Assembly (NCBI GenBank): GCA_965199825.1 | Contig: OZ241329.1 | Coordinates: 2,432,001-2,496,000 of the forward strand | From: Bdellovibrionales bacterium | Lineage (GTDB): Bacteria > Bdellovibrionota > Bdellovibrionia > Bdellovibrionales > UBA1609 | Length of the DNA stretch: 64,000 nt | Direction: 5' to 3' | Shown: positions 1-64,000 of the stretch, piece after piece | How positions within the stretch are numbered: the first letter of the stretch is position 1 | Layout of the letters: every line of letters starts with the position of its first letter | Program-made: the position numbers and the translations under genes | Notes under the pieces: generated by a model | The model's input: only the letters and a program-made list of their open reading frames with translations | Database searches by the model: none | Told to the model about the DNA's origin: nothing

Positions 1-1127
1 AAATACTTCTTTATGGCAAAATAATTTTTTGTATTTCCCGAAAGTTGGGCATGCACAAAATGTCCGGCTAAATTGGCTGCATGATTCACCGAAAGTCGGG
101 AGAGATAACCCGCTTGAAGACTTGGAATTAAAAAAGTTCGGTCCGCTTTGACCAATTGATGAACCACTTCAATCTCCGGGCGACTCAATTTTTTTATCAC
201 CTTTTCAAACGTAAGCGACTCCGGTGAATAGACCGACAACATCGACTCATTGATTTCGGCTTTGATGTCAGCTGCGAGCACGCGGGCCAGATGCACAACA
301 TGGTCTGTGGGATCTATGTCTTGATTGTCGAGATCCGAATCGTAAGTCTTTTCGAGATACATCAAATAGCTTTGCCATTTGACCCAAGGGGGCGAGGTCA
401 TCAAAACATATCGACCGGCTGTAGACTTTAAAATTTCGGGAAATGAATTTTTCTTTGCGTATCTAAAATATAAAACGTCAACGTCTTGAAACAAAACCAA
501 GATTTTGAGCGAGGGTGCGGTTTTGAGCAGGGCCTGAGGCAAATGATGTTTTGCCAAATGAAATTCACCAAAAATCACGTAATGAAGATCCATCGGATTT
601 TTCTTTAACGACTTCAACACTTGAGCTGCAGCAAACTGATCCCTTTTTTTTAATGATTTTGAAGACCGGTCTTTAAGAAATAGATTGAGACCAATCACGC
701 AGAAGTTTTTTTCTTTGGCCAATTTGAGCAGCGGAAGATAATTTTCAAACGGAAATTGCCATCGCTCATCCCAACGCGTCTTGATTTTTAAATCATCGGG
801 CGAAATCAAACCCTTCATGAAAGAATCAAGATCCGCCTGATGCTCGGCCTCAAAACACTCCAAGCCCAAAACCACCGGTCTTGTGATTTCGCGCAAAATT
901 CGAATATGGCTTTTTTGACTTTGGCTAAAAGCATGAAAATCTGAACCAAAAGCCACCTCTGTTTTTAAAAGATCGGCGTAAAGGATATTCAGATTTGTCT
1001 TTTTCCAATTCCCTAAAAATTCATTTTTTAAAACACGACCATAAGAGCTCGGCTCATCGCCAACGCGTCTTCGCACCTGATTTTTGATTTGGTTTAAAAG
1101 TTTCTTTCGGTCCTCGATCCACCCCAT
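1..1127 (-). CDS. ChaN-family (heme-uptake/Tiki-like) protein, 3' end outside window
   Basis: Not in ORF track. Manual translation from ATG 1127: MGWIEDRKKLL...FGSDFHAFSQSQKSH...VVLGLECFEAEHQADLDSF...WDERWQFPFENYLPLL...IFGEFHLA, matching ChaN-like motifs. Confidence 0.75.
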   Translation of the reverse strand, partial: MGWIEDRKKLLNQIKNQVRRRVGDEPSSYGRVLKNEFLGNWKKTNLNILYADLLKTEVAFGSDFHAFSQSQKSHIRILREITRPVVLGLECFEAEHQADLDSFMKGLISPDDLKIKTRWDERWQFPFENYLPLLKLAKEKNFCVIGLNLFLKDRSSKSLKKRDQFAAAQVLKSLKKNPMDLHYVIFGEFHLAKHHLPQALLKTAPSLKILVLFQDVDVLYFRYAKKNSFPEILKSTAGRYVLMTSPPWVKWQSYLMYLEKTYDSDLDNQDIDPTDHVVHLARVLAADIKAEINESMLSVYSPESLTFEKVIKKLSRPEIEVVHQLVKADRTFLIPSLQAGYLSRLSVNHAANLAGHFVHAQLSGNTKNYFAIKKY

Positions 1128-1210
1128 AAGCCAGAGTGTAGCGTTAGGTCTTTTGCGGACGCAAACAAACTTGCCCTTTCATTTTATTTCTGGTGTCATA
1201 ACCGCTGTTT

Positions 1211-2365
1211 ATGAAAACACGAGTTTTATTTATACTTTTTTTGACTTCGCTTGCGGTTTTGCTTCACACCTATCTTGCGGTGCACACCTATCCTTTAAAA
1301 TTGGGATTCGGCAGCGAAGAATCTTTATGTAAAATCTCAGAACACTTTGACTGCCAAGCAGTGTCGGCAAGCTCTTTTGGCAGCGTCTTTAATATCCCAC
1401 TGAGTGTCTGGGGACTTGTCACCAATGGTTTGATCTTTGTGCTCGTGCTCCTCGGTTGGTGGCGCCTCACGGGGTCACCAAAAAAACCGTTTCGGAATGC
1501 CTTTTTTCTTTCTTCCGTGGCGGCAATTGCATCGTTGGTCATGGGCATTATCTCGCTGCTATTTTTAAGTGTGTACTGCCTTTTTTGTTTGATCCTTTAT
1601 GTGATCTCGTTTGCAACCTTTGAGCTGCTGCGCGAAATTCAAGAGCCTTGGCTGTGGCGAGAAATTAATTTTAAAAATTTAGTTTTGATATTTTTGTGCA
1701 TTCCCCTATTTAGCTATGCCATCCACTCGATGATCTTGTCGCAATACGGCGCCGGCGGAATTGGACGGATGGTCGAAAATTCATTTCTTGATTGGCAAAA
1801 TGCCGAAACCTTTAAATTCAAATCTGAACCTTTGCTTACCTTAGGGCCTAAAGAATCAAAAATGGTTATCACCGAATTTGCAGATTTTCGCTGCAGTCAT
1901 TGCAAAGCGGCTGCACCCTCACTTGAGGCCTTTGCAAAATCGCACAGCGATGTTCGTTTTGAATTCTATATCTTTCCGCTTGATGGGGACTGCAATAAAG
2001 AACTGACCCAGGGCAATGGCGTTTCCTGTGCACTCGCGAAGAGTGTGGTATGTGCTCCACCTGAAAAACAGTGGAGCCTTCATCATGCTCTATTTCAAAA
2101 TTACGAGAGCCTGATCCGTTCGGTAAATAAAGAAAGTACGGTAAAAGAAATTTCACCATTGACCGAAAAATTGGGATTTCAAATTGATGATGGGTGTTTG
2201 AGCTCGACACAGACCCAAGAGGTGATCGCAAAAATGGTCGAGACCGCTACCTTAGTTCACGTCGAGGGCACACCAACTATTTTTGTAAATGGAAAAAAAT
2301 TATCGCGAGGTCAGATGATCCCACTTCTTGAGCGGGTTTATCTGAACCTCAAATCAGACCAGTAG
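1211..2365 (+). CDS. Vitamin K epoxide reductase (VKOR)-DsbA/thioredoxin fusion
   Basis: N-terminal TM domain with C-x7-C loop and CLFC; C-terminal EFADFRCSHC and GTPTIFVNG. Confidence 0.9.
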   Translation: MKTRVLFILFLTSLAVLLHTYLAVHTYPLKLGFGSEESLCKISEHFDCQAVSASSFGSVFNIPLSVWGLVTNGLIFVLVLLGWWRLTGSPKKPFRNAFFLSSVAAIASLVMGIISLLFLSVYCLFCLILYVISFATFELLREIQEPWLWREINFKNLVLIFLCIPLFSYAIHSMILSQYGAGGIGRMVENSFLDWQNAETFKFKSEPLLTLGPKESKMVITEFADFRCSHCKAAAPSLEAFAKSHSDVRFEFYIFPLDGDCNKELTQGNGVSCALAKSVVCAPPEKQWSLHHALFQNYESLIRSVNKESTVKEISPLTEKLGFQIDDGCLSSTQTQEVIAKMVETATLVHVEGTPTIFVNGKKLSRGQMIPLLERVYLNLKSDQ

Positions 2366-2923
2366 ACTCGCAATTTTATCGGCGTAATGTTCAAAGAGCA
2401 CACCCAACGAATGAAATGTCCCCATATTGATTTCGCGGAGTAAGAACACCGCAAAAATCGCAAACACCGAACAGGTAAAGGCTTTAACCACCCACACGGT
2501 TGTGCGCACATCTGCAATCCGGCTAGTTCTCTCGTTTTTTTGAATCTGAGTCAAAAAGATTTTGAGTTCACCAAAATGGCGCTCAACACTTTCGGATAAT
2601 TCTTGTCGCTTTGCCAAATTGAGAGCACCAAGACCGGGTAAATTTCTTTTATCTTGGATCGCCATGATCAGATCAATCGCATGTTTGACCGCAGCACTAA
2701 TACTTAACTGAAAGTTGACATACTCTGACCGACTCTCAATATACTCATTTAATTCTTGAATAGCGCTTTGATATTCGCCGTTGACGACGTATTTTAAAAC
2801 AAGCCCGCGCAAATCTCGACCACTTACCCAATGCCGATTGAGTCTTTCTGTCAGCTCCTTTTGGAGTTGGCTAGAGAGTTGGTTTTCGATAACTTGGTAA
2901 TTGACCTGAATTGCCTTAGCCAT
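2354..2923 (-). CDS. Hypothetical protein with C-terminal TM helix
   Basis: 189 aa ORF, ATG start, hydrophobic C-terminal segment. Confidence 0.7.
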   Translation of the reverse strand: MAKAIQVNYQVIENQLSSQLQKELTERLNRHWVSGRDLRGLVLKYVVNGEYQSAIQELNEYIESRSEYVNFQLSISAAVKHAIDLIMAIQDKRNLPGLGALNLAKRQELSESVERHFGELKIFLTQIQKNERTSRIADVRTTVWVVKAFTCSVFAIFAVFLLREINMGTFHSLGVLFEHYADKIASLLV

Positions 2924-3044
2924 TCTTGTCTATCGGCTAGGTTGGGACCGAAACTAAATCAAAGTGCTTTGCGTTAGGACTCGACCCTCGATTTTTGACA
3001 AGGTTTGTGACGGTTTGAGACACTTCAATTTATAAGGAGCTTTG

Positions 3045-4292
3045 ATGAACCCAGCCCAAGGTCTTGACTCCGATGTGAGTTTGATTCCGATACCCTCTGC
3101 ACTTCCGGAGCGCCCCGATCTTGGGCAGTTGCCCGCAGATATTCTTCGATCCAGCACCGTTGAATCCCTCATCAATCAAAATGATGATTTGATGGCGCGC
3201 TTAAGTGTTTCACTAAGAAGAAACTCAAAACTCGAAGAAGAACTCTCACATTTCGAAAAACAAAAACGAATTTCAAATCATCAGATTGAAATACTAAATG
3301 AAAAATTAAGTCTGACCCAAGCCAAAGAAGCCCGATCCTTGGGACGCGACAAAATTCTTGAAGACCAAATTTTTAAACTTAAAGATCAGCTTAAACTTTC
3401 TGAAACCAAATATTTTGAGCTCTACAACATCCAAAAAGACCGAGCCAAAAATTTAATCGAGAGAATCGAGCAACACGGGCGTCGTTTAAACCGATTTATT
3501 AAATATAAATCCAAAATAAAAAAAGCCGTCCTCAATCTAAAACGTGAACGCACGGGATTGGCCACCCAAGCCCAAAAATTTGAATTGGCCTTGAGCAGTC
3601 AAGATGTACGAGTCAATAGCCTTCAAGCCCGCCTGGATGAAATGGGAAATTACATACAAACCCAAGGTCGAAAATCTTTGAGCGAAAAAGCGGAGCTCGT
3701 ACAAACCTATGAGATCAGACAAAAAGATTTATTCTCTGAACTGGAAAATGAACGTGAGGCTCGCCAAGCAGCAAACAACAAACTCGAACATTACGAAAAA
3801 GTGCTGAACGAAAATCTACATCTTCAGAGTGAATCCAACCGGTTGACCCAAACTCTGGATGCATTAAGTTTAGACTTAAAAGAAATCAAAGCCCAATTGA
3901 TCGCCACACAGTTTCAACTGCGCAGCCAAAAAGAAGAAAGCGAGACACTCCAAGTTTCTGAAAAAATGCTGCTCGAAAATAAAACCCGGCAGCAAGAACA
4001 AATTGAGTCACTCCAAGTCTTATGGTCCGAAACCCAAAAGCAGGTGGAATTAAAATCGGCCCGCCTCGAATCGCTGCAACGACTCAATCAGTCTTTAAGT
4101 ATTTCGCTCAATCAATTTAGAAAAGAAAATGATTCGTTAAAAAATCAGTCCGAAAAAATCAAGCTGATGACTAAAGAGCGGCTGCGTTCTTTAAAAACCG
4201 AAGTTTCACAATCAAAGATTGAGCCTGAGGTTTATCAGCGGATCGAAGTTCTGTTATCCGAGCTCAATGACAAAACACTGACGCTACTCTAA
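3045..4292 (+). CDS. Long coiled-coil protein
   Basis: ~415 aa, E/K/Q/L-rich heptad pattern. Confidence 0.75.
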   Translation: MNPAQGLDSDVSLIPIPSALPERPDLGQLPADILRSSTVESLINQNDDLMARLSVSLRRNSKLEEELSHFEKQKRISNHQIEILNEKLSLTQAKEARSLGRDKILEDQIFKLKDQLKLSETKYFELYNIQKDRAKNLIERIEQHGRRLNRFIKYKSKIKKAVLNLKRERTGLATQAQKFELALSSQDVRVNSLQARLDEMGNYIQTQGRKSLSEKAELVQTYEIRQKDLFSELENEREARQAANNKLEHYEKVLNENLHLQSESNRLTQTLDALSLDLKEIKAQLIATQFQLRSQKEESETLQVSEKMLLENKTRQQEQIESLQVLWSETQKQVELKSARLESLQRLNQSLSISLNQFRKENDSLKNQSEKIKLMTKERLRSLKTEVSQSKIEPEVYQRIEVLLSELNDKTLTLL

Positions 4293-4349
4293 AAACCGGC
4301 CTTGGTGATGACTTTAAAATAATCATTAAGGCATACTCATCGCACGCTT

Positions 4350-6620
4350 ATGAAAAGCATTGCGGTTTTTCTTATTTTGTTTGGTTTTAATATTCATGCG
4401 CAGAGTTCGCTCGGCGGAATCTTAATCAACGCCGACACCAGTGATCACGACACCGCCACTCACCTTGTTCATCTTCAAGGGCATGTGCAGTTGGTGTTTA
4501 AAGGCAATCACATGCGGGCCGATCAGGCTGAGGTTGACTTAAATAACAAAATCATTCGCGCCACCGGCCGCATCGTCTTAGAAAATCAAAAGGTACATCT
4601 AGAGGGAGAGCGTGCGGTTTTTAATTATGAAACCATTCGCGGCACCATCTACAAAGCATTTTTAAAATCCGGCCAAGTGGTTTTTGAGGGCGACGAGATC
4701 GAAAAAACTGGGGCCGAAGAATATGTAGCCATCAATGGACGATATACTGCGTGTGCGAATTGCCCAGCCGACTGGAGTTTTTCGGGCGTAAAAATAAAAG
4801 CCACCTTAGGTGGGTATGCAAAAATCACTTATCCTATCTTTCGGGTGTTTGGTGTGCCCGTTTTTATATTTCCCTATTTGCCTGTGCCTTTAAAGAGCAA
4901 TCGCCAATCTGGATTTTTGGTTCCGGCGGTGGATTTTTCTGGCAAGGGAGGTGTGGCTGGAGAGATTCCATATTTTTGGGCGATTTCAAAAAGTCAGGAT
5001 ATGACCTTAACCGCGAAAAGTTATTCGCAACGCGGTCAAAAAGGATTGGTCGAATATCGCTATAAACTTTCACCCTTGAGCGATGGGATTCTTCATTCGG
5101 CCTATATGAAGGACAATAATTTTACCAACGTGAATAACCAAATCGTGACCCAAACACGCTGGTTTCTTGATTATCATCACTATTATGATTTGCCTGAAAA
5201 TTATGTTCATCGTTTAAAACTTTCAGCCGCCGGTGATCTTCGTTATCAAAGGGATTTTCCGCTTGAACTCAAAGGCAACGGTGATCCCGCTTTTGAAAAT
5301 CGAATGAGCGTGACGAAGAATACCGAAAACTCTCACATCAGTGCAGAGACCGCGTACTATATTAATTTATTTAAACAAGATCCATTGGCAAACAATGAAG
5401 ATGCGGTCCACCGCTTGCCCGAACTGCGATACAATTTGGTACAAAAAAAACTTGGGCACTCTGGCCTCTTTTTTCAAGCCGATATGGATTATACCAATTT
5501 TTTTAGATCCAATTTTAGTTACGACAATGTGGTGTGTTCAAATCCCCAAGACTCATCAACCTGCAGAGTTCAGCGCGGCCCCGACAACCTTTCGCAATAT
5601 CATTCAGGCATGTTCAATTCGACAACCGATACCATTCGCACCGGTCAGCGCTTAGACCTCAATCCCCGACTGACTGCGCCCTTTCGTGTGCTCAATATTT
5701 TTGATTTTTTACCCGCAGTTTCTTATCATGAAACTCAATATGCCTTTAATTTACCCGACGACTCGCAAATTTCACAGACCGCGGCTCGCCGCTATCTGCA
5801 AGCCGATTTAGGTGTTCGAACACGACTCACAAATATTTATACGGTGAGCGAAACCGAAAAAGTAAAACACATTATTGAACCCGGAATTTCTTATTCTACT
5901 ATTCCGTGGATTCGCCAACCCAATCACATTTTTTTTGGCGACACCAATCAGCCTTTTGCAAGAACCCTTGAGCCAATTAGCGATAATGATTTTACCGGAT
6001 CGACCCGCATCCAGTTTGATAATTTTGACCGCGTCTATGATAAACGGGTGATCGATTTTGGTGTGACAAATTATTTTAATCGTCGACGCAGTTTTGGTGA
6101 TCAAGCCCAGTATAAAAATATTGTGACCTGGCGATTGAGCGAGTCCTATGACGTGAACGAAGCACATTCGGATCTTTACCAGCCTTGGTCTTCGATCAAT
6201 TCGGTTTTAGATATGCGCTTTGACCATATCGATACATTCACCACAAATTCCTATTATCCTTATGCACGAATCACCAACACCTCGTCGCGAGTGCGCATCA
6301 AAAATGACCGTGGTGATTTTTTAGAACTCAATTACGTGCACGAATATTTGATCAGTTTAAAAAACGAAATCGATATGAATTCAAAAACCGAAAATCTAGG
6401 GTTAAATCTCGGTTACGTCAGCCGATTTTTGCACCTTGTGGGTGGGTTTAATTTTTCGGCAGTGACCCACACCGTACAATCTTGGCAGTATATCGCAAAG
6501 CTTCGACCTCCGGGTGGCTGCTGGGGAATTGATATTGGACACCACCAAGTCATTGGTGGAGATGTGCAACTCAAATTTAATTTTGCATTCGATTTTGGTG
6601 GTCAGCACAAACTCAATTAG
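4350..6620 (+). CDS. lptD: LPS assembly protein LptD
   Basis: Signal peptide, OstA-like N-domain, YTAC..C..DW, PYLPVP...RQSGFLVP, IPYFWAI, C-terminal beta-barrel. Confidence 0.92.
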   Translation: MKSIAVFLILFGFNIHAQSSLGGILINADTSDHDTATHLVHLQGHVQLVFKGNHMRADQAEVDLNNKIIRATGRIVLENQKVHLEGERAVFNYETIRGTIYKAFLKSGQVVFEGDEIEKTGAEEYVAINGRYTACANCPADWSFSGVKIKATLGGYAKITYPIFRVFGVPVFIFPYLPVPLKSNRQSGFLVPAVDFSGKGGVAGEIPYFWAISKSQDMTLTAKSYSQRGQKGLVEYRYKLSPLSDGILHSAYMKDNNFTNVNNQIVTQTRWFLDYHHYYDLPENYVHRLKLSAAGDLRYQRDFPLELKGNGDPAFENRMSVTKNTENSHISAETAYYINLFKQDPLANNEDAVHRLPELRYNLVQKKLGHSGLFFQADMDYTNFFRSNFSYDNVVCSNPQDSSTCRVQRGPDNLSQYHSGMFNSTTDTIRTGQRLDLNPRLTAPFRVLNIFDFLPAVSYHETQYAFNLPDDSQISQTAARRYLQADLGVRTRLTNIYTVSETEKVKHIIEPGISYSTIPWIRQPNHIFFGDTNQPFARTLEPISDNDFTGSTRIQFDNFDRVYDKRVIDFGVTNYFNRRRSFGDQAQYKNIVTWRLSESYDVNEAHSDLYQPWSSINSVLDMRFDHIDTFTTNSYYPYARITNTSSRVRIKNDRGDFLELNYVHEYLISLKNEIDMNSKTENLGLNLGYVSRFLHLVGGFNFSAVTHTVQSWQYIAKLRPPGGCWGIDIGHHQVIGGDVQLKFNFAFDFGGQHKLN

Positions 6621-6949
6621 AAATCAAAAATGCGAATCTGACCTTTTGCTCCATCAAGCTGGGCTTGAAGATTATAAATCGGAGTGATTGAGACTCGAGG
6701 TTCATCCTCAAGCGGCAAACCATAGATCACATACAGGCCTAATATAATTCCACTGTAGAGACCATAAGAGGCGCCACGAGCAATATAATTTAAATTTTGC
6801 GAGGGATGTTTAGTAAAGGCCAATGCACCTGCACCAACCAAGGCTCCGGCCATCACGCCATAACTGCAGCTCATCACAAATTCATGAGAATTTTGGTTGG
6901 CCCGGGCAAAAGGACTTACAAAAAATAAAATCAAAATCCAAAAGCGCAT
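6617..6949 (-). CDS. Small secreted/membrane protein with Gly-zipper-like helices
   Basis: MRFWILILFF signal; GVMAGALVGAG and GLYSGIILG motifs. Confidence 0.7.
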   Translation of the reverse strand: MRFWILILFFVSPFARANQNSHEFVMSCSYGVMAGALVGAGALAFTKHPSQNLNYIARGASYGLYSGIILGLYVIYGLPLEDEPRVSITPIYNLQAQLDGAKGQIRIFDF

Positions 6950-6979
6950 ACAAGAAGTCTGACAGATCAAAATTCGCTG

Positions 6980-7312
6980 TCAACACTCGATGCGCTCGCC
7001 AGTTGCCACATCGTAAATAGAAATTTCTTTTTGATGAGACACAAACGCGAGCCAAAGCGAGGCTTCAAGCGAACGAGCAATCCTTAATAATTTTATTTTT
7101 TGTTTATAAGGCAAGCGAACCTGAGCCTCCGCATGAGCACTTAACGATTTCACCTCAACCAAAACTGTACCAAAGTTTTTATGATTGAGCCAAAGATCGA
7201 CCTCAGCATGTCTTTGAAACCAATGATTGCGCCTTAAGATCTTAAACTTTTTAAAACTAAAATACTCGGCGACCACATCTTCAAGTTGATGTCCGAAGGT
7301 GCTCGATGACAC
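6980..7312 (-). CDS. yraN: YraN family (UPF0102) endonuclease
   Basis: GHQLE...ILRRN...EVDL...VLVEVK motif, directly after rnhB; GTG start at 7312 inferred. Confidence 0.8.
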   Translation of the reverse strand: MSSSTFGHQLEDVVAEYFSFKKFKILRRNHWFQRHAEVDLWLNHKNFGTVLVEVKSLSAHAEAQVRLPYKQKIKLLRIARSLEASLWLAFVSHQKEISIYDVATGERIEC

Positions 7313-7847
7313 CCGAAAAGGTTTTTCGGTGGTAGGCGCTGACCCCAAGTTGTTGGATGGCTTGTCGGTGTTTGGAGGTCGCATAGCCCTTGTGTATTTC
7401 AAATCCATAGCCAGGATATTCCTTTGATTTTTCAACCATCAGGTCATCGCGTGTGACTTTGGCAACGATCGACGCCGCAGCGATCGGTCGTGCGCGAAGC
7501 TCGCCTTGAGTCAAACAAACCTGGGTAAAAGTCGAAAGACCTGGAATCATAAAGTTTCCATCGACCAACAATAATCCCTGGTTGAGTTTGAGGTTTAAAA
7601 CAGCCCGCTTCATAGCGAGTAAGCTTGCCTGAAGGATGTTGAGAGTTTCAATCTCCTCCACACTGGCAAAACCAACACCAATCTGTGCCCGATCATAAAT
7701 GCGATCGCACAGAATTTTTCTCCGTGAGGCGGTCAATAGTTTTGAATCAGTTAGTCCACGCGGAGATTTTAAAGGAGTGAGAATCGCTGCGGCGGCATAA
7801 ACGGGTCCGGCCAAACAGCCGCGACCCACTTCATCAACACCCACCAC
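7281..7847 (-). CDS. rnhB: Ribonuclease HII
   Basis: GVDEVGRGCLAGPV, DSKLL, VDGN, AAASIVAKVTRD, HKGY; true start may lie upstream (see findings). Confidence 0.97.
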   Translation of the reverse strand: MVGVDEVGRGCLAGPVYAAAAILTPLKSPRGLTDSKLLTASRRKILCDRIYDRAQIGVGFASVEEIETLNILQASLLAMKRAVLNLKLNQGLLLVDGNFMIPGLSTFTQVCLTQGELRARPIAAASIVAKVTRDDLMVEKSKEYPGYGFEIHKGYATSKHRQAIQQLGVSAYHRKTFSGVIEHLRTST

Positions 7848-7882
7848 AGGCTGAAGCTCGGAGGCTTCCCAAAGGTAGCGCT

Positions 7883-8311
7883 TTATTCTTTTGGCGTTTC
7901 TGTGGCTGGAGTTTGAGCTGCGGGGGCTTCAACAGCTGCAGAAGATGCTGAGTTGCCTTGCACCAGATCGGACTCTAAACGAGCCGCACGTCCACGCAAA
8001 TTGCGAAGATAAAAAAGCTTTGAACGTCGAACTTTACCAGTTGCAATCAATTCGACACGATCAATGGCTGGAGTTGTAAACGGAAAAGTTCGCTCAACAC
8101 CAACACCGCTTGAGATCTTACGAACCGTAAAGGATCGTCCCATCCCACTGCCTTGGAGCTTAAGCACAACTCCACGAAAAAGCTGAACCCGTTCTTTTTC
8201 GCCTTCTTTTACACGAACATAAACACCAATGGTGTCGCCCGCAGAAAATTCTGGAAATTTGCGTTTTGCAGCATGCCGCTCGAGGGTAACTCTTCGCACA
8301 AGTTGTGACAT
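7883..8311 (-). CDS. rplS: 50S ribosomal protein L19
   Basis: [40 protein letters not shown]. Confidence 0.98.
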
Positions 8312-8347
8312 GATCTTCTCCCAATGTCGTGAAAGCTCAATGAGCTA

Positions 8348-8917
8348 TCATGCTCCCAAAAGTCGGTCAAGACAGATACTCACTGCTGAGCGCACAGAAA
8401 GGTGGCGATAATCATCCTGAGATGAGCCACGGATGGGCTCTAGAGCGATATCACAAAGATTTAAAACATCCTCATGAAGACCAAAGCCTGTACCAAACAA
8501 AATCAATAAAGGCGGCCCTTCGGTTTCGAAGATCATCTTTTTGGTTTCAACAAATGTTTTTTGCAAAGCAATCCCAGTTAGGCGTGCCGAGGTGGCTAAA
8601 ACCAGCGGTGGTGTCTCAAAACTTTGGACCACTTGCTCAACCGTTTCTTTGAGCTCAATCATATCGAGGGCTGATTTTCGCATGATATTGTGTTTAGCGC
8701 CCTCACCCACTCGCCAGTGGTCCAACACTCTGGATACAAACATGAGCTGCTCTTGAATGCGGTGAACGATAAAATATTTTTTTACACCGTATGTGCGTGC
8801 GGCACGAGCGATGTCGTGGATATCAAAATTTGTTACGTTGGTTGCGACGATTTTGCGTTTGGCATCGTAGACGGGCCAATGCACAAGCGCGATGTAGACT
8901 TCACGAACAGGCTTCAT
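8348..8917 (-). CDS. SPOUT-class RNA methyltransferase (trmD-associated)
   Basis: ALVHWPV, TNFDIHDIARAARTYG, LFGTGFGL, YRHLSVRSAVSICLDRL; ATGA overlap with trmD stop. Confidence 0.9.
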   Translation of the reverse strand: MKPVREVYIALVHWPVYDAKRKIVATNVTNFDIHDIARAARTYGVKKYFIVHRIQEQLMFVSRVLDHWRVGEGAKHNIMRKSALDMIELKETVEQVVQSFETPPLVLATSARLTGIALQKTFVETKKMIFETEGPPLLILFGTGFGLHEDVLNLCDIALEPIRGSSQDDYRHLSVRSAVSICLDRLLGA

Positions 8918-9678
8918 AACCAATCCTTTTGGATACCCACAGATTTTAAATCCTCTTTTGAAAATGGAGACAAAAACTTTTTGGCGCTGATAAAATCAGG
9001 CTCTGCAATGTTTAAGTCAGGGCGAAGCATTTTGGTTCGTAAAATTGCCACCGATTTTTTAAACTTCTCGATCTGCCGATGATCACCCGACAATAAAATT
9101 GGCGGCACCGTCATTTGCTCAAACGTTTGCGGCCGGGTGAGTTGTGGAGCTTCGAGCAAACCGTCACGAAAACTTTCGTCAAAAGAACTAGCCGGATTTC
9201 CCAAAACGCCGGGCTGCAATCTTAGGAGACTATCAATAAAAATGGCCGCCGGAAGCTCGCCACCAGAAACCACATAGTCACCAATCGAAATTTCAAGATT
9301 GACATACTGCTCAATAAACCGCTGATCCACACCCGCGTAGCGGCCACAAACCAAAATAAAATCTGTTTGGTTCGTCATTGTACGTGCAAGCGAATCATCC
9401 CATCTTTGACCTTGCGGAGAAAAATAAATGCAAGGACCTTTGGCTCCTTGCTCTCTGGCTTTTAAGACCGATTGCTTTAAGGGTTCAGCGGTCATCACCA
9501 TGCCGTCCCCTCCTCCGTACGGGCGAGCATCGACGGTGTGATGAATATCTGAGGTAAATTCACGTGGATTGATGGTGTGCAAATGAGCTATGCCGTTTTT
9601 AAATGCGCTTCCAATCAAACCCTCTGAATTGAGATGCTTAAAGTATTCGGCAAACAATGTGATGCAATAAAAAGTCAT
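8914..9678 (-). CDS. trmD: tRNA (guanine-N1)-methyltransferase
   Basis: VDARPYGGGDGMV, LVCGRYAGVDQR, SIGDYVVSGGE, SGDH. Confidence 0.97.
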   Translation of the reverse strand: MTFYCITLFAEYFKHLNSEGLIGSAFKNGIAHLHTINPREFTSDIHHTVDARPYGGGDGMVMTAEPLKQSVLKAREQGAKGPCIYFSPQGQRWDDSLARTMTNQTDFILVCGRYAGVDQRFIEQYVNLEISIGDYVVSGGELPAAIFIDSLLRLQPGVLGNPASSFDESFRDGLLEAPQLTRPQTFEQMTVPPILLSGDHRQIEKFKKSVAILRTKMLRPDLNIAEPDFISAKKFLSPFSKEDLKSVGIQKDWL

Positions 9679-10217
9679 AACGGATTGAGTTCGCACAATC
9701 CTTCGGGAATCGCCACATACAAAATATTTTTTTCAGAATCAAAACTTTGAATAAAAGCTTCTACGTAGGGGAGTTCAAATTCGATACTGCCATTTGAAAC
9801 GATCAGTAAATCTTGGGGTCCATTTGAGGAAAATCCGATCACATTTCCTAAATCACCCTTGTTTATATCTGACACCTTGGTGTTAAGGAGCTGATTCAAA
9901 AATATTTCAGACTCGGTTTGTGACACCAAATGCTCGGTGGGAATAAAAACAGCTTGGCTTTTTAAAGCTTCGGCTTGATTGCGATCGCTCACACCCTCGA
10001 ACAAGACGTAAAGACCTTTGGGCCGGCGCTTTGCGAATTTGATCGTGTGCAATTGGACCTTTTGGACCCGAAGATTTTTTTGGGCCTTGTCTTGGCTCAG
10101 TCCTAATGAACTTAAGCTTTCAAGATAATCGGCACCTTCATGAAACAGGCGAACAAAAACCTCGCCTTTTAGACCGTGGGCTTGGGAGACCCATCCCACA
10201 CAATAATATTCAGACAT
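9675..10217 (-). CDS. rimM: 16S rRNA processing protein RimM
   Basis: AHGLKGEV, DRNQAEAL, PYVEAFI; position in rpsP operon. Confidence 0.93.
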   Translation of the reverse strand: MSEYYCVGWVSQAHGLKGEVFVRLFHEGADYLESLSSLGLSQDKAQKNLRVQKVQLHTIKFAKRRPKGLYVLFEGVSDRNQAEALKSQAVFIPTEHLVSQTESEIFLNQLLNTKVSDINKGDLGNVIGFSSNGPQDLLIVSNGSIEFELPYVEAFIQSFDSEKNILYVAIPEGLCELNPL

Positions 10218-10261
10218 TTGCGCAATGCATAACGAATCCTCAACACCTGGTCAAGGACGGG

Positions 10262-10516
10262 TTATTCGACGATTTCTAAAACGCTACGTTTTTGAAGCTT
10301 GGTGCTTGCAGCATTCAGAATGGTGCGCATCGAGCGAGCGGTTCTCCCCTGCTTGCCGATCACCTTGCCTAAATCTTCCTTTGCTACCTTGAGCTCAACA
10401 ACGGTGGTCTGCTCGCCAACCACTTCGTTGACCTCAACCTGGTCTGGAAGATCGACCAAAGCTTTCGCCATAAATTCCACAAGGTCTCTTAGATTGGTTG
10501 AATCCGAATCGCTCAC
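10262..10516 (-). CDS. khpA: KH-domain RNA-binding protein (KhpA/YlqC)
   Basis: [20 protein letters not shown]; lies between rpsP and rimM. Confidence 0.93.
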
Positions 10517-10603
10517 ATCAACTCCCGTTGCTACGCCCTTAAATGACGTCTAATCTTCGCTTTACTGTATCGAATAAAACAAATGATAAAATATAAAAAA
10601 ATT

Positions 10604-10855
10604 TTAAGTTGAAGGATTTCCAGACTTTCGCATCAAGCTTTTGACTCGATCCGAGGGTTGGGCACCTTTTAAAACCCAAGCGTTATACCGTTCGGTATCA
10701 CACTTAAAGTCAGCCGGTTTGCCTTTAGGTTGGGGAGAATAATGTCCGATGACTTCGATCGACTTTCCCTTTAACCAACGGCGTGAATCTGCCACGGTGA
10801 TGCGGTAACGAGGTGTATGCTTAGAACCGAAACGTGCAAGTCGAATGACGACCAT
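10604..10855 (-). CDS. rpsP: 30S ribosomal protein S16
   Basis: MVVIRLARFG...YRITVADSR...GAQPSDRV; GGAGG RBS before ATG 10855. Confidence 0.97.
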   Translation of the reverse strand: MVVIRLARFGSKHTPRYRITVADSRRWLKGKSIEVIGHYSPQPKGKPADFKCDTERYNAWVLKGAQPSDRVKSLMRKSGNPST

Positions 10856-10909
10856 GTTGCCTCCAAAAAGCTGCAAGTACTAGCTTGATCTTAAAAAAAC
10901 AGCAAGCGC

Positions 10910-12253
10910 TTAAAAAGGAAATCGGCCGCCACCGCCGCCGCCACCAAAGCCTCGACCCATCCTCATCATCTGAGACATCATCTTTTTTGCGTCTTCGAAT
11001 TGTTTTACCAACTTGTTCACATCCGACACTTGGGTGCCCGAACCATTGGCGATTCTTAAGCGTCGAGATCCATTTAAAACTTTTGGGTCTTTGCGTTCTT
11101 GAAGAGTCATCGAACGAATAATAGCCTCAATTTTTTTAATTTCTTTATCGGGTGGTGCCATATTTTTTAGCTGTTTGGTCATCTGGCCCATTCCAGGAAT
11201 CATCTTCATAATCGATTCCATTCCGCCAAGTTTTTTCATCATCTGAATCTGACTTAAAAAATCCTCAAAAGTAAATTGATTGCGCGCCATTTTTTTAGCG
11301 GATTCTTTTGCGGTCTTTTCATCAATGACTTCTTGGGCACGCTCAACAAGTGTGAGCACATCGCCACGATCAAGCAGGCGCGAAGCCAAACGGTCCGGGT
11401 GAAAGACCTCGAGATTTGCGACTCTCTCACCCACACCCAAAAACTTAATCGGCACGCCAACAGTTTCGCGAATGCTTAATGCGGCTCCGCCTCGAGCGTC
11501 GCCGTCAACTTTTGTAAGTACGAGTCCGGTAAGGCCAATGGCATCGTGAAATCCCGTGGCGACCTCAACCGATTGTTGGCCCAGCATCGCATCCGCCACC
11601 AAAAGTGTTTCGGTGGGCTGAGCAATGTTTTTTAGGTTTTTGAGTTCATCCATTAAGGCTTGATCGATTTGCAATCGACCCGCGGTATCTAACAAAAGAA
11701 CATCAATGTGCTCAACCGCCGCCCATTTTAAAGCCGCACGCAAAATCCCTTCGGGCTGATCACCCGGTTGAGAATCAAAAACGGGTAAGCTATTTGTTTT
11801 TGCCAAAGTTTTAAGTTGGTCAATAGCCGCAGGTCGGTAGACATCCAACGGAACAAGTCCCGGCTTTTTATTTAACTTTTGTCTTAGATACAGCGCAAGT
11901 TTAGCAGAGGTTGTGGTTTTACCGGTTCCTTGAAGTCCCACAAGAAGCACAGTTGAAAGTGTGCCTTTGAATTCGAGTCGCGAGGTTTCTTTACCAAGCA
12001 CTTCGACCAATTCATCGTGAACGATTTTTACAAACTGTTGACCGGCAGTGATACTTTTTAAAACCTCTGAACCTAAAGATTTTTGCTTTACTCGTTCAAT
12101 AAAAGTTTTGACCACTTTAAAATGAACATCGGCTTCGAGCAGGCTCAATCGAATATCTTTGATCGCCTCTTCGATATTACTTTCGGTAATATGCGAGGTG
12201 CCATTAATTTTTTTAAACGTAGTTAAAAGTTTATCCGACAGTTGATCAAACAT
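10910..12253 (-). CDS. ffh: Signal recognition particle protein
   Basis: GLQGTGKTT, DTAGR, TKVDGDARGG, Met-rich M domain, SRRLRIANGSG. Confidence 0.98.
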   Translation of the reverse strand: MFDQLSDKLLTTFKKINGTSHITESNIEEAIKDIRLSLLEADVHFKVVKTFIERVKQKSLGSEVLKSITAGQQFVKIVHDELVEVLGKETSRLEFKGTLSTVLLVGLQGTGKTTTSAKLALYLRQKLNKKPGLVPLDVYRPAAIDQLKTLAKTNSLPVFDSQPGDQPEGILRAALKWAAVEHIDVLLLDTAGRLQIDQALMDELKNLKNIAQPTETLLVADAMLGQQSVEVATGFHDAIGLTGLVLTKVDGDARGGAALSIRETVGVPIKFLGVGERVANLEVFHPDRLASRLLDRGDVLTLVERAQEVIDEKTAKESAKKMARNQFTFEDFLSQIQMMKKLGGMESIMKMIPGMGQMTKQLKNMAPPDKEIKKIEAIIRSMTLQERKDPKVLNGSRRLRIANGSGTQVSDVNKLVKQFEDAKKMMSQMMRMGRGFGGGGGGGRFPF

Positions 12254-12256
12254 CGC

Positions 12257-13042
12257 TTACCACCTCGCAAAAGAACTCTTTTTGAGAGTCAATAAACTTA
12301 AACCAAACATCAGAGCCAAAAAAGCCAAAGCCACAATGAGCGAGGTCACAATATCAACATCCGAAGCTCCGACAAAACCGTAGCGAACCCCATTGATCAA
12401 ATAAAGAAGAGGATTTGTTTGTGCAAGACTTCGCCAAAACGGATGAAGGGTGTCGATCGAAAAAAACACGCCGCCCAAATACAGCAGCGGCAACAAAACA
12501 AAACTTGTGACCGCGGACAACTGATCAAAACTTTTTGCCCAAAAAGCTACAGCGATTCCGAGTTGCGAAAAAGCCAGTCCGCCAATCATCAAGAAAAACA
12601 ATCCGATAAAGGGATGAGGCATTAAGAGAATATGCCCTTCGATCATTTGTAAAAATCCGCAGCCGACAACAAAAGTGGTCCCGCCCACAACTAATCCGCG
12701 AAATAATCCGCCTAAACTCATCGCCCAAATAATCTGTTGGTTGGTTAAAAGTGAAACTTTATAATCTTCTAAATCACCGGTAAATTTTGAGCTGACGATG
12801 CTGCTCGAAGAATTTTGAAATGCGTTATTCAGACAACCCATCATCACCAAACCTGGAATCAAAAACGACAAATAGCTCATGCCTTTTTGATTTTGCAGTT
12901 GTGAGCCAATGCTGACCCCAAAAATCAGTAAGTACAAACAGGAACTAATCAGCGGAGTAATCACGGTCTGAATCAAAACCTTTTGAAATCTTTTGATCTC
13001 GCGATGAAGAAGCGAGCAAAACGGAATAAAGCTTTTAGGCAT
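12257..13042 (-). CDS. ABC-2 type permease (YadH-like)
   Basis: REIKRF...FLIPGLVMM...LGGVFFS...NPLLYLINGVRYGF. Confidence 0.9.
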   Translation of the reverse strand: MPKSFIPFCSLLHREIKRFQKVLIQTVITPLISSCLYLLIFGVSIGSQLQNQKGMSYLSFLIPGLVMMGCLNNAFQNSSSSIVSSKFTGDLEDYKVSLLTNQQIIWAMSLGGLFRGLVVGGTTFVVGCGFLQMIEGHILLMPHPFIGLFFLMIGGLAFSQLGIAVAFWAKSFDQLSAVTSFVLLPLLYLGGVFFSIDTLHPFWRSLAQTNPLLYLINGVRYGFVGASDVDIVTSLIVALAFLALMFGLSLLTLKKSSFARW

Positions 13043-13940
13043 GAGATCCTCTGACGATATGACGGAATGCATCTTCTAAGGTTCCCTCTTCGATTGCGAT
13101 ATCTTGGATTAACCGCATATCGAGAGAAAGTTCTGTTAACAGATCGCCCAATCCCCGTTCGCTCGGAACACGGAAGACCAACTCTGAGGCTGTTTGCTCA
13201 ACCAACCAAGGATGTTTGATCTGGCCCAATCCATTTTTAAGCTTAAGGCGAAAGGTTTTAAAGGTCAGTTCACGTACTAATTGTTTAGTATCGCCGGTTC
13301 GTAAAATTCGGCCGTGATCGATGATCGCAACCCGATCACACAATTGCTCGGCCTCTTCAAGATAATGAGTGGTCAGCAAAATTGAAAGGCCCTGACTTTT
13401 GAGTTCGCGTACAAAATCCCAAAGAATTTGTCTCAGCTCAATATCGACGCCGGCGGTGGGCTCATCGAGAAGTAAAAGTTTTGGCTTGTGCACCATTGCT
13501 TTTGCAATGGCGAGGCGTCTGCGCATACCGCCGCTCAGTTGTTTGACTTTTTTATTGCGATGTTCCCACAACTGCAGGCGTCGCAATAAAAATTCGATAT
13601 GTGCGCTTGAGTCAGTGACACCAAAAAATCCGGCATGAAATTTTAAAATTTCTAAAACATTAAAGTAACCGTGATTAATCAATTCCTGAGGCACAAAGCC
13701 CAAATAACTTTTTGCAAGTTGAGGATGAGTCACAACATTGTGACCAAACACAATCACTTCGCCCGAGGTGGGTTGTTCAAGTGTAACCAAAACAGAAATT
13801 AAGGTTGTTTTGCCCGCACCGTTTGGTCCGAGCAGACCCAAAATTTCTCCGGGGTGAACTTCGAGTGAGACATCCTTAACGGCTTGAGTCGACTCATAAT
13901 TCTTATTTAAATGTCTCAAGATGAGAGGGTTTGTGACCAT
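13035..13940 (-). CDS. ABC transporter ATP-binding protein (YadG-like)
   Basis: GPNGAGKTT, LSGGMRRR, LLLDEPTAGVD, TTHYLEEA. Confidence 0.93.
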   Translation of the reverse strand: MVTNPLILRHLNKNYESTQAVKDVSLEVHPGEILGLLGPNGAGKTTLISVLVTLEQPTSGEVIVFGHNVVTHPQLAKSYLGFVPQELINHGYFNVLEILKFHAGFFGVTDSSAHIEFLLRRLQLWEHRNKKVKQLSGGMRRRLAIAKAMVHKPKLLLLDEPTAGVDIELRQILWDFVRELKSQGLSILLTTHYLEEAEQLCDRVAIIDHGRILRTGDTKQLVRELTFKTFRLKLKNGLGQIKHPWLVEQTASELVFRVPSERGLGDLLTELSLDMRLIQDIAIEEGTLEDAFRHIVRGSHA

Positions 13941-14031
13941 GGTCCAATCGATTCGCAATAAAAACCCAATTTGTGCATTTTGAATGTTCAAAAGTCAATG
14001 GAGCCCGCCCAGTTTCGACCGATAAAGAAGG

Positions 14032-15002
14032 ATGACACCCAAAGACATGGTGCCGATTCCGATCACCGATTTTATCACTGCTCTGGCCATGCCCGTGGAT
14101 ATTTACGTGCGCTTGAGTGACGAAAAATTTGTGATTCTGTGTAAGGCCGGAACCAAAACTTCAAAAGAGCAGCTTGCCAGTTATCAAGAACGTGACGTTC
14201 ATTATGTGTGGGTGAGAAAAACCGATTACTACCGTATGTCCGGCCAAAGTATTGGTATCGCAGGTCTTGCGGTAAAAAGATCAGACATCTCACTCGAACA
14301 AAAAACCAGAGTTCTCTCGGTTGCGGCCAAAACGGTGTTTCATCAGTTTGAACATATGGGAATTTCGGTTTCGATGTACAACGATGCCCGCATGGTTTCC
14401 GACGCCACAATGGCTCTTTTGGAATCTCACAACAGCTACGGCGCTTTTTTTGAATCCCTCAAAGACTGCTCAGAAGAACTTTTGCGCCACTCCATGGCTG
14501 TTTCTTTTTTGTCGACCTTGATGGGAATTGCGCTCGGTTGGGAAAAAAATTGACTCTCGAAAAACTGACCCTCGGTGGTCTCCTGCACGACATTGGTTTA
14601 AGAACTATTCCAAAAGAATTGTTGGAGAAGTCTAAAGCCCTAATGACTCTCGAAGAAATGCAAATTTACGAGACTCACCCTTTCAGAGGCATGCAGCTTT
14701 TGTTGAGTTTGGGCTCGGTACCTGATGATGTGATTTCGATCGTGTATGAGCATCATGAAAATGCGCTCGGTCAAGGATATCCCCAGCGCATGCGAGATGC
14801 TCGCATTCATCCTCTAGCCCGGGTGGTGGGGCTTGCCGACTTTTTTGTTTCGCTCACCATTGCCAATGTGAATTGCCCTGAACCAAAGTCAGCCCGCCAA
14901 GCTTTAGAATATATCGAACATGTTTTGGGCCTGCCTTACAACCGCGAGGCCTTTCGCGCGCTCAAAAAAGTGGTGCTCAACGAAGTGATTAAAGCCGCTT
15001 GA
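14032..15002 (+). pseudogene. HD-GYP domain protein split by a frameshift in an A7 run (14543-14549)
   Basis: ORF1 ends ...RHSMAVS...LGWEKN*; ORF2 in the -1 frame continues KKLTLEKLTLGGLLHDIG...HP..G...HHENALGQGYP; one extra A fuses them. Confidence 0.85.
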
Positions 15003-15060
15003 TCGCAGCGACCGTCTAGAGGCTTGACGACAATTCGCCCCGTTCTGTATTCAAGTGCGT

Positions 15061-15960
15061 ATGACTTTGATTTTGACCTCCTTTTACAAATTCCAAATGG
15101 TTCAAGACCCCGAAGCCCAGCGCCAAAAAATTGAAGCTCTGTGCCTTCGACTTCACGCAAAAGGATTAATTTTAATCAGCGGCGAAGGAATCAATGGGTC
15201 GGCGTGTTTGCAAACAGCTCAACTCGAAGAATTTAAGTCTGAGCTCACAGATGATTTTGCCGATTTGGTTTTTAAAGACACTTTGGGCACACCATCGGCT
15301 TTTTTAAAACTCAAAGTCAAATTGCGCCCAGAAATTGTGACGATGGGAGCCCCCGATTTAATTCCAAAAAATAACGACAGCCATGTCTCACCTCAAGAGT
15401 GGCAAGAAAAGCTCATCGAGCAGCCCCAAATCTTGGATGTGCGAAATCGCTATGAGGTGGAAATCGGAAAATTTGAGGGAGCCAAAGATTTAAGCCTTGA
15501 GGACTTTGCGCAATTTCCCCAAAAATTAAAATCGGCAACTTTTGATAAAGATAAAGAAACTCTGATTTACTGCACGGGCGGCATTCGCTGCGAAAAAGCC
15601 ATTTTAGAAATGCGCCGGCAAGGGTTTAGCAAAGTGTCGCAATTGAGCGGTGGGATTATAAAGTATCTCGAAGAGTTCGGCTCAAATGGCAATTACACCG
15701 GTGAGTGTTTTGTGTTTGATTACCGAGTAGCGATCACTCCTGAAATGGAGCCCAGTCAAAAATTTCGTTTGTGTCCTCATTGCGGTCAGCCGGCATCAGA
15801 TGTGATCACATGTAAGATGTGTCAAACCCCACAACAGGTTTGCGAAGCTTGTGTAAAAAGTGATTTGAGTCACGAGACCTGCTCAAAAAATTGCGCTCAC
15901 CATTTTCGTCAAGGTCATCGGTCAAAAAAACGCCAACAGTTAGGATCTGCACGTTCATGA
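15061..15960 (+). CDS. trhO: tRNA uridine(34) hydroxylase TrhO-like rhodanese-domain protein
   Basis: FYKF, EGING, LDVRNRYEVEIGKF, YCTGGIRCEKA, GECFVFDYR, C-terminal Cys cluster. Confidence 0.88.
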   Translation: MTLILTSFYKFQMVQDPEAQRQKIEALCLRLHAKGLILISGEGINGSACLQTAQLEEFKSELTDDFADLVFKDTLGTPSAFLKLKVKLRPEIVTMGAPDLIPKNNDSHVSPQEWQEKLIEQPQILDVRNRYEVEIGKFEGAKDLSLEDFAQFPQKLKSATFDKDKETLIYCTGGIRCEKAILEMRRQGFSKVSQLSGGIIKYLEEFGSNGNYTGECFVFDYRVAITPEMEPSQKFRLCPHCGQPASDVITCKMCQTPQQVCEACVKSDLSHETCSKNCAHHFRQGHRSKKRQQLGSARS

Positions 15961-16649
15961 TTTATATTATTTGTTTATTTGGATTTTTAAATGCACACGC
16001 CGATTGGAGCAATGATTCTGAAGCGGGATTGGTCATCGCCGGTGGAAACTCCAAAACCCAAACCTTAAATTTAAGACAGAACACCATTTATCATTGGGGA
16101 CCAAATATGTGGGCCCTCAATGCCCGATTACTGAAGGCTTCAAACAATGAGGTTGAGACCGCTTTTAAGTGGGGACTTGGTGCTCGTTACGAACGCGAGT
16201 GGAGCTCTTTGGTAAGCGGTCTGGTCAACCAAGATCTCGATTCGGATAAATTTGCTGGATACAATCAACGCTATGCTACCGATTTGGGTATCAAACTTTT
16301 TATTATGAAATCGGCGAGTCTCAATCTCGCCACAGAATTGGGCTTGCGTCACACCGATGAGCATCGAACAGACGATACCAATTTTGTTTTTAATTCGGCT
16401 CGTATCTATATCGAGGCCGAAAGAAAATGGGAAAAGCGATTCTCTGCTCGTTACTGGGTCGAATTTATTCCGAGCCTCACCCATTCCGACGAATTTCAGG
16501 TCAACACCGAGGCTTCTATAAGCTCGATTTTGACCGATGTGTTTTCGGTTAAAACCGCTTATCTTTTGCGCTACAATAATATTCCGAGCAGCATCACCGC
16601 GATCAAAAGTGATACGCTGCTCACCACTGCGCTGGTTGCTAAATTTTAA
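15957..16649 (+). CDS. DUF481-like outer-membrane beta-barrel
   Basis: Signal peptide, GN(S/T) near N-terminus, alternating beta pattern, C-terminal F. Confidence 0.75.
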   Translation: MIYIICLFGFLNAHADWSNDSEAGLVIAGGNSKTQTLNLRQNTIYHWGPNMWALNARLLKASNNEVETAFKWGLGARYEREWSSLVSGLVNQDLDSDKFAGYNQRYATDLGIKLFIMKSASLNLATELGLRHTDEHRTDDTNFVFNSARIYIEAERKWEKRFSARYWVEFIPSLTHSDEFQVNTEASISSILTDVFSVKTAYLLRYNNIPSSITAIKSDTLLTTALVAKF

Positions 16650-16989
16650 TTCGGTTGAGCATACGGATAATTAAAAACACCGCAAAGGCGATAATTGTAA
16701 ATGAAATCGATGTGGTCACAAAATTTCCGATATTGATCGTCACCGCGCCTGCGGCTTGGGCATCGGCAAGTGTTTGGTAGGGCTTGCCAACTTTATCGCC
16801 CTCACGAAGTAAAATAAATATATTTCGAAAATCCACATGACCCACCAGCATTCCAATCGGCGGCATCATCACATCATTGACCAACGAATTGACGATCTTT
16901 GAGAACTCTGCCCCAAGAATTAAACCCACGGCTAAATCGAGAACATTGCCTCTTAAAGCAAAGGTTTCGAATTCTTTAAAAAAACCCAC
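16639..16989 (-). CDS. mscL: Large-conductance mechanosensitive channel
   Basis: FKEFETFALRGNVLDLAVG...IVNSLVNDVMMPPIG; GTG start overlaps upstream TAG. Confidence 0.95.
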   Translation of the reverse strand: MGFFKEFETFALRGNVLDLAVGLILGAEFSKIVNSLVNDVMMPPIGMLVGHVDFRNIFILLREGDKVGKPYQTLADAQAAGAVTINIGNFVTTSISFTIIAFAVFLIIRMLNRIKI

Positions 16990-18836
16990 TAGCGGCCTCT
17001 CTTCCAATAAAAATATTTTCGATACAAATAGTGTGCCTTTTTAAAAAATCTCAAACCTAAATCATCAGGAAAGATATTCACTCTGAATATGGCAAAGGGA
17101 TTGTCTTCTAAACGAAGTCCACCTGAATCGGTGGCGACTCCAAATTGATAGCCCGCCGTAAAAACTTGCTCTTCGTGGCGTGTGTTGAATTTTCCATAAG
17201 GGTAGGCAAACACATTGATTTTGGTTTGCAGATTTTGTTCCAGCTCTTGCTTAGAATTGGCAATCTCTTGAAAGGCCTCTTGGTCGGTAAGACTTAGGAG
17301 AGCACGATGAGTTCGGCCATGACTTCCGATTGAAATTCCAAGAAGAAGAGATTGTTTTAATTCCTCTTGAGTCATCAAAGGATGGGCGGTCTCTGTGGTG
17401 TGCTCACCTAGATCCCAATCATTATTGCGAATTGAAAAGTCAGACAAAACAAAAACGGTTGCTTTGAATCCCAGTCGATTCAAAAGCGGAAAAGCATTTT
17501 CCAGGTTGTCTTTGTAGCCATCATCAAAAGTTAAAACGATGGGGCGTTTAGGAAATTCGGCCAGTGATTTTTTACCAGTCAGAAAGTGTTCGAGATCAGA
17601 AAAATCAAGCGTTTCGAATCCTCGTTTTTTGAGAAAATTCATTTGTTTTTCGAATGTGTTTTTGGTGACAAAAATTTTATGTTGCGTTTTAAGCGGCTCA
17701 ATTGAAACCTTATGGTACATCAAAACAGGAATCCACCGATTGATTTTTTTTCCAAAAATATTTTGGTGGTAAATGCTTTCGATTTTCTTAAAAATCACCT
17801 CAGCCGCAAATTCTTGTTTTATTTTTTGCTGAATTTCCGCGTTGAGATCAATTTTATTTTTCATCAGATAAAAAAGATGAGGCACCAAAAGAACTTCGAC
17901 CTGCTCGGAAATCACTGCCGTGTCTCGATCGCGATCCGCTTTGACATCACCAAAATTCGATTTCAAACACTCGCTCAAATTGTCTGTGGTCACAAATCCA
18001 TGCAACACCGCCTCACCAAAGGCAAAGGTGGGAATGCCATAGCTCAATGCCTCAACCGCAATTCTTCCAGATGCACAAATCACATTTGCAATTTTAAATG
18101 CCTCATGAAATTTTTCGGTTGGAAAATAAGAAAGTTTGTTGGGATAAAGTTTTTGAAGATGAACAAAATGATCTTTGGTTTTTTGATCAAAATTTTCAAA
18201 AGCACCACCAGAGACAACCACATGAAGCTCAGATTTTTGTTGCAATAGACGGGGTAAAACTTCGCGAATCACCATTCCGATGCGCTCACCCTTAGGACCA
18301 GAAGTTCGACCGAGCAGAGCAAGCGTAAACTTTTGTTTAGAGTCAGAATCGACGGGTTTAAACTCTATGGGGTTACGGATAGTCACAATCTTTTTGGAAT
18401 CAAGACCAAATTCATTAGCCAAATGCTGACGGATATTTTCACAAACGGTGATCACCTGATCGCCATAAACATCATTTTTTTTATATCTTCCATGCCAATG
18501 TTGGCGACCATGAACGGTCGAAACATAGGGAACCTTTAATCCTTTAAGGGCATAGTGAGCGAGCCAACTTGCAGCTCTTGAATGGGCGTGAACCACATCA
18601 ATGTTTTGTTCTTTTACTATTTTTCGAATTCGTTTTAGATTTTGAAAGCGCTGCGTATAATTTCGATTATGAATATCGCAGCGAACAAAGCTCGCCGAGC
18701 ACGGGATATGAATTTCATCGCCCAGAAGTGTTACACTATGTCCGCAAGATTTTTGATGATTTGCCAACATCACCGCATAGACTTCGGCCCCGGTTAACTC
18801 GAGTTGGGACATAATATGTAGTATTTTTAGCGCCAT
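16989..18836 (-). CDS. GT4-type glycosyltransferase fused to NodB-type polysaccharide deacetylase
   Basis: TGAE, HAHSR, STVHG, ASGRIAVEAL; then PVLMYH, LTFDDGY, GSHGRTH, FAYPYG. Confidence 0.9.
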   Translation of the reverse strand: MALKILHIMSQLELTGAEVYAVMLANHQKSCGHSVTLLGDEIHIPCSASFVRCDIHNRNYTQRFQNLKRIRKIVKEQNIDVVHAHSRAASWLAHYALKGLKVPYVSTVHGRQHWHGRYKKNDVYGDQVITVCENIRQHLANEFGLDSKKIVTIRNPIEFKPVDSDSKQKFTLALLGRTSGPKGERIGMVIREVLPRLLQQKSELHVVVSGGAFENFDQKTKDHFVHLQKLYPNKLSYFPTEKFHEAFKIANVICASGRIAVEALSYGIPTFAFGEAVLHGFVTTDNLSECLKSNFGDVKADRDRDTAVISEQVEVLLVPHLFYLMKNKIDLNAEIQQKIKQEFAAEVIFKKIESIYHQNIFGKKINRWIPVLMYHKVSIEPLKTQHKIFVTKNTFEKQMNFLKKRGFETLDFSDLEHFLTGKKSLAEFPKRPIVLTFDDGYKDNLENAFPLLNRLGFKATVFVLSDFSIRNNDWDLGEHTTETAHPLMTQEELKQSLLLGISIGSHGRTHRALLSLTDQEAFQEIANSKQELEQNLQTKINVFAYPYGKFNTRHEEQVFTAGYQFGVATDSGGLRLEDNPFAIFRVNIFPDDLGLRFFKKAHYLYRKYFYWKRGR

Positions 18837-18944
18837 ATCGATTGACCTTATGGGAACTTCAAGTTCACGTAAATATAGCTTTTTAATTGTTCATAAGTTA
18901 TTAACCTTATGCGTCCATCCGACACTAAGATTTTACGGACAACT

Positions 18945-20252
18945 ATGACACTTATTTTAAATTTGGTTTTGTGCTGCTCAAAATTTGCGCTTGCGGCTTC
19001 GATCACCTGGCACCAAACCATAGACGAATCCTTTAGTAACAATGCTGAAATTCAAGCAGCAGAGCAAACATTGCGTTCGGCAGAACAAAATTGGCGCTCG
19101 CAACACAATGGGTACTTTCCCCAGCTTTCGGCCAACGTGGGCTTCACTCACGGCAATAGTGTGTCGCTCACCCCTTCGGCATCGACCACTTCTCCTAATG
19201 CAGTCGCACCTGCTTATGACCCAACCGCAAATGGTGAACCTCAAGATAATTATGTGGCGAGCGTGAATGCTTCACAAAATGTATTTGCGGGTCTTCTTGA
19301 TTACGGAAAAATTTCGGCAAGCCTTGGAACACTTCAAGAAAAGCGGGCGATCTTGCGTGAAAAAAAATCCTCGGTCAGTAAAGATTTGGTTACTGCCTAC
19401 GCCAATCTTTTATTATCGCAAAGATCAATCGAACTGCAAAAATCGATTATTCGCCGCAGAGAAGAAAATCTTCGCCTTGTTGAATTGAATTTTCAAACGG
19501 GTCGCGAAAATAAAGGCTCTGCTCTTTTATCCAAAGCCAATCTCAATCAAGCCGAGTTCGAAGAGCATCAAGCCGAAAATTATCTGCGATCAAGCTCTGC
19601 AGATTTAAAACGAGTTTTGAGTCGAGATTTGGATGATGATTTGAATGTGAGCGAAGATGTTCCAATCGAAACTCCTGCTCAACAAATGAAATACGAGCAG
19701 TTTGTGCCCTCAAACACGGATGTGCTCAAGGCCTCGGCAGCGGTCCAAAATGCTGAGGGAAAATTTTTGATTGCCCGATCTAACTTTTATCCTGCGCTCA
19801 ATTTAAGTGCGAGCTTTGGTAGACAAGGTTCAAGATTTTGGAACGAAAAAGAAGAATGGATTTTGGGATTTAATGTCACCATTCCAATATTTAATGGCGG
19901 CAAAGATTTGTTTGCCACTTTGGCTGCGCGAGCCGATGTGCATTCTGCCGAGCGCACAAAAGAAAACACCGAGCGTTTGACCCTTCAAAAACTAAAGTTC
20001 AATCACACAGGACTTCTTGAAGCGATCGAGAAATTAAAGGTAGACGAAAGTTTTGTTTCGGCAGCGACCGTGCGTGCGAATGTGGCGCGAAAGAAGTATA
20101 ATAATGGACTGATCTCATTTGAAGACTGGGACATCATCGAAAACGATCTGATTAATCGACAAAAAAATGTGCTGGTTTCGCAACGCGATCGGGCTGTGGC
20201 CTATGGAAATTGGCTCCAAGCTCAGGGTAAAGGTTTTTTTAAGGATGAGTAA
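18945..20252 (+). CDS. TolC family outer membrane efflux protein
   Basis: Signal peptide; two YFPQLS/FYPALNL repeats; IPIFNGG; upstream of MacAB-like genes; start may be 18909. Confidence 0.9.
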   Translation: MTLILNLVLCCSKFALAASITWHQTIDESFSNNAEIQAAEQTLRSAEQNWRSQHNGYFPQLSANVGFTHGNSVSLTPSASTTSPNAVAPAYDPTANGEPQDNYVASVNASQNVFAGLLDYGKISASLGTLQEKRAILREKKSSVSKDLVTAYANLLLSQRSIELQKSIIRRREENLRLVELNFQTGRENKGSALLSKANLNQAEFEEHQAENYLRSSSADLKRVLSRDLDDDLNVSEDVPIETPAQQMKYEQFVPSNTDVLKASAAVQNAEGKFLIARSNFYPALNLSASFGRQGSRFWNEKEEWILGFNVTIPIFNGGKDLFATLAARADVHSAERTKENTERLTLQKLKFNHTGLLEAIEKLKVDESFVSAATVRANVARKKYNNGLISFEDWDIIENDLINRQKNVLVSQRDRAVAYGNWLQAQGKGFFKDE

Positions 20253-21180
20253 GAAAAAGAAAAAATGGGCCTTGATTGGCGCGGGCGTATTTGTTGTTTT
20301 GATTTTGTTTTTTTCACTGCGCTCGCCCTCAACAACTATTGTTTATCATGACTATCAGGTTAAAAGCTCGAGTCTTGAAATCACCATTCAGACCACAGGA
20401 ATCGTCCAGCCCGAAAATAGGCTTGAGATTAAGCCGCCGATTGCGGGTCGGGTCGAAACCGTTTTGGTCAAAGAGGGCCAGTTCGTTCATAAAGATGAGG
20501 TTTTGGCGTGGCTCAGTTCCACCGAACGTGCGGCATTGTTAGATGCGGCTCGCGCCGAGGGTGAGGCCGAAGTGAAGCGTTGGGAGGATCTCTACAAAGC
20601 AACGCCAATTATTGCGCCGATCTCTGGGACCATTATTTTGCGCAATGTCGAATCGGGCCAAACTTTTGCCAATACCGAATCTGTGTTCACCATGTCTGAT
20701 CGTTTAACAGTTAAAGCTCAGGTGGATGAAACTGACATTGCTCAAGTGAAGCTCTCGCAAAAAGCCCGAATCACCTTGGATGCTTATCCAAATGAAAATA
20801 TTGATGCTCACGTGGATAAAATTGCGTTCGACGCCAAAACTTACAATAGCGTGACCACCTATGATGTTGATGTTTTGCCTGAGGTCACACCGCCCGCCAT
20901 GCGCAGTGGGATGACTGCCAATGTGACTTTCTTAGTCACCGTAAAATCAGATGTTTTAAAAATTCCGAACGAAGCTTTAAAAATGCAAGACGGCAACCTA
21001 ATGGTTTTGGTCAAGGGCGAATCAGGACGAATTCCTACCATCGTTCAACTCGGTCTTAATGATGGCAAAACTTCTGAAGTTGTTTCGGGTTTAAAAGAGA
21101 ATGACACAATTTTAATTCCAGAAGCTAAAACAAAACTTTCAAAGCAAAATTCAAATCCATTTTTGCCGGCTGCGCATTAA
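20245..21180 (+). CDS. MacA-like periplasmic adaptor subunit
   Basis: N-terminal TM anchor; IAGRVETVLVKEGQFV; APISGTI; VDETDI; RSGMTANV. Confidence 0.9.
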   Translation: MSKKKKKWALIGAGVFVVLILFFSLRSPSTTIVYHDYQVKSSSLEITIQTTGIVQPENRLEIKPPIAGRVETVLVKEGQFVHKDEVLAWLSSTERAALLDAARAEGEAEVKRWEDLYKATPIIAPISGTIILRNVESGQTFANTESVFTMSDRLTVKAQVDETDIAQVKLSQKARITLDAYPNENIDAHVDKIAFDAKTYNSVTTYDVDVLPEVTPPAMRSGMTANVTFLVTVKSDVLKIPNEALKMQDGNLMVLVKGESGRIPTIVQLGLNDGKTSEVVSGLKENDTILIPEAKTKLSKQNSNPFLPAAH

Positions 21181-23132
21181 TGATTCGACTCGACAAGGTT
21201 TCAAAAACCTATGTGATGGGTGATGTTGAGGTAAAAGCCTTAAACAATATCTCACTCGAAATTGCGTCGGGCGATTATGTTGCAATCATGGGCCCCTCGG
21301 GCTCGGGCAAATCAACATTGATGCACGTGTTGGGTTTGCTAGATCCTCCACAAAAAGGATTTTATCAAATCAATGGGCAAGAAGCCGCGCACCTCAAACC
21401 CGATGAGCTTGCAACTTTACGCCAAAAAGAAATCGGATTTATTTTTCAGCAATTTCATCTGTTGCCAAGACTCTCGGCCTTACAAAATGTTTTGCTGCCC
21501 CAGATGTATTCGGCATTTACCGATGTGAAGCTTGGCAAAAGTCTGCTTGATCGCATGGGCATTGGCTCACGCCTTGATCATCGCCCAAACGAAATGTCAG
21601 GCGGACAACAGCAGCGCGTGGCGATTGCTCGATCGCTCATTAATACTCCAAATATTATTATGGCCGATGAGCCCACCGGAAATTTAGATTCAGCCTCCGA
21701 AAAAGAAGTGATCGAAATTTTAGAAGAGCTCAATGCCAAAGGCATGACCATTATCGTGGTCACGCATGAAGAAGAAATTGGCCGCAAGGCCTCGCGCCTG
21801 ATTCGGATGCGTGATGGACAAGTGCAAAGTGATGAGCGCATTCGCCCACTAAAAATGGCTCCGAAATCGGTGGCCACAATCAAAGAAACTCGTCATGTGC
21901 GTGCCGATCAGTTTTTAAAATATTTAAAGCAAGGCATTCAAACTTTACTCGGAAATAAAATACGCACCGCACTCTCCGCTCTTGGAATTATGATTGGAGT
22001 GGCAGCGGTGGTCACCATGCTTGCTCTTGGCAAAGGCGCTCAACTCGCCATTGCCGACCAACTCAGCACGCTCGGTACAAATCTTTTGGTTTTAAAAACG
22101 GGAGCGATGCCGGTTGCGGGTGGATATAAAACCAAAGCCGATTCGGGTTTAACCACGCGGCTCACCAACGAAGATGCCCAAGCCATTGAAGAGCAAATTC
22201 CCTCGGTCAATGAGGCCGCACCCAATGTGGCCGGTCGAGCCCAAGTGGTGTATCTCAATCAAAATTGGAGCACCTCGATTATGGGTGTGACTCCCCTTTA
22301 CGCCCGCATCCACAGCATGGAGCCCGAGCTTGGTCGATTTTTTTCTTCTGATGAAAACCGGTCACGTGCACGCGTGGCAATTATTGGAGCTACCATCGTT
22401 CATCAGCTCTTTGGTGATAAAAGTCCTTTGGGCGAACTAATAAAGATCAGCAAAATTAATTTTCGAATCATCGGGGTCTTGCCCGAAAAAGGCGCGAGCA
22501 ATTTTCATGATGAAGATGACGTGATTTTTATTCCGCTCAACACAGCAATGCATCGATTGCTAGGCCGCAGTTACGTAGATGCAGTAGAGCTCGAGCTCAA
22601 TGACCCAGGACAAGCCGATGATGTCCAAGATAAGACTCTTGATATTTTGTTTAGTCGTCACCGCGTACCGATGGGCCTTCGCCAAGATGCCTTCCAAATC
22701 CGAAATATGGGAACCCTTCAAGCCGCGATGGCTGCAAGCACCAATGTGATGACTCTTTTATTGTTTGTGATTGCAGCAGTCTCACTCCTTGTGGGCGGCA
22801 TCGGAATTATGAATATCATGTTGGTCTCGGTCACCGAACGCACCCGCGAAATTGGTTTAAGAAAAGCGGTGGGAGCCCGATCAAAAGATATTTTGCTCCA
22901 ATTTTTGGCCGAGTCTTTGGTGGTGAGTCTGCTTGGTGGAATTTGCGGAATCTTACTTGCGTGGCTTGCCACTTGGTTGCTGTCCCATCTTGCAGGTTGG
23001 TCGAGCACGATTACACCGGGATCGATTTTTTTGGCTTTTTCTTTTTCGGTAGGAATGGGAATTGTGTTCGGACTTTATCCCGCACGCAAAGCCTCATTGC
23101 TTGCGCCGATCGATGCCCTAAGGTACGAGTAA
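21180..23132 (+). CDS. macB: MacB-like fused ABC ATPase/permease
   Basis: GPSGSGKST, SGGQQQRVAIAR, ADEPTGNLD; GGIGIMNIMLVSVTERTREIG; PIDALRYE. Confidence 0.92.
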   Translation: MIRLDKVSKTYVMGDVEVKALNNISLEIASGDYVAIMGPSGSGKSTLMHVLGLLDPPQKGFYQINGQEAAHLKPDELATLRQKEIGFIFQQFHLLPRLSALQNVLLPQMYSAFTDVKLGKSLLDRMGIGSRLDHRPNEMSGGQQQRVAIARSLINTPNIIMADEPTGNLDSASEKEVIEILEELNAKGMTIIVVTHEEEIGRKASRLIRMRDGQVQSDERIRPLKMAPKSVATIKETRHVRADQFLKYLKQGIQTLLGNKIRTALSALGIMIGVAAVVTMLALGKGAQLAIADQLSTLGTNLLVLKTGAMPVAGGYKTKADSGLTTRLTNEDAQAIEEQIPSVNEAAPNVAGRAQVVYLNQNWSTSIMGVTPLYARIHSMEPELGRFFSSDENRSRARVAIIGATIVHQLFGDKSPLGELIKISKINFRIIGVLPEKGASNFHDEDDVIFIPLNTAMHRLLGRSYVDAVELELNDPGQADDVQDKTLDILFSRHRVPMGLRQDAFQIRNMGTLQAAMAASTNVMTLLLFVIAAVSLLVGGIGIMNIMLVSVTERTREIGLRKAVGARSKDILLQFLAESLVVSLLGGICGILLAWLATWLLSHLAGWSSTITPGSIFLAFSFSVGMGIVFGLYPARKASLLAPIDALRYE

Positions 23133-23143
23133 TTTCGCATTTG

Positions 23144-23220
23144 CGGGGTGTAGCGCAGCTTGGTAGCGCGTCTGCTTCGGGAGTAGAAGGTCGCAGGTTC
23201 GAATCCTGTCACCCCGACCA
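23144..23220 (+). tRNA. tRNA-Pro (anticodon CGG)
   Basis: CGGGGTG acceptor pairs with CACCCCG; anticodon arm TCTGC-TTCGGGA-GTAGA; GGTTCGAATCC T-arm; encoded CCA. Confidence 0.97.
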
Positions 23221-23276
23221 TAAAAAATAACGAGAACAATAAACATAAACAAAATAAGTTTTTAAACAAAAATGTA

Positions 23277-23435
23277 GCGACAGGATTCGAAGAGAGATCG
23301 CGTCGTTTTGTTGGATGCGACGTCAAGGAGCATTCGGCAAAATGCGGCAGCCAGGATGGCTGACGAGCGGTCTCCCCGGCTCTGGAGGATGGGCAGGAGA
23401 CCATCCGTGAAGACCGAATCTTGTCATCCCGACCA
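23277..23435. repeat. tRNA-linked structured element bounded by inverted (23277-23291) and direct (23415-23435) copies of the tRNA-Pro 3' end
   Basis: GCGACAGGATTCGAA is the reverse complement of tRNA TTCGAATCCTGTCAC (14/15); CGAATCTTGTCATCCCGACCA vs CGAATCCTGTCACCCCGACCA (19/21); several internal hairpins. Confidence 0.85.
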
Positions 23436-23725
23436 CACGACGTTCTCAAAACATTTATTTTTTTAATACAACTCTAGATTATCGTACCTATCGCTGCGGC
23501 AAAGTTTTATCCAATAGAGCTCGGCAAATGTGCGTCGTTTTTGTGCCTTTGGATTGTGAAAATAGGAGCGGCATTTGCTTGTTCTTCAACCAAATTATTA
23601 AAGCTTCTCAATGGCTAAGCGTTAGACATTGAGCAGATTGTTTCAATGCACAGCAGTTGGATTATCGATTGCCTCTTAGCGAGCGATTTTCAAGCCGGCA
23701 TCTTTCTTGAAAAGCAAAATAGATC

Positions 23726-24511
23726 GTGATCACAAACTTCGCTATTTTTGTTATAATCTTTTGTTCTATTCAGCTGAGTGCAACTGAGTTGCTTTGCCAA
23801 ACCAACGAGACGAATTACAAACCTAATCTTGCGAACTGCTCGCCGCCTGAGAAGCTATCTGAGGGTCAAGCCTGCACTTGCCCGGTATCGAATGGTTCAG
23901 ATGCCTTTGGTAAGATTGTCAGTCTAGAGCCATCTTCATTGCAGTTGGTCTTTCGCACTCTACCGGGCGATCAAGATGAAGGCGCTTATAAACAATTTAT
24001 AATTATAGCTCAAAGTTTTGGGATGGATGTTAAAGTTAAAGACACCACCTATGATACATCAGTGGTTGTAGATTTGAAGCGCGGAAAATCACTTGTACCC
24101 TGGCTTCAAAGATATCGCGGGTGCCAAGCTTTTGATGCGACTTGCGAAACTTATTTAAAGCAACTCAACCCCAATATGACGACATCAAAGATCGCGCAGC
24201 TCAAAGCTCGCAACTACAATGGCACTCTTCGCATTGCGGCCCGGGCAGATAAGCATCTCATTACTCTTTCGCACGGGCCTTTTCTATTAAGATCACAAAA
24301 AAATGAAATCACCCCCCGCCATTTTGTGACAACGATTCGTATCTCGGGGCAACTCGAAGATTTGTTTAAAAAATATTCTGGGCAGTTTTCTCTCAATGTC
24401 GAAAGTATGAGAAGAGATGGCATGCTTCGGACCTCTTCTGATCAATGGGTCGATGTAGGTTCTTCGGATCTAACTAAGATTGATGTTGAGACTTCTCTGC
24501 AGGGTCGCTAG
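23726..24511 (+). CDS. Secreted hypothetical protein with N-terminal Cys-rich mini-domain
   Basis: Signal peptide; CQT...C...GQACTC...G motif. Confidence 0.7.
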   Translation: MITNFAIFVIIFCSIQLSATELLCQTNETNYKPNLANCSPPEKLSEGQACTCPVSNGSDAFGKIVSLEPSSLQLVFRTLPGDQDEGAYKQFIIIAQSFGMDVKVKDTTYDTSVVVDLKRGKSLVPWLQRYRGCQAFDATCETYLKQLNPNMTTSKIAQLKARNYNGTLRIAARADKHLITLSHGPFLLRSQKNEITPRHFVTTIRISGQLEDLFKKYSGQFSLNVESMRRDGMLRTSSDQWVDVGSSDLTKIDVETSLQGR

Positions 24512-24632
24512 TTTCTTCAATCATTAATTGCAGTTGAGTTGAATTTTGATTGGTAGCTTTAGTCAGCGGTCATTCACTCGGAATTCTGTCTGAAATGTTT
24601 GAATTGGCTCGTCGAACTTAAAAGGAGCAGCC

Positions 24633-24992
24633 TTGAAAAATATAATTAATTTCTATACATTATTAGTTTCAACACTATGTTGTGCGCAAACTCAAAATCC
24701 CTACCAAGAACTCTTAAACGCTGTGAGCGAATGTAAAAGTCCAGACAATCCTTACATTGATGCATCAAAGCGGCTACAGGGAAACCGTATGTTGCTGACG
24801 ACCTATTCACCAAATACTTCTGGTGGAGGCGACTTTCAAATTGTTGTTACAAAAAGTTTTGGTCATAGTCTTTATGTTACGGTTGGTCGACTTACACTAC
24901 ATACAGAGCGCAAAGAGTCGCATGGTCCGCTCGACTGCAAAATCACAATCATGCCACTTCTTAACGCTCCCCCGATGCTAGATTTTGAATAA
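24633..24992 (+). CDS. Small secreted hypothetical protein
   Basis: AAGGAG RBS before TTG; signal-like N-terminus; two Cys in mature part. Confidence 0.65.
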   Translation: MKNIINFYTLLVSTLCCAQTQNPYQELLNAVSECKSPDNPYIDASKRLQGNRMLLTTYSPNTSGGGDFQIVVTKSFGHSLYVTVGRLTLHTERKESHGPLDCKITIMPLLNAPPMLDFE

Positions 24993-25323
24993 TCGGCTTA
25001 AGTATTTATTAGCTTCGACTCTAAACTTGGCTTTGTTCCTTTTTTTTTGCTGATCAGCTATCCAGTAACCGGAGGGTCCAGACATCCCAAGCGCCGCACT
25101 CAATTCATCCATCGTACTCATAAAAAATTGAAAATTGCTGTAAGGTGTTTCTGCCTCCAAAAATTTACGCTCGTGAAATCCATTGATTGTTTGTTCGTGC
25201 TCAATTTGTACCGAAAATATTTTATTCACTGGGAGTCGAAATAAGATAGTCGTTCAAAAAACGACATCGGATTGTCCCCCAAATTTAAGGAACCCCGATG
25301 TTGTGACGTATGCCAATTTAAAA

Positions 25324-25866
25324 TTAATTATAGTTCGGAGAGTAGACGACTGCATCTGCACCTGCACAAGGCGCAATAACAACGTTTGAAGAGTCGAATA
25401 TTAAAAACGACAAATTATCTACTTGATGACAATTGCTACTAACGGCACCGGGGCAAGTCACTTCACGTGGGAAAGAATATTTCTCGAGCTGCCCTGTATG
25501 CTTGTCATAAATTATGTAGAGTGTTGCCTCGCCAGAGTATTTGTTCCCATTGCGGTCGTGCGCCGTGAATTGAATTGCGCGATGTTTGTCACCACATTCT
25601 CCACCAACCAAACCTATTAAACATGCGCCGTGGATCACAACACTGTCGCGATCAACGACGATATCAGGTCGATTTGATTTTTGAGTAACGACTGTAGACA
25701 AACGTAAAAATGCATCTTTAAAAGCATCATTTGATAAAGGGTTTGCAAACGTAATTTTCGAAGCATTATCGGAAGCAGAAAAATTTGAGCAAATCCGGCC
25801 TTGCTCAGCAAATCCATTTAATCCAAATAAACAAAAAGACATAAAAAATATACTTCTAACTTTCAA
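25324..25866 (-). CDS. Secreted Cys-containing hypothetical protein
   Basis: Signal peptide ending NGFA; six Cys in mature part. Confidence 0.7.
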   Translation of the reverse strand: MKVRSIFFMSFCLFGLNGFAEQGRICSNFSASDNASKITFANPLSNDAFKDAFLRLSTVVTQKSNRPDIVVDRDSVVIHGACLIGLVGGECGDKHRAIQFTAHDRNGNKYSGEATLYIIYDKHTGQLEKYSFPREVTCPGAVSSNCHQVDNLSFLIFDSSNVVIAPCAGADAVVYSPNYN

Positions 25867-25933
25867 GTTTAAAGAAATGAGTAAATATAAATAAAATTAG
25901 TCGATACGTATTGTTGTGGGAGACTGTAGCCAA

Positions 25934-26164
25934 TTAAATGGCTACGGTTTCTTTCTGAATATTTGTTTCGATCTGTGGGATGGGGTTTTTGGGTTTTGGT
26001 AGAGTTAGAGCATTTTCAACTCGAATGGTTGCTCGGTAGGATGTTTCTAGATCGAGGTAGTGATCCTGAAAATAGAGGCACTCGACGCAATGAGCGTACG
26101 TTAATAATTTATCAAGAGCCTTTGTTCCGCATCGCGGACAAATTTCTAAAAAAAGTTTCGACAT
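25934..26164 (-). CDS. Small zinc-ribbon-like protein
   Basis: CPRC...CVEC; GGAGA RBS before ATG. Confidence 0.7.
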   Translation of the reverse strand: MSKLFLEICPRCGTKALDKLLTYAHCVECLYFQDHYLDLETSYRATIRVENALTLPKPKNPIPQIETNIQKETVAI

Positions 26165-26545
26165 GATTTCTCCATTCGTGTTTTCAGCCGGTCAATTGAC
26201 AACCGTTCACCTTTTTAAATTGCAAGGCGTGCCGAAAGATGGACGAAGAAGTGATAAGTGTTTGGAATAAATAAAGAATGAAGTGAAAAATCAATTACTG
26301 GTGAGATTGAATTTGTTTTGGAAATCTGAATGACGAAAATATGAAGAAGATTGATTATCTTTAGATTTAAGATGTTTAGAGCGTATTCAGTTATTCAACA
26401 TAAGACCTAAATTCCTGAATCGAATCGGAATCTATTTGCAGCATCTTTTCAAAAGGGCCAGCTTAAATGGGAGTGACGAATTCCTAGGTAAAATTGAGCT
26501 TAACAAGAAACCAAAACAATGAGGTATTATCAAAAAATTTTGTAT

Positions 26546-28027
26546 TTATAATTCTATGTCATCTGTTTCTTTATCCACGTGAACGACATCAACAGCAGGG
26601 ATAATCAAATCATGATCTATCAGCAATGATTGCTTGTCTTTTTGGTTTCTTTCTGACGATGAAAGTATCTGAATGCAATCAAACACTTCATCTACTCGTT
26701 GAGTGAGATTTGCAATTTTAGGAAGGATGGATTTCACGATTGGACGAAGTGATCTTAACGTATGTTGAGATTGAGGTGTCTCATTTAAGAGTTTTTCGCG
26801 TCTCGAAATCTTTCGACTTTGAAATGTGCCTTCGAACGCGGGGCGACTTTGAATTGATTCGTCGGGAGCAGTTGTTGGGCCCAGTTGCTCTTTTACAGAA
26901 CGATTCATATCAAATCCCCAGTGCGCTTTTGCTAAGAAATAGCGAGTCATAACATTTTGAAACTGAGGATGAACCTGGCTACTTCGATCAGGGTGAGAGG
27001 GAATAATAATTCCAAGCAATTGCATGTCGGATTCGAAATTCGCAAGACCTCTTATAGTAAACTGGATTGGTTTACATTCAAGTGTAAAAAATTCGCCAAG
27101 ATGGGAAAAGCGATTTTTAGGTTCAAGCATGGAATTTGCGATAGATTGAATTTCCATTCGCATCTCTTGGGCACCTTCAGGAAAAACCTCATCTAGGCCT
27201 TTCAAATAATTTTCGATCACCACGTCAGGCAAAGGATCAAAACGACTCGATAAATAATTGTCTCCATATGGGAGGTAGTTCCATGGATGACTTCGGCGGT
27301 CGATCTCTTCCCAAAGCCGTGCAGGATGAAAACCGAGGTTTGCAGCAAAATCTAGATCGTATTGGGCGGCTTTTAGCGAAATTGTGCGCCTCTCGCTTCG
27401 ATCAAGGTGATACCTATGAAAAAAAACAAAATCCTGCCACTGGTAGGCGGCGATCTCTAACCAGTTATGAATGGTAGAGGGAAGCTCATCGTCGTAATCC
27501 CAATCAAACTCGAAGCTCTCGTACCAGAGCTTAATTTCTTTTAAAAAATCTGGGCCTAATTCTTTTGAGAGAGTGCTGCAAAATTCATAGAATTCGCGTC
27601 GAAGTTCTAGCGGAATCGGCTCATATTCTGATTCGATTTTTGCAATTCTTCGAGGTTCCAAGTCAAATGCCCGCATCACGTTGAGCCAAATTTTTTCTTG
27701 AGTAACATCGTATTTTCTTGAAAAGAAACTGATCTTTTGGGCAATCGTTTGAGCGAGCTCATTCTGTCGCCGCAGCAAACTTAGAAAATTGATGGGGATT
27801 GTCCCGTTCGAAGTGCCTAGCAAAACAGAGTGTTGATTTAACAAATATGAATTTGAAAGCTGTGTCACGATTTCGATCTCGCCGAAGCCCGCATCGATAG
27901 CTATTTTTGGAAGAGAAGGGGCAATAACAGCAGCGCCACCCAAAACTAAAAAATTTCTACGAGAAGTTTCCATGGCATAAACTTTTGTTGCTAAACAAAG
28001 AGCAAAAATTAAATATCTCATATACAT
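26546..28027 (-). CDS. Exported hypothetical protein (Sec-like leader followed by Tat-like SRRNFL)
   Basis: 493 aa ORF; MRYLIFALCLATKVYA-METSRRNFLVLGGAAVIA. Confidence 0.75.
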   Translation of the reverse strand: MYMRYLIFALCLATKVYAMETSRRNFLVLGGAAVIAPSLPKIAIDAGFGEIEIVTQLSNSYLLNQHSVLLGTSNGTIPINFLSLLRRQNELAQTIAQKISFFSRKYDVTQEKIWLNVMRAFDLEPRRIAKIESEYEPIPLELRREFYEFCSTLSKELGPDFLKEIKLWYESFEFDWDYDDELPSTIHNWLEIAAYQWQDFVFFHRYHLDRSERRTISLKAAQYDLDFAANLGFHPARLWEEIDRRSHPWNYLPYGDNYLSSRFDPLPDVVIENYLKGLDEVFPEGAQEMRMEIQSIANSMLEPKNRFSHLGEFFTLECKPIQFTIRGLANFESDMQLLGIIIPSHPDRSSQVHPQFQNVMTRYFLAKAHWGFDMNRSVKEQLGPTTAPDESIQSRPAFEGTFQSRKISRREKLLNETPQSQHTLRSLRPIVKSILPKIANLTQRVDEVFDCIQILSSSERNQKDKQSLLIDHDLIIPAVDVVHVDKETDDIEL

Positions 28028-28171
28028 GGAAAACTCTCGATCAATACTAAAGTCAATTAAATGGATTTAACAAACTTAAATGGAGGCCTTACTGCATTTT
28101 AATAGGCACTTTTTTTAGGCAAAGTGTTCGTGACCCCCATTTGGACTCGACACCTTTGAAAGGTGGACCAA

Positions 28172-28564
28172 GTGGAAGAAAGAATCAATCGACGAGGGCC
28201 GAAACCGAGGTTTAGCAGGTCTGAAAAAGAGCAAATATTACGCGAGCACAATCAGTAAGGTATCCCTATCTCCCAACTCGCAAGGATAAATGGTATTCAT
28301 GCCGTAACCATTTATTCTTGGAAGCGGAGCTTGAAAATGAACGACGATGCAAACGATCAAATCATATCGCCTGATAAAGTTCGCGAGCTCCTAACTGAGA
28401 TTGAAAATTTAAAAAAAGAAAACAAGCAGCTTAAAATCAAGGTTGCTGACCTTGCAGTTGGTAACGACATCATGACTGAAGCAATTGCGATTCAAAAAAA
28501 AAGAAATCTTTTGAGGCAACTCGGATTGCTAGAGAAATCAAAGAAACGAAAAGGTACAAAGTGA
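28172..28564 (+). pseudogene. IS OrfA (HTH) with in-frame nonsense codon
   Basis: GTG 28172 MEERINRRGPKPRFSRSEKEQILREHNQ*GIPISQLARINGIHAVTIYSWKR...; TAA at 28256-28258. Confidence 0.85.
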
Positions 28565-28586
28565 AAGACGTCGCCAAAACATTGGG

Positions 28587-29369
28587 GTGGATAGATCCAC
28601 ACTTTATTTTAAAAAAGATCTGCGCCGTCGATTTTATGAAAAAGAATCGGATGCGAAAGTGCTTGATGAAATTACTGAGATGCTTAAAACCAGATCGACT
28701 TATGGCTACAAGCGAATTACGTCGATGATCAATCGAATACGTTTACAAAATGGCCTTCGTGCCTATAACAAAAAGCGGATTTTACGAGTGATGCAAAAAA
28801 ATGGAAAGATGTTTGCAAAAGCTATCTCTGAGCGGACGCACACATCGACAGGCAAGGTCATGACACTTCACTCGAACACCCGCTGGTGCTCAGACTGCTT
28901 TGAGATCAAGTGCTTCAACGGTGAAAAAGTTTACGTTATTTTTGTGCTCGACACGTGCGATCGAGAAGCAATCTGCTTTATCGCAAAGCGTGAACCAATT
29001 TTAGCCGAAGATGTTCAAAGCATAATGATTGAGTCTGTAGAAAAGCGCTTTAAGACAACCTTAGCGCCAAGAACAATCCAATTTTTATCAGATCGTGGAG
29101 CGATCTACCGTGCAAGAGCAACACGTGAGCTTGCACCGCAGCTGGGGCTGCAGTCGTGCTTTACGATGGCGTTTAGCCCTGAATCGAATGGCATGGCCGA
29201 AGCCTTCGTGAAGACCATAAAAAGAGATTACGTTTACGTAAATGACTGCGTGGATCCTGAAGCTGTACTTGCCATGCTTCCAGCTTGGTTCAAAGACTAC
29301 AACGAAGTTGCTCCACACTCAGCACTTGGCATGCAGAGCCCGATGGATTACTTAAGAAAAATAAATTAA
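28587..29369 (+). CDS. IS3-family DDE transposase OrfB (frame opens at the A9G shift site)
   Basis: YGYKRI, RWCSDCFEI, LDTCDRE, SDRG, SPESNGMAEAFVKTIKRDY, YNEVAPHSALG. Confidence 0.95.
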   Translation: MDRSTLYFKKDLRRRFYEKESDAKVLDEITEMLKTRSTYGYKRITSMINRIRLQNGLRAYNKKRILRVMQKNGKMFAKAISERTHTSTGKVMTLHSNTRWCSDCFEIKCFNGEKVYVIFVLDTCDREAICFIAKREPILAEDVQSIMIESVEKRFKTTLAPRTIQFLSDRGAIYRARATRELAPQLGLQSCFTMAFSPESNGMAEAFVKTIKRDYVYVNDCVDPEAVLAMLPAWFKDYNEVAPHSALGMQSPMDYLRKIN

Positions 29370-29403
29370 CCGTGTCGATTCAAATGGGGTCCAATCCAGT
29401 CTG

Positions 29404-30474
29404 ATGATGAAACTGTTTATCTTTGCATTGGTGCTTTTTTCAAACACAGCTGTAGCAATCAATGACTCTGAGTGTGGTGTCTTAGCTCAATCGATACAAA
29501 GACAACAACAGCGGCTTTCTGCTTTTGAGGTTGCTCCCGAGAGACTTAGAATTTGGCTAAACCAATTCGATCTGAAAGATCGAAAAATAGCCTTAGAAAT
29601 TATTCGCGGACTTTATCTCATAAATTTTTCAGAGCTTTCAAAAAATTTGAAAGCAACCCATTCTAAACTTGTTTCCCAATTGATCGCCGACGGCTTTGTA
29701 AATACTTTGGGTGGTGCAGACCTTGAACGTATTGATTTTTCGAGAGCTTATACCGCAAAAAGCGGAGATCTTATCTCGTTTTTCTATCGCAAGGCCAATC
29801 TAATTTTAAATTCTAAATTTCACTCCTCTGACCAACTTTCGACACTAAAAACATTTTCCGAAAATTCCAATCGCGCGCTTGTTATCTTAGATGATTACGT
29901 GGGTACGGGCGCACAATTTTTGTCTGAGTTTTACGGAAGAAACTACGCTAAAATTTTTAATACTTACGCCAAAGTTTATTTAGTCGTCATAACCGCGCAT
30001 CAAAAAGCGACTGAACGATTTGACCAAATTAAACAGGGTGAAAATGCGGCTGTTGCAGAAGCTTTCATAAATGATTTTCAGTTAATAGGAAACGAAGTCG
30101 AAGCCACTCGAGCTTCTCTAAATAACGTCAAATCAGACAAGATAGAATTGATTTATAGAAATATTGAATTTCCAATGTTGGCTGATGAAAATCCGCATTT
30201 ATCCGCTACAGAAAAATTAAGGATTAAAGATTTTTTGTTGAAGTATGGGGACTTTGATCAAAATCCCTTTGCACCATTTGGCGTTGCAAATTTACAAGGC
30301 AGCACGGTCTTTTTTTATGGCCCACCAAATTCACTCCCCGACATTCTGTGGAATAGTCTTGGTAGGTATAAAAAGAATCCGCTCATTCCGCTTTTTGCAA
30401 GAGTTGAAGATATCAGCCACTACGATTTTGCAAAAGGGCTGCCTCCGGGACAACAAATTTGGGGAGGAAAATAG
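29404..30474 (+). CDS. Secreted phosphoribosyltransferase-like protein
   Basis: Signal peptide; WLNQF; KSG; PRPP-loop-like LVILDDYVGTG; C-terminal PFG...VFFYGPPNSLPDILW. Confidence 0.7.
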   Translation: MMKLFIFALVLFSNTAVAINDSECGVLAQSIQRQQQRLSAFEVAPERLRIWLNQFDLKDRKIALEIIRGLYLINFSELSKNLKATHSKLVSQLIADGFVNTLGGADLERIDFSRAYTAKSGDLISFFYRKANLILNSKFHSSDQLSTLKTFSENSNRALVILDDYVGTGAQFLSEFYGRNYAKIFNTYAKVYLVVITAHQKATERFDQIKQGENAAVAEAFINDFQLIGNEVEATRASLNNVKSDKIELIYRNIEFPMLADENPHLSATEKLRIKDFLLKYGDFDQNPFAPFGVANLQGSTVFFYGPPNSLPDILWNSLGRYKKNPLIPLFARVEDISHYDFAKGLPPGQQIWGGK

Positions 30475-31227
30475 ATTAAAATAACTCTGAGGCCCATAAC
30501 CTTATTTTAATCATAAACAATTAATTATTTGCTAAATCATGCTCTAACGAATTCCCGCCAAAGTGTTATAAATAGATTTTGTAGCTCTCTTCCATATTCC
30601 AACTTAGAATTGAAATTATCGATGTTAGCTTTGCTTGGCTCTCTGATTTTTTTTACGGATATGCATTTCTATTTACGACGAATTGTGACTACACAACCGA
30701 TTATGTGGAACCTTTTTCCGTGAAGGAAAGAAGTGCATTAACTTAGCCTACTGGAACGAGATTAAAAGAAAAGACTGGTCTCCTAGGAATATCCGAGCAG
30801 TCATCGAACACATCACCACTTACAAAGATTCTTCAAAAGAAGCACGAAAAATCTTAGCTGATTAGTCAGCGAATACTTGTATTAGACCTTTAACCAATTT
30901 AGTCGATCCGATGCCTATCTCGCCTGAACGGGGAATCCTTTTCTAGACTTCTTCTTAATACAGATGTTCTTCACCGATAGTCTAAAACACATCAGAAACA
31001 GGTGAGGTTTAACCAGGGCTAATAGGAAATAACGAGTTTGTCTTTGATATAAAATGGACAAGATGTTCCTGATCTTTATTTTAGCGCTGACAATTTTTGA
31101 CTTATTTTTTGCCTATGTGACAATTTTTGTTTGTTTAAATTTTCTCGAGGGCCTCAAGCCATTTAGCTAAACTTGCTATGGGTCTACGCTTTGCTCTAAT
31201 GAAGCGGGTACATGGGTTTAAATTTTA

Positions 31228-31917
31228 ATGAAATCAGATGGAGAGAAAATGACTAAGAATTATTTAGCCGTAGCTTTTGCAACTATCGCAACGTTGACAT
31301 TGAGTGGAATCGAACTCGCACAAGCTCGAAGTGCAGTAGATGCTATTTCCGATATTCCAGCTATGGTTCAGTATCTTACACGGAAATTTAAATCTGAACC
31401 CATCCTTTCCGAGACTGGGCGGTACGTTGAATCTGGAGAAGACTTCGTAAGATTCGGTGATAATATCATCGGTTCGCCAAATCACGGAAATGCTATGGGT
31501 GATTGGGACTTCGTCCGAATCGCACAAAAAGGCGACGCTGAAATTTTAGTTACTGGCGAAACTTTGAGATCAGCCAACATGACAAAATCAAAACTTTTTA
31601 TTTTTAATGGTTTACCCAGTAGTGAGCGAGAGTTGAGTGTTGCTATGGCCTATGGACTCCGAGTGACTAAGAAAAAATTAAGTGCACGTGTTGAAAAAGC
31701 ATGGGCAAATACTGTAAATAATCATCCCGGAGTTACAAACTTAGAAGCCCTTATACATAAAAGCGATTCGTCATCAATTGGATTCGCACGAAACCAGCGT
31801 GAAATTTATCTAACTGGTGACCAATATGTTCTAAATATCGAAAATTTAGATCCTGCAATTGTAGAAGAATTTTTGACGACGCTTGTGAGATCAATCAATT
31901 CCATGGGTCGTCTCTAG
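31228..31917 (+). CDS. Secreted hypothetical protein
   Basis: Signal peptide ending AQA; probable start MTKN at 31249 after GGAGA. Confidence 0.7.
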   Translation: MKSDGEKMTKNYLAVAFATIATLTLSGIELAQARSAVDAISDIPAMVQYLTRKFKSEPILSETGRYVESGEDFVRFGDNIIGSPNHGNAMGDWDFVRIAQKGDAEILVTGETLRSANMTKSKLFIFNGLPSSERELSVAMAYGLRVTKKKLSARVEKAWANTVNNHPGVTNLEALIHKSDSSSIGFARNQREIYLTGDQYVLNIENLDPAIVEEFLTTLVRSINSMGRL

Positions 31918-31919
31918 TC

Positions 31920-33404
31920 TTGAAAACGATTTGCTTACGAATCCGAACGAGAGCCCAATACCTTGCTGCTGCAGCCCTACTTTTTTGTGGGTCTGCTTTT
32001 GCAAGCTCAGTCACGCTTTCTGATAAAATTAATTTTTTAATTACTCAGCGATCGGTCGTAAAAATAATTGATGGACTTAATGAATCGAACTTACAACAAG
32101 CTGTCGATTGCCTTCAAAACACAAAGTCCTCAGCTTCTTTTAAAAATATTAGATCTCAAGGCGATTTAAATATTCAAAAGTTTGACTGCGATATCTTTTT
32201 GAATCGGTATTTTTTTGATGGGCTGACCGATCGTTGGTCAGAAATGCGCCGCGATCTGATTTTGAGCAGCACAACTTTTCCTACGGACACGCCCCTCATT
32301 GCAGCTCGTAATTTGGAACGTGACGCCGCTTTTCAGATTCAATTCAATCCCGTTCATCCAGTCACCAATTTTTTGTCGCGATGGATGATTCCCGTTGCCA
32401 AGGTTGAGCCACTCAAACGCGAGAGCTCAGAATTCAAAGAGATTTTGATTGGACTCTCGAAACAGTACCAAGACATCTGTGAAGATTATTTCACTCAACC
32501 AAGTACAACACTTCGGTTAAAACGTTTTAGTTCTGTTGTGGCTCAAGAGCAGTTTTGTATAACTATGCTGCGCGAGCCGAATTCGAATTTGGATAATCAA
32601 GATGTGCGTAATCTCGTGCGTATGAATGAACAGAACTTTTCGATTTTTCTTCAATCTCAACTTCGAAAATTCCGCGAAGAAAAACGTCAAGCCTACTATG
32701 AGGCACTCAACTCAAGACAATATCTTTTAATGATGTCAACTCCAAGCTCGCCGATCCTCGAACCGCTTATCTTTATTCTTGAAAATGCGAAAGCACGAAA
32801 AAAAACAAATGAAATCTATGATTTCAAGAATAATATTGCATCGGAGATTAAGTCTTTTTCAGCGGGTCTATCGTCAGCAGCACAACGCCAAAATTTATAT
32901 CAAGATCTCTCTATTTATGCGGATGCGCAGTACGCATTTCTTTATACCGGAAAAATATTTGAAGCCACAGAACGCAAAAATGTTTTACTTGCTCCTCTAA
33001 ACCTTGTTCGCGAAGCGGTAAAAAAGGATATTGAATGGGATCATATGAAGGATCGAATGGCCGAAGATGCTTTGGTCCTAGCGGTCAACGTTGGTTGCCT
33101 TGCATTGAAACGAGCAACATTATTTTTTGGATGTCTCGTTGCGGTTTCTACGCCACTCAATGTGTGGTTAGTTCAATCGAGTATCAATGATTACGGGACC
33201 TACCTAAACGATTTACTTTCTGTTTTGGAAAGCCAACACAAATTGTCTTCCATGGCCGATGCCGACTCTCACTTTGCCGGAACATTATTTTCAGTTGTAA
33301 CTTCGGTAGGTGGCATCACATTGGACGGCGCTTCTGCAGTAGGTCGACTAGGCGAAATACTGCGCTCACTTAAAACAGAAACTTATGCTGTTCATGCGTA
33401 TTAA
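31920..33404 (+). CDS. Secreted helical protein with C-terminal hydrophobic segments
   Basis: Signal ending AFA; 494 aa; hydrophobic hairpin near C-terminus; 2 nt after the previous stop. Confidence 0.7.
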   Translation: MKTICLRIRTRAQYLAAAALLFCGSAFASSVTLSDKINFLITQRSVVKIIDGLNESNLQQAVDCLQNTKSSASFKNIRSQGDLNIQKFDCDIFLNRYFFDGLTDRWSEMRRDLILSSTTFPTDTPLIAARNLERDAAFQIQFNPVHPVTNFLSRWMIPVAKVEPLKRESSEFKEILIGLSKQYQDICEDYFTQPSTTLRLKRFSSVVAQEQFCITMLREPNSNLDNQDVRNLVRMNEQNFSIFLQSQLRKFREEKRQAYYEALNSRQYLLMMSTPSSPILEPLIFILENAKARKKTNEIYDFKNNIASEIKSFSAGLSSAAQRQNLYQDLSIYADAQYAFLYTGKIFEATERKNVLLAPLNLVREAVKKDIEWDHMKDRMAEDALVLAVNVGCLALKRATLFFGCLVAVSTPLNVWLVQSSINDYGTYLNDLLSVLESQHKLSSMADADSHFAGTLFSVVTSVGGITLDGASAVGRLGEILRSLKTETYAVHAY

Positions 33405-33452
33405 ACATAAACTAGCTATTTCTTTATCAGCGCGGATTCCATAACCAAAATA

Positions 33453-33468
33453 TGGCTATTTTTTTGCA
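33453..33468 (+). promoter_or_regulatory. Candidate sigma54 -24/-12 promoter
   Basis: TGGCTATTTTTTTGCA = GG-N10-GC, upstream of the 33502 gene. Confidence 0.4.
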
Positions 33469-33501
33469 AAGTCATATTTTCGTATAATCAAATCATTTTG
33501 A

Positions 33502-34401
33502 TTGCTTGATAACGTTAGGGAGTCGGCAATTTTAAGCTCAATTTTGACAATTTTTGTTCTTTTAAGTTGGGGTGTTGAACAGTCAGCCACTAACAGGTGC
33601 GTGAATCAAGACATGAGAAATTCCGCAGTAGCGCCTTTTAGATCGCAAATCTATCGCCACAAGAACCAATTATGGGATTCGGGATATTGTTATGCATTCG
33701 CAATGTCCAATGTCATTGGACAGGCTCTGGGGATTGCAGTCGCACCAGAAGACATCGCTTTTCAGTACTGGAAAACCTATTTTGAAAAGCAAATGAACAA
33801 CAAAAACGATATTTTGTATGGCCTTTTTCCAATTGATGATTCTATTCAATTGGGCGGAGAAATGAACGATGCCGCCCAAGCATTGAAACCGATCGGATAC
33901 TGTCAGGCTGCTCGTTTTAATAAATACATTCAAACTTTAGGTAAACCAAAAGATTGGTATATATCTTTGCATTTGAGATCTCAAAAATTATCGATCCAAG
34001 CTTTTAAAAAGGAGTTTGAATTCGCATGTGTTCCGCGTGTATTTTTAAATTCGAATTTGTCTCTAAAGGTTGAAACATTAAAAAATGACATCCAACTGAA
34101 ATCTGATCCAGAGGCATCGATTCAAGGTTTGATTGCTAAAATCGATTCAACCTTAGGTGAAAAACGATTTGTGATTTTAAATTATCAACACCATGTTGTG
34201 ACAATCGTCGGGAAGAGCGAAGACTGTAGTTACATTATTCAAGACTCAATACCCTTATCAGTTCGAGAATGGGCTAATGCACCCAAATATTATTTTGCAC
34301 ACGAAGGAGAATTTATCCAATTCTGGAGTAAACAAGGAATATTTGATGCTTTGATATCCGACACGAGTAGCGCAGCGATATCGTATATCGAGACAAAATG
34401 A
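33502..34401 (+). CDS. Secreted papain-like (C1-type) cysteine peptidase
   Basis: Q-x6-C in NQLWDSGYCYAFA; HHVVTIVG; YIIQDS. Confidence 0.7.
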   Translation: MLDNVRESAILSSILTIFVLLSWGVEQSATNRCVNQDMRNSAVAPFRSQIYRHKNQLWDSGYCYAFAMSNVIGQALGIAVAPEDIAFQYWKTYFEKQMNNKNDILYGLFPIDDSIQLGGEMNDAAQALKPIGYCQAARFNKYIQTLGKPKDWYISLHLRSQKLSIQAFKKEFEFACVPRVFLNSNLSLKVETLKNDIQLKSDPEASIQGLIAKIDSTLGEKRFVILNYQHHVVTIVGKSEDCSYIIQDSIPLSVREWANAPKYYFAHEGEFIQFWSKQGIFDALISDTSSAAISYIETK

Positions 34402-34486
34402 CGAGCTCAATTATCCTCAGAGATTCAGAAGATGGCATGCTTCGAACTTCTTCGGACAATCCGGTTGATAAGAATAATATGACAGC

Positions 34487-35890
34487 TTACTCTCGACGTT
34501 TTAAAATAACCGACAAATCATCATAGTAAGCGATGACCCACTCGCCTTGCTGAACAGCCCGCGAGAGGTAGCGAATCTCCATGGGATGCCCCTTTGCAAG
34601 CACCCGTTTTCGGAGTACAAACATTTTGATATTCATCTGTTCTATCAAACTTTGGACCTCAATATCTGAGCGATAAATCTTCATGTAAACCTCGTCCAAA
34701 AACTTTGGACAATCGATATGGCCATGATAAGCCACTTTCAGTGCTCCATCAAAACGCCACACAAAGTAAGAGCCCCAATCTGTTTCGTTAAAAAGATTTC
34801 CACTCCAGTGATTGCTCTCAATGAAATCGGCAGCCCCAATTGGAAGAGCATAGGGACTGACGCCACCACCCGCTTCAATAAAACCGGTATGTGTGGGATA
34901 TCCCCATCCTATCACCAATACCAATGCGGCCATTTGGAAACCCAAACTCAAAAACCGAATCGATTTTATTGGCTTTAAATTTTGAGAAATCAAAATCAAA
35001 CAGCCCAATGCCGAAACAAACATAAATCGCAATGCATTGTGCCCCAAGAGGACTAAAAAAATAAAAACAACCGTTTCGAAAATTGATTTATTTTTAATTA
35101 GTAAAAAGGCTGTTAATGCCCAAATGGCGACAAGACACAAAACTTCTGGGACTGCAAATGCACCTGGAGAAAACGTTGGCATCCACTCCAAAAAATGAGT
35201 TCGAAAAATCATCCACTCCCCACCCCAAATTTTCTCAAAGGGATAAAGGAAACCTTTTATTCCCAATGGATTAATCATGCAGGCTAAGACAGAAATAAAA
35301 AAACTTTTAACAAACAAAATTCTCGGCTTCTGCGTGAGTACGAGCAAACCCAAAAGAAAAAGCCCCAAAGGAAAACCTGGATGGCAATTGACCCAAATCA
35401 AAAAAAGAGCCGGCACTCCAAACAAAAACATTTTTTGTGATTTGTTTTTTTGGGTCATCACGAAAATTAACAGGACACAAAAAAAATCAGAAATCAGCGA
35501 GGCCTTTTCGCTAAACCGCAGGCATCCTGCATAAGCCCCAATAAGTAAAAGTGGCCCTGCTAAATAATTTTTGTTCTTTATCAAAGTCCAAACCAAAAGA
35601 AAGCTCATCAAGCTGATGAGCAATGTTTTAAAGGCGATTACAAAATTAAACCCACCCAACCAAAAGATTGAATAAAAAAGAAGGTAGCTCCCCCACTCGT
35701 GAGCGATGTGCCAATTGGGACTTGGGGCTTGGATTAAAAAAGGATCGAAATTCAAAAACTCGCCAGCAAAAACTTTTTTGCCAAGCTCAAGATACATAAA
35801 GAGGTCGTCGGAGCGCACAGGCGTAAAACACGCGTAACCTAAAGTGAGCTGGCTCAATATGGTATTTTTGAATTTGAAGAGTTCTTTCAT
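34487..35890 (-). CDS. Polytopic membrane protein, GT-C-like glycosyltransferase candidate
   Basis: DDLFMYLELG...DPF...HEW; WVNCHPGF; CMINPLG; EWMP; FNETDWGSY; many TM segments. Confidence 0.6.
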   Translation of the reverse strand: MKELFKFKNTILSQLTLGYACFTPVRSDDLFMYLELGKKVFAGEFLNFDPFLIQAPSPNWHIAHEWGSYLLFYSIFWLGGFNFVIAFKTLLISLMSFLLVWTLIKNKNYLAGPLLLIGAYAGCLRFSEKASLISDFFCVLLIFVMTQKNKSQKMFLFGVPALFLIWVNCHPGFPLGLFLLGLLVLTQKPRILFVKSFFISVLACMINPLGIKGFLYPFEKIWGGEWMIFRTHFLEWMPTFSPGAFAVPEVLCLVAIWALTAFLLIKNKSIFETVVFIFLVLLGHNALRFMFVSALGCLILISQNLKPIKSIRFLSLGFQMAALVLVIGWGYPTHTGFIEAGGGVSPYALPIGAADFIESNHWSGNLFNETDWGSYFVWRFDGALKVAYHGHIDCPKFLDEVYMKIYRSDIEVQSLIEQMNIKMFVLRKRVLAKGHPMEIRYLSRAVQQGEWVIAYYDDLSVILKRRE

Positions 35891-36086
35891 AGTGCTTAGG
35901 TTAAGATCGAACTTCAAAGATTCAACATAAATTATAAATTTAGGCCTACGATTTTTTATTTTAATTCGGTTTGAAATTGCATTCATTAATTAAGCGAAGT
36001 TTGGAGAAGGAATGTGACGCGCCCTCTATTGATCTCAATCTAAATATTTTGAAGACTCTTAGAAATTATTCTGAAGGGATTTATTA

Positions 36087-36449
36087 TTGAAAGCATTATG
36101 GCTAATTGTATGGGCGACTCTGATTTTTGGAAATGCGGCCTCAGGCATGTGCAATCAAAGTCTAGAATCAAACATTTCTCAGCTCCAACTGAGTGAAGTC
36201 AGCAAACAGAAACTGATTCACGCAGCTCTAGATTTTCGGCGCGATTTTGGCGAGCACACTCAAGGTTTAACCGCGGAGATGAATTCCACTGAATCGTCCA
36301 AACCAGGAGACGGAAGAATCGCCACAATTCAATTCCTAAGAAATGGCAAAGCAGAGGGTTGGACAATGCAAATTTCTTTTGAAGTCGTAAAAGAAGAAGT
36401 GGTTTTGAAGGCGATTCGATTTCGCGGTATTACTGAACTTCAAAAATAA
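36087..36449 (+). CDS. Small secreted hypothetical protein
   Basis: GAAGGG RBS, TTG start, signal peptide. Confidence 0.65.
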   Translation: MKALWLIVWATLIFGNAASGMCNQSLESNISQLQLSEVSKQKLIHAALDFRRDFGEHTQGLTAEMNSTESSKPGDGRIATIQFLRNGKAEGWTMQISFEVVKEEVVLKAIRFRGITELQK

Positions 36450-36479
36450 TCAGTGGGTGCTTTTCTGCATTGAGCCTAC

Positions 36480-37115
36480 TTAATCGAGAGTTGATAGCTG
36501 CTGACACTGAGTTTTTTGAACTTGTCCTGTGACTTTAGCTGTATCTTGAAGCTGGGCTTTGATGCGGGCTTTGCCATTTTGAGCTTGAAGGAGAAGCTCC
36601 CAAAATGATTTGTAATGGGAGACTCTAAATTCAACACGTTGAGTTCCGCTACAAAGTTGTTGTGTCGTTTTGCAACTGCCCATCATACAACCAAAACAAT
36701 TTCCCACGTAACTACACGAGACTAATTCTACAGAATACGTGTCGTTTATCACTTCTGAGGTTGTGCGAACTGTGGTCGTTACGGGCTGACCAGTAGATTT
36801 TGCACTCAATTCAAAATAATCGCTTTTGTAGAAGCTAGGGATAAAAAGCAGAAAATCAAAATTCTGGTTCGACGAATTGGTAATTTTAAGCACCTTGTTT
36901 CGAAGAGTTAATATTGGGTGAGCAAAAAAACTGGGGCTTTCGATCGTGAGATCAAGCTGACCATTCTTTATTTCTTCCAGCTGCCCTTGAGGATTTTTGA
37001 GAAGCACCTGGCCTTCAACTTCGACATTTCCGATAAATTTTTGATCGGTTAAGTCTTCGGCTAAAACTCTGACCGATACACAAAAAGCCAAAATTAATAA
37101 TGTCATCAATTTCAT
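36480..37115 (-). CDS. Secreted Cys-rich hypothetical protein
   Basis: MKLMTLLILAFCVSVRVLA signal; SCSYVGNCFGC...C...CSG. Confidence 0.7.
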   Translation of the reverse strand: MKLMTLLILAFCVSVRVLAEDLTDQKFIGNVEVEGQVLLKNPQGQLEEIKNGQLDLTIESPSFFAHPILTLRNKVLKITNSSNQNFDFLLFIPSFYKSDYFELSAKSTGQPVTTTVRTTSEVINDTYSVELVSCSYVGNCFGCMMGSCKTTQQLCSGTQRVEFRVSHYKSFWELLLQAQNGKARIKAQLQDTAKVTGQVQKTQCQQLSTLD

Positions 37116-37399
37116 AAGATCCTTGGATGAGAGACGGTCACAATACTCTTCTGCAAACGTGCCAAAGGGTTGGACAACGTATACGGTCTTAAGGCTGATC
37201 AAGAAGTAATCGCATTTGTAATAACTCTCAAATTTTGAGGCTTAATGTTTTGCTAACGCTTTGTTTAAACCAGATGCGAAACCGCCTTCAGGACTTAATT
37301 AGCATAATTGACAAAAGGGTTTTGTTGTAAATAAATTTATTTAGTTTAATTGATGAATTCTGGGTTTTCTACCAAAGCTTAGACATTCTGTTCTAGTCT

Positions 37400-38239
37400 T
37401 CAGCCCCCACCAAGCAGCAAGTCCGCACAAGCAATCCCTGCTTTACGACCTTCTATTTCTAAAGCAAGATCGGTAAGAGCTTTTGATGCCAAATTCCAAG
37501 GGGCAGGCTTTCGATCTACAACTCCTCCGCTGTTTGAACCAAAATATCCATCAGGAGAATCGGTAATGATTGTTTTTAGAGCTTGTATAGCCAACTGGCC
37601 GACTTCAGTTTGAGAGTTTACACGAACAATCCGAGCTAAAGTTCCAATCGACAACATCACATGCTCAGTGCTCGCTGACTCATGTTTAACGAGCTCTTTG
37701 TACATCAGAGCAATTTCGGTCAACGTGTCCATTACGCTTTTTATTTCAGATCTTAACGAAGTTGCGAGTTGAGGGTCCTTGAGCAGTTTTTCTGCTAGTA
37801 ACAAAAATATATTATCAAACTCATTTTGTTTTCTTGTGGGTATGGGTTCCGCCAAAACATTGAGATAGCTTTCAGATCCTAGCAAATAGGCATTACTTCT
37901 TGTGCTCCCCGATTTGATCGCATGAGCTTGGTTTATCAGAGCTCTTTTTGTTAACTTACCTAAGACTTCAATCAAAGCATTTTGGCTTTCAACAGAATAT
38001 CGGGTGTTTCCGTAAGGTCGATTGAAATCGTTCAGTCGTGCTAGCATTTGCTTAATGGGATTGGTGTATTCAAAACTATTGGATGCACCGATCAAAGCTT
38101 TTAGAAAAACGGGATAAGGCTGCTCACCAATTTCGTAGAGTGATGTAGGCTGATTCGGCGGAAATTGATCCAGGCTTATGACAGCAGCTTGAGCCTGAGT
38201 GGAAATGAGAACAGAAAAAATCAAGTTCTGAAGTGACAT
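37400..38239 (-). CDS. Secreted helical hypothetical protein
   Basis: GGAGA RBS; signal ending AQA; C-terminus IACADLLLGGG. Confidence 0.7.
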   Translation of the reverse strand: MSLQNLIFSVLISTQAQAAVISLDQFPPNQPTSLYEIGEQPYPVFLKALIGASNSFEYTNPIKQMLARLNDFNRPYGNTRYSVESQNALIEVLGKLTKRALINQAHAIKSGSTRSNAYLLGSESYLNVLAEPIPTRKQNEFDNIFLLLAEKLLKDPQLATSLRSEIKSVMDTLTEIALMYKELVKHESASTEHVMLSIGTLARIVRVNSQTEVGQLAIQALKTIITDSPDGYFGSNSGGVVDRKPAPWNLASKALTDLALEIEGRKAGIACADLLLGGG

Positions 38240-38485
38240 CGATATCTCCAAAAGTGCTAAGACATTAAACAAGAAAATATTTGAAGCGAGCTATAGATCG
38301 CACTAGCCTTAACCGCACAAACTCAGCAATCAAAATTAGAGATGCGGTGAATATTTTTTAAATACGTTGCTGCTTGCGCTGTCAGGCCACCGAGTCAAAG
38401 AGGAAGCCGTCTCTCGCCCACTTTTATTGTTTGAACTATACAACACGAATTGTTTATCTCAGAAATCTAGGATAGCCGCTTATCC

Positions 38486-39050
38486 ATGAAAATCTTTATT
38501 CTCTCCGCATTCATAGTGTTTCTAGCTTTTGCTCAAAAATGCTTTTTGCATTTTGCTTTTGCAAAGTACGGCTAGGTTATTATCAAGTCCAAGATCATTT
38601 TGTCACTCAGCTTGGAGCAGATGAAGCCAAAGAAAATTTTGGAAAATTATTGCCGGCCGCTATTTAAAGAATCTTCACATCTGGCATACCCTGCCACCAA
38701 ATGATGAAATTGGACTTTGGATGGCATTCTATCCTGCGGCGATCGTTAATGCTGTTTTTGTCGCAATGAGCCTCGGGGCGTATCGCATGAATTCCAAATC
38801 TATAAATCAGCTTTGGCCGATAGTTGAATTTGCGAATAGTCATCGCGATGAACTCGAAATCTTTGGCATTCAAATTCCAATATTACCTTTCACACAAAAT
38901 TTATGGAGATCAAAGAATTTACTCAATCGATGGCGGAGCCGCAAAATATTTATTGAAAAAGTGAGATCTCAGAATGCGGAAGTGTTTCATTTCATTCGAG
39001 AGATTGCTTATCTCGATATCGCTATTGCAATCGCAGATTCGTTTCTTTAG
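38486..39050 (+). pseudogene. Degraded paralog of the 43706-44437 gene
   Basis: MKIFIL...AFAQ; GYYQVQDHFVTQLGADEAKENFGKLLPAAI*; internal deletion; then YRMNSKSINQLWPI...EIAYLDIAIAIA. Confidence 0.85.
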
Positions 39051-39243
39051 GTATTGGTTCGATCTCGAAGATTCTGATTTTTTGATTACCTAAAGCGGTG
39101 CAAGATAGCTAAAAGCCAAACCACATTTATCCCGACCTTAGACCTAAAAGTAGTAGAAGACGAGATTGCGCCGGCAAGAAAAGATCTTACTGCCAATCAA
39201 TGATCTATACTTTGAATAATGAGCAACAAAAGTCTTATAGCTT

Positions 39244-40851
39244 ATGTTTAGATCAATTTATCTCGTCGTGTTGATGGGAATAATCCTGGGTTGCGCCACT
39301 GCTTCTCAAGTTGCGCGTAAACCTCAAGCCCTCGAATCCAACACGGAAGACTCTATCTCGCTCATTGCACAGGTTTTAAATCCCCAAATTAAAATTCTAG
39401 ATCGAAATGTTCTCACGTTTAGGTATGAAGATGCAGATCATAGCTTCAATCCACAAACCGCAGGAGATATACAGAATCGAGAATTTTCATGGGCTCGCCG
39501 GTTTTATGATTCCACGAAGTTTCGTGGATCGATGATTGGGCCTGGGGTCTACGTGGCTCTTGATCCAAATTCTACGCCGAAATATGGGGGAGCTGACCCT
39601 CAACTTTTTTTGCTTAAGCTTAAACAAGGGTCACGGTTGCTTGTCGGTGATGCCAATACAGTCAAGGCCCGCGACTACTCTACTGTTAAAGGCGTGCTCA
39701 ATTCACTGAGCTGTATTGATAACACCAAGAATAAAGACCCAGTGCCCCTCAAGACCTATGCCGATATTCTTTCAGCCTTTCGCTCTTCGGAAAAATCAGA
39801 ATGTAGAGAACTTATTATTCAGGTTTATAAACGGCTTCAAATTCAAGCAACACTCTATCACTTTGACTCGAGCACTTTAAAAGATTGTCGTTTCAGCGGG
39901 ACCGCGATCAATATCGTCGATCCCTCATGCATTGTTGAAAATGACATCAATTTTTATTCTGCAAATAAAAGGATCGAAGGAGATCCTTTAATCACTCCGT
40001 TCGTAAAAAAACTATTCATCGAAGGAATTAATAACCTAACCGCACAAGCTGAACTGGACAGCTTTAGCATGGTTGAAAAATACCGAAATCAATTTAAATT
40101 ATTCGAAAATGTTCCTAACCTTTCCGAAGCCGATTTTCGAGTGTTGAAAATAAAAAATATCCTCAAGTGTGGCGATGTTTCGTCGGTCGAAGATCCGAAT
40201 TTAAAATTTGCCGCATTTTTGAAACAGAATGCTCGGATCAATTTAGATCCAGAAATTTATAATTTATATTTAAAAGCTGCGTTCGCCTATAAAGCAAAAT
40301 TTGCTGATGTCTTTCGCACTCCAACAAAAGCTTATGGAAGCTTCGTCTTGTCGAGGGTTCGAATGATTGAAAAGCTGGGATTCAAAAATTCTGGCTTGAT
40401 CCAGGATGAAGTTAATTTTACTAAGTGGCGAAAAATAAAGAGCTTAATGAATGATCCATCGTTGTGGACAACGATCCCTCAAAAACTGAAGGAAAATGCG
40501 ATCGGGAACCTTTTCGAATTCGAACGCAAAATGAATCGTGAACTGGACAAAATGCCGTCTGATAACCAAAAGAGTCCGATCGCTCTAGCCGATCTTCTCA
40601 ACAAAATTGGGGCGGGTCCTAAAACTATTCAAATTTTATTCACCACTTCAAATCTGGATTTTGGAAATATACCCATCTTCGAAAAGAACATTCCTACGGA
40701 TTCTCGCAAGGACTACACCGAATTATTAATAAGAAATAAAAACAAGCTTAAAAAAATTCTGCAACAGTGCGAACTGATTTATTCTGATCCAATTTTATCA
40801 ATGCAAGATGTGCTCGATAGCCCATGCGGAATTGAAAAATTAGAACAATAA
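39244..40851 (+). CDS. Lipoprotein with ADP-ribosyltransferase-like N-terminal domain
   Basis: Lipobox ILGC; GPGVYVALDPNSTPKYG (Y-x10-Y). Confidence 0.6.
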   Translation: MFRSIYLVVLMGIILGCATASQVARKPQALESNTEDSISLIAQVLNPQIKILDRNVLTFRYEDADHSFNPQTAGDIQNREFSWARRFYDSTKFRGSMIGPGVYVALDPNSTPKYGGADPQLFLLKLKQGSRLLVGDANTVKARDYSTVKGVLNSLSCIDNTKNKDPVPLKTYADILSAFRSSEKSECRELIIQVYKRLQIQATLYHFDSSTLKDCRFSGTAINIVDPSCIVENDINFYSANKRIEGDPLITPFVKKLFIEGINNLTAQAELDSFSMVEKYRNQFKLFENVPNLSEADFRVLKIKNILKCGDVSSVEDPNLKFAAFLKQNARINLDPEIYNLYLKAAFAYKAKFADVFRTPTKAYGSFVLSRVRMIEKLGFKNSGLIQDEVNFTKWRKIKSLMNDPSLWTTIPQKLKENAIGNLFEFERKMNRELDKMPSDNQKSPIALADLLNKIGAGPKTIQILFTTSNLDFGNIPIFEKNIPTDSRKDYTELLIRNKNKLKKILQQCELIYSDPILSMQDVLDSPCGIEKLEQ

Positions 40852-40855
40852 AAAT

Positions 40856-41674
40856 TCAGTTCAATCGGGTATCGAGAAATTGGGCGCACCTTTGTCGGTT
40901 CGCCTCATGATAGATTTTTTTACCTAAGTGAGCAGCTTTTAGAAGGGCGTTCTCCAAAAAAGAAAAATCATTAGATTGATCAGGATAATTTCTATTAATA
41001 AGATCTTGATGGTGATTGATTCGGGTTATGAAATCCACAAAATGTTTCGCCCCATAGCTAAGTTGAGACAAAGCTTGCTCTCTCGAAACATTAAGGGCTT
41101 CGCTATTCTCACTAATAAATAAAACAATCTCGGCCTCGTCGAGATGTAATAGCTCGGTTGCTTTCACCAACCCTTGAATCATAATAAAAGATTCGTGTGA
41201 TCGATCCATTTCAACACTGAGTTGTTGTTCAATTTCTGTTCGTATTCGATCCGCATATGAAATTGGCTCGCTTTGCTGCTCATGAGTTAGCTTTCCTAAA
41301 CGGAAACGGTCAACAAGGTAGTGGAGGAGTTCGTGGAGGACGTCACCATTTTCTGGCTGGGCGGGAAGTAAAATATGCGGATATTTTCTGATATGCAGTG
41401 GCAAAAGAGATTTATATGCAGGTATGTAGAGAGCATAATCACTTTCATACTTTCTAAAAAAAAGCAGATCTGCATCACTGTCACGTTTATCGCGCCAAAT
41501 AGGATTTTCACCGATGAGATGAATTCGAAGATCTGTAAAATTCGCTTTAATCTCTCGTAATAAAATGGGTATCGAAGAATTTTTGGCTATTTCTAGCAAG
41601 ACACTTCGATCTTCAGGGCGAAGGTCTAAACCATAACCGGGGAGTGCGAGAAGTATAAGCAAGAGGAACATCAT
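40856..41674 (-). CDS. Secreted HExxH (zincin-like) protein
   Basis: Signal peptide; VLHELLH; downstream DEAE; ATGA overlap with upstream gene. Confidence 0.65.
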   Translation of the reverse strand: MMFLLLILLALPGYGLDLRPEDRSVLLEIAKNSSIPILLREIKANFTDLRIHLIGENPIWRDKRDSDADLLFFRKYESDYALYIPAYKSLLPLHIRKYPHILLPAQPENGDVLHELLHYLVDRFRLGKLTHEQQSEPISYADRIRTEIEQQLSVEMDRSHESFIMIQGLVKATELLHLDEAEIVLFISENSEALNVSREQALSQLSYGAKHFVDFITRINHHQDLINRNYPDQSNDFSFLENALLKAAHLGKKIYHEANRQRCAQFLDTRLN

Positions 41675-42528
41675 TTTTGAGTTGATTGATTCAAGTCAAT
41701 TCCCTCAGCTGCAAGAATTAAGTCCATACCGAAGTCGCTTTTTCTTTTGATGCTCGAATTCCACGGCGGCGCGACAATCCGCTTTTGATCAGCATCAACA
41801 AACCCGAAAGTCACCAACCCAAAAACCTGGGCGGCCTCGGGCGTTGACTCGAATTGTTTTGTTCTTTGATTATACGCAATCGGAACTCCATTTTCGGTGA
41901 CGAGCACCTTAAAAACAACGGCATCGAGCCCCGATTTTGGAATCACAATCCAATAGTGATCAAAGGCCTCAACTTTGGCTTTTCCAAAACCCGGAATAAT
42001 GATATCAACTAAACACTTTTTAGTTGAAAGCTGGATATCTAAAAAATAAATCGATTCGGACTCTGCCATTCGCTCAAGTTTAATTTTATCACCTGAGTAG
42101 GGTGGGTTATCGTGGTGGTGATCCCAGGAGTCTGTGCCTTCACGAGCAGAAATATTAAGTTGAGTTTGATTGGGAGTGTGAGTGACTAAGTAATGATAAT
42201 ACTCGGTTCGAAATTCTATCAAAAAACGCGAAGCCTCTAGGGGCTTGGTCTTTGAGTGCAAAAGATAATGAAACAGAATATCGCCTAATCCCTCACCTTT
42301 CGTGATAACTTTTTGTTGAGCCAAAATTTGAGACCGCTGGATCAATTGGTGGCTACTCAGAAGTTCGTTGCATATTCCTTCAAATAACCAATGCCTCGCC
42401 TTAGTATTAACAAATAGTTGGTCTAAAAATTCGGGTGGTTCGGGTCTTGCCAAACACAGTGACGTATACAAACAAAAAAAAGTTGTTATCCCAATCGAAC
42501 CGATCGTCTTTAAAAAATGATATGGCAT
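41671..42528 (-). CDS. Secreted hypothetical protein
   Basis: GGGAG RBS, signal peptide, 285 aa. Confidence 0.7.
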   Translation of the reverse strand: MPYHFLKTIGSIGITTFFCLYTSLCLARPEPPEFLDQLFVNTKARHWLFEGICNELLSSHQLIQRSQILAQQKVITKGEGLGDILFHYLLHSKTKPLEASRFLIEFRTEYYHYLVTHTPNQTQLNISAREGTDSWDHHHDNPPYSGDKIKLERMAESESIYFLDIQLSTKKCLVDIIIPGFGKAKVEAFDHYWIVIPKSGLDAVVFKVLVTENGVPIAYNQRTKQFESTPEAAQVFGLVTFGFVDADQKRIVAPPWNSSIKRKSDFGMDLILAAEGIDLNQSTQK

Positions 42529-42767
42529 TTGCTCTCCCTTATTTAGCCAGCCTTAAAATTTGTCATAGGACAAAACCTTTTATTAAGCTCATTATCCCCA
42601 AAACATAGAAGCGTGGAACCAAACTTGGAACTACTCGATCAGAAATCAAAAATCTAGGTAGAATGAATATTTGTGACCGAAGAAGAACAACTGCCCCTTT
42701 CAAAATAGGTGGTAATAGAAAAAATTTTAACATTTCAATGTTCGAATAGAGTAAAGGTCTGCGACTG

Positions 42768-43604
42768 ATGTTGAACTTAAAAATCCTTAATCTCATTTTA
42801 ATTATTTGTTGCTCAGCCTCTCCATTTGCTGGCCCGACCAAAATCAAACAGGGAGAAATTTACGCTTACAAGTTTTTCCGCCAAGCGGCTAGGAATCTTA
42901 AAAATTTGGACGATGGACAAAACACATTGTTTATTTCGATTGGCGCCTCCCCTCTTTCAATTGCCGCAGCAGTAGAGGCAGCTTCTTTGTCTGAACAAGT
43001 TATTCGCATACCTCTTTCTGAGGTTTGGGATGCAAGCCGATCTGCAAAAATTGAATCCATCAATGGTGACCGGGAGCGATGGCTCATGGCCTATTTTGAT
43101 TATTTTTTGAATTCTGCTTTAAAACTGCGACCGACCCGGATCTTGATTTTCGATTACGCTCAAACCGGCGGAACAATCCCTCTGATTAAAGATTATTTTC
43201 AACATTACTTTAACAAATCGGGAATCAATTCTGATTCAATAAAAGTTGCAGGATTTTGTGGAGAAGGCGTTCCCTATGATGAATTTGTTGAACGCTGGAC
43301 CACAGAAAAGATCGGGAGGATAGAAATTCCATTGGTGTTAAACTCCTTGTTGTCTTCAAGACACTTCTCACGGTGTCGCACTCATCTCAGATTTCCACTA
43401 TTTGACTGGTTCAAATGGTCAGCCCAACACCAAAATTTAAATGAAGCGGAATACCGTAATGAACTCGCTTTAAAAATTAAGTCTCAAGAATTAAAAAATG
43501 GTTACGCAGAACTGGTGGAACAAATTAAAACTCGAGCTGACCCTTGTGTGCGTCAGCTCAACGTCACTCACACAAATGCAGAAGATATTATTTTTGATTT
43601 TTGA
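42768..43604 (+). CDS. Secreted protein with PRTase-like motifs
   Basis: Signal ending PFA; FISIGASP; ILIFDYAQTGGT. Confidence 0.55.
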   Translation: MLNLKILNLILIICCSASPFAGPTKIKQGEIYAYKFFRQAARNLKNLDDGQNTLFISIGASPLSIAAAVEAASLSEQVIRIPLSEVWDASRSAKIESINGDRERWLMAYFDYFLNSALKLRPTRILIFDYAQTGGTIPLIKDYFQHYFNKSGINSDSIKVAGFCGEGVPYDEFVERWTTEKIGRIEIPLVLNSLLSSRHFSRCRTHLRFPLFDWFKWSAQHQNLNEAEYRNELALKIKSQELKNGYAELVEQIKTRADPCVRQLNVTHTNAEDIIFDF

Positions 43605-43705
43605 CCTAAGACTAACTTGATACTTGGTAGACTATCTTCATGTCCATATCCAGTTAAAAACAATATTATTTGTTTATCTTATAAATTTGCAGTAATGGCT
43701 TTATC

Positions 43706-44437
43706 ATGAAAATTCTATTGGTATTTTTTGTGTTTCCAGCTTTCGCCCAAAATGAGTATTGTCTCTCACTTTTGCAGAATCCAGATGGTTATTATCATAT
43801 TCAAGATAATTTTATGACCCAGGTGGGAGCGGATGAAGCAAAAGAAAAATTTGGAAAACTATCGCCAGCAACTCTTCGTAGAATCGAAAGCTATGTCGAT
43901 ATTTTTGGTAAAAACCCACATCTACTTTCGAGCATCAAACGAGGTCTTTCTACGTTTCCTTCATTGAGCAAAAGCAATTCGAGATTCGCAATCCATATGT
44001 TGTCTCTGAAAAGTCAATGGCCAATGTCATCCGCAATCGTGGTAGGAGATTTAGCATTGCTCTATTATTTGTACAGCTTGCCTCCTAACAACGATTTTTT
44101 TATTTTGTTGTCCACATACCCTGTTGCCTTCGTCAATATTACCTACGCGGGAATGTCCGTGGGAAATTATCGTATGAACTCCAAATCAATCAACCGGCTC
44201 TGGCCGATATTTGAATTTGTAAATGATCATCAACATGAATTTGAAGCCTTCGACATTCAAATTCCAAGATTGCCATTTGCAGAAAATTTGTGGCGCTCAA
44301 AAAGCCCATTTGAGCGATTGCGAAGCCGGCGAATATTTATCTCTCAGGTTAGAAATCACAATCCAGAATTACTTCAGCTAATTCAGGAAATTGCTTTTCT
44401 TGATATTGCTGCGGCAATTGCTACCCCGACTGATTAA
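43706..44437 (+). CDS. Secreted/membrane hypothetical protein
   Basis: Signal ending AFA; two central hydrophobic segments; degraded paralog at 38486. Confidence 0.75.
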   Translation: MKILLVFFVFPAFAQNEYCLSLLQNPDGYYHIQDNFMTQVGADEAKEKFGKLSPATLRRIESYVDIFGKNPHLLSSIKRGLSTFPSLSKSNSRFAIHMLSLKSQWPMSSAIVVGDLALLYYLYSLPPNNDFFILLSTYPVAFVNITYAGMSVGNYRMNSKSINRLWPIFEFVNDHQHEFEAFDIQIPRLPFAENLWRSKSPFERLRSRRIFISQVRNHNPELLQLIQEIAFLDIAAAIATPTD

Positions 44438-44621
44438 AATGGCAGAGCCTTATAGTAAATCGCAGATCAAAACCGGACCGTTCGTTCAGGCTGTAGATAT
44501 AAGGAACTGACTTGAATTTTTCGATTTGCAGCTTAGACGAAACAATCGGTTACCAAAATAAAAAAATACTTTTCGATTTCAATCCAGTGAGTACAATTAA
44601 AAGCAATTCTGGAGACTCAAC

Positions 44622-44957
44622 ATGAAATCGTTTTACACAATTGCTCTGTTAATTGCTTCGAACTGCTTTATGACAATGGCGTGGTATGGACATCTCAAAT
44701 TTAAATCGGCGCCCCTTTGGCTTGTCATTTTGCTCAGTTGGGGTTTGGCCTTATTTGAATATGTTTTGCAAGTGCCGGCAAACCGGATGGGCTCTGATAT
44801 TTTTTCGACCTTTCAACTTAAAATTTTGCAAGAGGCTATTACCCTTGTGGTCTTTGTTTTGTTTGTCGCAATTTATTTTGGTGAGGGTTTAAATCTTCGC
44901 TACGGCATTTCGTTTGGTCTCATATTTGCTGCTGTGGCGGTCGCTTTTTATAAGTAA
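44622..44957 (+). CDS. DMT-family (DUF486-like) small membrane protein
   Basis: SNCFMTMAWYGHLK, SWGLALFEYVLQVPANRMG, QLKILQEAITL. Confidence 0.9.
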   Translation: MKSFYTIALLIASNCFMTMAWYGHLKFKSAPLWLVILLSWGLALFEYVLQVPANRMGSDIFSTFQLKILQEAITLVVFVLFVAIYFGEGLNLRYGISFGLIFAAVAVAFYK

Positions 44958-45004
44958 ATCACTCTGCAGTTGCGAAAATAAAATACTCAGTGATATTTCG
45001 AACT

Positions 45005-45802
45005 ATGTTCAAAATCATTTTTTTTATAATTTTAAAGGCGCAAGCCCTTGAACTGAGCCCCAGTGACATCAATGCCTTTTTTCAGATTGGACGTAGTCCA
45101 AATTTAGCTGAACTTTATCAAACAGCAGCGCGAACTTTTCCGGAATTAAAAATTGTGGTTTTGGGAGAACACCCTCAATGGTGGGATCGTCAAATCAGCA
45201 AAAAAGATTATGAGAATTTTAAAACCAGTTCTGACCTTATTATCAATTATCTACCTGCCTTTTCAAATGATTCGCCCATGACTCTTCGTGAGCATCCACG
45301 AATAGTCATCTCGTCTGCTGCCGACAGGGCCGATGCCCTTTTTTTGATTCTCAACTATCTGGTTGATCGCAATCGATCAGCTCGCGTTCCGGATCATAGA
45401 GCAATTTCATACTTTGATTTTTTAAGGGAGCAATTCGCAGATAAAATCGCGGCCGAACCTGATTACAAAAACAAATTTATGGTTTGGACCGAAGAGGTTT
45501 TTACCGCTGCGGATCTCACTCTCTTGAGTAAAGCCGAAATCAGTCTTTTTTTGATAGAAAATCGAGACGTCTTAAAGCTTTCGTTAGCCGAAATATTAGT
45601 CCAAAAGGCGGTGGCCAAAGATTATGTCAGAAAGTTTCAAGAGAGAATCATCAAACATTTTGATTCTCTAGATAAACGATATATTCCAAGCCCTGTTTAT
45701 CTGATGTACTTTAAACAGTGGATTAAAATATCAAGGCTCGATAAACAGATAAAAAAGATCGATCGGGCCAACGCCTGTTCAATTTATCTCAAAGACTTAT
45801 GA
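45005..45802 (+). CDS. Secreted paralog of the 40856-41674 zincin-like protein, lacking HExxH
   Basis: Colinear similarity (GEHPQWWDR/GENPIWRDK; YLVDRNR/YLVDRFR; ISYFD/ISYAD; AEISLFLIEN/AEIVLFISEN). Confidence 0.75.
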   Translation: MFKIIFFIILKAQALELSPSDINAFFQIGRSPNLAELYQTAARTFPELKIVVLGEHPQWWDRQISKKDYENFKTSSDLIINYLPAFSNDSPMTLREHPRIVISSAADRADALFLILNYLVDRNRSARVPDHRAISYFDFLREQFADKIAAEPDYKNKFMVWTEEVFTAADLTLLSKAEISLFLIENRDVLKLSLAEILVQKAVAKDYVRKFQERIIKHFDSLDKRYIPSPVYLMYFKQWIKISRLDKQIKKIDRANACSIYLKDL

Positions 45803-46455
45803 ATATAACTCAATATCGCCAACACAAACTAGAACTCTTAAAGCTAGAGCCGCGCTTTCGTCAAATTTGTGGGCGGTGCCGCCAGCCCGATTTTAGTTGT
45901 TTTTGCGAGTGGGTAAAGCCCTTTGAATCTGATATCGAATTTATTATTTTGATCCATCCGATTGAGTATCGTCGGCGGATTGCTACAGGGCGTTTGTCGC
46001 ATATGATTTTAAAAAATTCGCGGCTGATCATGGGTGAGGTGTTTGGCTTTAACAGCGAAGTCAGTGATTTGATCCGAAAAAAGCCCGAGGACTGCTTGTT
46101 GCTTTATCCGGGACGGCAATCCCTCAACCTAACAGATTATAGCTTTGAAGAGCGCAACAAGATGTTACCCCACAATAAAAAGATTTTTGTGATCGACGGC
46201 ACCTGGGGGACCGCAAAAAAAATGGTCAATCAAAGTCCTGAGCTTTCAAAACTCAAACGGATTTGTTTTACACCGCCAACACCTTCAAACTTCCAAGTGC
46301 GCAAACAGCCCCGTCCCAATTGCTACTCGACCATTGAGGCGATCCACCACACCCTTGAGCTCTTAGCCCCAGAACAAGATCAATCGCATCACAATCTGAG
46401 AGAGGCCTTTGAAAATATGGTGCGGCGACAACTGGACCTTAAGTACAAGGCTTAG
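45799..46455 (+). CDS. DTW-domain tRNA-uridine aminocarboxypropyltransferase (TapT/YfiP-like)
   Basis: CGRC...CFC; HPIE; TGRL; LLYP; VIDGTW; STIEA. Confidence 0.9.
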   Translation: MNITQYRQHKLELLKLEPRFRQICGRCRQPDFSCFCEWVKPFESDIEFIILIHPIEYRRRIATGRLSHMILKNSRLIMGEVFGFNSEVSDLIRKKPEDCLLLYPGRQSLNLTDYSFEERNKMLPHNKKIFVIDGTWGTAKKMVNQSPELSKLKRICFTPPTPSNFQVRKQPRPNCYSTIEAIHHTLELLAPEQDQSHHNLREAFENMVRRQLDLKYKA

Positions 46456-46697
46456 TTTTTGTTCTTTGCTTTTTGTACGCAAGATTCGATCAATTGCTTT
46501 CTGGTTTCGACAAACAACTGTGATTTACTTTTATTATTTATGATTTTGGTTTGGGCTGCCGCATTGATCATTTCGGGAGTGATTTCGCTATTGCACTTTT
46601 GCTCAGCCTTGACCGGATCAAATTGAGGTTCGCTTGAATTTCCAAAAGGTAATGCGACTGCAGTTGTCGCCACCAAAAAAACCAGTGTTCTAATCAT
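46452..46697 (-). CDS. Small secreted protein with two Cys
   Basis: AAGGAGG RBS; signal peptide. Confidence 0.7.
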   Translation of the reverse strand: MIRTLVFLVATTAVALPFGNSSEPQFDPVKAEQKCNSEITPEMINAAAQTKIINNKSKSQLFVETRKQLIESCVQKAKNKN

Positions 46698-46821
46698 ACA
46701 CCCTCCTTAGACTTTTGATGGTAAACGACGTTGATGAACGAAGGTATCGCTGATTCAGATGCGCGTTAGACCTATCGAACTTCTCACTCCAAAGAGTAGG
46801 CTTTAACAAAGAGGGATATCT

Positions 46822-49041
46822 ATGCTGATCAGCTCGTTACTTTTGCTTCTCACTTTCGCAAACGCCGAACTTAAAGATCAAAAAGGCCCAAGCCCAAAAC
46901 CTGGACAAGAAAACTTTGAATATGTTTTTGGCCGCCCTGTTCGTGAAGACGAAATGACCTACAATAAATATCGAAAACTTCATATGGATCGCACCGCAAA
47001 AAAATTAGGCGTCTCGCCTGAGGTCATCGGTGACGGAATGGATACGTGGCATTGGTGGGTAGGAGTGGACAACCCAGGATTTTGGACCGATCTCGCACAA
47101 CTCTCCCAAAGCTCACACAATTTCACAAATCTTCGGATCGACCTTTTAAGACTTTTAATGGTTGTTCCGCGCAGCGAGCGATTTTCAAAACTAGGAATCA
47201 TTAATGACCCTGATACGGTTGCTGCAGATAAACCAGATCAGTTTGGTTTAAAACTCGATCGTATGAAGGATGGAACTCTTCAGTGGGATCCTGAAAAGTT
47301 TGGCTATTCCAGTGGCGTCATTGGAGTGCAACTCTTTAAGAATGAAAAATTTGATCCCAAAAATTGGTCGGCCGAAGAATATATTAATGGCGGCAAAAAA
47401 ATGGAAGCCCCTTACAAAGTGGGTATGGCCTGCGTGTTTTGCCATGTGAGCTTTAACCCACTCAATCCCCCAGTTAATTTGAGCGAACCCAAATGGGAAA
47501 ATATCACATCGACCTTTGGTAATCAGTATCTGCGCGAGGGACTCGCCTTTGGATTCAATCAACCCGATAATTCAATTGTCTCTCACTACTTAAGAACTCA
47601 AGAACCAGGCACCAGTGAGACTTCGCGCTTTCCCACCGACTCAATCAATAATCCCACAAACATCAATGCAATCCTTCGTTTGGGTGATCGCTTAAAAGTT
47701 GCCCATGTGGAAAAAATCACCAAAGCTCAAGCGGCACTGATCAAATCAATGTATAAAAATGCGGGCCTTCCTTTAGATTCGGTAGCGGGTGTACTTGGCG
47801 GTACCGATGAAAATCCAACCCTCAAAGTCCCCCATGTTTTAACCGACGGCGCAGATTCAATGGGTCTTTTGATGGCTTCGGTCAGGGTCTATGTGAACGA
47901 AGGTATGATGCACGCCGATTGGTATTCGACCTGGCCAGTGAATCTGTTTGATCTAAAATCAAGTTTGCGTCGTGGGTTTAAACCGCAAGAATTTGATATC
48001 ATGAATAAAGAAAGAAAAGATCCCAACAGCCCCTGGATGCAGACCGAACGCCGAATGCCCAACATGGCGACCTTTTTAATGTCTTATGATTCGTTCCCGC
48101 TCAAAGATGCGCCCGGCGGATTATCTTACCTAAAAAGTGATGAGCATATTTTGGGCGAAGGAAAGCGAGTGTTTGCCGACAACTGTGCAAGTTGCCACTC
48201 AAGTAAAACACCGCATTCAAATCACCCTGATCAAAAGCGGGCTTGGCGCGAGTTGGTCAATCAACCCGATTTTTTACGAGATAATTATTTATCCGATGAT
48301 GCTCGTCACTCAGTAGAAGAGATCGGGACAAATGTTCAGCGCGCCATGGGATCAAACGCGATGGCGGGATCCACATGGGGTCAGATGTCGAGTCAAACCT
48401 ACAAGGAAGAACGTACGCCGATGATCACCCTCAAAAATTTGTATAACCCTCTGACCGAAAAGTTTGATTTGCAGTATAAGGGACACCAAGCTTTTTATCG
48501 CACTCCGACCTTGGTGAGCATATGGGCCTCGGCTCCTTATTTTCATAATAACTCGTTAGGAAAATACACCGGCGATCCTTCCGTGAAAGGACGAATGGAG
48601 GCTTATCAAGATGCGGCTGAAAAATTGTTGTGGCCCGAAAAACGCGAAGGCATACGCTCAGTCAAACGCACAACCCAAAAAACCAGTCTCCCCGATATTT
48701 TTCCCGGATTGAAAGAGCATTTAAGATCTTTTGATGCCATGACTCTCGAAATCTTTGAATTGCCCGCGGGCACTCCAGTCAATCTGTTGATGAATTTTAA
48801 TCCAAAACATGTGGGTTCTGTTTTAGAGGCTTATGTCAAAGGTGTGGTGGGTGGAAAATCAAAGAGCGAATTTAAAAGCCTAATTAATCGACGTCGAGAA
48901 GCCGGTATCGAAGCCGCTAAGAATAAACTCTTAGAACTCAACACATGTCCCGATTTTATCGAAGACAAAGGTCACACCTTTGGATCCGATCTCAGTGATA
49001 AAGAGAAATTTGCACTCATTGAATATATGAAACACTTTTAG
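46822..49041 (+). CDS. Secreted diheme c-type cytochrome, RoxA/MauG/bCcP superfamily
   Basis: Signal peptide; CVFCH and CASCH; YRTPTLVSIWASAPYFHNNS; C-terminal GHTFG...ALIEYMK. Confidence 0.85.
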   Translation: MLISSLLLLLTFANAELKDQKGPSPKPGQENFEYVFGRPVREDEMTYNKYRKLHMDRTAKKLGVSPEVIGDGMDTWHWWVGVDNPGFWTDLAQLSQSSHNFTNLRIDLLRLLMVVPRSERFSKLGIINDPDTVAADKPDQFGLKLDRMKDGTLQWDPEKFGYSSGVIGVQLFKNEKFDPKNWSAEEYINGGKKMEAPYKVGMACVFCHVSFNPLNPPVNLSEPKWENITSTFGNQYLREGLAFGFNQPDNSIVSHYLRTQEPGTSETSRFPTDSINNPTNINAILRLGDRLKVAHVEKITKAQAALIKSMYKNAGLPLDSVAGVLGGTDENPTLKVPHVLTDGADSMGLLMASVRVYVNEGMMHADWYSTWPVNLFDLKSSLRRGFKPQEFDIMNKERKDPNSPWMQTERRMPNMATFLMSYDSFPLKDAPGGLSYLKSDEHILGEGKRVFADNCASCHSSKTPHSNHPDQKRAWRELVNQPDFLRDNYLSDDARHSVEEIGTNVQRAMGSNAMAGSTWGQMSSQTYKEERTPMITLKNLYNPLTEKFDLQYKGHQAFYRTPTLVSIWASAPYFHNNSLGKYTGDPSVKGRMEAYQDAAEKLLWPEKREGIRSVKRTTQKTSLPDIFPGLKEHLRSFDAMTLEIFELPAGTPVNLLMNFNPKHVGSVLEAYVKGVVGGKSKSEFKSLINRRREAGIEAAKNKLLELNTCPDFIEDKGHTFGSDLSDKEKFALIEYMKHF

Positions 49042-49051
49042 GAGAACTCAA

Positions 49052-49348
49052 ATGATTTGGCTTTTGTTCATCACATCTCTTTATGCAGAAACACATAAGA
49101 TAAACATGAAGAGTTTAAGTTTTGATCCAAATAAAATAGAACTTAAAATCGGCGATGCGGTTGAGTGGATCAATCAATCCTTTACCGAACATTCTGCAAC
49201 AAGCGCTGATAAAAAATTTGATACTGGATTAATCAAGCCTAAAAAATCATCGCAAAAGATTTCATTCCGTGAGCCCGGCACCTATGTTTACCAATGTGCA
49301 GTTCATGGCAAAACAATGAGCGGAGAGATTACGGTTAGCGCCCGATGA
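49052..49348 (+). CDS. Type-1 blue copper protein (amicyanin/plastocyanin-like)
   Basis: FDP..I.LK.GD.VEW.N; EHSAT; YQCAVHGKTM gives H,C,H,M ligands. Confidence 0.92.
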   Translation: MIWLLFITSLYAETHKINMKSLSFDPNKIELKIGDAVEWINQSFTEHSATSADKKFDTGLIKPKKSSQKISFREPGTYVYQCAVHGKTMSGEITVSAR

Positions 49349-50703
49349 ATGAGATTTATAACAAACTCAAAAACGGATTAAATAATAATGAGCGCGGCTA
49401 CGAGTGGCGCGTCGATCAGCTCCAAAAACTTAAAATTTTGCTCACCGACAATGATCAACAGCTCTGCGAAGCTTTATGGAAAGATTTAAAAAAAAGCACT
49501 TTCGAATGCCAGGCCACCGAACAAGGTGTGGTGCTTGGAGAAATTGACGATTGCTTAAAGCATTTAAAAAAATGGATGAGGCCCCAAAAAGTCTCAACTC
49601 CACTCTATAATTTACCCGGATGGACCCACATCTCCTATGAGCCCTATGGGTTAGCTCTGATTATCGGAGCTTGGAATTATCCCATCAACCTGACACTTGC
49701 ACCTCTTGTGGGCGCAATTGCCGGCGGCAACGGTGCGATCATTAAGCCCTCAGAAATTTCGCAAAATACCGCCAAACTTTTAAGTGAACTGTTGCCCAGA
49801 TATCTCGATCCAGATTTATTTGCGGTGATCGAAGGTGGCGCTAAAGAAACCGATCAGCTTCTTGATTTTCAGTTCGACACCATTTTTTTTACCGGAAGTG
49901 GGCCGGTTGGAAAATTAATTTTGCAAAAGGCTGCGGTTCATCTCACACCAACCACACTTGAGCTTGGCGGAAAATCTCCTGCAATTGTTTTAGAGGATGC
50001 CGATCTCGAGGTCACCGCACGGAGACTCACCTGGGGAAAATTTTTAAATGCGGGCCAAACTTGCGTTGCTCCTGATTATATTCTTTGTCACAAAAGTATA
50101 AAATCGAAACTGATCGATCACCTGCGTGCGACCATCACCTCTTTTTATGGAACTGATGCAGCACTCAGTCCTGATTACTGCCGCATTATTAACCCTAAAA
50201 ATTTTGATCGACTAAAAAATCTTTCAGATGGAAACCGAATTCTTTTTGGCGGTGATTTTCGAAAACAGGATCTGTATATCTCACCGACTCTGATTGAGGG
50301 AAAGCTCGACTCTGCTCTTATGGCTGAGGAAATTTTTGGGCCACTGCTACCGATCATAGAATTCGAAAATTTAAACGAAGCTATCCAAATTATAAACTCG
50401 AAACCAAAACCGCTCAGTCTTTATCTCTTTACCAAAATGACAGATGCGATCAAAAATGTTGAGGCCAAAACTTCATCAGGCGCACTTGTGATCAATGATG
50501 TGGTGGTTCATATGCCAATGCCGAGTTTGCCATTTGGCGGAGTGGGAGCAAGCGGCATGGGTCATTATCACGGCGAATACAGTTTTAAAACATTCACCCA
50601 CGCAAAAGGGGTTTTGAGAAAATCCTATTGGTTTGATGTGCCCTTAAGATATCCTCCATATACAAAAAATAAAGCTCGAATCCTCAATTGGCTGTTTCGA
50701 TAA
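49345..50703 (+). CDS. Class-3 (fatty/coniferyl-type) aldehyde dehydrogenase
   Basis: AWNYP, KPSE, FTGS, LELGGKSP, NAGQTCVAPDY, EEIFGP, PFGGVGASGMGHYHG. Confidence 0.93.
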   Translation: MNEIYNKLKNGLNNNERGYEWRVDQLQKLKILLTDNDQQLCEALWKDLKKSTFECQATEQGVVLGEIDDCLKHLKKWMRPQKVSTPLYNLPGWTHISYEPYGLALIIGAWNYPINLTLAPLVGAIAGGNGAIIKPSEISQNTAKLLSELLPRYLDPDLFAVIEGGAKETDQLLDFQFDTIFFTGSGPVGKLILQKAAVHLTPTTLELGGKSPAIVLEDADLEVTARRLTWGKFLNAGQTCVAPDYILCHKSIKSKLIDHLRATITSFYGTDAALSPDYCRIINPKNFDRLKNLSDGNRILFGGDFRKQDLYISPTLIEGKLDSALMAEEIFGPLLPIIEFENLNEAIQIINSKPKPLSLYLFTKMTDAIKNVEAKTSSGALVINDVVVHMPMPSLPFGGVGASGMGHYHGEYSFKTFTHAKGVLRKSYWFDVPLRYPPYTKNKARILNWLFR

Positions 50704-51731
50704 TGAAAGAAAAATCTCACTTTGCACTTGTTCTTCCAGGTGCGGTTGCTCGAGGTGCTTACGAAGCGGGAGTGATCGAAGTTTTGAGCGAGCAAAAAAT
50801 CCAGATCGACCGCATTGTGGCTACAAGTTCAGGTGCTTTGAATGGATTGAGCTATGCGGTTGGTATTCGCAGCGGCCGCGAAACCAAAATGGCAAAAAAA
50901 TTGATCGACTCGTGGATCGCCAAAGGTGGATGGCACGAGTCGCTCAATATCAGTTTTTGGAGCCTTCTTCGGGGTAAAGGCCTATCAAATAAAGATAGTT
51001 TAATTAAGCTGATGCGCGAAATGATTCAACCTTGCACTTCGCAAAATAAAAAAGATGTTGAGCTCCGAATAATTGTGACTCCCCTAAACGGAGTGACTTC
51101 AAAAATCGGCAAAAATTCGGCGACCACCTTTGAACATGTGATCAGTTTTACAGGCGAGCAATTTGACACCCAAAAAGGTTTGGACGAGGTTTTCGAGGTG
51201 GTCGGTGCGGCCTGTGCATTTCCGGGATTATTTAGCCCGGTGGAGTTGCCAGGGCTTGGAGCTTGCGTTGATGGCGGTGCGGTGAACAACGCCCCCATCA
51301 AGTATGCACTCGAAGAATCAGGGGTCAATCGTGTGATGATGCCCGTGCCCTTTCCAGCAATGATGCCGCCAGGGGAATTTAAAAGTGGATTTGGTTTGCT
51401 CAATCATCTGATCGAAATATTGATTAATGAGCGTTTGTTTCGTGATCTACAAAACGCCCAGAGTGTGAACAAAGAGGCCGATCGACTTAAAACTTTGGTG
51501 GCTCAAGGAAAATTGAGCCAAGACCAACTCGAAATCATCCAAAATGAATTGTCGATTCGAAATGTTGAAATCACCGAGATCCGCCCGCAGACCGCCCAAA
51601 AGAGTAGTGCATTTTCAGGATTTTTTAATAAAGGTGATCGTGTGCAATTAGTGAAAGAAGGTCAAGAGGCCGCCCGCTTGGCACTTCAAAAAATTCCTGC
51701 GCACAATCCAAAAGGCAAACAGACAACTTAA
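50703..51731 (+). CDS. Patatin-like phospholipase
   Basis: LVLPGAVARGAYEAG, ATSSG (Ser nucleophile), AFPGLF, VDGG; TAATG coupling to ALDH stop. Confidence 0.88.
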   Translation: MKEKSHFALVLPGAVARGAYEAGVIEVLSEQKIQIDRIVATSSGALNGLSYAVGIRSGRETKMAKKLIDSWIAKGGWHESLNISFWSLLRGKGLSNKDSLIKLMREMIQPCTSQNKKDVELRIIVTPLNGVTSKIGKNSATTFEHVISFTGEQFDTQKGLDEVFEVVGAACAFPGLFSPVELPGLGACVDGGAVNNAPIKYALEESGVNRVMMPVPFPAMMPPGEFKSGFGLLNHLIEILINERLFRDLQNAQSVNKEADRLKTLVAQGKLSQDQLEIIQNELSIRNVEITEIRPQTAQKSSAFSGFFNKGDRVQLVKEGQEAARLALQKIPAHNPKGKQTT

Positions 51732-52279
51732 AAGCGACCGATCTTTATCAGCCCAGCAGACAGATCAATCGAGGGTCCCAGAGAGAAAGTGATCCCTTCA
51801 AGACGCAACTTTTCTTCAGGGTCATAATCTCTAAGACCATTGCCGTTTGAACGTGCGTAATGCCCATAATTAGGCCCCATAAAAACCGAAAATCCGTATT
51901 GAGTGCCTTTGTAAACGCCGCTAATTTCGGAAGATTTTTTTGAATGAAGAACAGCAGCAAAAATATTAACCGAAGCCCCTATGGTGCTGCCTGGAAAAAG
52001 CGGAAGTCCCTCGGACCAAAAATAATATTTATTTCCTTCTTTATCGATGCATCCAGCAACAGAGTTGGTAATCACAAAAACATCAATATCACCACTGATA
52101 CAATAAATGACCGCAGTCGAGCGACTGCTGTAATCAAAGTGCCGCGAGACTTTATCGACAGTCTTTTCGAGCAAAGTCATCTGTTGAGCATTGGGTAATT
52201 TTCGATACATTTCCATGAATTCGTCGTAAGGACCCGCAAAAGCACTCGAACATATAAATAAAAATACAATAATACGCAT
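51728..52279 (-). CDS. Secreted hypothetical protein
   Basis: Signal ending AFA; Gly-rich beta-type C-terminal half. Confidence 0.7.
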   Translation of the reverse strand: MRIIVFLFICSSAFAGPYDEFMEMYRKLPNAQQMTLLEKTVDKVSRHFDYSSRSTAVIYCISGDIDVFVITNSVAGCIDKEGNKYYFWSEGLPLFPGSTIGASVNIFAAVLHSKKSSEISGVYKGTQYGFSVFMGPNYGHYARSNGNGLRDYDPEEKLRLEGITFSLGPSIDLSAGLIKIGRF

Positions 52280-52292
52280 AGCTAGATCTTAG

Positions 52293-52308
52293 AGCAGGTT
52301 TTGTGCCA
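52293..52308 (-). promoter_or_regulatory. Candidate sigma54 promoter
   Basis: Minus strand TGGCACAAAACCTGCT = TGGCAC consensus with GG-N10-GC, 13 nt upstream of ATG 52279. Confidence 0.55.
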
Positions 52309-52376
52309 CATTTCAATAGATCAAATCTGCCTTGATCATTGAGGCAAACTTCTTACAATAGAGATTGGAGGAATTT

Positions 52377-52544
52377 ATGCGACTACTCATTTTATTATTG
52401 GCGTTTGCACCTTATACATTTGCCGACGAACCGCCCGTTCCCGAAACCGAACGAACACCTCAGTCGATTCAAAGCATTAAGCCAGATGCCGAACTCGAAC
52501 AACCCATCATCATCGATATCAACGATCAAACCGGCCGCAATTAG
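52377..52544 (+). CDS. 55-aa secreted acidic peptide (not in ORF track)
   Basis: GGAGG RBS; MRLLILLLAFAPYTFA-DEPPVPETERTPQSIQSIKPDAELEQPIIIDINDQTGRN*. Confidence 0.7.
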   Translation: MRLLILLLAFAPYTFADEPPVPETERTPQSIQSIKPDAELEQPIIIDINDQTGRN

Positions 52545-52665
52545 GACGCGCTCTACCTTGGTCCACACTTTCAAAACGGAAGTGCGTCAAAATCGAATCA
52601 TATAAAGTTGCTACATGTTTGTGTCGGGTTTACAAAATATAGGAAGGGATTTTGGTGGAAACTTA

Positions 52666-54237
52666 ATGCGCAGAATGAAAGTGCTTGTTGTTGACAGCAG
52701 CGGAGAAAATTCTGAGGCATTCTCAATTCTCAATGACCACGGCGATCTCGAACCCTTCCTATCAACCGATCAAGATAGCACTCTCAATATTTTAAACACC
52801 CATACCTTCGACTTGATCATATTCAGCACTATATCTTCGTTTAAAAAAAAATTGGATTTAGCTTCGGTTGTTCGCTCACATCAAAAAAATTGTGATCTCA
52901 TTTTTTTAATTCAGCCCAACGAGTTGGGGCTGGTAAATACAACCAAAGAAAAATTTGAGCGCTTAGATATTTTCTTTGAGCCCTTTGATCCGGTCTATTT
53001 TGAATTTAAAATCCAATTTCATTTGGAATTATTTAAACAAAAAAAGTTGATCCATCGTCAGCTCGAAGAGATCGAGCATTTAAGAGTCGAAGCCGATTCG
53101 GCCAATTTGGCCAAGGGTCAGTTCTTGGCCAATATCTCTCATGAGATTCGCACTCCACTTGCGGCTGTGATGGGCTTTTCAGAATTGATTGCCAGGAACA
53201 ATCCTCCAAATGAGCAAAACAAAGAATTGATGGCCGCGATCGAGCGCAATGGAACCCTTTTATTAAGACTCGTCGATGATATTCTTGATTTATCAAAAAG
53301 CGAAATCAACCAAGTTGAAATCGAAAAGTCGGTTTTTAATCTTAAAGAATTGATTTCGGATATCTATGCCACGGTCAGTTTTCGCGCTCGCGAAAAAGGC
53401 TTAGATGTTCTGTTCAAATTGCCCGAAGTGATTCAATCCAATTATGTATCGGACCCCACGAGAATTAAACAAATTTTATTAAACGTTGTTGGCAATGCCA
53501 TCAAATTTAGCTCCAGTGGCAAAATAGAATTGATCATGAGCTTACAGCCCTCTGAGCTGTGCGAGCGATTGACCTTTTTTGTAAGTGATGAGGGTATTGG
53601 ACTCTCACCCAACCAAATTGAGAATTTATTTAAACCATTTAGCCAAGCCGATGCCTCGACCCGTCGTAACCACGGAGGATCTGGTTTGGGCCTTGCGATC
53701 TCAAGACAAATTGCTCGATCTCTTAAAGGCGATCTGACACTGGCATCTTCAATCCCAGGGCAGGGATCGATTTTTAAAATTGAGATCTTGCTGGATCTAC
53801 CAAAAAAACAAAATCTTGAAATCGTCCGTAAAAATAAAGAGCCTTCAACCGTTGATTTGCGAGGAAAAACTATATTGGCGGTGGATGACTCCCACGATAA
53901 TCTTATGCTCATCTCGCAGTTTTTAAAAGATTCAGGGGCACATATTAGTTTTGTCGACAGTGGGATCCAGGCTGTCGACAAAGTTAAACAAAACAATTTT
54001 GATTTGATCCTGATGGATATTCAAATGCCTGGGATGGATGGCAATCAAACCACCGAAGAAATCAGGCACCTTGGCTTTAGCCGGCCAATCTTAGCCCTCA
54101 CCGCCCATGCGTTAAGATCCGAGCATGATCGATGTCTTGATGCGGGTTGTACAGGAGTTTTAACAAAACCGATCTTGCGAGCCACCCTCATCGAAAAAAT
54201 CAGTGAGCATCTGAAGCTTGCGGCTTTAAGCGTTTAG
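52666..54237 (+). CDS. Hybrid sensor histidine kinase (degenerate REC-HisKA-HATPase-REC)
   Basis: FLANISHEIRTPL, NVVGNAIKF, DEGIG, GGSGLGL, LMDIQMPGMDG. Confidence 0.93.
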   Translation: MRRMKVLVVDSSGENSEAFSILNDHGDLEPFLSTDQDSTLNILNTHTFDLIIFSTISSFKKKLDLASVVRSHQKNCDLIFLIQPNELGLVNTTKEKFERLDIFFEPFDPVYFEFKIQFHLELFKQKKLIHRQLEEIEHLRVEADSANLAKGQFLANISHEIRTPLAAVMGFSELIARNNPPNEQNKELMAAIERNGTLLLRLVDDILDLSKSEINQVEIEKSVFNLKELISDIYATVSFRAREKGLDVLFKLPEVIQSNYVSDPTRIKQILLNVVGNAIKFSSSGKIELIMSLQPSELCERLTFFVSDEGIGLSPNQIENLFKPFSQADASTRRNHGGSGLGLAISRQIARSLKGDLTLASSIPGQGSIFKIEILLDLPKKQNLEIVRKNKEPSTVDLRGKTILAVDDSHDNLMLISQFLKDSGAHISFVDSGIQAVDKVKQNNFDLILMDIQMPGMDGNQTTEEIRHLGFSRPILALTAHALRSEHDRCLDAGCTGVLTKPILRATLIEKISEHLKLAALSV

Positions 54238-55365
54238 AGCTTGGTGAATGTTTTTTCTAAAAATGAGAGTGAGCGGCAAAAGCACAGCCACAAGGGTGGC
54301 TGCCGAAGTGGCGATCCAAATCGGATAGCTTTCAAAAAAACTCGAGGGCACTCGATCAAGTGTGGGAAGACTTGAAGCCAAAATATTTCGCAAAAGATCA
54401 AATAGAATCATGTCACACATTGCACCCAAACAAATTCCTACAGAACTTAAAAAAACAGCTTCCCAAATCAGCCACATCATAATCTCGAATTTTTGATAAC
54501 CCAACGAGCGAACCACCGCAATTTGGAGTTCGATCACTTCGAAGCGGGCAAAAAGCATGAGCGCAATAGCAAGCCCACTTAAAAGTAAAATTAAAAAATT
54601 AATCACCCAACTGAGGGTTTGGCCAAGTCCCATCAAGGACTTAAGCCTTTCGAGTTGTGGAGCAACCTCAACAAACTGAGCAACACTGCGTTGGTTGATT
54701 AATGATTTTAATTCGGCGGGCGCAGAGCTTGAGAGCCGAATCAAAAAATAATTCAGAACTTGGTTTCCCCAAATCGATGTTTTTGGATCAATCAAAGATT
54801 GGGCTTCTGCGAGAGGAATAAAGCTCATTAAATCCCAAAAATTATGTTGCGGTTGAAATTGCCCAACCACCACAAATTCTCGCTGCAAAAACGTGATCTT
54901 TTGGTTTATCGCAACGCTTGCCCCGATTACGATCTCGCCGGAATGAATCGGAAGTCGCCCCGACTGCAAATCAAAATGCAGTCGATCAAGGTCTGTCCCG
55001 ATTCCAAATTTATCAAAATACAAAATGGGCATGATTGTTTTAATACTTGAGGTTGAAACATCGGCCCCGTCTCCAAACTTGACCCCATGCTCAAAACGTA
55101 AAGACTGATACAATTTAAATGGTAAATAACCGTTATTTATATATTCGCCATTGAGTGCACCCAAAAGAATATCGTTGGGATCTGATTTCGGACCGATCAC
55201 CACATCAAAGCTCGAATCAAGAGACTGCATGCGATGGCTCGACAAAGTATTTAGACGGTAAAGAACCCCACTGGTTGTCACAGCGATTGCGATGGCGATC
55301 ACCGCAAGAGTGGTGCTGAGTGGTTTTCTAACCAAATACAGATAGGCAAGTTTAGCCGGCCGCAT
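54226..55365 (-). CDS. FtsX/MacB-type ABC permease
   Basis: N-terminal TM, periplasmic domain, IAVVRSLG, three C-terminal TMs; start MRPAKL inferred. Confidence 0.8.
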   Translation of the reverse strand: MRPAKLAYLYLVRKPLSTTLAVIAIAIAVTTSGVLYRLNTLSSHRMQSLDSSFDVVIGPKSDPNDILLGALNGEYINNGYLPFKLYQSLRFEHGVKFGDGADVSTSSIKTIMPILYFDKFGIGTDLDRLHFDLQSGRLPIHSGEIVIGASVAINQKITFLQREFVVVGQFQPQHNFWDLMSFIPLAEAQSLIDPKTSIWGNQVLNYFLIRLSSSAPAELKSLINQRSVAQFVEVAPQLERLKSLMGLGQTLSWVINFLILLLSGLAIALMLFARFEVIELQIAVVRSLGYQKFEIMMWLIWEAVFLSSVGICLGAMCDMILFDLLRNILASSLPTLDRVPSSFFESYPIWIATSAATLVAVLLPLTLIFRKNIHQALNA

Positions 55366-55978
55366 TTTTGGTCCATTGCGAAAAATCAATGATGGAGTCA
55401 AACTGATCATCAAAACGAAAATCGTGACTGGCAACAATGAGAGTGTGTTTTCCGTCAAATAGACTTTTCATGACAGCCTTGCCATTGATTTCATCAAGAC
55501 TTGAAGTTGGCTCATCAGCCAGTATCAGTTGAGCATTCATACTTAAAGCCCTCGCACACGCAACACGTTGTTGCTCACCTAGACTTAAGGTTTTGGTCAA
55601 AGTTTTAGCTTTGTGATTTAAATTTAATTTATTTAAAATTTGGCTAACCGATATATTGGTTTCAACCAGCTGGATGTTTTCTTCCACGGTTAAAAATCCT
55701 AAAAGATTCAGCCGCTGAAATATCAGGCCGATTTCACTCCGGCGAAGCGCACATTTTTGGCCCTCGCTCATTTGCTCTAAATGATTTTTGCCGATTTGAA
55801 TTTTGCCAGAGTGCGGTTGAAATAAACCAGCCAACAGATGAAGAAACGTGGTCTTTCCTTTGCCACTCGCTCCGCGGATTAAAATCTTTTGGCCACTTAA
55901 AACTTTAAATTGATCAATAAAAAATAATTTTGATTGATCCGGCTTTAAGACCTCGACCGCCATGAGTTGCACATCCAT
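55352..55978 (-). CDS. ABC transporter ATP-binding protein (LolD-like)
   Basis: GASGKGKTT, LSLGEQQRVA, LADEPTSSLD. Confidence 0.9.
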   Translation of the reverse strand: MDVQLMAVEVLKPDQSKLFFIDQFKVLSGQKILIRGASGKGKTTFLHLLAGLFQPHSGKIQIGKNHLEQMSEGQKCALRRSEIGLIFQRLNLLGFLTVEENIQLVETNISVSQILNKLNLNHKAKTLTKTLSLGEQQRVACARALSMNAQLILADEPTSSLDEINGKAVMKSLFDGKHTLIVASHDFRFDDQFDSIIDFSQWTKNAAG

Positions 55979-56059
55979 CCTGATAGAGTCACAGCTTCGG
56001 ATTTATTTGCCAATAAAAATTGCGAGCGCTAAACGTCTGATTCATAGGAGAATTTTAAT

Positions 56060-56809
56060 ATGGTTACATTGTCGTTACTTGTCGCGATCCTGCCTTTATC
56101 TCTGGCAAAAATTAAAACCGAAACGGTGGAATACAAACAAGATCAAACCACATTAGAGGGTTTTTTGGCTTATGATGATCAATCCAAAGCGATGAAGCCG
56201 GGTGCGGTCATTTTTCACGACTGGATGGGGATTTCTGATTTTACCAAAGAAAAAGCGATTCAAATGGCAAAAATGGGATACATCGCATTCGCAGCCGATA
56301 TGTTTGGCAAAAATATTCGGCCAAAAAATCATGAAGAAGCCGCAAAGGCGATGACCACGGTAAAAACCGATCTCGAACTTTTAAGAAAAAGAACTCAAGC
56401 CGCGCTTGATCAGTTGCAAAAAAATAAATCGGTCGATCCCAGTCATATTATTGCCTTTGGTTTTTGTTTTGGTGGGACATGTGCCCTTGAGCTTGGCCGA
56501 ACTGGTGCTCCCCTCACCAAGATTGCATCCTTTCATGGGGGCCTTGCAACTCCGCGTCCCGAAGATGCCAAGAACATAAAGGGCAAAGTTTTAATTATGC
56601 ATGGAGCAGAGGATCCCTTTGTGCCCGCAAAAGAGGTCGAAGAATTTAAAAAAGGAATGGCTCATGTGAATATGAAATTTATCTCGTACCCTGGCGCGGT
56701 GCATGCGTTTACCAATCCAATGGCGGGTTCAGATAAATCAAAAGGTTTGGCCTACAATCCTGAAGTTGCCAAAAAAGCGTGGGATGATTTTACTCAATTT
56801 ATAAAATAA
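56060..56809 (+). CDS. Dienelactone hydrolase family protein (secreted)
   Basis: HDWMG, GFCFGG, SFHG, HGAED, YPGAVHAF. Confidence 0.92.
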   Translation: MVTLSLLVAILPLSLAKIKTETVEYKQDQTTLEGFLAYDDQSKAMKPGAVIFHDWMGISDFTKEKAIQMAKMGYIAFAADMFGKNIRPKNHEEAAKAMTTVKTDLELLRKRTQAALDQLQKNKSVDPSHIIAFGFCFGGTCALELGRTGAPLTKIASFHGGLATPRPEDAKNIKGKVLIMHGAEDPFVPAKEVEEFKKGMAHVNMKFISYPGAVHAFTNPMAGSDKSKGLAYNPEVAKKAWDDFTQFIK

Positions 56810-56810
56810 A

Positions 56811-57518
56811 CTACATGCCCAAATAATGGCGTTGAACATCGGAGCTTTCTAAAAGCTCCTTACCCGTGCCGGCCAAAACAATTTGGCCAGTTTCTAAAAC
56901 ATAAGCGCGATGAGCCAATTGAAGAGCGAGTCGCGCGTTTTGTTCCACCAATAATATAGTCATACCATTTTTATTTAGTGTTTTTAAAATCTCAAAAATT
57001 TGGGCTACGATAATTGGTGCAAGTCCAAGTGAGGGCTCATCCAGCAAAAGTATTTTTGGCTGCGACAAGATCGCTCGAGAAATCGCAAGCATCTGCTGCT
57101 CGCCCCCCGAAAGTGTTCCGGCCTGTTGTGAGGCCCGCTCTCTGAGGCGCGGAAAAAGCTCGAACACATAATCAGTATCGCGAGCAATGGCCGAATGATC
57201 ACTCCGGTGGTAGGATCCAAGTCGAAGATTTTCTGACACACTCATATTGCCAAAGATCCCTCGGCCCTCAGGGCAATGAACAAGTCCATCGCGCACTCGG
57301 CTCTCCGACGTCTTTCCCTCAAGCGATTGATCAAGAAAATGAATTTGCCCCTGGCATTTGATCAGTCCAGACAGGGCATGAAGAATCGATGTTTTGCCCG
57401 CGCCGTTTGCTCCTATCAAAGTGACGATTTCGCCCTCTTTGACATCAAACGAAATATCTTTGACCGCCTTAATCGATCCATAAGACACATTTAAATTTTT
57501 AACATTTAAAACGATCAT
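56811..57518 (-). CDS. livF: Branched-chain amino acid ABC ATPase
   Basis: GANGAGKT, CPEGRGIF, LSGGEQQMLAI, LLVEQN. Confidence 0.93.
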   Translation of the reverse strand: MIVLNVKNLNVSYGSIKAVKDISFDVKEGEIVTLIGANGAGKTSILHALSGLIKCQGQIHFLDQSLEGKTSESRVRDGLVHCPEGRGIFGNMSVSENLRLGSYHRSDHSAIARDTDYVFELFPRLRERASQQAGTLSGGEQQMLAISRAILSQPKILLLDEPSLGLAPIIVAQIFEILKTLNKNGMTILLVEQNARLALQLAHRAYVLETGQIVLAGTGKELLESSDVQRHYLGM

Positions 57519-58294
57519 GCGGGTTCGGTTCCTAAATAAGCTTCGATTACTTTTTTATTTTTTATGATCTCTTCGGGCTTTCCTTGAGCTATCAATTCAC
57601 CATGATCAAGCACGACGATCTTTTCGCAAATGCCCATGACCAATTTCATATCGTGCTCAATCAGTAAGATCGCCACATTAAACTCATTACGAATTTTTGA
57701 AATCAAGTGCATCAGCGATTTGGTTTCTGAAGGATTCATCCCCGCAGCAGGCTCATCAAGCAATAAAAGTTTAGGCTCGGTCGACAAGGCCCTTACAATT
57801 TCGAGCCGACGTTGCTGACCATAAGACAAATTGCCCGCGCGCTCATTCTTCACATCGCTGAGAGAAAATAAATCGAGCAGTTGAAGAGCAAAGGCCTCAA
57901 GACCTTTTTCTTGCGCAACGAATTTTTTTGTTTGAATTAATCCACTCAAAAAACCGTAGTTGATTTTTTTGGCAGCCGCAATCAGCACATTTTCTAAAAC
58001 CGAGAGGTTTGAAAAAAGCCGAATGTTCTGAAAGGTTCGTGCAATCCCAATCCGGTTGACCGCGTAGGGTTTGAGTCCATGAACTTCGCGTTCATTAAAC
58101 AAAATTTGTCCAGAGGTTGGCTCATAAACACCAGAGAGCAGATTGAATGCGGTGGTTTTGCCAGCCCCATTGGGTCCGATTAAACCCACAAGCTCCTGCG
58201 GTTGAACTTCAAAACTCAAACCCTCAAGGGCTTGAAGTCCGCCAAAACGAATGCCTAAGTTTTTGACCTCGAGCAGTTTTTTAGCGACTGGCAT
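57515..58294 (-). CDS. livG: Branched-chain amino acid ABC ATPase
   Basis: FGGL, GPNGAGKTT, ARTFQNIRLF, LSYGQQRRLEI, DEPAAG, AYLG. Confidence 0.93.
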   Translation of the reverse strand: MPVAKKLLEVKNLGIRFGGLQALEGLSFEVQPQELVGLIGPNGAGKTTAFNLLSGVYEPTSGQILFNEREVHGLKPYAVNRIGIARTFQNIRLFSNLSVLENVLIAAAKKINYGFLSGLIQTKKFVAQEKGLEAFALQLLDLFSLSDVKNERAGNLSYGQQRRLEIVRALSTEPKLLLLDEPAAGMNPSETKSLMHLISKIRNEFNVAILLIEHDMKLVMGICEKIVVLDHGELIAQGKPEEIIKNKKVIEAYLGTEPA

Positions 58295-59207
58295 AATTTC
58301 CCAGCAAACCACGAGGTCGCAAGAGCATCAGACCAATTAATAAAAGAGAATAAATAATCATGCGAAGATCATAACCAATTAATGTTTGTAAAGGCCGCAA
58401 GAGCTCGGGCAAAACGGTGACCAAGATTGCGCCCAAGATCGACCCGCTCAAACTCCCCATCCCGCCGAGGACCACCATGATCACCACATCGACTGATTTG
58501 ATAAACTGAAAGATCGAAGGATTTAAATTTCCGGTAAAATGGGCAAATAAACTTCCCGCCGCACCAGCAAAAAAACTTGATATCACAAAGGCCTGCACCT
58601 TAATCAATGTGGTATTAAGGCCCAAAGATTCGGCAGCAATTTCATTTTCACGAACCGCCAAAAAATTTCGTCCGCGATTCATTTTCATCAGGCGAGAAAT
58701 TAAAAACACGGTGACTAAAGCCCACATCACAATGTGGCCATCACTCAAAATTGTTTGGGGAATAAAGGCGATATTGGACATGCCTCGAGCACCCCCGACC
58801 GCTTCGAGATTTAAAAGTCCCACCCGAATGATTTCACCAAACCCAAGTGTGACGATCGCTAAATAATCCCCGCGCAATCGCAATGAAGGCAGACCAACGA
58901 GCACACCAAAGCCTGCGGCAACCAATCCGCCACAAAGGGCATAGAGTGGAAAATTAAGCCAATAAAGGCTTGCACTAAAAGGGTGAAATGTTTGGGCAAG
59001 CCAAGCTGAGGAGTAAGCCCCAACAGCCATAAAGCCCGCATGGCCCAATGAAAATTGGCCGGTCATTCCATTAATCAAATTGAGGCTTGTGCTCAAAATA
59101 ATTCCGATAAAACAGAGCACAACAATTTGCTGAATGTAAGCATTTACAAATTCTAAACCATAGCTAATCAAAACGGTGCCGAGCACCAATCCCAAAAACC
59201 ACTTCAT
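58281..59207 (-). CDS. livM: Branched-chain amino acid ABC permease
   Basis: GQFSLGHAGF, LRLRGDYLAIVTLGFGEI, VVLGGMGS. Confidence 0.92.
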   Translation of the reverse strand: MKWFLGLVLGTVLISYGLEFVNAYIQQIVVLCFIGIILSTSLNLINGMTGQFSLGHAGFMAVGAYSSAWLAQTFHPFSASLYWLNFPLYALCGGLVAAGFGVLVGLPSLRLRGDYLAIVTLGFGEIIRVGLLNLEAVGGARGMSNIAFIPQTILSDGHIVMWALVTVFLISRLMKMNRGRNFLAVRENEIAAESLGLNTTLIKVQAFVISSFFAGAAGSLFAHFTGNLNPSIFQFIKSVDVVIMVVLGGMGSLSGSILGAILVTVLPELLRPLQTLIGYDLRMIIYSLLLIGLMLLRPRGLLGNYASR

Positions 59208-60106
59208 ACTTTTTCGGCCTGCTTCGTGCCTAAAAGACCAGTGGGTTTCCAAACCAAAACAACAATCAAAATTCCAAACGCAAAAGCATCACGGTAGCTC
59301 GATGACAAATAGCCACCCACAAATTCTTCACAAATGCCCATTAGCAAACTGCCCAACACCGCGCCCGAAAAACTGCCGATCCCGCCCAGCACGGCTGCAA
59401 CAAAGGCTTTGAGTCCATAGACCATTCCCATCAGCACATCAATTTTGGAATATTTAATTCCGACCAACACACTCGCCACTCCGGCAAGCCCTGAGCCAAT
59501 CACAAAGGTCAAAAGCACGATGCGATTGACCGAAATTCCCATTAAAGAAGCAACCTTGGGATCATAACTCACCGCCCGCATGGCCAAACCGGTTTTGGTT
59601 TTTTGGACAAAAAATCTTAACAGCAACATGATGATGACCGTCACGCTTAAAAGTGTGACATCAACTAAACGTATTTGAATTTGTCCCCACGAAAAAACCA
59701 CGCTGTCGTTTATAATTTCGGGAAAAGATTCTGGAGCTGCACCAAAAATTTGTTGCCCTGTGAATTGCAAAAATAAACTCACACCAATTGCGGTGATGAG
59801 CACATTCACTTTTGGTGAAGATCTTAGAGGTCGATAAGCCAAACGCTCAATCAGCAAACCAAGTACCGCACAGGTGGTCGAAGCAATTGCGATACAAATC
59901 AGCAATGAGACAAGACCCGGCGACTCGGCCAGTTTTAAATATTTTGCCCCATAAAACGCTGCAAAAGCCCCAACCATATAAACATCAGAATGGGCAAAGT
60001 TGATGAGCTGGAGAATCCCGTAAACCATTGTATAGCCTAGAGCAATCAACCCATAGATTGCTCCCACGTTCAGGCCATTAATAAGATGTTGTACTAGATT
60101 TTCCAT
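59204..60106 (-). CDS. livH: Branched-chain amino acid ABC permease
   Basis: YGLIALGYTMVYGI..INFAH, ERLAYRPLR, KAFVAAVLGGIGS. Confidence 0.93.
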   Translation of the reverse strand: MENLVQHLINGLNVGAIYGLIALGYTMVYGILQLINFAHSDVYMVGAFAAFYGAKYLKLAESPGLVSLLICIAIASTTCAVLGLLIERLAYRPLRSSPKVNVLITAIGVSLFLQFTGQQIFGAAPESFPEIINDSVVFSWGQIQIRLVDVTLLSVTVIIMLLLRFFVQKTKTGLAMRAVSYDPKVASLMGISVNRIVLLTFVIGSGLAGVASVLVGIKYSKIDVLMGMVYGLKAFVAAVLGGIGSFSGAVLGSLLMGICEEFVGGYLSSSYRDAFAFGILIVVLVWKPTGLLGTKQAEKV

Positions 60107-61242
60107 CACGGATTAATGGTGGTTACAAATCGCATTCCATCATCGGTGACTTGGACTACGACGGCGGATTTAACCGCGTCTCGCTTTTGATTGATGCTGA
60201 TATTGCCCGTCACCCCTTGAAGATTTTTAAGATTCAAAAGGGCAAGCCGAATATTATCAGGCGTTAAAGGATTGGCATTTTTTAGGGCTTGGATGGCGGC
60301 AAGTCCTGCATCATACCCTGCCGCCGAAAGACCGTCGGGCTTAGATGTAAAACGAGTTTTAAATCTTTTAACAAAATCGACAATAAAGGGGTCAGGATTT
60401 TCAGAATTAAAATGAGTCGAAAAGTAAGAACCGATCACCGCGCTTTTGCCGATTTCTTTTAATTTTGGCGACTCCCAACCATCACCACCAAGAAGAGTGG
60501 TTTTGATTCCGAGCTGGCGGGCTTGGCGAGCGATCAACCCCACACCGGTGTAGTAGCCTGGAATAAAAAGTCCATCAGGATTTTGACTACGAATTTCGGT
60601 GAGCTGAGCTTTGAAATCATTGTCGTCACCAGAATAATTTTGTTCGCTCACAATTTCGCCACCAAGAGTTTTAAAATCTTTTTTAAAACTTTCGGCAAAA
60701 CCAATGCTGTAATCCGATTTAAGATCTTTAAGAATCGCGATGCGCTTGAGTTTTAGATTTTTGGCCGCAAACTCGGCCATCACGTGACCTTGAAATACGG
60801 ATGTAAAACAAATTCGAAAAATAAAATCGCCGACCTCGGTAATTTTTGGATCCACCGATGAGGGCGTGATCAAAGGAATTTTATATTGTTGAGCAATGGG
60901 TGCTGCGAACAAAGTGCGCGGCGATGCGACTTCGCCCAAAATCAAAATCACTTTATCTTGAGTGATCAAGCGCTTAACGACTGTAGCGGCCTCATCGGGC
61001 TTTCCCTGATCATCGTAAGTGATCAGCCGAATTTTTCGACCGTTGATTCCGCCCTTGGCATTTTGTTCCTCAAACGCAAGCTTGATTCCATAGCTATCGC
61101 TGAGACCAAAAGTGGCCTCAGATCCGGTTAAGGATTCATATTCACCAACCAAGATATCTTGGTTTTCGAGAATGACAGGTTTTTGAGGTGTGCATGCGAC
61201 AAAAGCGCAAACGCTCCAGAGTACTAGAATTTTTAAAAGCAT
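60106..61242 (-). CDS. Branched-chain amino acid ABC substrate-binding lipoprotein (LivJ/K-like)
   Basis: FVAC lipobox; SLTG, GGINGRKI...DD, GEVAS, GGDGW. Confidence 0.9.
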   Translation of the reverse strand: MLLKILVLWSVCAFVACTPQKPVILENQDILVGEYESLTGSEATFGLSDSYGIKLAFEEQNAKGGINGRKIRLITYDDQGKPDEAATVVKRLITQDKVILILGEVASPRTLFAAPIAQQYKIPLITPSSVDPKITEVGDFIFRICFTSVFQGHVMAEFAAKNLKLKRIAILKDLKSDYSIGFAESFKKDFKTLGGEIVSEQNYSGDDNDFKAQLTEIRSQNPDGLFIPGYYTGVGLIARQARQLGIKTTLLGGDGWESPKLKEIGKSAVIGSYFSTHFNSENPDPFIVDFVKRFKTRFTSKPDGLSAAGYDAGLAAIQALKNANPLTPDNIRLALLNLKNLQGVTGNISINQKRDAVKSAVVVQVTDDGMRFVTTINP

Positions 61243-61282
61243 GACGGCAAATACTAGCGAGGGCTTAAGAAGTTTGCAATCT

Positions 61283-61801
61283 TCAATCTTGGCTGAGCAC
61301 CGCAAATTTCACATCGGTGTAACCGGTGAGCATTGAGGTGTAGAGGACTTTTTGGATGAGTGAATAGGGCAGATCGCGATCGGCTTGGATCAACAATTTG
61401 CCATCAAACTGAACCTTTTCGTTTACAGAGGCAATATCGCGCAGCATTTTGGCTTTTTTATCTAGTTCTTGGTAAAGCGATTTTATAAAAAGATGATCGG
61501 TCTGATCAATATCTTCGGCTTTAAAACTGCCATTTGAAGAAAAATCCAAAACGCGCTGATCTTCGATCGACATTCCGGTTTTTGAAACAATTAATTTTAA
61601 AACATCAACCGGATCGGCAGGGCTTGTCGATGCAGGCAGAGTGAGCTCGGCACTGGGACTGATAACCACAGGAGAGGTGGTGTAGCTTTTAAGTAAGAAC
61701 ACCAAGAGGATCACAAACATATCCACCATCGACGTCACTTGAATTTTGAAGGTCGAAGGGACACGTTTGTCGATATATCTTTTCATTCCTGAGCGGGCCA
61801 T
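61283..61801 (-). CDS. ExbD/TolR family (AglS-like) protein
   Basis: IQVTSMVDMFVILLVFLLKS; IQADRDLPY. Confidence 0.88.
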   Translation of the reverse strand: MARSGMKRYIDKRVPSTFKIQVTSMVDMFVILLVFLLKSYTTSPVVISPSAELTLPASTSPADPVDVLKLIVSKTGMSIEDQRVLDFSSNGSFKAEDIDQTDHLFIKSLYQELDKKAKMLRDIASVNEKVQFDGKLLIQADRDLPYSLIQKVLYTSMLTGYTDVKFAVLSQD

Positions 61802-61803
61802 AT

Positions 61804-62331
61804 TTACTCCGTGACCACGTTACTAAAAGTAACATCTGGAAACATCAAATCGGTTTGAACATCGTGCCCACTTTTTTCGTCGCGAAACGAAAATTTTGTA
61901 TTCGCAGGTGCACGTCTGACCGCATCCATCACTTTAATAATCTCGTTCACCGAAACTGTTTCTGATGGAGCAAGCTCTAAGCGAAAAAGGCCGGGATAAT
62001 TTCTTTTTACGGTGGCAGCCATTGCGGTCAAAGCTGCAAGATCAAATATTCCATTTTTTAAAGCCACTTTATTGTCTGAGGTGTGGCCCTTGTCGTTAAC
62101 ACTAAAATTAAAACCATCACTCTTATTCATCTTGAGCTGAAGGCTCACACCCGGCGGTGTGGGCTGCTGTTGATCTTTTACAACTGCAGGAACTGGAGTC
62201 TCGATCATTTTCACTTGGATAAAGCACACACTGATCAGCAACATTGGAATCACCGTCACGATGATGTCCAACATTGGTGCAAGGTTTAATTCAAACGTCG
62301 CGTCGTCAGCGCGCTTCATCCAGCGAGCCAT
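61804..62331 (-). CDS. ExbD/TolR family protein
   Basis: ELNLAPMLDII TM helix with conserved Asp; IIKVMDAVR. Confidence 0.85.
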   Translation of the reverse strand: MARWMKRADDATFELNLAPMLDIIVTVIPMLLISVCFIQVKMIETPVPAVVKDQQQPTPPGVSLQLKMNKSDGFNFSVNDKGHTSDNKVALKNGIFDLAALTAMAATVKRNYPGLFRLELAPSETVSVNEIIKVMDAVRRAPANTKFSFRDEKSGHDVQTDLMFPDVTFSNVVTE

Positions 62332-62332
62332 G

Positions 62333-63052
62333 TTACGACGCTCTCGCCTTTGGTGGCACTGCAGGTGGAGTGACCATTCGGTCTTGATTTAAATTTGCTG
62401 GGAATACATTTTGTGTTTGAAAGGGCTCATATTCACGTGAGCGCAAAGCATCCATCACTTTTGTTGAATGCTCATCCACTTCAGCAAACAATCGACCTTG
62501 TTTTGCATGTAAAAATGAGTAAACAAACATTGTTGGTATCGCAACCATCAATCCCATTGCGGTTGCGGTCATCGCAATCGAAATCCCTTGGGCAAGAATT
62601 GTCTGCTTTTGGGCGGCATCGGCAAAACTGATCGCTTTAAACGAAACAATCAGACCGATTACGGTTCCGAATAAACCTATTAAGGTGACAACGTTCGACA
62701 CCATCGCAAGATAACCTAAGTTTTTGATCAGCTTTGGTGCGATTTCGCTCGCCGCAATATCGAGTGCATGTTGTTGTGAGCTCTCATCGCGATCGGCACG
62801 CTCAAGAATTCGTTTTACCACGTAAGCCAAAGGCTTTTTTTCGTTGGCAGAACAAAACGTGATCGCCTCTTCTATTTTATCTTCAGAAAGTAAGGCCATC
62901 ACTTGCTTCATAAATGGTCCTGCTGGCAGGGCCAATTCAAAGTACAATGCTCTTACTCGATCAGCGACCAATACCATGGCAAATAATCCCACGAGACTGA
63001 TACAAAAATCGGCTACGAAATAATCGGTCAGAAAACTCAATACGCTTTCCAT
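62333..63052 (-). CDS. MotA/TolQ/ExbB proton channel (AglR-like)
   Basis: TLIGLFGTVIGLI, GISIAMTATAMGLMVAIP; GAGGAG RBS. Confidence 0.92.
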   Translation of the reverse strand: MESVLSFLTDYFVADFCISLVGLFAMVLVADRVRALYFELALPAGPFMKQVMALLSEDKIEEAITFCSANEKKPLAYVVKRILERADRDESSQQHALDIAASEIAPKLIKNLGYLAMVSNVVTLIGLFGTVIGLIVSFKAISFADAAQKQTILAQGISIAMTATAMGLMVAIPTMFVYSFLHAKQGRLFAEVDEHSTKVMDALRSREYEPFQTQNVFPANLNQDRMVTPPAVPPKARAS

Positions 63053-63140
63053 AATTTTAAAGCTCCTCTAGTGGTTCTTTTTCGGAAGCTTTAAACAGAT
63101 ATTGGAATGTTTTGTTTAGTGTTGAGTTTTTTTACAGGCC

Positions 63141-63500
63141 TTAGAACGAGAATGGAAACTGGGTGGTCTGTCCATTGGCTTTGATCTCGATAAACCATTT
63201 TCCACCCATACCAAGGTAGAGGTCGCCGACCTCAAATTGACCCGACTGTGAGAGAGGTTTTAAATTCGGTGGCTTGATCGACATATGCATCTCGTACATA
63301 TCGAGATTAAAACTGGGCTTAGACACATCCATTGGTTTTTTTGATGCGCAATCCAAGAATTGAATTTGAAATGCGGTTTCTTTTGAAGCGCTGGGACCCT
63401 TGACCCAGGTCAACTGTGCACAAGTTTTTTGGTCTTTAAAAACAATGTTTTCAACAGCGAAGGCACCTAATTGTAATATCAAAAGGATTATGTAACTCAT
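63141..63500 (-). CDS. Secreted YtkA/FixH-like Ig-fold protein
   Basis: Signal peptide; LDMYEMHM; LYLGMGGKWFIEI. Confidence 0.6.
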   Translation of the reverse strand: MSYIILLILQLGAFAVENIVFKDQKTCAQLTWVKGPSASKETAFQIQFLDCASKKPMDVSKPSFNLDMYEMHMSIKPPNLKPLSQSGQFEVGDLYLGMGGKWFIEIKANGQTTQFPFSF

Positions 63501-63534
63501 AACCAGCAATGATCAAATTTTTGAGGCGAAATCA

Positions 63535-64000
63535 ATGACTATTTACGCAATACTTTTGTCTTTTGCAGCCGCACTTTCGATTTCTAGTGAGCAAATAAAA
63601 GATCTGCGGCTCGATTCAAAACTCAAAGTGGTCGCTTTTTTATCGGCGGACTGCCCCTGCTCGACCGATCACGAATCCTTACTCAAAAGTTCACAACTTG
63701 AAAATAAAGAGATTCAGCATGTGGTGATTGCAGCCCGGTCGGAGCATTTTATAGATTTCCCGATTCCAGTAGTGACGGATTTAAAATCCCGATTGGCCAA
63801 TGTGTTTCGGGTGGCGCGTACGCCTCATGTGTTTTTATTGGATCAAACAAATCATGTTTTGTTTCAAGGTGGGATCACAGACTCGCGCCGGGTTTCGACC
63901 GCCAAAAAAAATTATTTAAAGCAAGCGATTGAAGAAGCCTTGAATGGTCAGCTCATCACCAAACCCGAAGCGAAAGTTTTAGGATGCGTGCTGGAGCGTT
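63535..64000 (+). CDS. Secreted thioredoxin-fold redoxin, stop codon outside window
   Basis: Not in ORF track. MTIYAILLSFAAA...FLSADCPCS...ARTPHVFL...FQGGITD...GCVLER. Confidence 0.8.
   Translation, partial: MTIYAILLSFAAALSISSEQIKDLRLDSKLKVVAFLSADCPCSTDHESLLKSSQLENKEIQHVVIAARSEHFIDFPIPVVTDLKSRLANVFRVARTPHVFLLDQTNHVLFQGGITDSRRVSTAKKNYLKQAIEEALNGQLITKPEAKVLGCVLER

Follow-up and report, generated by a model that had tools for sequence, protein, structure and literature searches.

A secreted diheme enzyme encoded with its own cupredoxin and aldehyde dehydrogenase in a Bdellovibrionales bacterium: a possible alpha-oxidase

Introduction

The characterized branches of the bCcP/MauG/RoxA superfamily of diheme enzymes differ in their chemistry, which ranges over peroxide reduction, TTQ synthesis, rubber cleavage, oleate oxygenation, and NO reduction. 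What, then, does a large secreted member of this superfamily do when its gene is followed by those for a cupredoxin, a class-3 aldehyde dehydrogenase (ALDH), and a patatin? The question is raised by a locus in a 64,000-nucleotide stretch of DNA (the window) from a Bdellovibrionales bacterium. The branch to which the enzyme belongs is large (403 clusters at 50% identity, E<=1e-30), and a literature search made mostly outside subscription journals found no description of the operon or of the diheme family. A preliminary description of the locus had proposed a pathway for cleaving C=C bonds in lipids. The evidence presented here makes an aldehyde product fairly likely. The best explanation, which is put forward tentatively, is that the diheme enzyme oxidizes carboxylic (fatty) acids at the alpha carbon and yields n-1 aldehydes.

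The gene block

The block consists of four genes, all on the plus strand within 46822..51731 of the open reading frame listing (Table 1). The patatin start is taken to be the ATG, in place of the TTG at 50688 used by the ORF lister. After the TAG stop of the diheme gene (49039-49041) comes a 10-nt gap, GAGAACTCAA, and the 5' end of the GGAGA is the last base of that stop codon. This trivially corrects its position in the preliminary description, whose account of four co-directional genes, their junctions, and their motifs is otherwise accurate. The cupredoxin and ALDH genes overlap in ATGA (49345-49348), and the ALDH and patatin genes in TAATG (50701-50705). Because the flanking genes lie on the minus strand, oriented toward or away from the block, the unit is taken to be these four genes. 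A public contig, possibly the source, contains the window uninterrupted and without differences. In low-depth contigs from a second study, the four genes show 28 differences, of which 24 are synonymous. Scans for promoters (11 versus 10.2) and terminators (10 versus 7.2) were at chance level.

Table 1. Features of the block, in window positions
Feature	Position	Strand	Length	Remarks
Secreted diheme c-type enzyme, unnamed family of the bCcP/MauG/RoxA superfamily	46822..49041	+	739 aa	
Heme 1 motif CVFCH204-208	47431..47445	+		invariant in 127/127, also in 109/109 wider representatives
PGTSETSR262-269	47605..47628	+		position 266 always acidic: E 127/127; D 96 and E 13 of 109
LTDGADS...RVYVNE340-360	47839..47901	+		T341 at likely inter-heme Trp place; invariant R355, N359
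Heme 2 motif CASCH455-459	48184..48198	+		
PYFHNNS572-578, MauG/RoxA motif	48535..48555	+		aligns with RoxA 4B2N motif
H718	48973..48975	+		aligns with RoxA C-terminal GH; kept in 126/127 and 101/109
Secreted type-1 cupredoxin, plastocyanin/amicyanin-like	49052..49348	+	98 aa	ligands H47, C82, H85, M89
Class-3 aldehyde dehydrogenase	49345..50703	+	452 aa	catalytic E206, C240; without signal peptide
Patatin-like lipase, clade A	50703..51731	+	342 aa	ATS42SG, D190GG, GAVARG

Judged by hydropathy, the diheme enzyme and the cupredoxin have hydrophobic N termini, ending ANA and LYA. By the same measure the patatin and the ALDH have no signal peptide, as had been noted before, and the hydrophobic patch of the patatin is its first catalytic strand. 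The cupredoxin matches PF13473/PF00127 above cut-off, and its copper ligands are kept in the full-length homologues among the matches listed. The ALDH is above the PF00171 cut-off; its nearest structures are class 3, the best PDB match being human fatty aldehyde dehydrogenase (4QGK, 446 bits), which bears out the class first assigned to it. The patatin scores 90 bits against a PF01734 cut-off of 27.7 and has the S42 and D190 dyad, with variants in the elbow (ATSSG) and the loop (GAVARG).

Fold and family of the diheme enzyme

The diheme enzyme has both CxxCH motifs of the superfamily as well as its PY(F/L/M)H-N motif, and a C-terminal GH717-718 followed at the end by ALIEY. When its predicted model (pLDDT 86, pTM 0.86) was searched against 48,161 chains, all seven with Z>=8 were superfamily members, and the next Z was 5.7. 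Fold and motifs therefore agree on the superfamily first proposed, yet the enzyme is in none of the named families. RoxA membership was rejected, with NCBIfam scores far below the cut-offs (RoxA 21.5 bits versus 1000, RoxB 28.1 versus 900, and RoxC 27.6 versus 900). A search of 301 genomes of the phylum, meant to supply a RoxA sequence, gave no match for that family or for its controls. NF040606 scored 49 bits against a cut-off of 150 (33 bits in the genome search). A profile comparison matched an NF040606-type family at a probability of 98.8% (E 1e-16). With 26.5 bits, PF21419 is below its cut-off of 26.7. The features of a canonical bCcP are lacking, given no PF03150 match at E<=0.05 and His718 where that family has a Met ligand. 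A MauG-type maturase was rejected, with His718 rather than Tyr on heme 2 and no inter-heme Trp; genes for TTQ or CTQ target enzymes were absent among the recurrent neighbors of 103 loci, many of them short. Relatives in the ESM Atlas fall only in hypothetical or cytochrome-c clusters, and none of 3508 candidates among longer homologues (1268-3620 aa) is a fusion, a count of little weight.

Taken broadly, the original C=C proposal would have the enzyme attack chains that are unsaturated or isoprenoid, oxygenating or cleaving them in or next to the double bond, and pass aldehydes to the ALDH. It could do so as a RoxA-like dioxygenase or, in an extension of that proposal, by PA2077-like hydroperoxidation and then lyase chemistry. 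In favor of this model, RoxA is the only Foldseek match at E<=0.001 (2.7e-4, TM 0.33), no other structure aligns over as many residues (349-370; Z 9.4-9.8, rmsd 4.5-4.9), heme 2 would be His/His as in RoxA, RoxB, and FadCcp, and RoxB is described as cleaving rubber without the Trp (V294; PMC6311187). However, Z is equal or higher for hydrazine synthase gamma, YhjA, MbnH, bCcP, and MauG. Two reports describe RoxA as needing only substrate and O2, with no redox partner, and its O2 site as an apolar pocket that is hydrophobic throughout and has no acid-base residues (PMC6311187, PMC6797691). The proposal is rather unlikely, also in light of the neighboring genes (see below).

Conserved residues around the hemes

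For these comparisons the frameshifted row L021 was excluded from alignments A2/A4, L033, L034, and L094 from the lineage tally, and L034 and rows below 400 aa from the tree. By analogy with RoxA and bCcP, heme 1 is likely the catalytic heme. H718 is likely the sixth ligand of heme 2, which would give His/His ligation as in RoxA (H394/H641). Position 266 is a candidate distal acid, on the supposition that it lies near heme 1. In the wider family, R355 and an acid at 266 are kept in 109/109 and N359 in 108/109, and E360 is specific to the subfamily (127/127). Position 341 is T, A, S, or M in 127/127, with no Trp in either candidate register; in the wider family, Trp stands at the inter-heme place in at most 1 of 76 motif matches.

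The two broader profiles, compared with NF040606-type proteins, back the register of residues 340-360; the narrow profile and the bCcP profile do not. A profile alignment to 25 bCcP-type sequences puts FWDG on LGDR, not on LTDG, and there is no Trp at either place. In the motif register, L340 and R355/V356 would lie opposite the RoxA F301/F317 pocket; M351, R355, and E360-G361 would fall at the bCcP Gln/Pro/Glu triad, an offset on which automatic alignments disagree. A fragment folded from V336 has pLDDT <50 in its first 12 residues, and its start points are discordant (RoxA 288, MauG 69, and BthA 226). That R355 and E266 would sit over heme 1 depends on the motif register, and the bCcP profile gave another.

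The conserved polar residues would also suit a periplasmic hydroperoxide reductase, in which electrons pass from the cupredoxin to heme 2 and on to H2O2 or to hydroperoxides of lipids, with the lipase and the ALDH disposing of oxidized lipids and aldehydes. Peroxide reduction is the default activity of the superfamily, E360 is one place off the bCcP Glu in the motif register, and Ku, catalase, DyP, cytochrome bd, and hemA occur in the neighborhoods. BthA is described as reducing peroxide without the Trp (PMC6405878). Against this, PF03150 does not match, and in the peroxidase triad Met and Arg apparently take the places of Gln and Pro. An aldehyde-forming enzyme also better explains decarboxylase genes 33 nt downstream and a dedicated ALDH lineage. 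A reductase is regarded as unlikely.

Neighboring genes and their exchange

The 23 related loci of the Bdellovibrionota clade carry a cupredoxin in 21 cases, a class-3 ALDH in 21, and a lipase in 17 (patatin A 8, patatin B 7, and Tle1-like 2, in varying positions and orientations). The synteny comparison called for in the preliminary description thus upholds the cupredoxin and the ALDH, but not the four-gene set as a conserved unit, since cupredoxin, ALDH, and patatin clade A occur together in only 7/23. Outside Bdellovibrionota, in clusters with enough flank, such lipases are found in 0/16 and a ThDP 2-oxo-acid decarboxylase in 7/16. The patatin is not part of the core; what survives of its proposed link is that lipases have been repeatedly recruited within Bdellovibrionota. 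The background level of patatins is 3-5 per 3-4 Mb genome. Lipase and decarboxylase never share a locus (0/23 and 0/16) and therefore may reflect two different substrates.

The decarboxylases (10/33 clusters overall, often 33-230 nt downstream) are of two types, IPDC-like and benzoylformate-decarboxylase-like. An FMN alpha-hydroxy-acid dehydrogenase lies upstream in 2/28 clusters, and two loci without an ALDH (L054 and L089) have molybdenum hydroxylase genes of the aldehyde-oxidoreductase type directly downstream. Since the gene order recurs across phyla, the arrangement is beyond chance, and chance adjacency was ruled out by synteny together with the ALDH tree. In that tree the operon ALDHs form a dedicated branch, shared with Planctomycetes, and a 99% split separates 25 linked from 20 unlinked ALDHs. 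Pairwise identity follows that of the diheme enzyme with rho 0.82 for ALDH, 0.72 for decarboxylase, and 0.37 for cupredoxin, kin not being independent. The subfamily reaches cultured Singulisphaera acidiphila DSM 18658.

An amicyanin-like partner is found in 36/46 clusters. The cupredoxin is weakly predicted to bind the diheme enzyme: the complex scored 0.56 against 0.00 for the best control, a weak pass (partner pLDDT >=81, runs agreeing in at least 0% of contacts). Of the solved pairs, 116/157 reach the mark, as do 2/215 mismatched pairs, but those reaching it at scores <=0.60 are only 18/157 solved pairs and both mismatches.

Methylamine dehydrogenase passes its electrons to amicyanin, and a decarboxylase with an ALDH makes up the amino-acid and mandelate route. 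The diheme protein could, on this model, be a periplasmic dehydrogenase of amines, amino acids, or 2-hydroxy acids that feeds the cupredoxin and makes aldehydes or 2-oxo acids, with the lipases as passengers. Respiratory complexes adjoin some loci, and W76-H77-W78-W79, invariant in the subfamily, could host a protein-derived cofactor, but the wider family does not conserve H77 and W78. The model is improbable: three lipase types are recruited in 17/23 loci, no decarboxylase was found in the window's genome with the queries used, and no mauAB-type partner is among the recurrent neighbors.

As for C=C cleavage, the frequent lipases and ALDHs speak for it, as do distant homologues whose clusters resemble oxylipin pathways. 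However, it gives no account of the cupredoxin, the decarboxylases, or the alpha-hydroxy-acid dehydrogenase, and neither a lipoxygenase nor an NF040606-type partner was found in the loci or the genome with the queries used. An aldehyde-forming, lipid-linked role is what stands of it, because the ALDH and cupredoxin are co-located, the ALDH is dedicated, and lipases are recruited. RoxA-type cleavage is the poorer fit because a cupredoxin and invariant polar residues are kept and the other frequent partner is a 2-oxo-acid decarboxylase.

Proposed alpha-oxidation as the best explanation

Alpha-oxidation is the sole scheme found that uses every recurrent neighbor: lipases would supply acids, decarboxylases would act on 2-oxo acids, and the ALDH or molybdenum hydroxylase would be a sink for aldehydes. 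Distant homologues, which neighbor patatin, GMC oxidoreductase, and NF040606-type dihemes, also count in its favor. In the window's version, the patatin would likely free a fatty acid, the diheme enzyme would shorten it by one carbon to an aldehyde, and the ALDH would likely convert this n-1 aldehyde back to an acid. A five-coordinate heme 1 would activate O2 or H2O2. R355 would then grip the substrate carboxylate, with E266 as acid-base, in the manner of the Arg in CYP152 peroxygenases, where an Arg-carboxylate clamp is reported to drive alpha-hydroxylation (PMC5818669). The resulting 2-hydroperoxy, 2-hydroxy, or 2-oxo acid would lose CO2, spontaneously in Bdellovibrionota and through the ThDP decarboxylase in other lineages; alpha-DOX is described as giving an n-1 aldehyde and a 2-hydroxy acid (PMC8720084). 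The His/His heme 2 would swap electrons with the cupredoxin in one direction or the other, and acids and aldehydes would have to traverse the inner membrane. Non-predators may use a short or aryl acid as substrate, not a lipid.

Several observations count against alpha-oxidation. For a true alpha-dioxygenase an electron carrier is superfluous, and a well-supported clade (9 rows) lacks the cupredoxin. The secreted diheme enzyme and cupredoxin are in a different compartment from the ALDH and patatin. Neither ALDH3 nor a decarboxylase is nearby in 7/16 clusters outside Bdellovibrionota, and the familiar substrates of IPDC- and BFD-type enzymes are short or aromatic 2-oxo acids. In genome G050, patatin A has no adjoining diheme gene, and G245 has the diheme gene but not patatin A. 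Finally, many loci lie amid general-stress and respiratory genes, so co-travel may have other causes. The fuller idea, that a c-type diheme alpha-oxidase with its own blue-copper carrier is the core of a modular bacterial alpha-oxidation, lipase-coupled in Bdellovibrionota, ThDP-decarboxylase-coupled in soil bacteria, and the first such member of the superfamily, is somewhat doubtful.

Significance

The subfamily lends itself to experiment, with a partner for electrons, a sink for the product, and suppliers of substrate that are exchanged between lineages. If it does form aldehydes from fatty acids, it would contribute a bacterial alpha-oxidation route and a fatty-aldehyde biocatalyst. If it is an alpha-oxidase, the lipases of Bdellovibrionota would provide it with beta-oxidation-resistant acyl chains from prey lipids. 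With its rare and patchy occurrence in the window's phylum (2/301 genomes), the system is no general mechanism of predation.

Comparison with known systems

RoxA/RoxB (PDB 4B2N; NF050033, NF050034) share with the diheme enzyme their size class, secretion, two widely spaced CxxCH motifs, the PYFH-N motif, a likely His/His heme 2, the fold (Z 9.4-9.8), and an expected aldehyde-type product. They differ in heme spacing (251 residues here versus 199); here no Phe pair is evident, an invariant Arg and acid presumably taking its position, and there is a dedicated cupredoxin and ALDH.

The closest functional precedent, nearer than RoxA, is PA2077, a diheme relative described as oxygenating oleate (PMC4496055). 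It belongs to FadCcp (oleate 10S-dioxygenase/7,10-diol synthase, P. aeruginosa PA2077/PA2078), a diheme fatty-acid dioxygenase that the preliminary description overlooked. FadCcp is also extracytoplasmic and, as proposed here, shares free fatty acids as substrates; it and NF040606-type proteins also have His/His ligation, a heme spacing of 235-245, and a polar pocket (PMC4496055). Unlike the enzyme here, PA2077 is described as retaining the Trp, and the description consulted of the enzyme pair mentions no cupredoxin or ALDH.

With bCcP, MauG, BthA, MbnH, and hydrazine synthase gamma, the core fold is shared (Z 8.4-11.7, rmsd 3.8-4.9). BthA also lacks the Trp, and hydrazine synthase gamma is described as having a bis-His transfer heme that a partner supplies (PMC12607021). 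Compared to this group, the diheme enzyme is about twice the size, has His and not Met/Tyr on heme 2, and shows no evident Gln/Pro/Glu triad.

The proposed chemistry and partner set are those of fatty-acid alpha-dioxygenase with FALDH, of CYP152, and of mandelate MdlB/MdlC/MdlD, the last with an alpha-hydroxy-acid dehydrogenase, a ThDP decarboxylase, and a class-3 ALDH. Their folds and heme types are unrelated to those of the diheme enzyme, so the likeness is in how the systems would work and not one of membership.

Occurrence of the diheme enzyme and its operon

Within a known superfamily, the diheme enzyme forms an undescribed branch; its operon is real and occurs across phyla. The four open reading frames are present in the window sequence, joined by a 10-nt gap and by ATGA and TAATG overlaps, as is every motif named in the preliminary description. 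One public contig, which may be the stretch's own source, contains the whole stretch uninterrupted and identical, and in a second study's low-depth contigs 24 of 28 differences are synonymous. The host genome (2.84 Mb, 100% complete) has the same GC content as the operon (0.44), and in the diheme tree the window enzyme's nearest relatives are Bdellovibrionota, a placement on which alone the assignment of the genome to that group rests. Upstream of the operon lie two pairs of orphan ORFs (see the table), the first copy of which appears truncated; three of these ORFs were scanned and gave no Pfam family above cut-off.

The enzyme is rare, being present in 2 of 301 genomes of the window's phylum, host included, and in 3 of 251 genomes of the phylum of Singulisphaera, two of these being distant members. 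Among 8000 scored candidates there were 358 homologues; the best 120 share 54-76% identity, and none bears a functional name. The profile search gave 403 clusters at E<=1e-30, in which the close subfamily reduces essentially to one full-length representative. A literature search found no description of the branch or operon. In two genomes the enzyme is present twice, as divergent copies with differing partners (loci L002/L008 and L012/L036). Frameshifted or partial copies of the diheme (L021, L026, L029, L031, L034, L060) and of the aldehyde dehydrogenase (ALDH; L011) reflect either assembly error or decay.

Gene neighborhoods

Synteny was read in 103 loci, 36 from GTDB and 67 from metagenomes (best 80 of 555 matches), which form 59 clusters at 90% identity. 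The diheme recurs beside cupredoxin and ALDH across phyla. Among clusters with enough flank, cupredoxin is present in 36/46, class-3 ALDH (ALDH3) in 22/36, a lipase in 14/31 and a ThDP decarboxylase in 7/36. The conserved core is the diheme, cupredoxin and an aldehyde-handling enzyme.

In the 23 Bdellovibrionota-clade loci, which include two same-genome pairs, cupredoxin is found in 21, ALDH in 21 (one partial, one cut by a contig end) and a lipase in 17 (patatin A in eight, patatin B in seven, Tle1-like in two); two of the six lipase-less loci end early, and a ThDP decarboxylase is seen in none of the 23. The synteny predicted in the original proposal is borne out, and its four-gene, RoxA-like reading is right only in part: cupredoxin, ALDH and patatin A, the window's type, occur together in just 7 of these loci. 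Although kin loci are non-independent, the presence of three lipase types, variously oriented, favors selection for lipase linkage. Five genomes have 3-5 patatins apiece, which puts chance adjacency to the diheme at about 1% per locus. An obligatory link with patatin A is opposed by genome G050, with patatin A and no diheme in that neighborhood (genome-wide absence is less certain), and by G245, with a diheme and no patatin A.

The 33 clusters outside Bdellovibrionota have cupredoxin in 15/23, ALDH3 in 5/16 and a decarboxylase, IPDC-like or benzoylformate-decarboxylase (BFD)-like, in 7/16 (10/33 ignoring flank); these lipases, searched with three queries, were found in 0/16. Cupredoxin is absent from one nine-member diheme clade (L060, L031, L050, L057, L062, L070, L075, L053, L024), several members of which are followed, 33-230 nt downstream, by an IPDC-like gene. 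Molybdenum hydroxylase genes lie immediately downstream in two ALDH-less loci, L054 among them. General knowledge supplies the range of substrates accepted by IPDC and BFD, the naming of the mandelate pathway and the partnerships of amicyanin and azurin.

Features of diheme-bearing loci (L handles) and of the window
Feature	Sequence	Position
Alternative complex III-like genes adjoining operon (label from sequence reading)	L018	11840-16136
Alternative complex III-like genes adjoining operon (label from sequence reading)	L036	66-5079
Cytochrome bd-like genes adjoining operon	L032, L048, L090, L092, L099	
COX1-family oxidase and FMN hydroxy-acid dehydrogenase adjoining operon	L035, L090, L092	
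Dihydrolipoyl-dehydrogenase-like flavoprotein alongside cupredoxin and ALDH	L022, L048, L080	
CoA-transferase III genes nearby	L055, L057	
Orphan-ORF pair, paralogue-looking by eye	window	38721-39050 / 43706-44437
Orphan-ORF pair, paralogue-looking by eye	window	40856-41674 / 44990-45802
Conserved diheme/GMC/patatin cluster	L040	3870-16222
Conserved diheme/GMC/patatin cluster	L041, L165, L166	
Conserved diheme/GMC/patatin cluster	Rhizobium pRL11	RL_RS32240-32270
LodA/GoxA-family oxidase and PvdP-like tyrosinase upstream of distant homologue	L042 (Mesorhizobium)	1-2594

Partner proteins and distant homologues

Cupredoxin, ALDH and patatin match Pfam families above cut-off. The ALDH finds its best structural match in human fatty aldehyde dehydrogenase (446 bits), followed by ALDH3A1 (430-435 bits) and MdlD (343 bits). 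Unlinked class-3 ALDHs are present in 20 of 60 relatives, but a 99% split in the FastTree phylogeny has all 25 linked ALDHs (Bdellovibrionota and Planctomycetes) on the same side, and these diverge in parallel with the diheme. The cupredoxin has a complete type-1 copper site. Its predicted complex with the diheme scored 0.56 against 0.00 for the control (partner pLDDT at least 81), a weak pass of a mark reached by 116/157 solved and 2/215 mismatched pairs, with 18/157 and both mismatches at <=0.60; contact agreement between runs was at least 0%.

Homologues on rhizobial plasmids (27-31% identity) lie, in two of three regions read, in a cluster with two NF040606-related dihemes, a GMC oxidoreductase, patatin and a flavin oxidoreductase; another adjoins a GMC-patatin fusion (L166). 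The lipid linkage is therefore ancient in the family, and the cluster looks like a candidate undescribed oxylipin pathway. The characterised relatives PA2077 and PA2078 act outside the cytoplasm, where they add oxygen to oleate and isomerise the resulting hydroperoxide (PMC4496055).

Fold and possible activity

The AlphaFold model of the diheme (pLDDT 86, pTM 0.86) has RoxA as its sole Foldseek match at E<=0.001. A wide structural search gave seven chains at Z>=8: hydrazine synthase gamma (Z 11.7, rmsd 4.4, 241 aligned), YhjA (10.5), MbnH (10.0), bCcP (9.9), MauG (9.8), RoxA (9.8, rmsd 4.9, 370 aligned) and BthA (8.4). By these matches the enzyme belongs to the bCcP/MauG/RoxA superfamily, about equally distant from each branch. 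Its matches to PF21419 and cytochrome c families, and to the NF040606, RoxA, RoxB and RoxC profiles, are all below cut-off. H718 aligns with the C-terminal His of RoxA, which points to heme 2 as a predicted His/His transfer heme. With diverse profiles, VLTDGADS falls on LHWDGNNDS of an NF040606-type family (probability 98.8%); with a narrow profile, or with that of bCcP, it falls elsewhere. In neither candidate register does the diheme have an inter-heme Trp. BthA functions without one (PMC6405878), which favors peroxide reduction, itself an unlikely activity here.

Of 149 listed representatives of the wider family, 109 have two CxxCH motifs and a length of 600 aa or more. In these, residue 266 is always acidic and R355 always present (109 of 109 each), N359 is kept in 108, and E360 is restricted to the window enzyme's subfamily. 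Given the dedicated ALDH and its replacements, the diheme is best explained as a probable catalyst of aldehyde-yielding oxidation, every catalytic step being one that we infer. Alpha-oxidation of acids is the favored form of it, tentatively held, because it is the only one found that also uses the 2-oxo-acid decarboxylases and alpha-hydroxy-acid dehydrogenase and because it gives the invariant Arg a role. Such a role has precedents in CYP152 peroxygenases (PMC5818669) and alpha-dioxygenases (PMC8720084). In the host genome, the queries used found no homologues of IPDC, BFD, FMN hydroxy-acid dehydrogenase, GMC or NF040606-type proteins, which leaves the diheme step, or some other source, to supply the aldehyde here. 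A dehydrogenase acting on amines or hydroxy acids is distinctly unlikely, and some other activity is more improbable still.

Mid-chain C=C cleavage, the reaction of the original proposal, is likewise unlikely, if slightly less so than peroxide reduction. In RoxA (PMC6797691, PMC6311187), O2 is surrounded by hydrophobic residues only and is used without any cosubstrate. The conserved polar set of the diheme would be unlike this apolar O2 site, provided that it lines heme 1, its presumed position.
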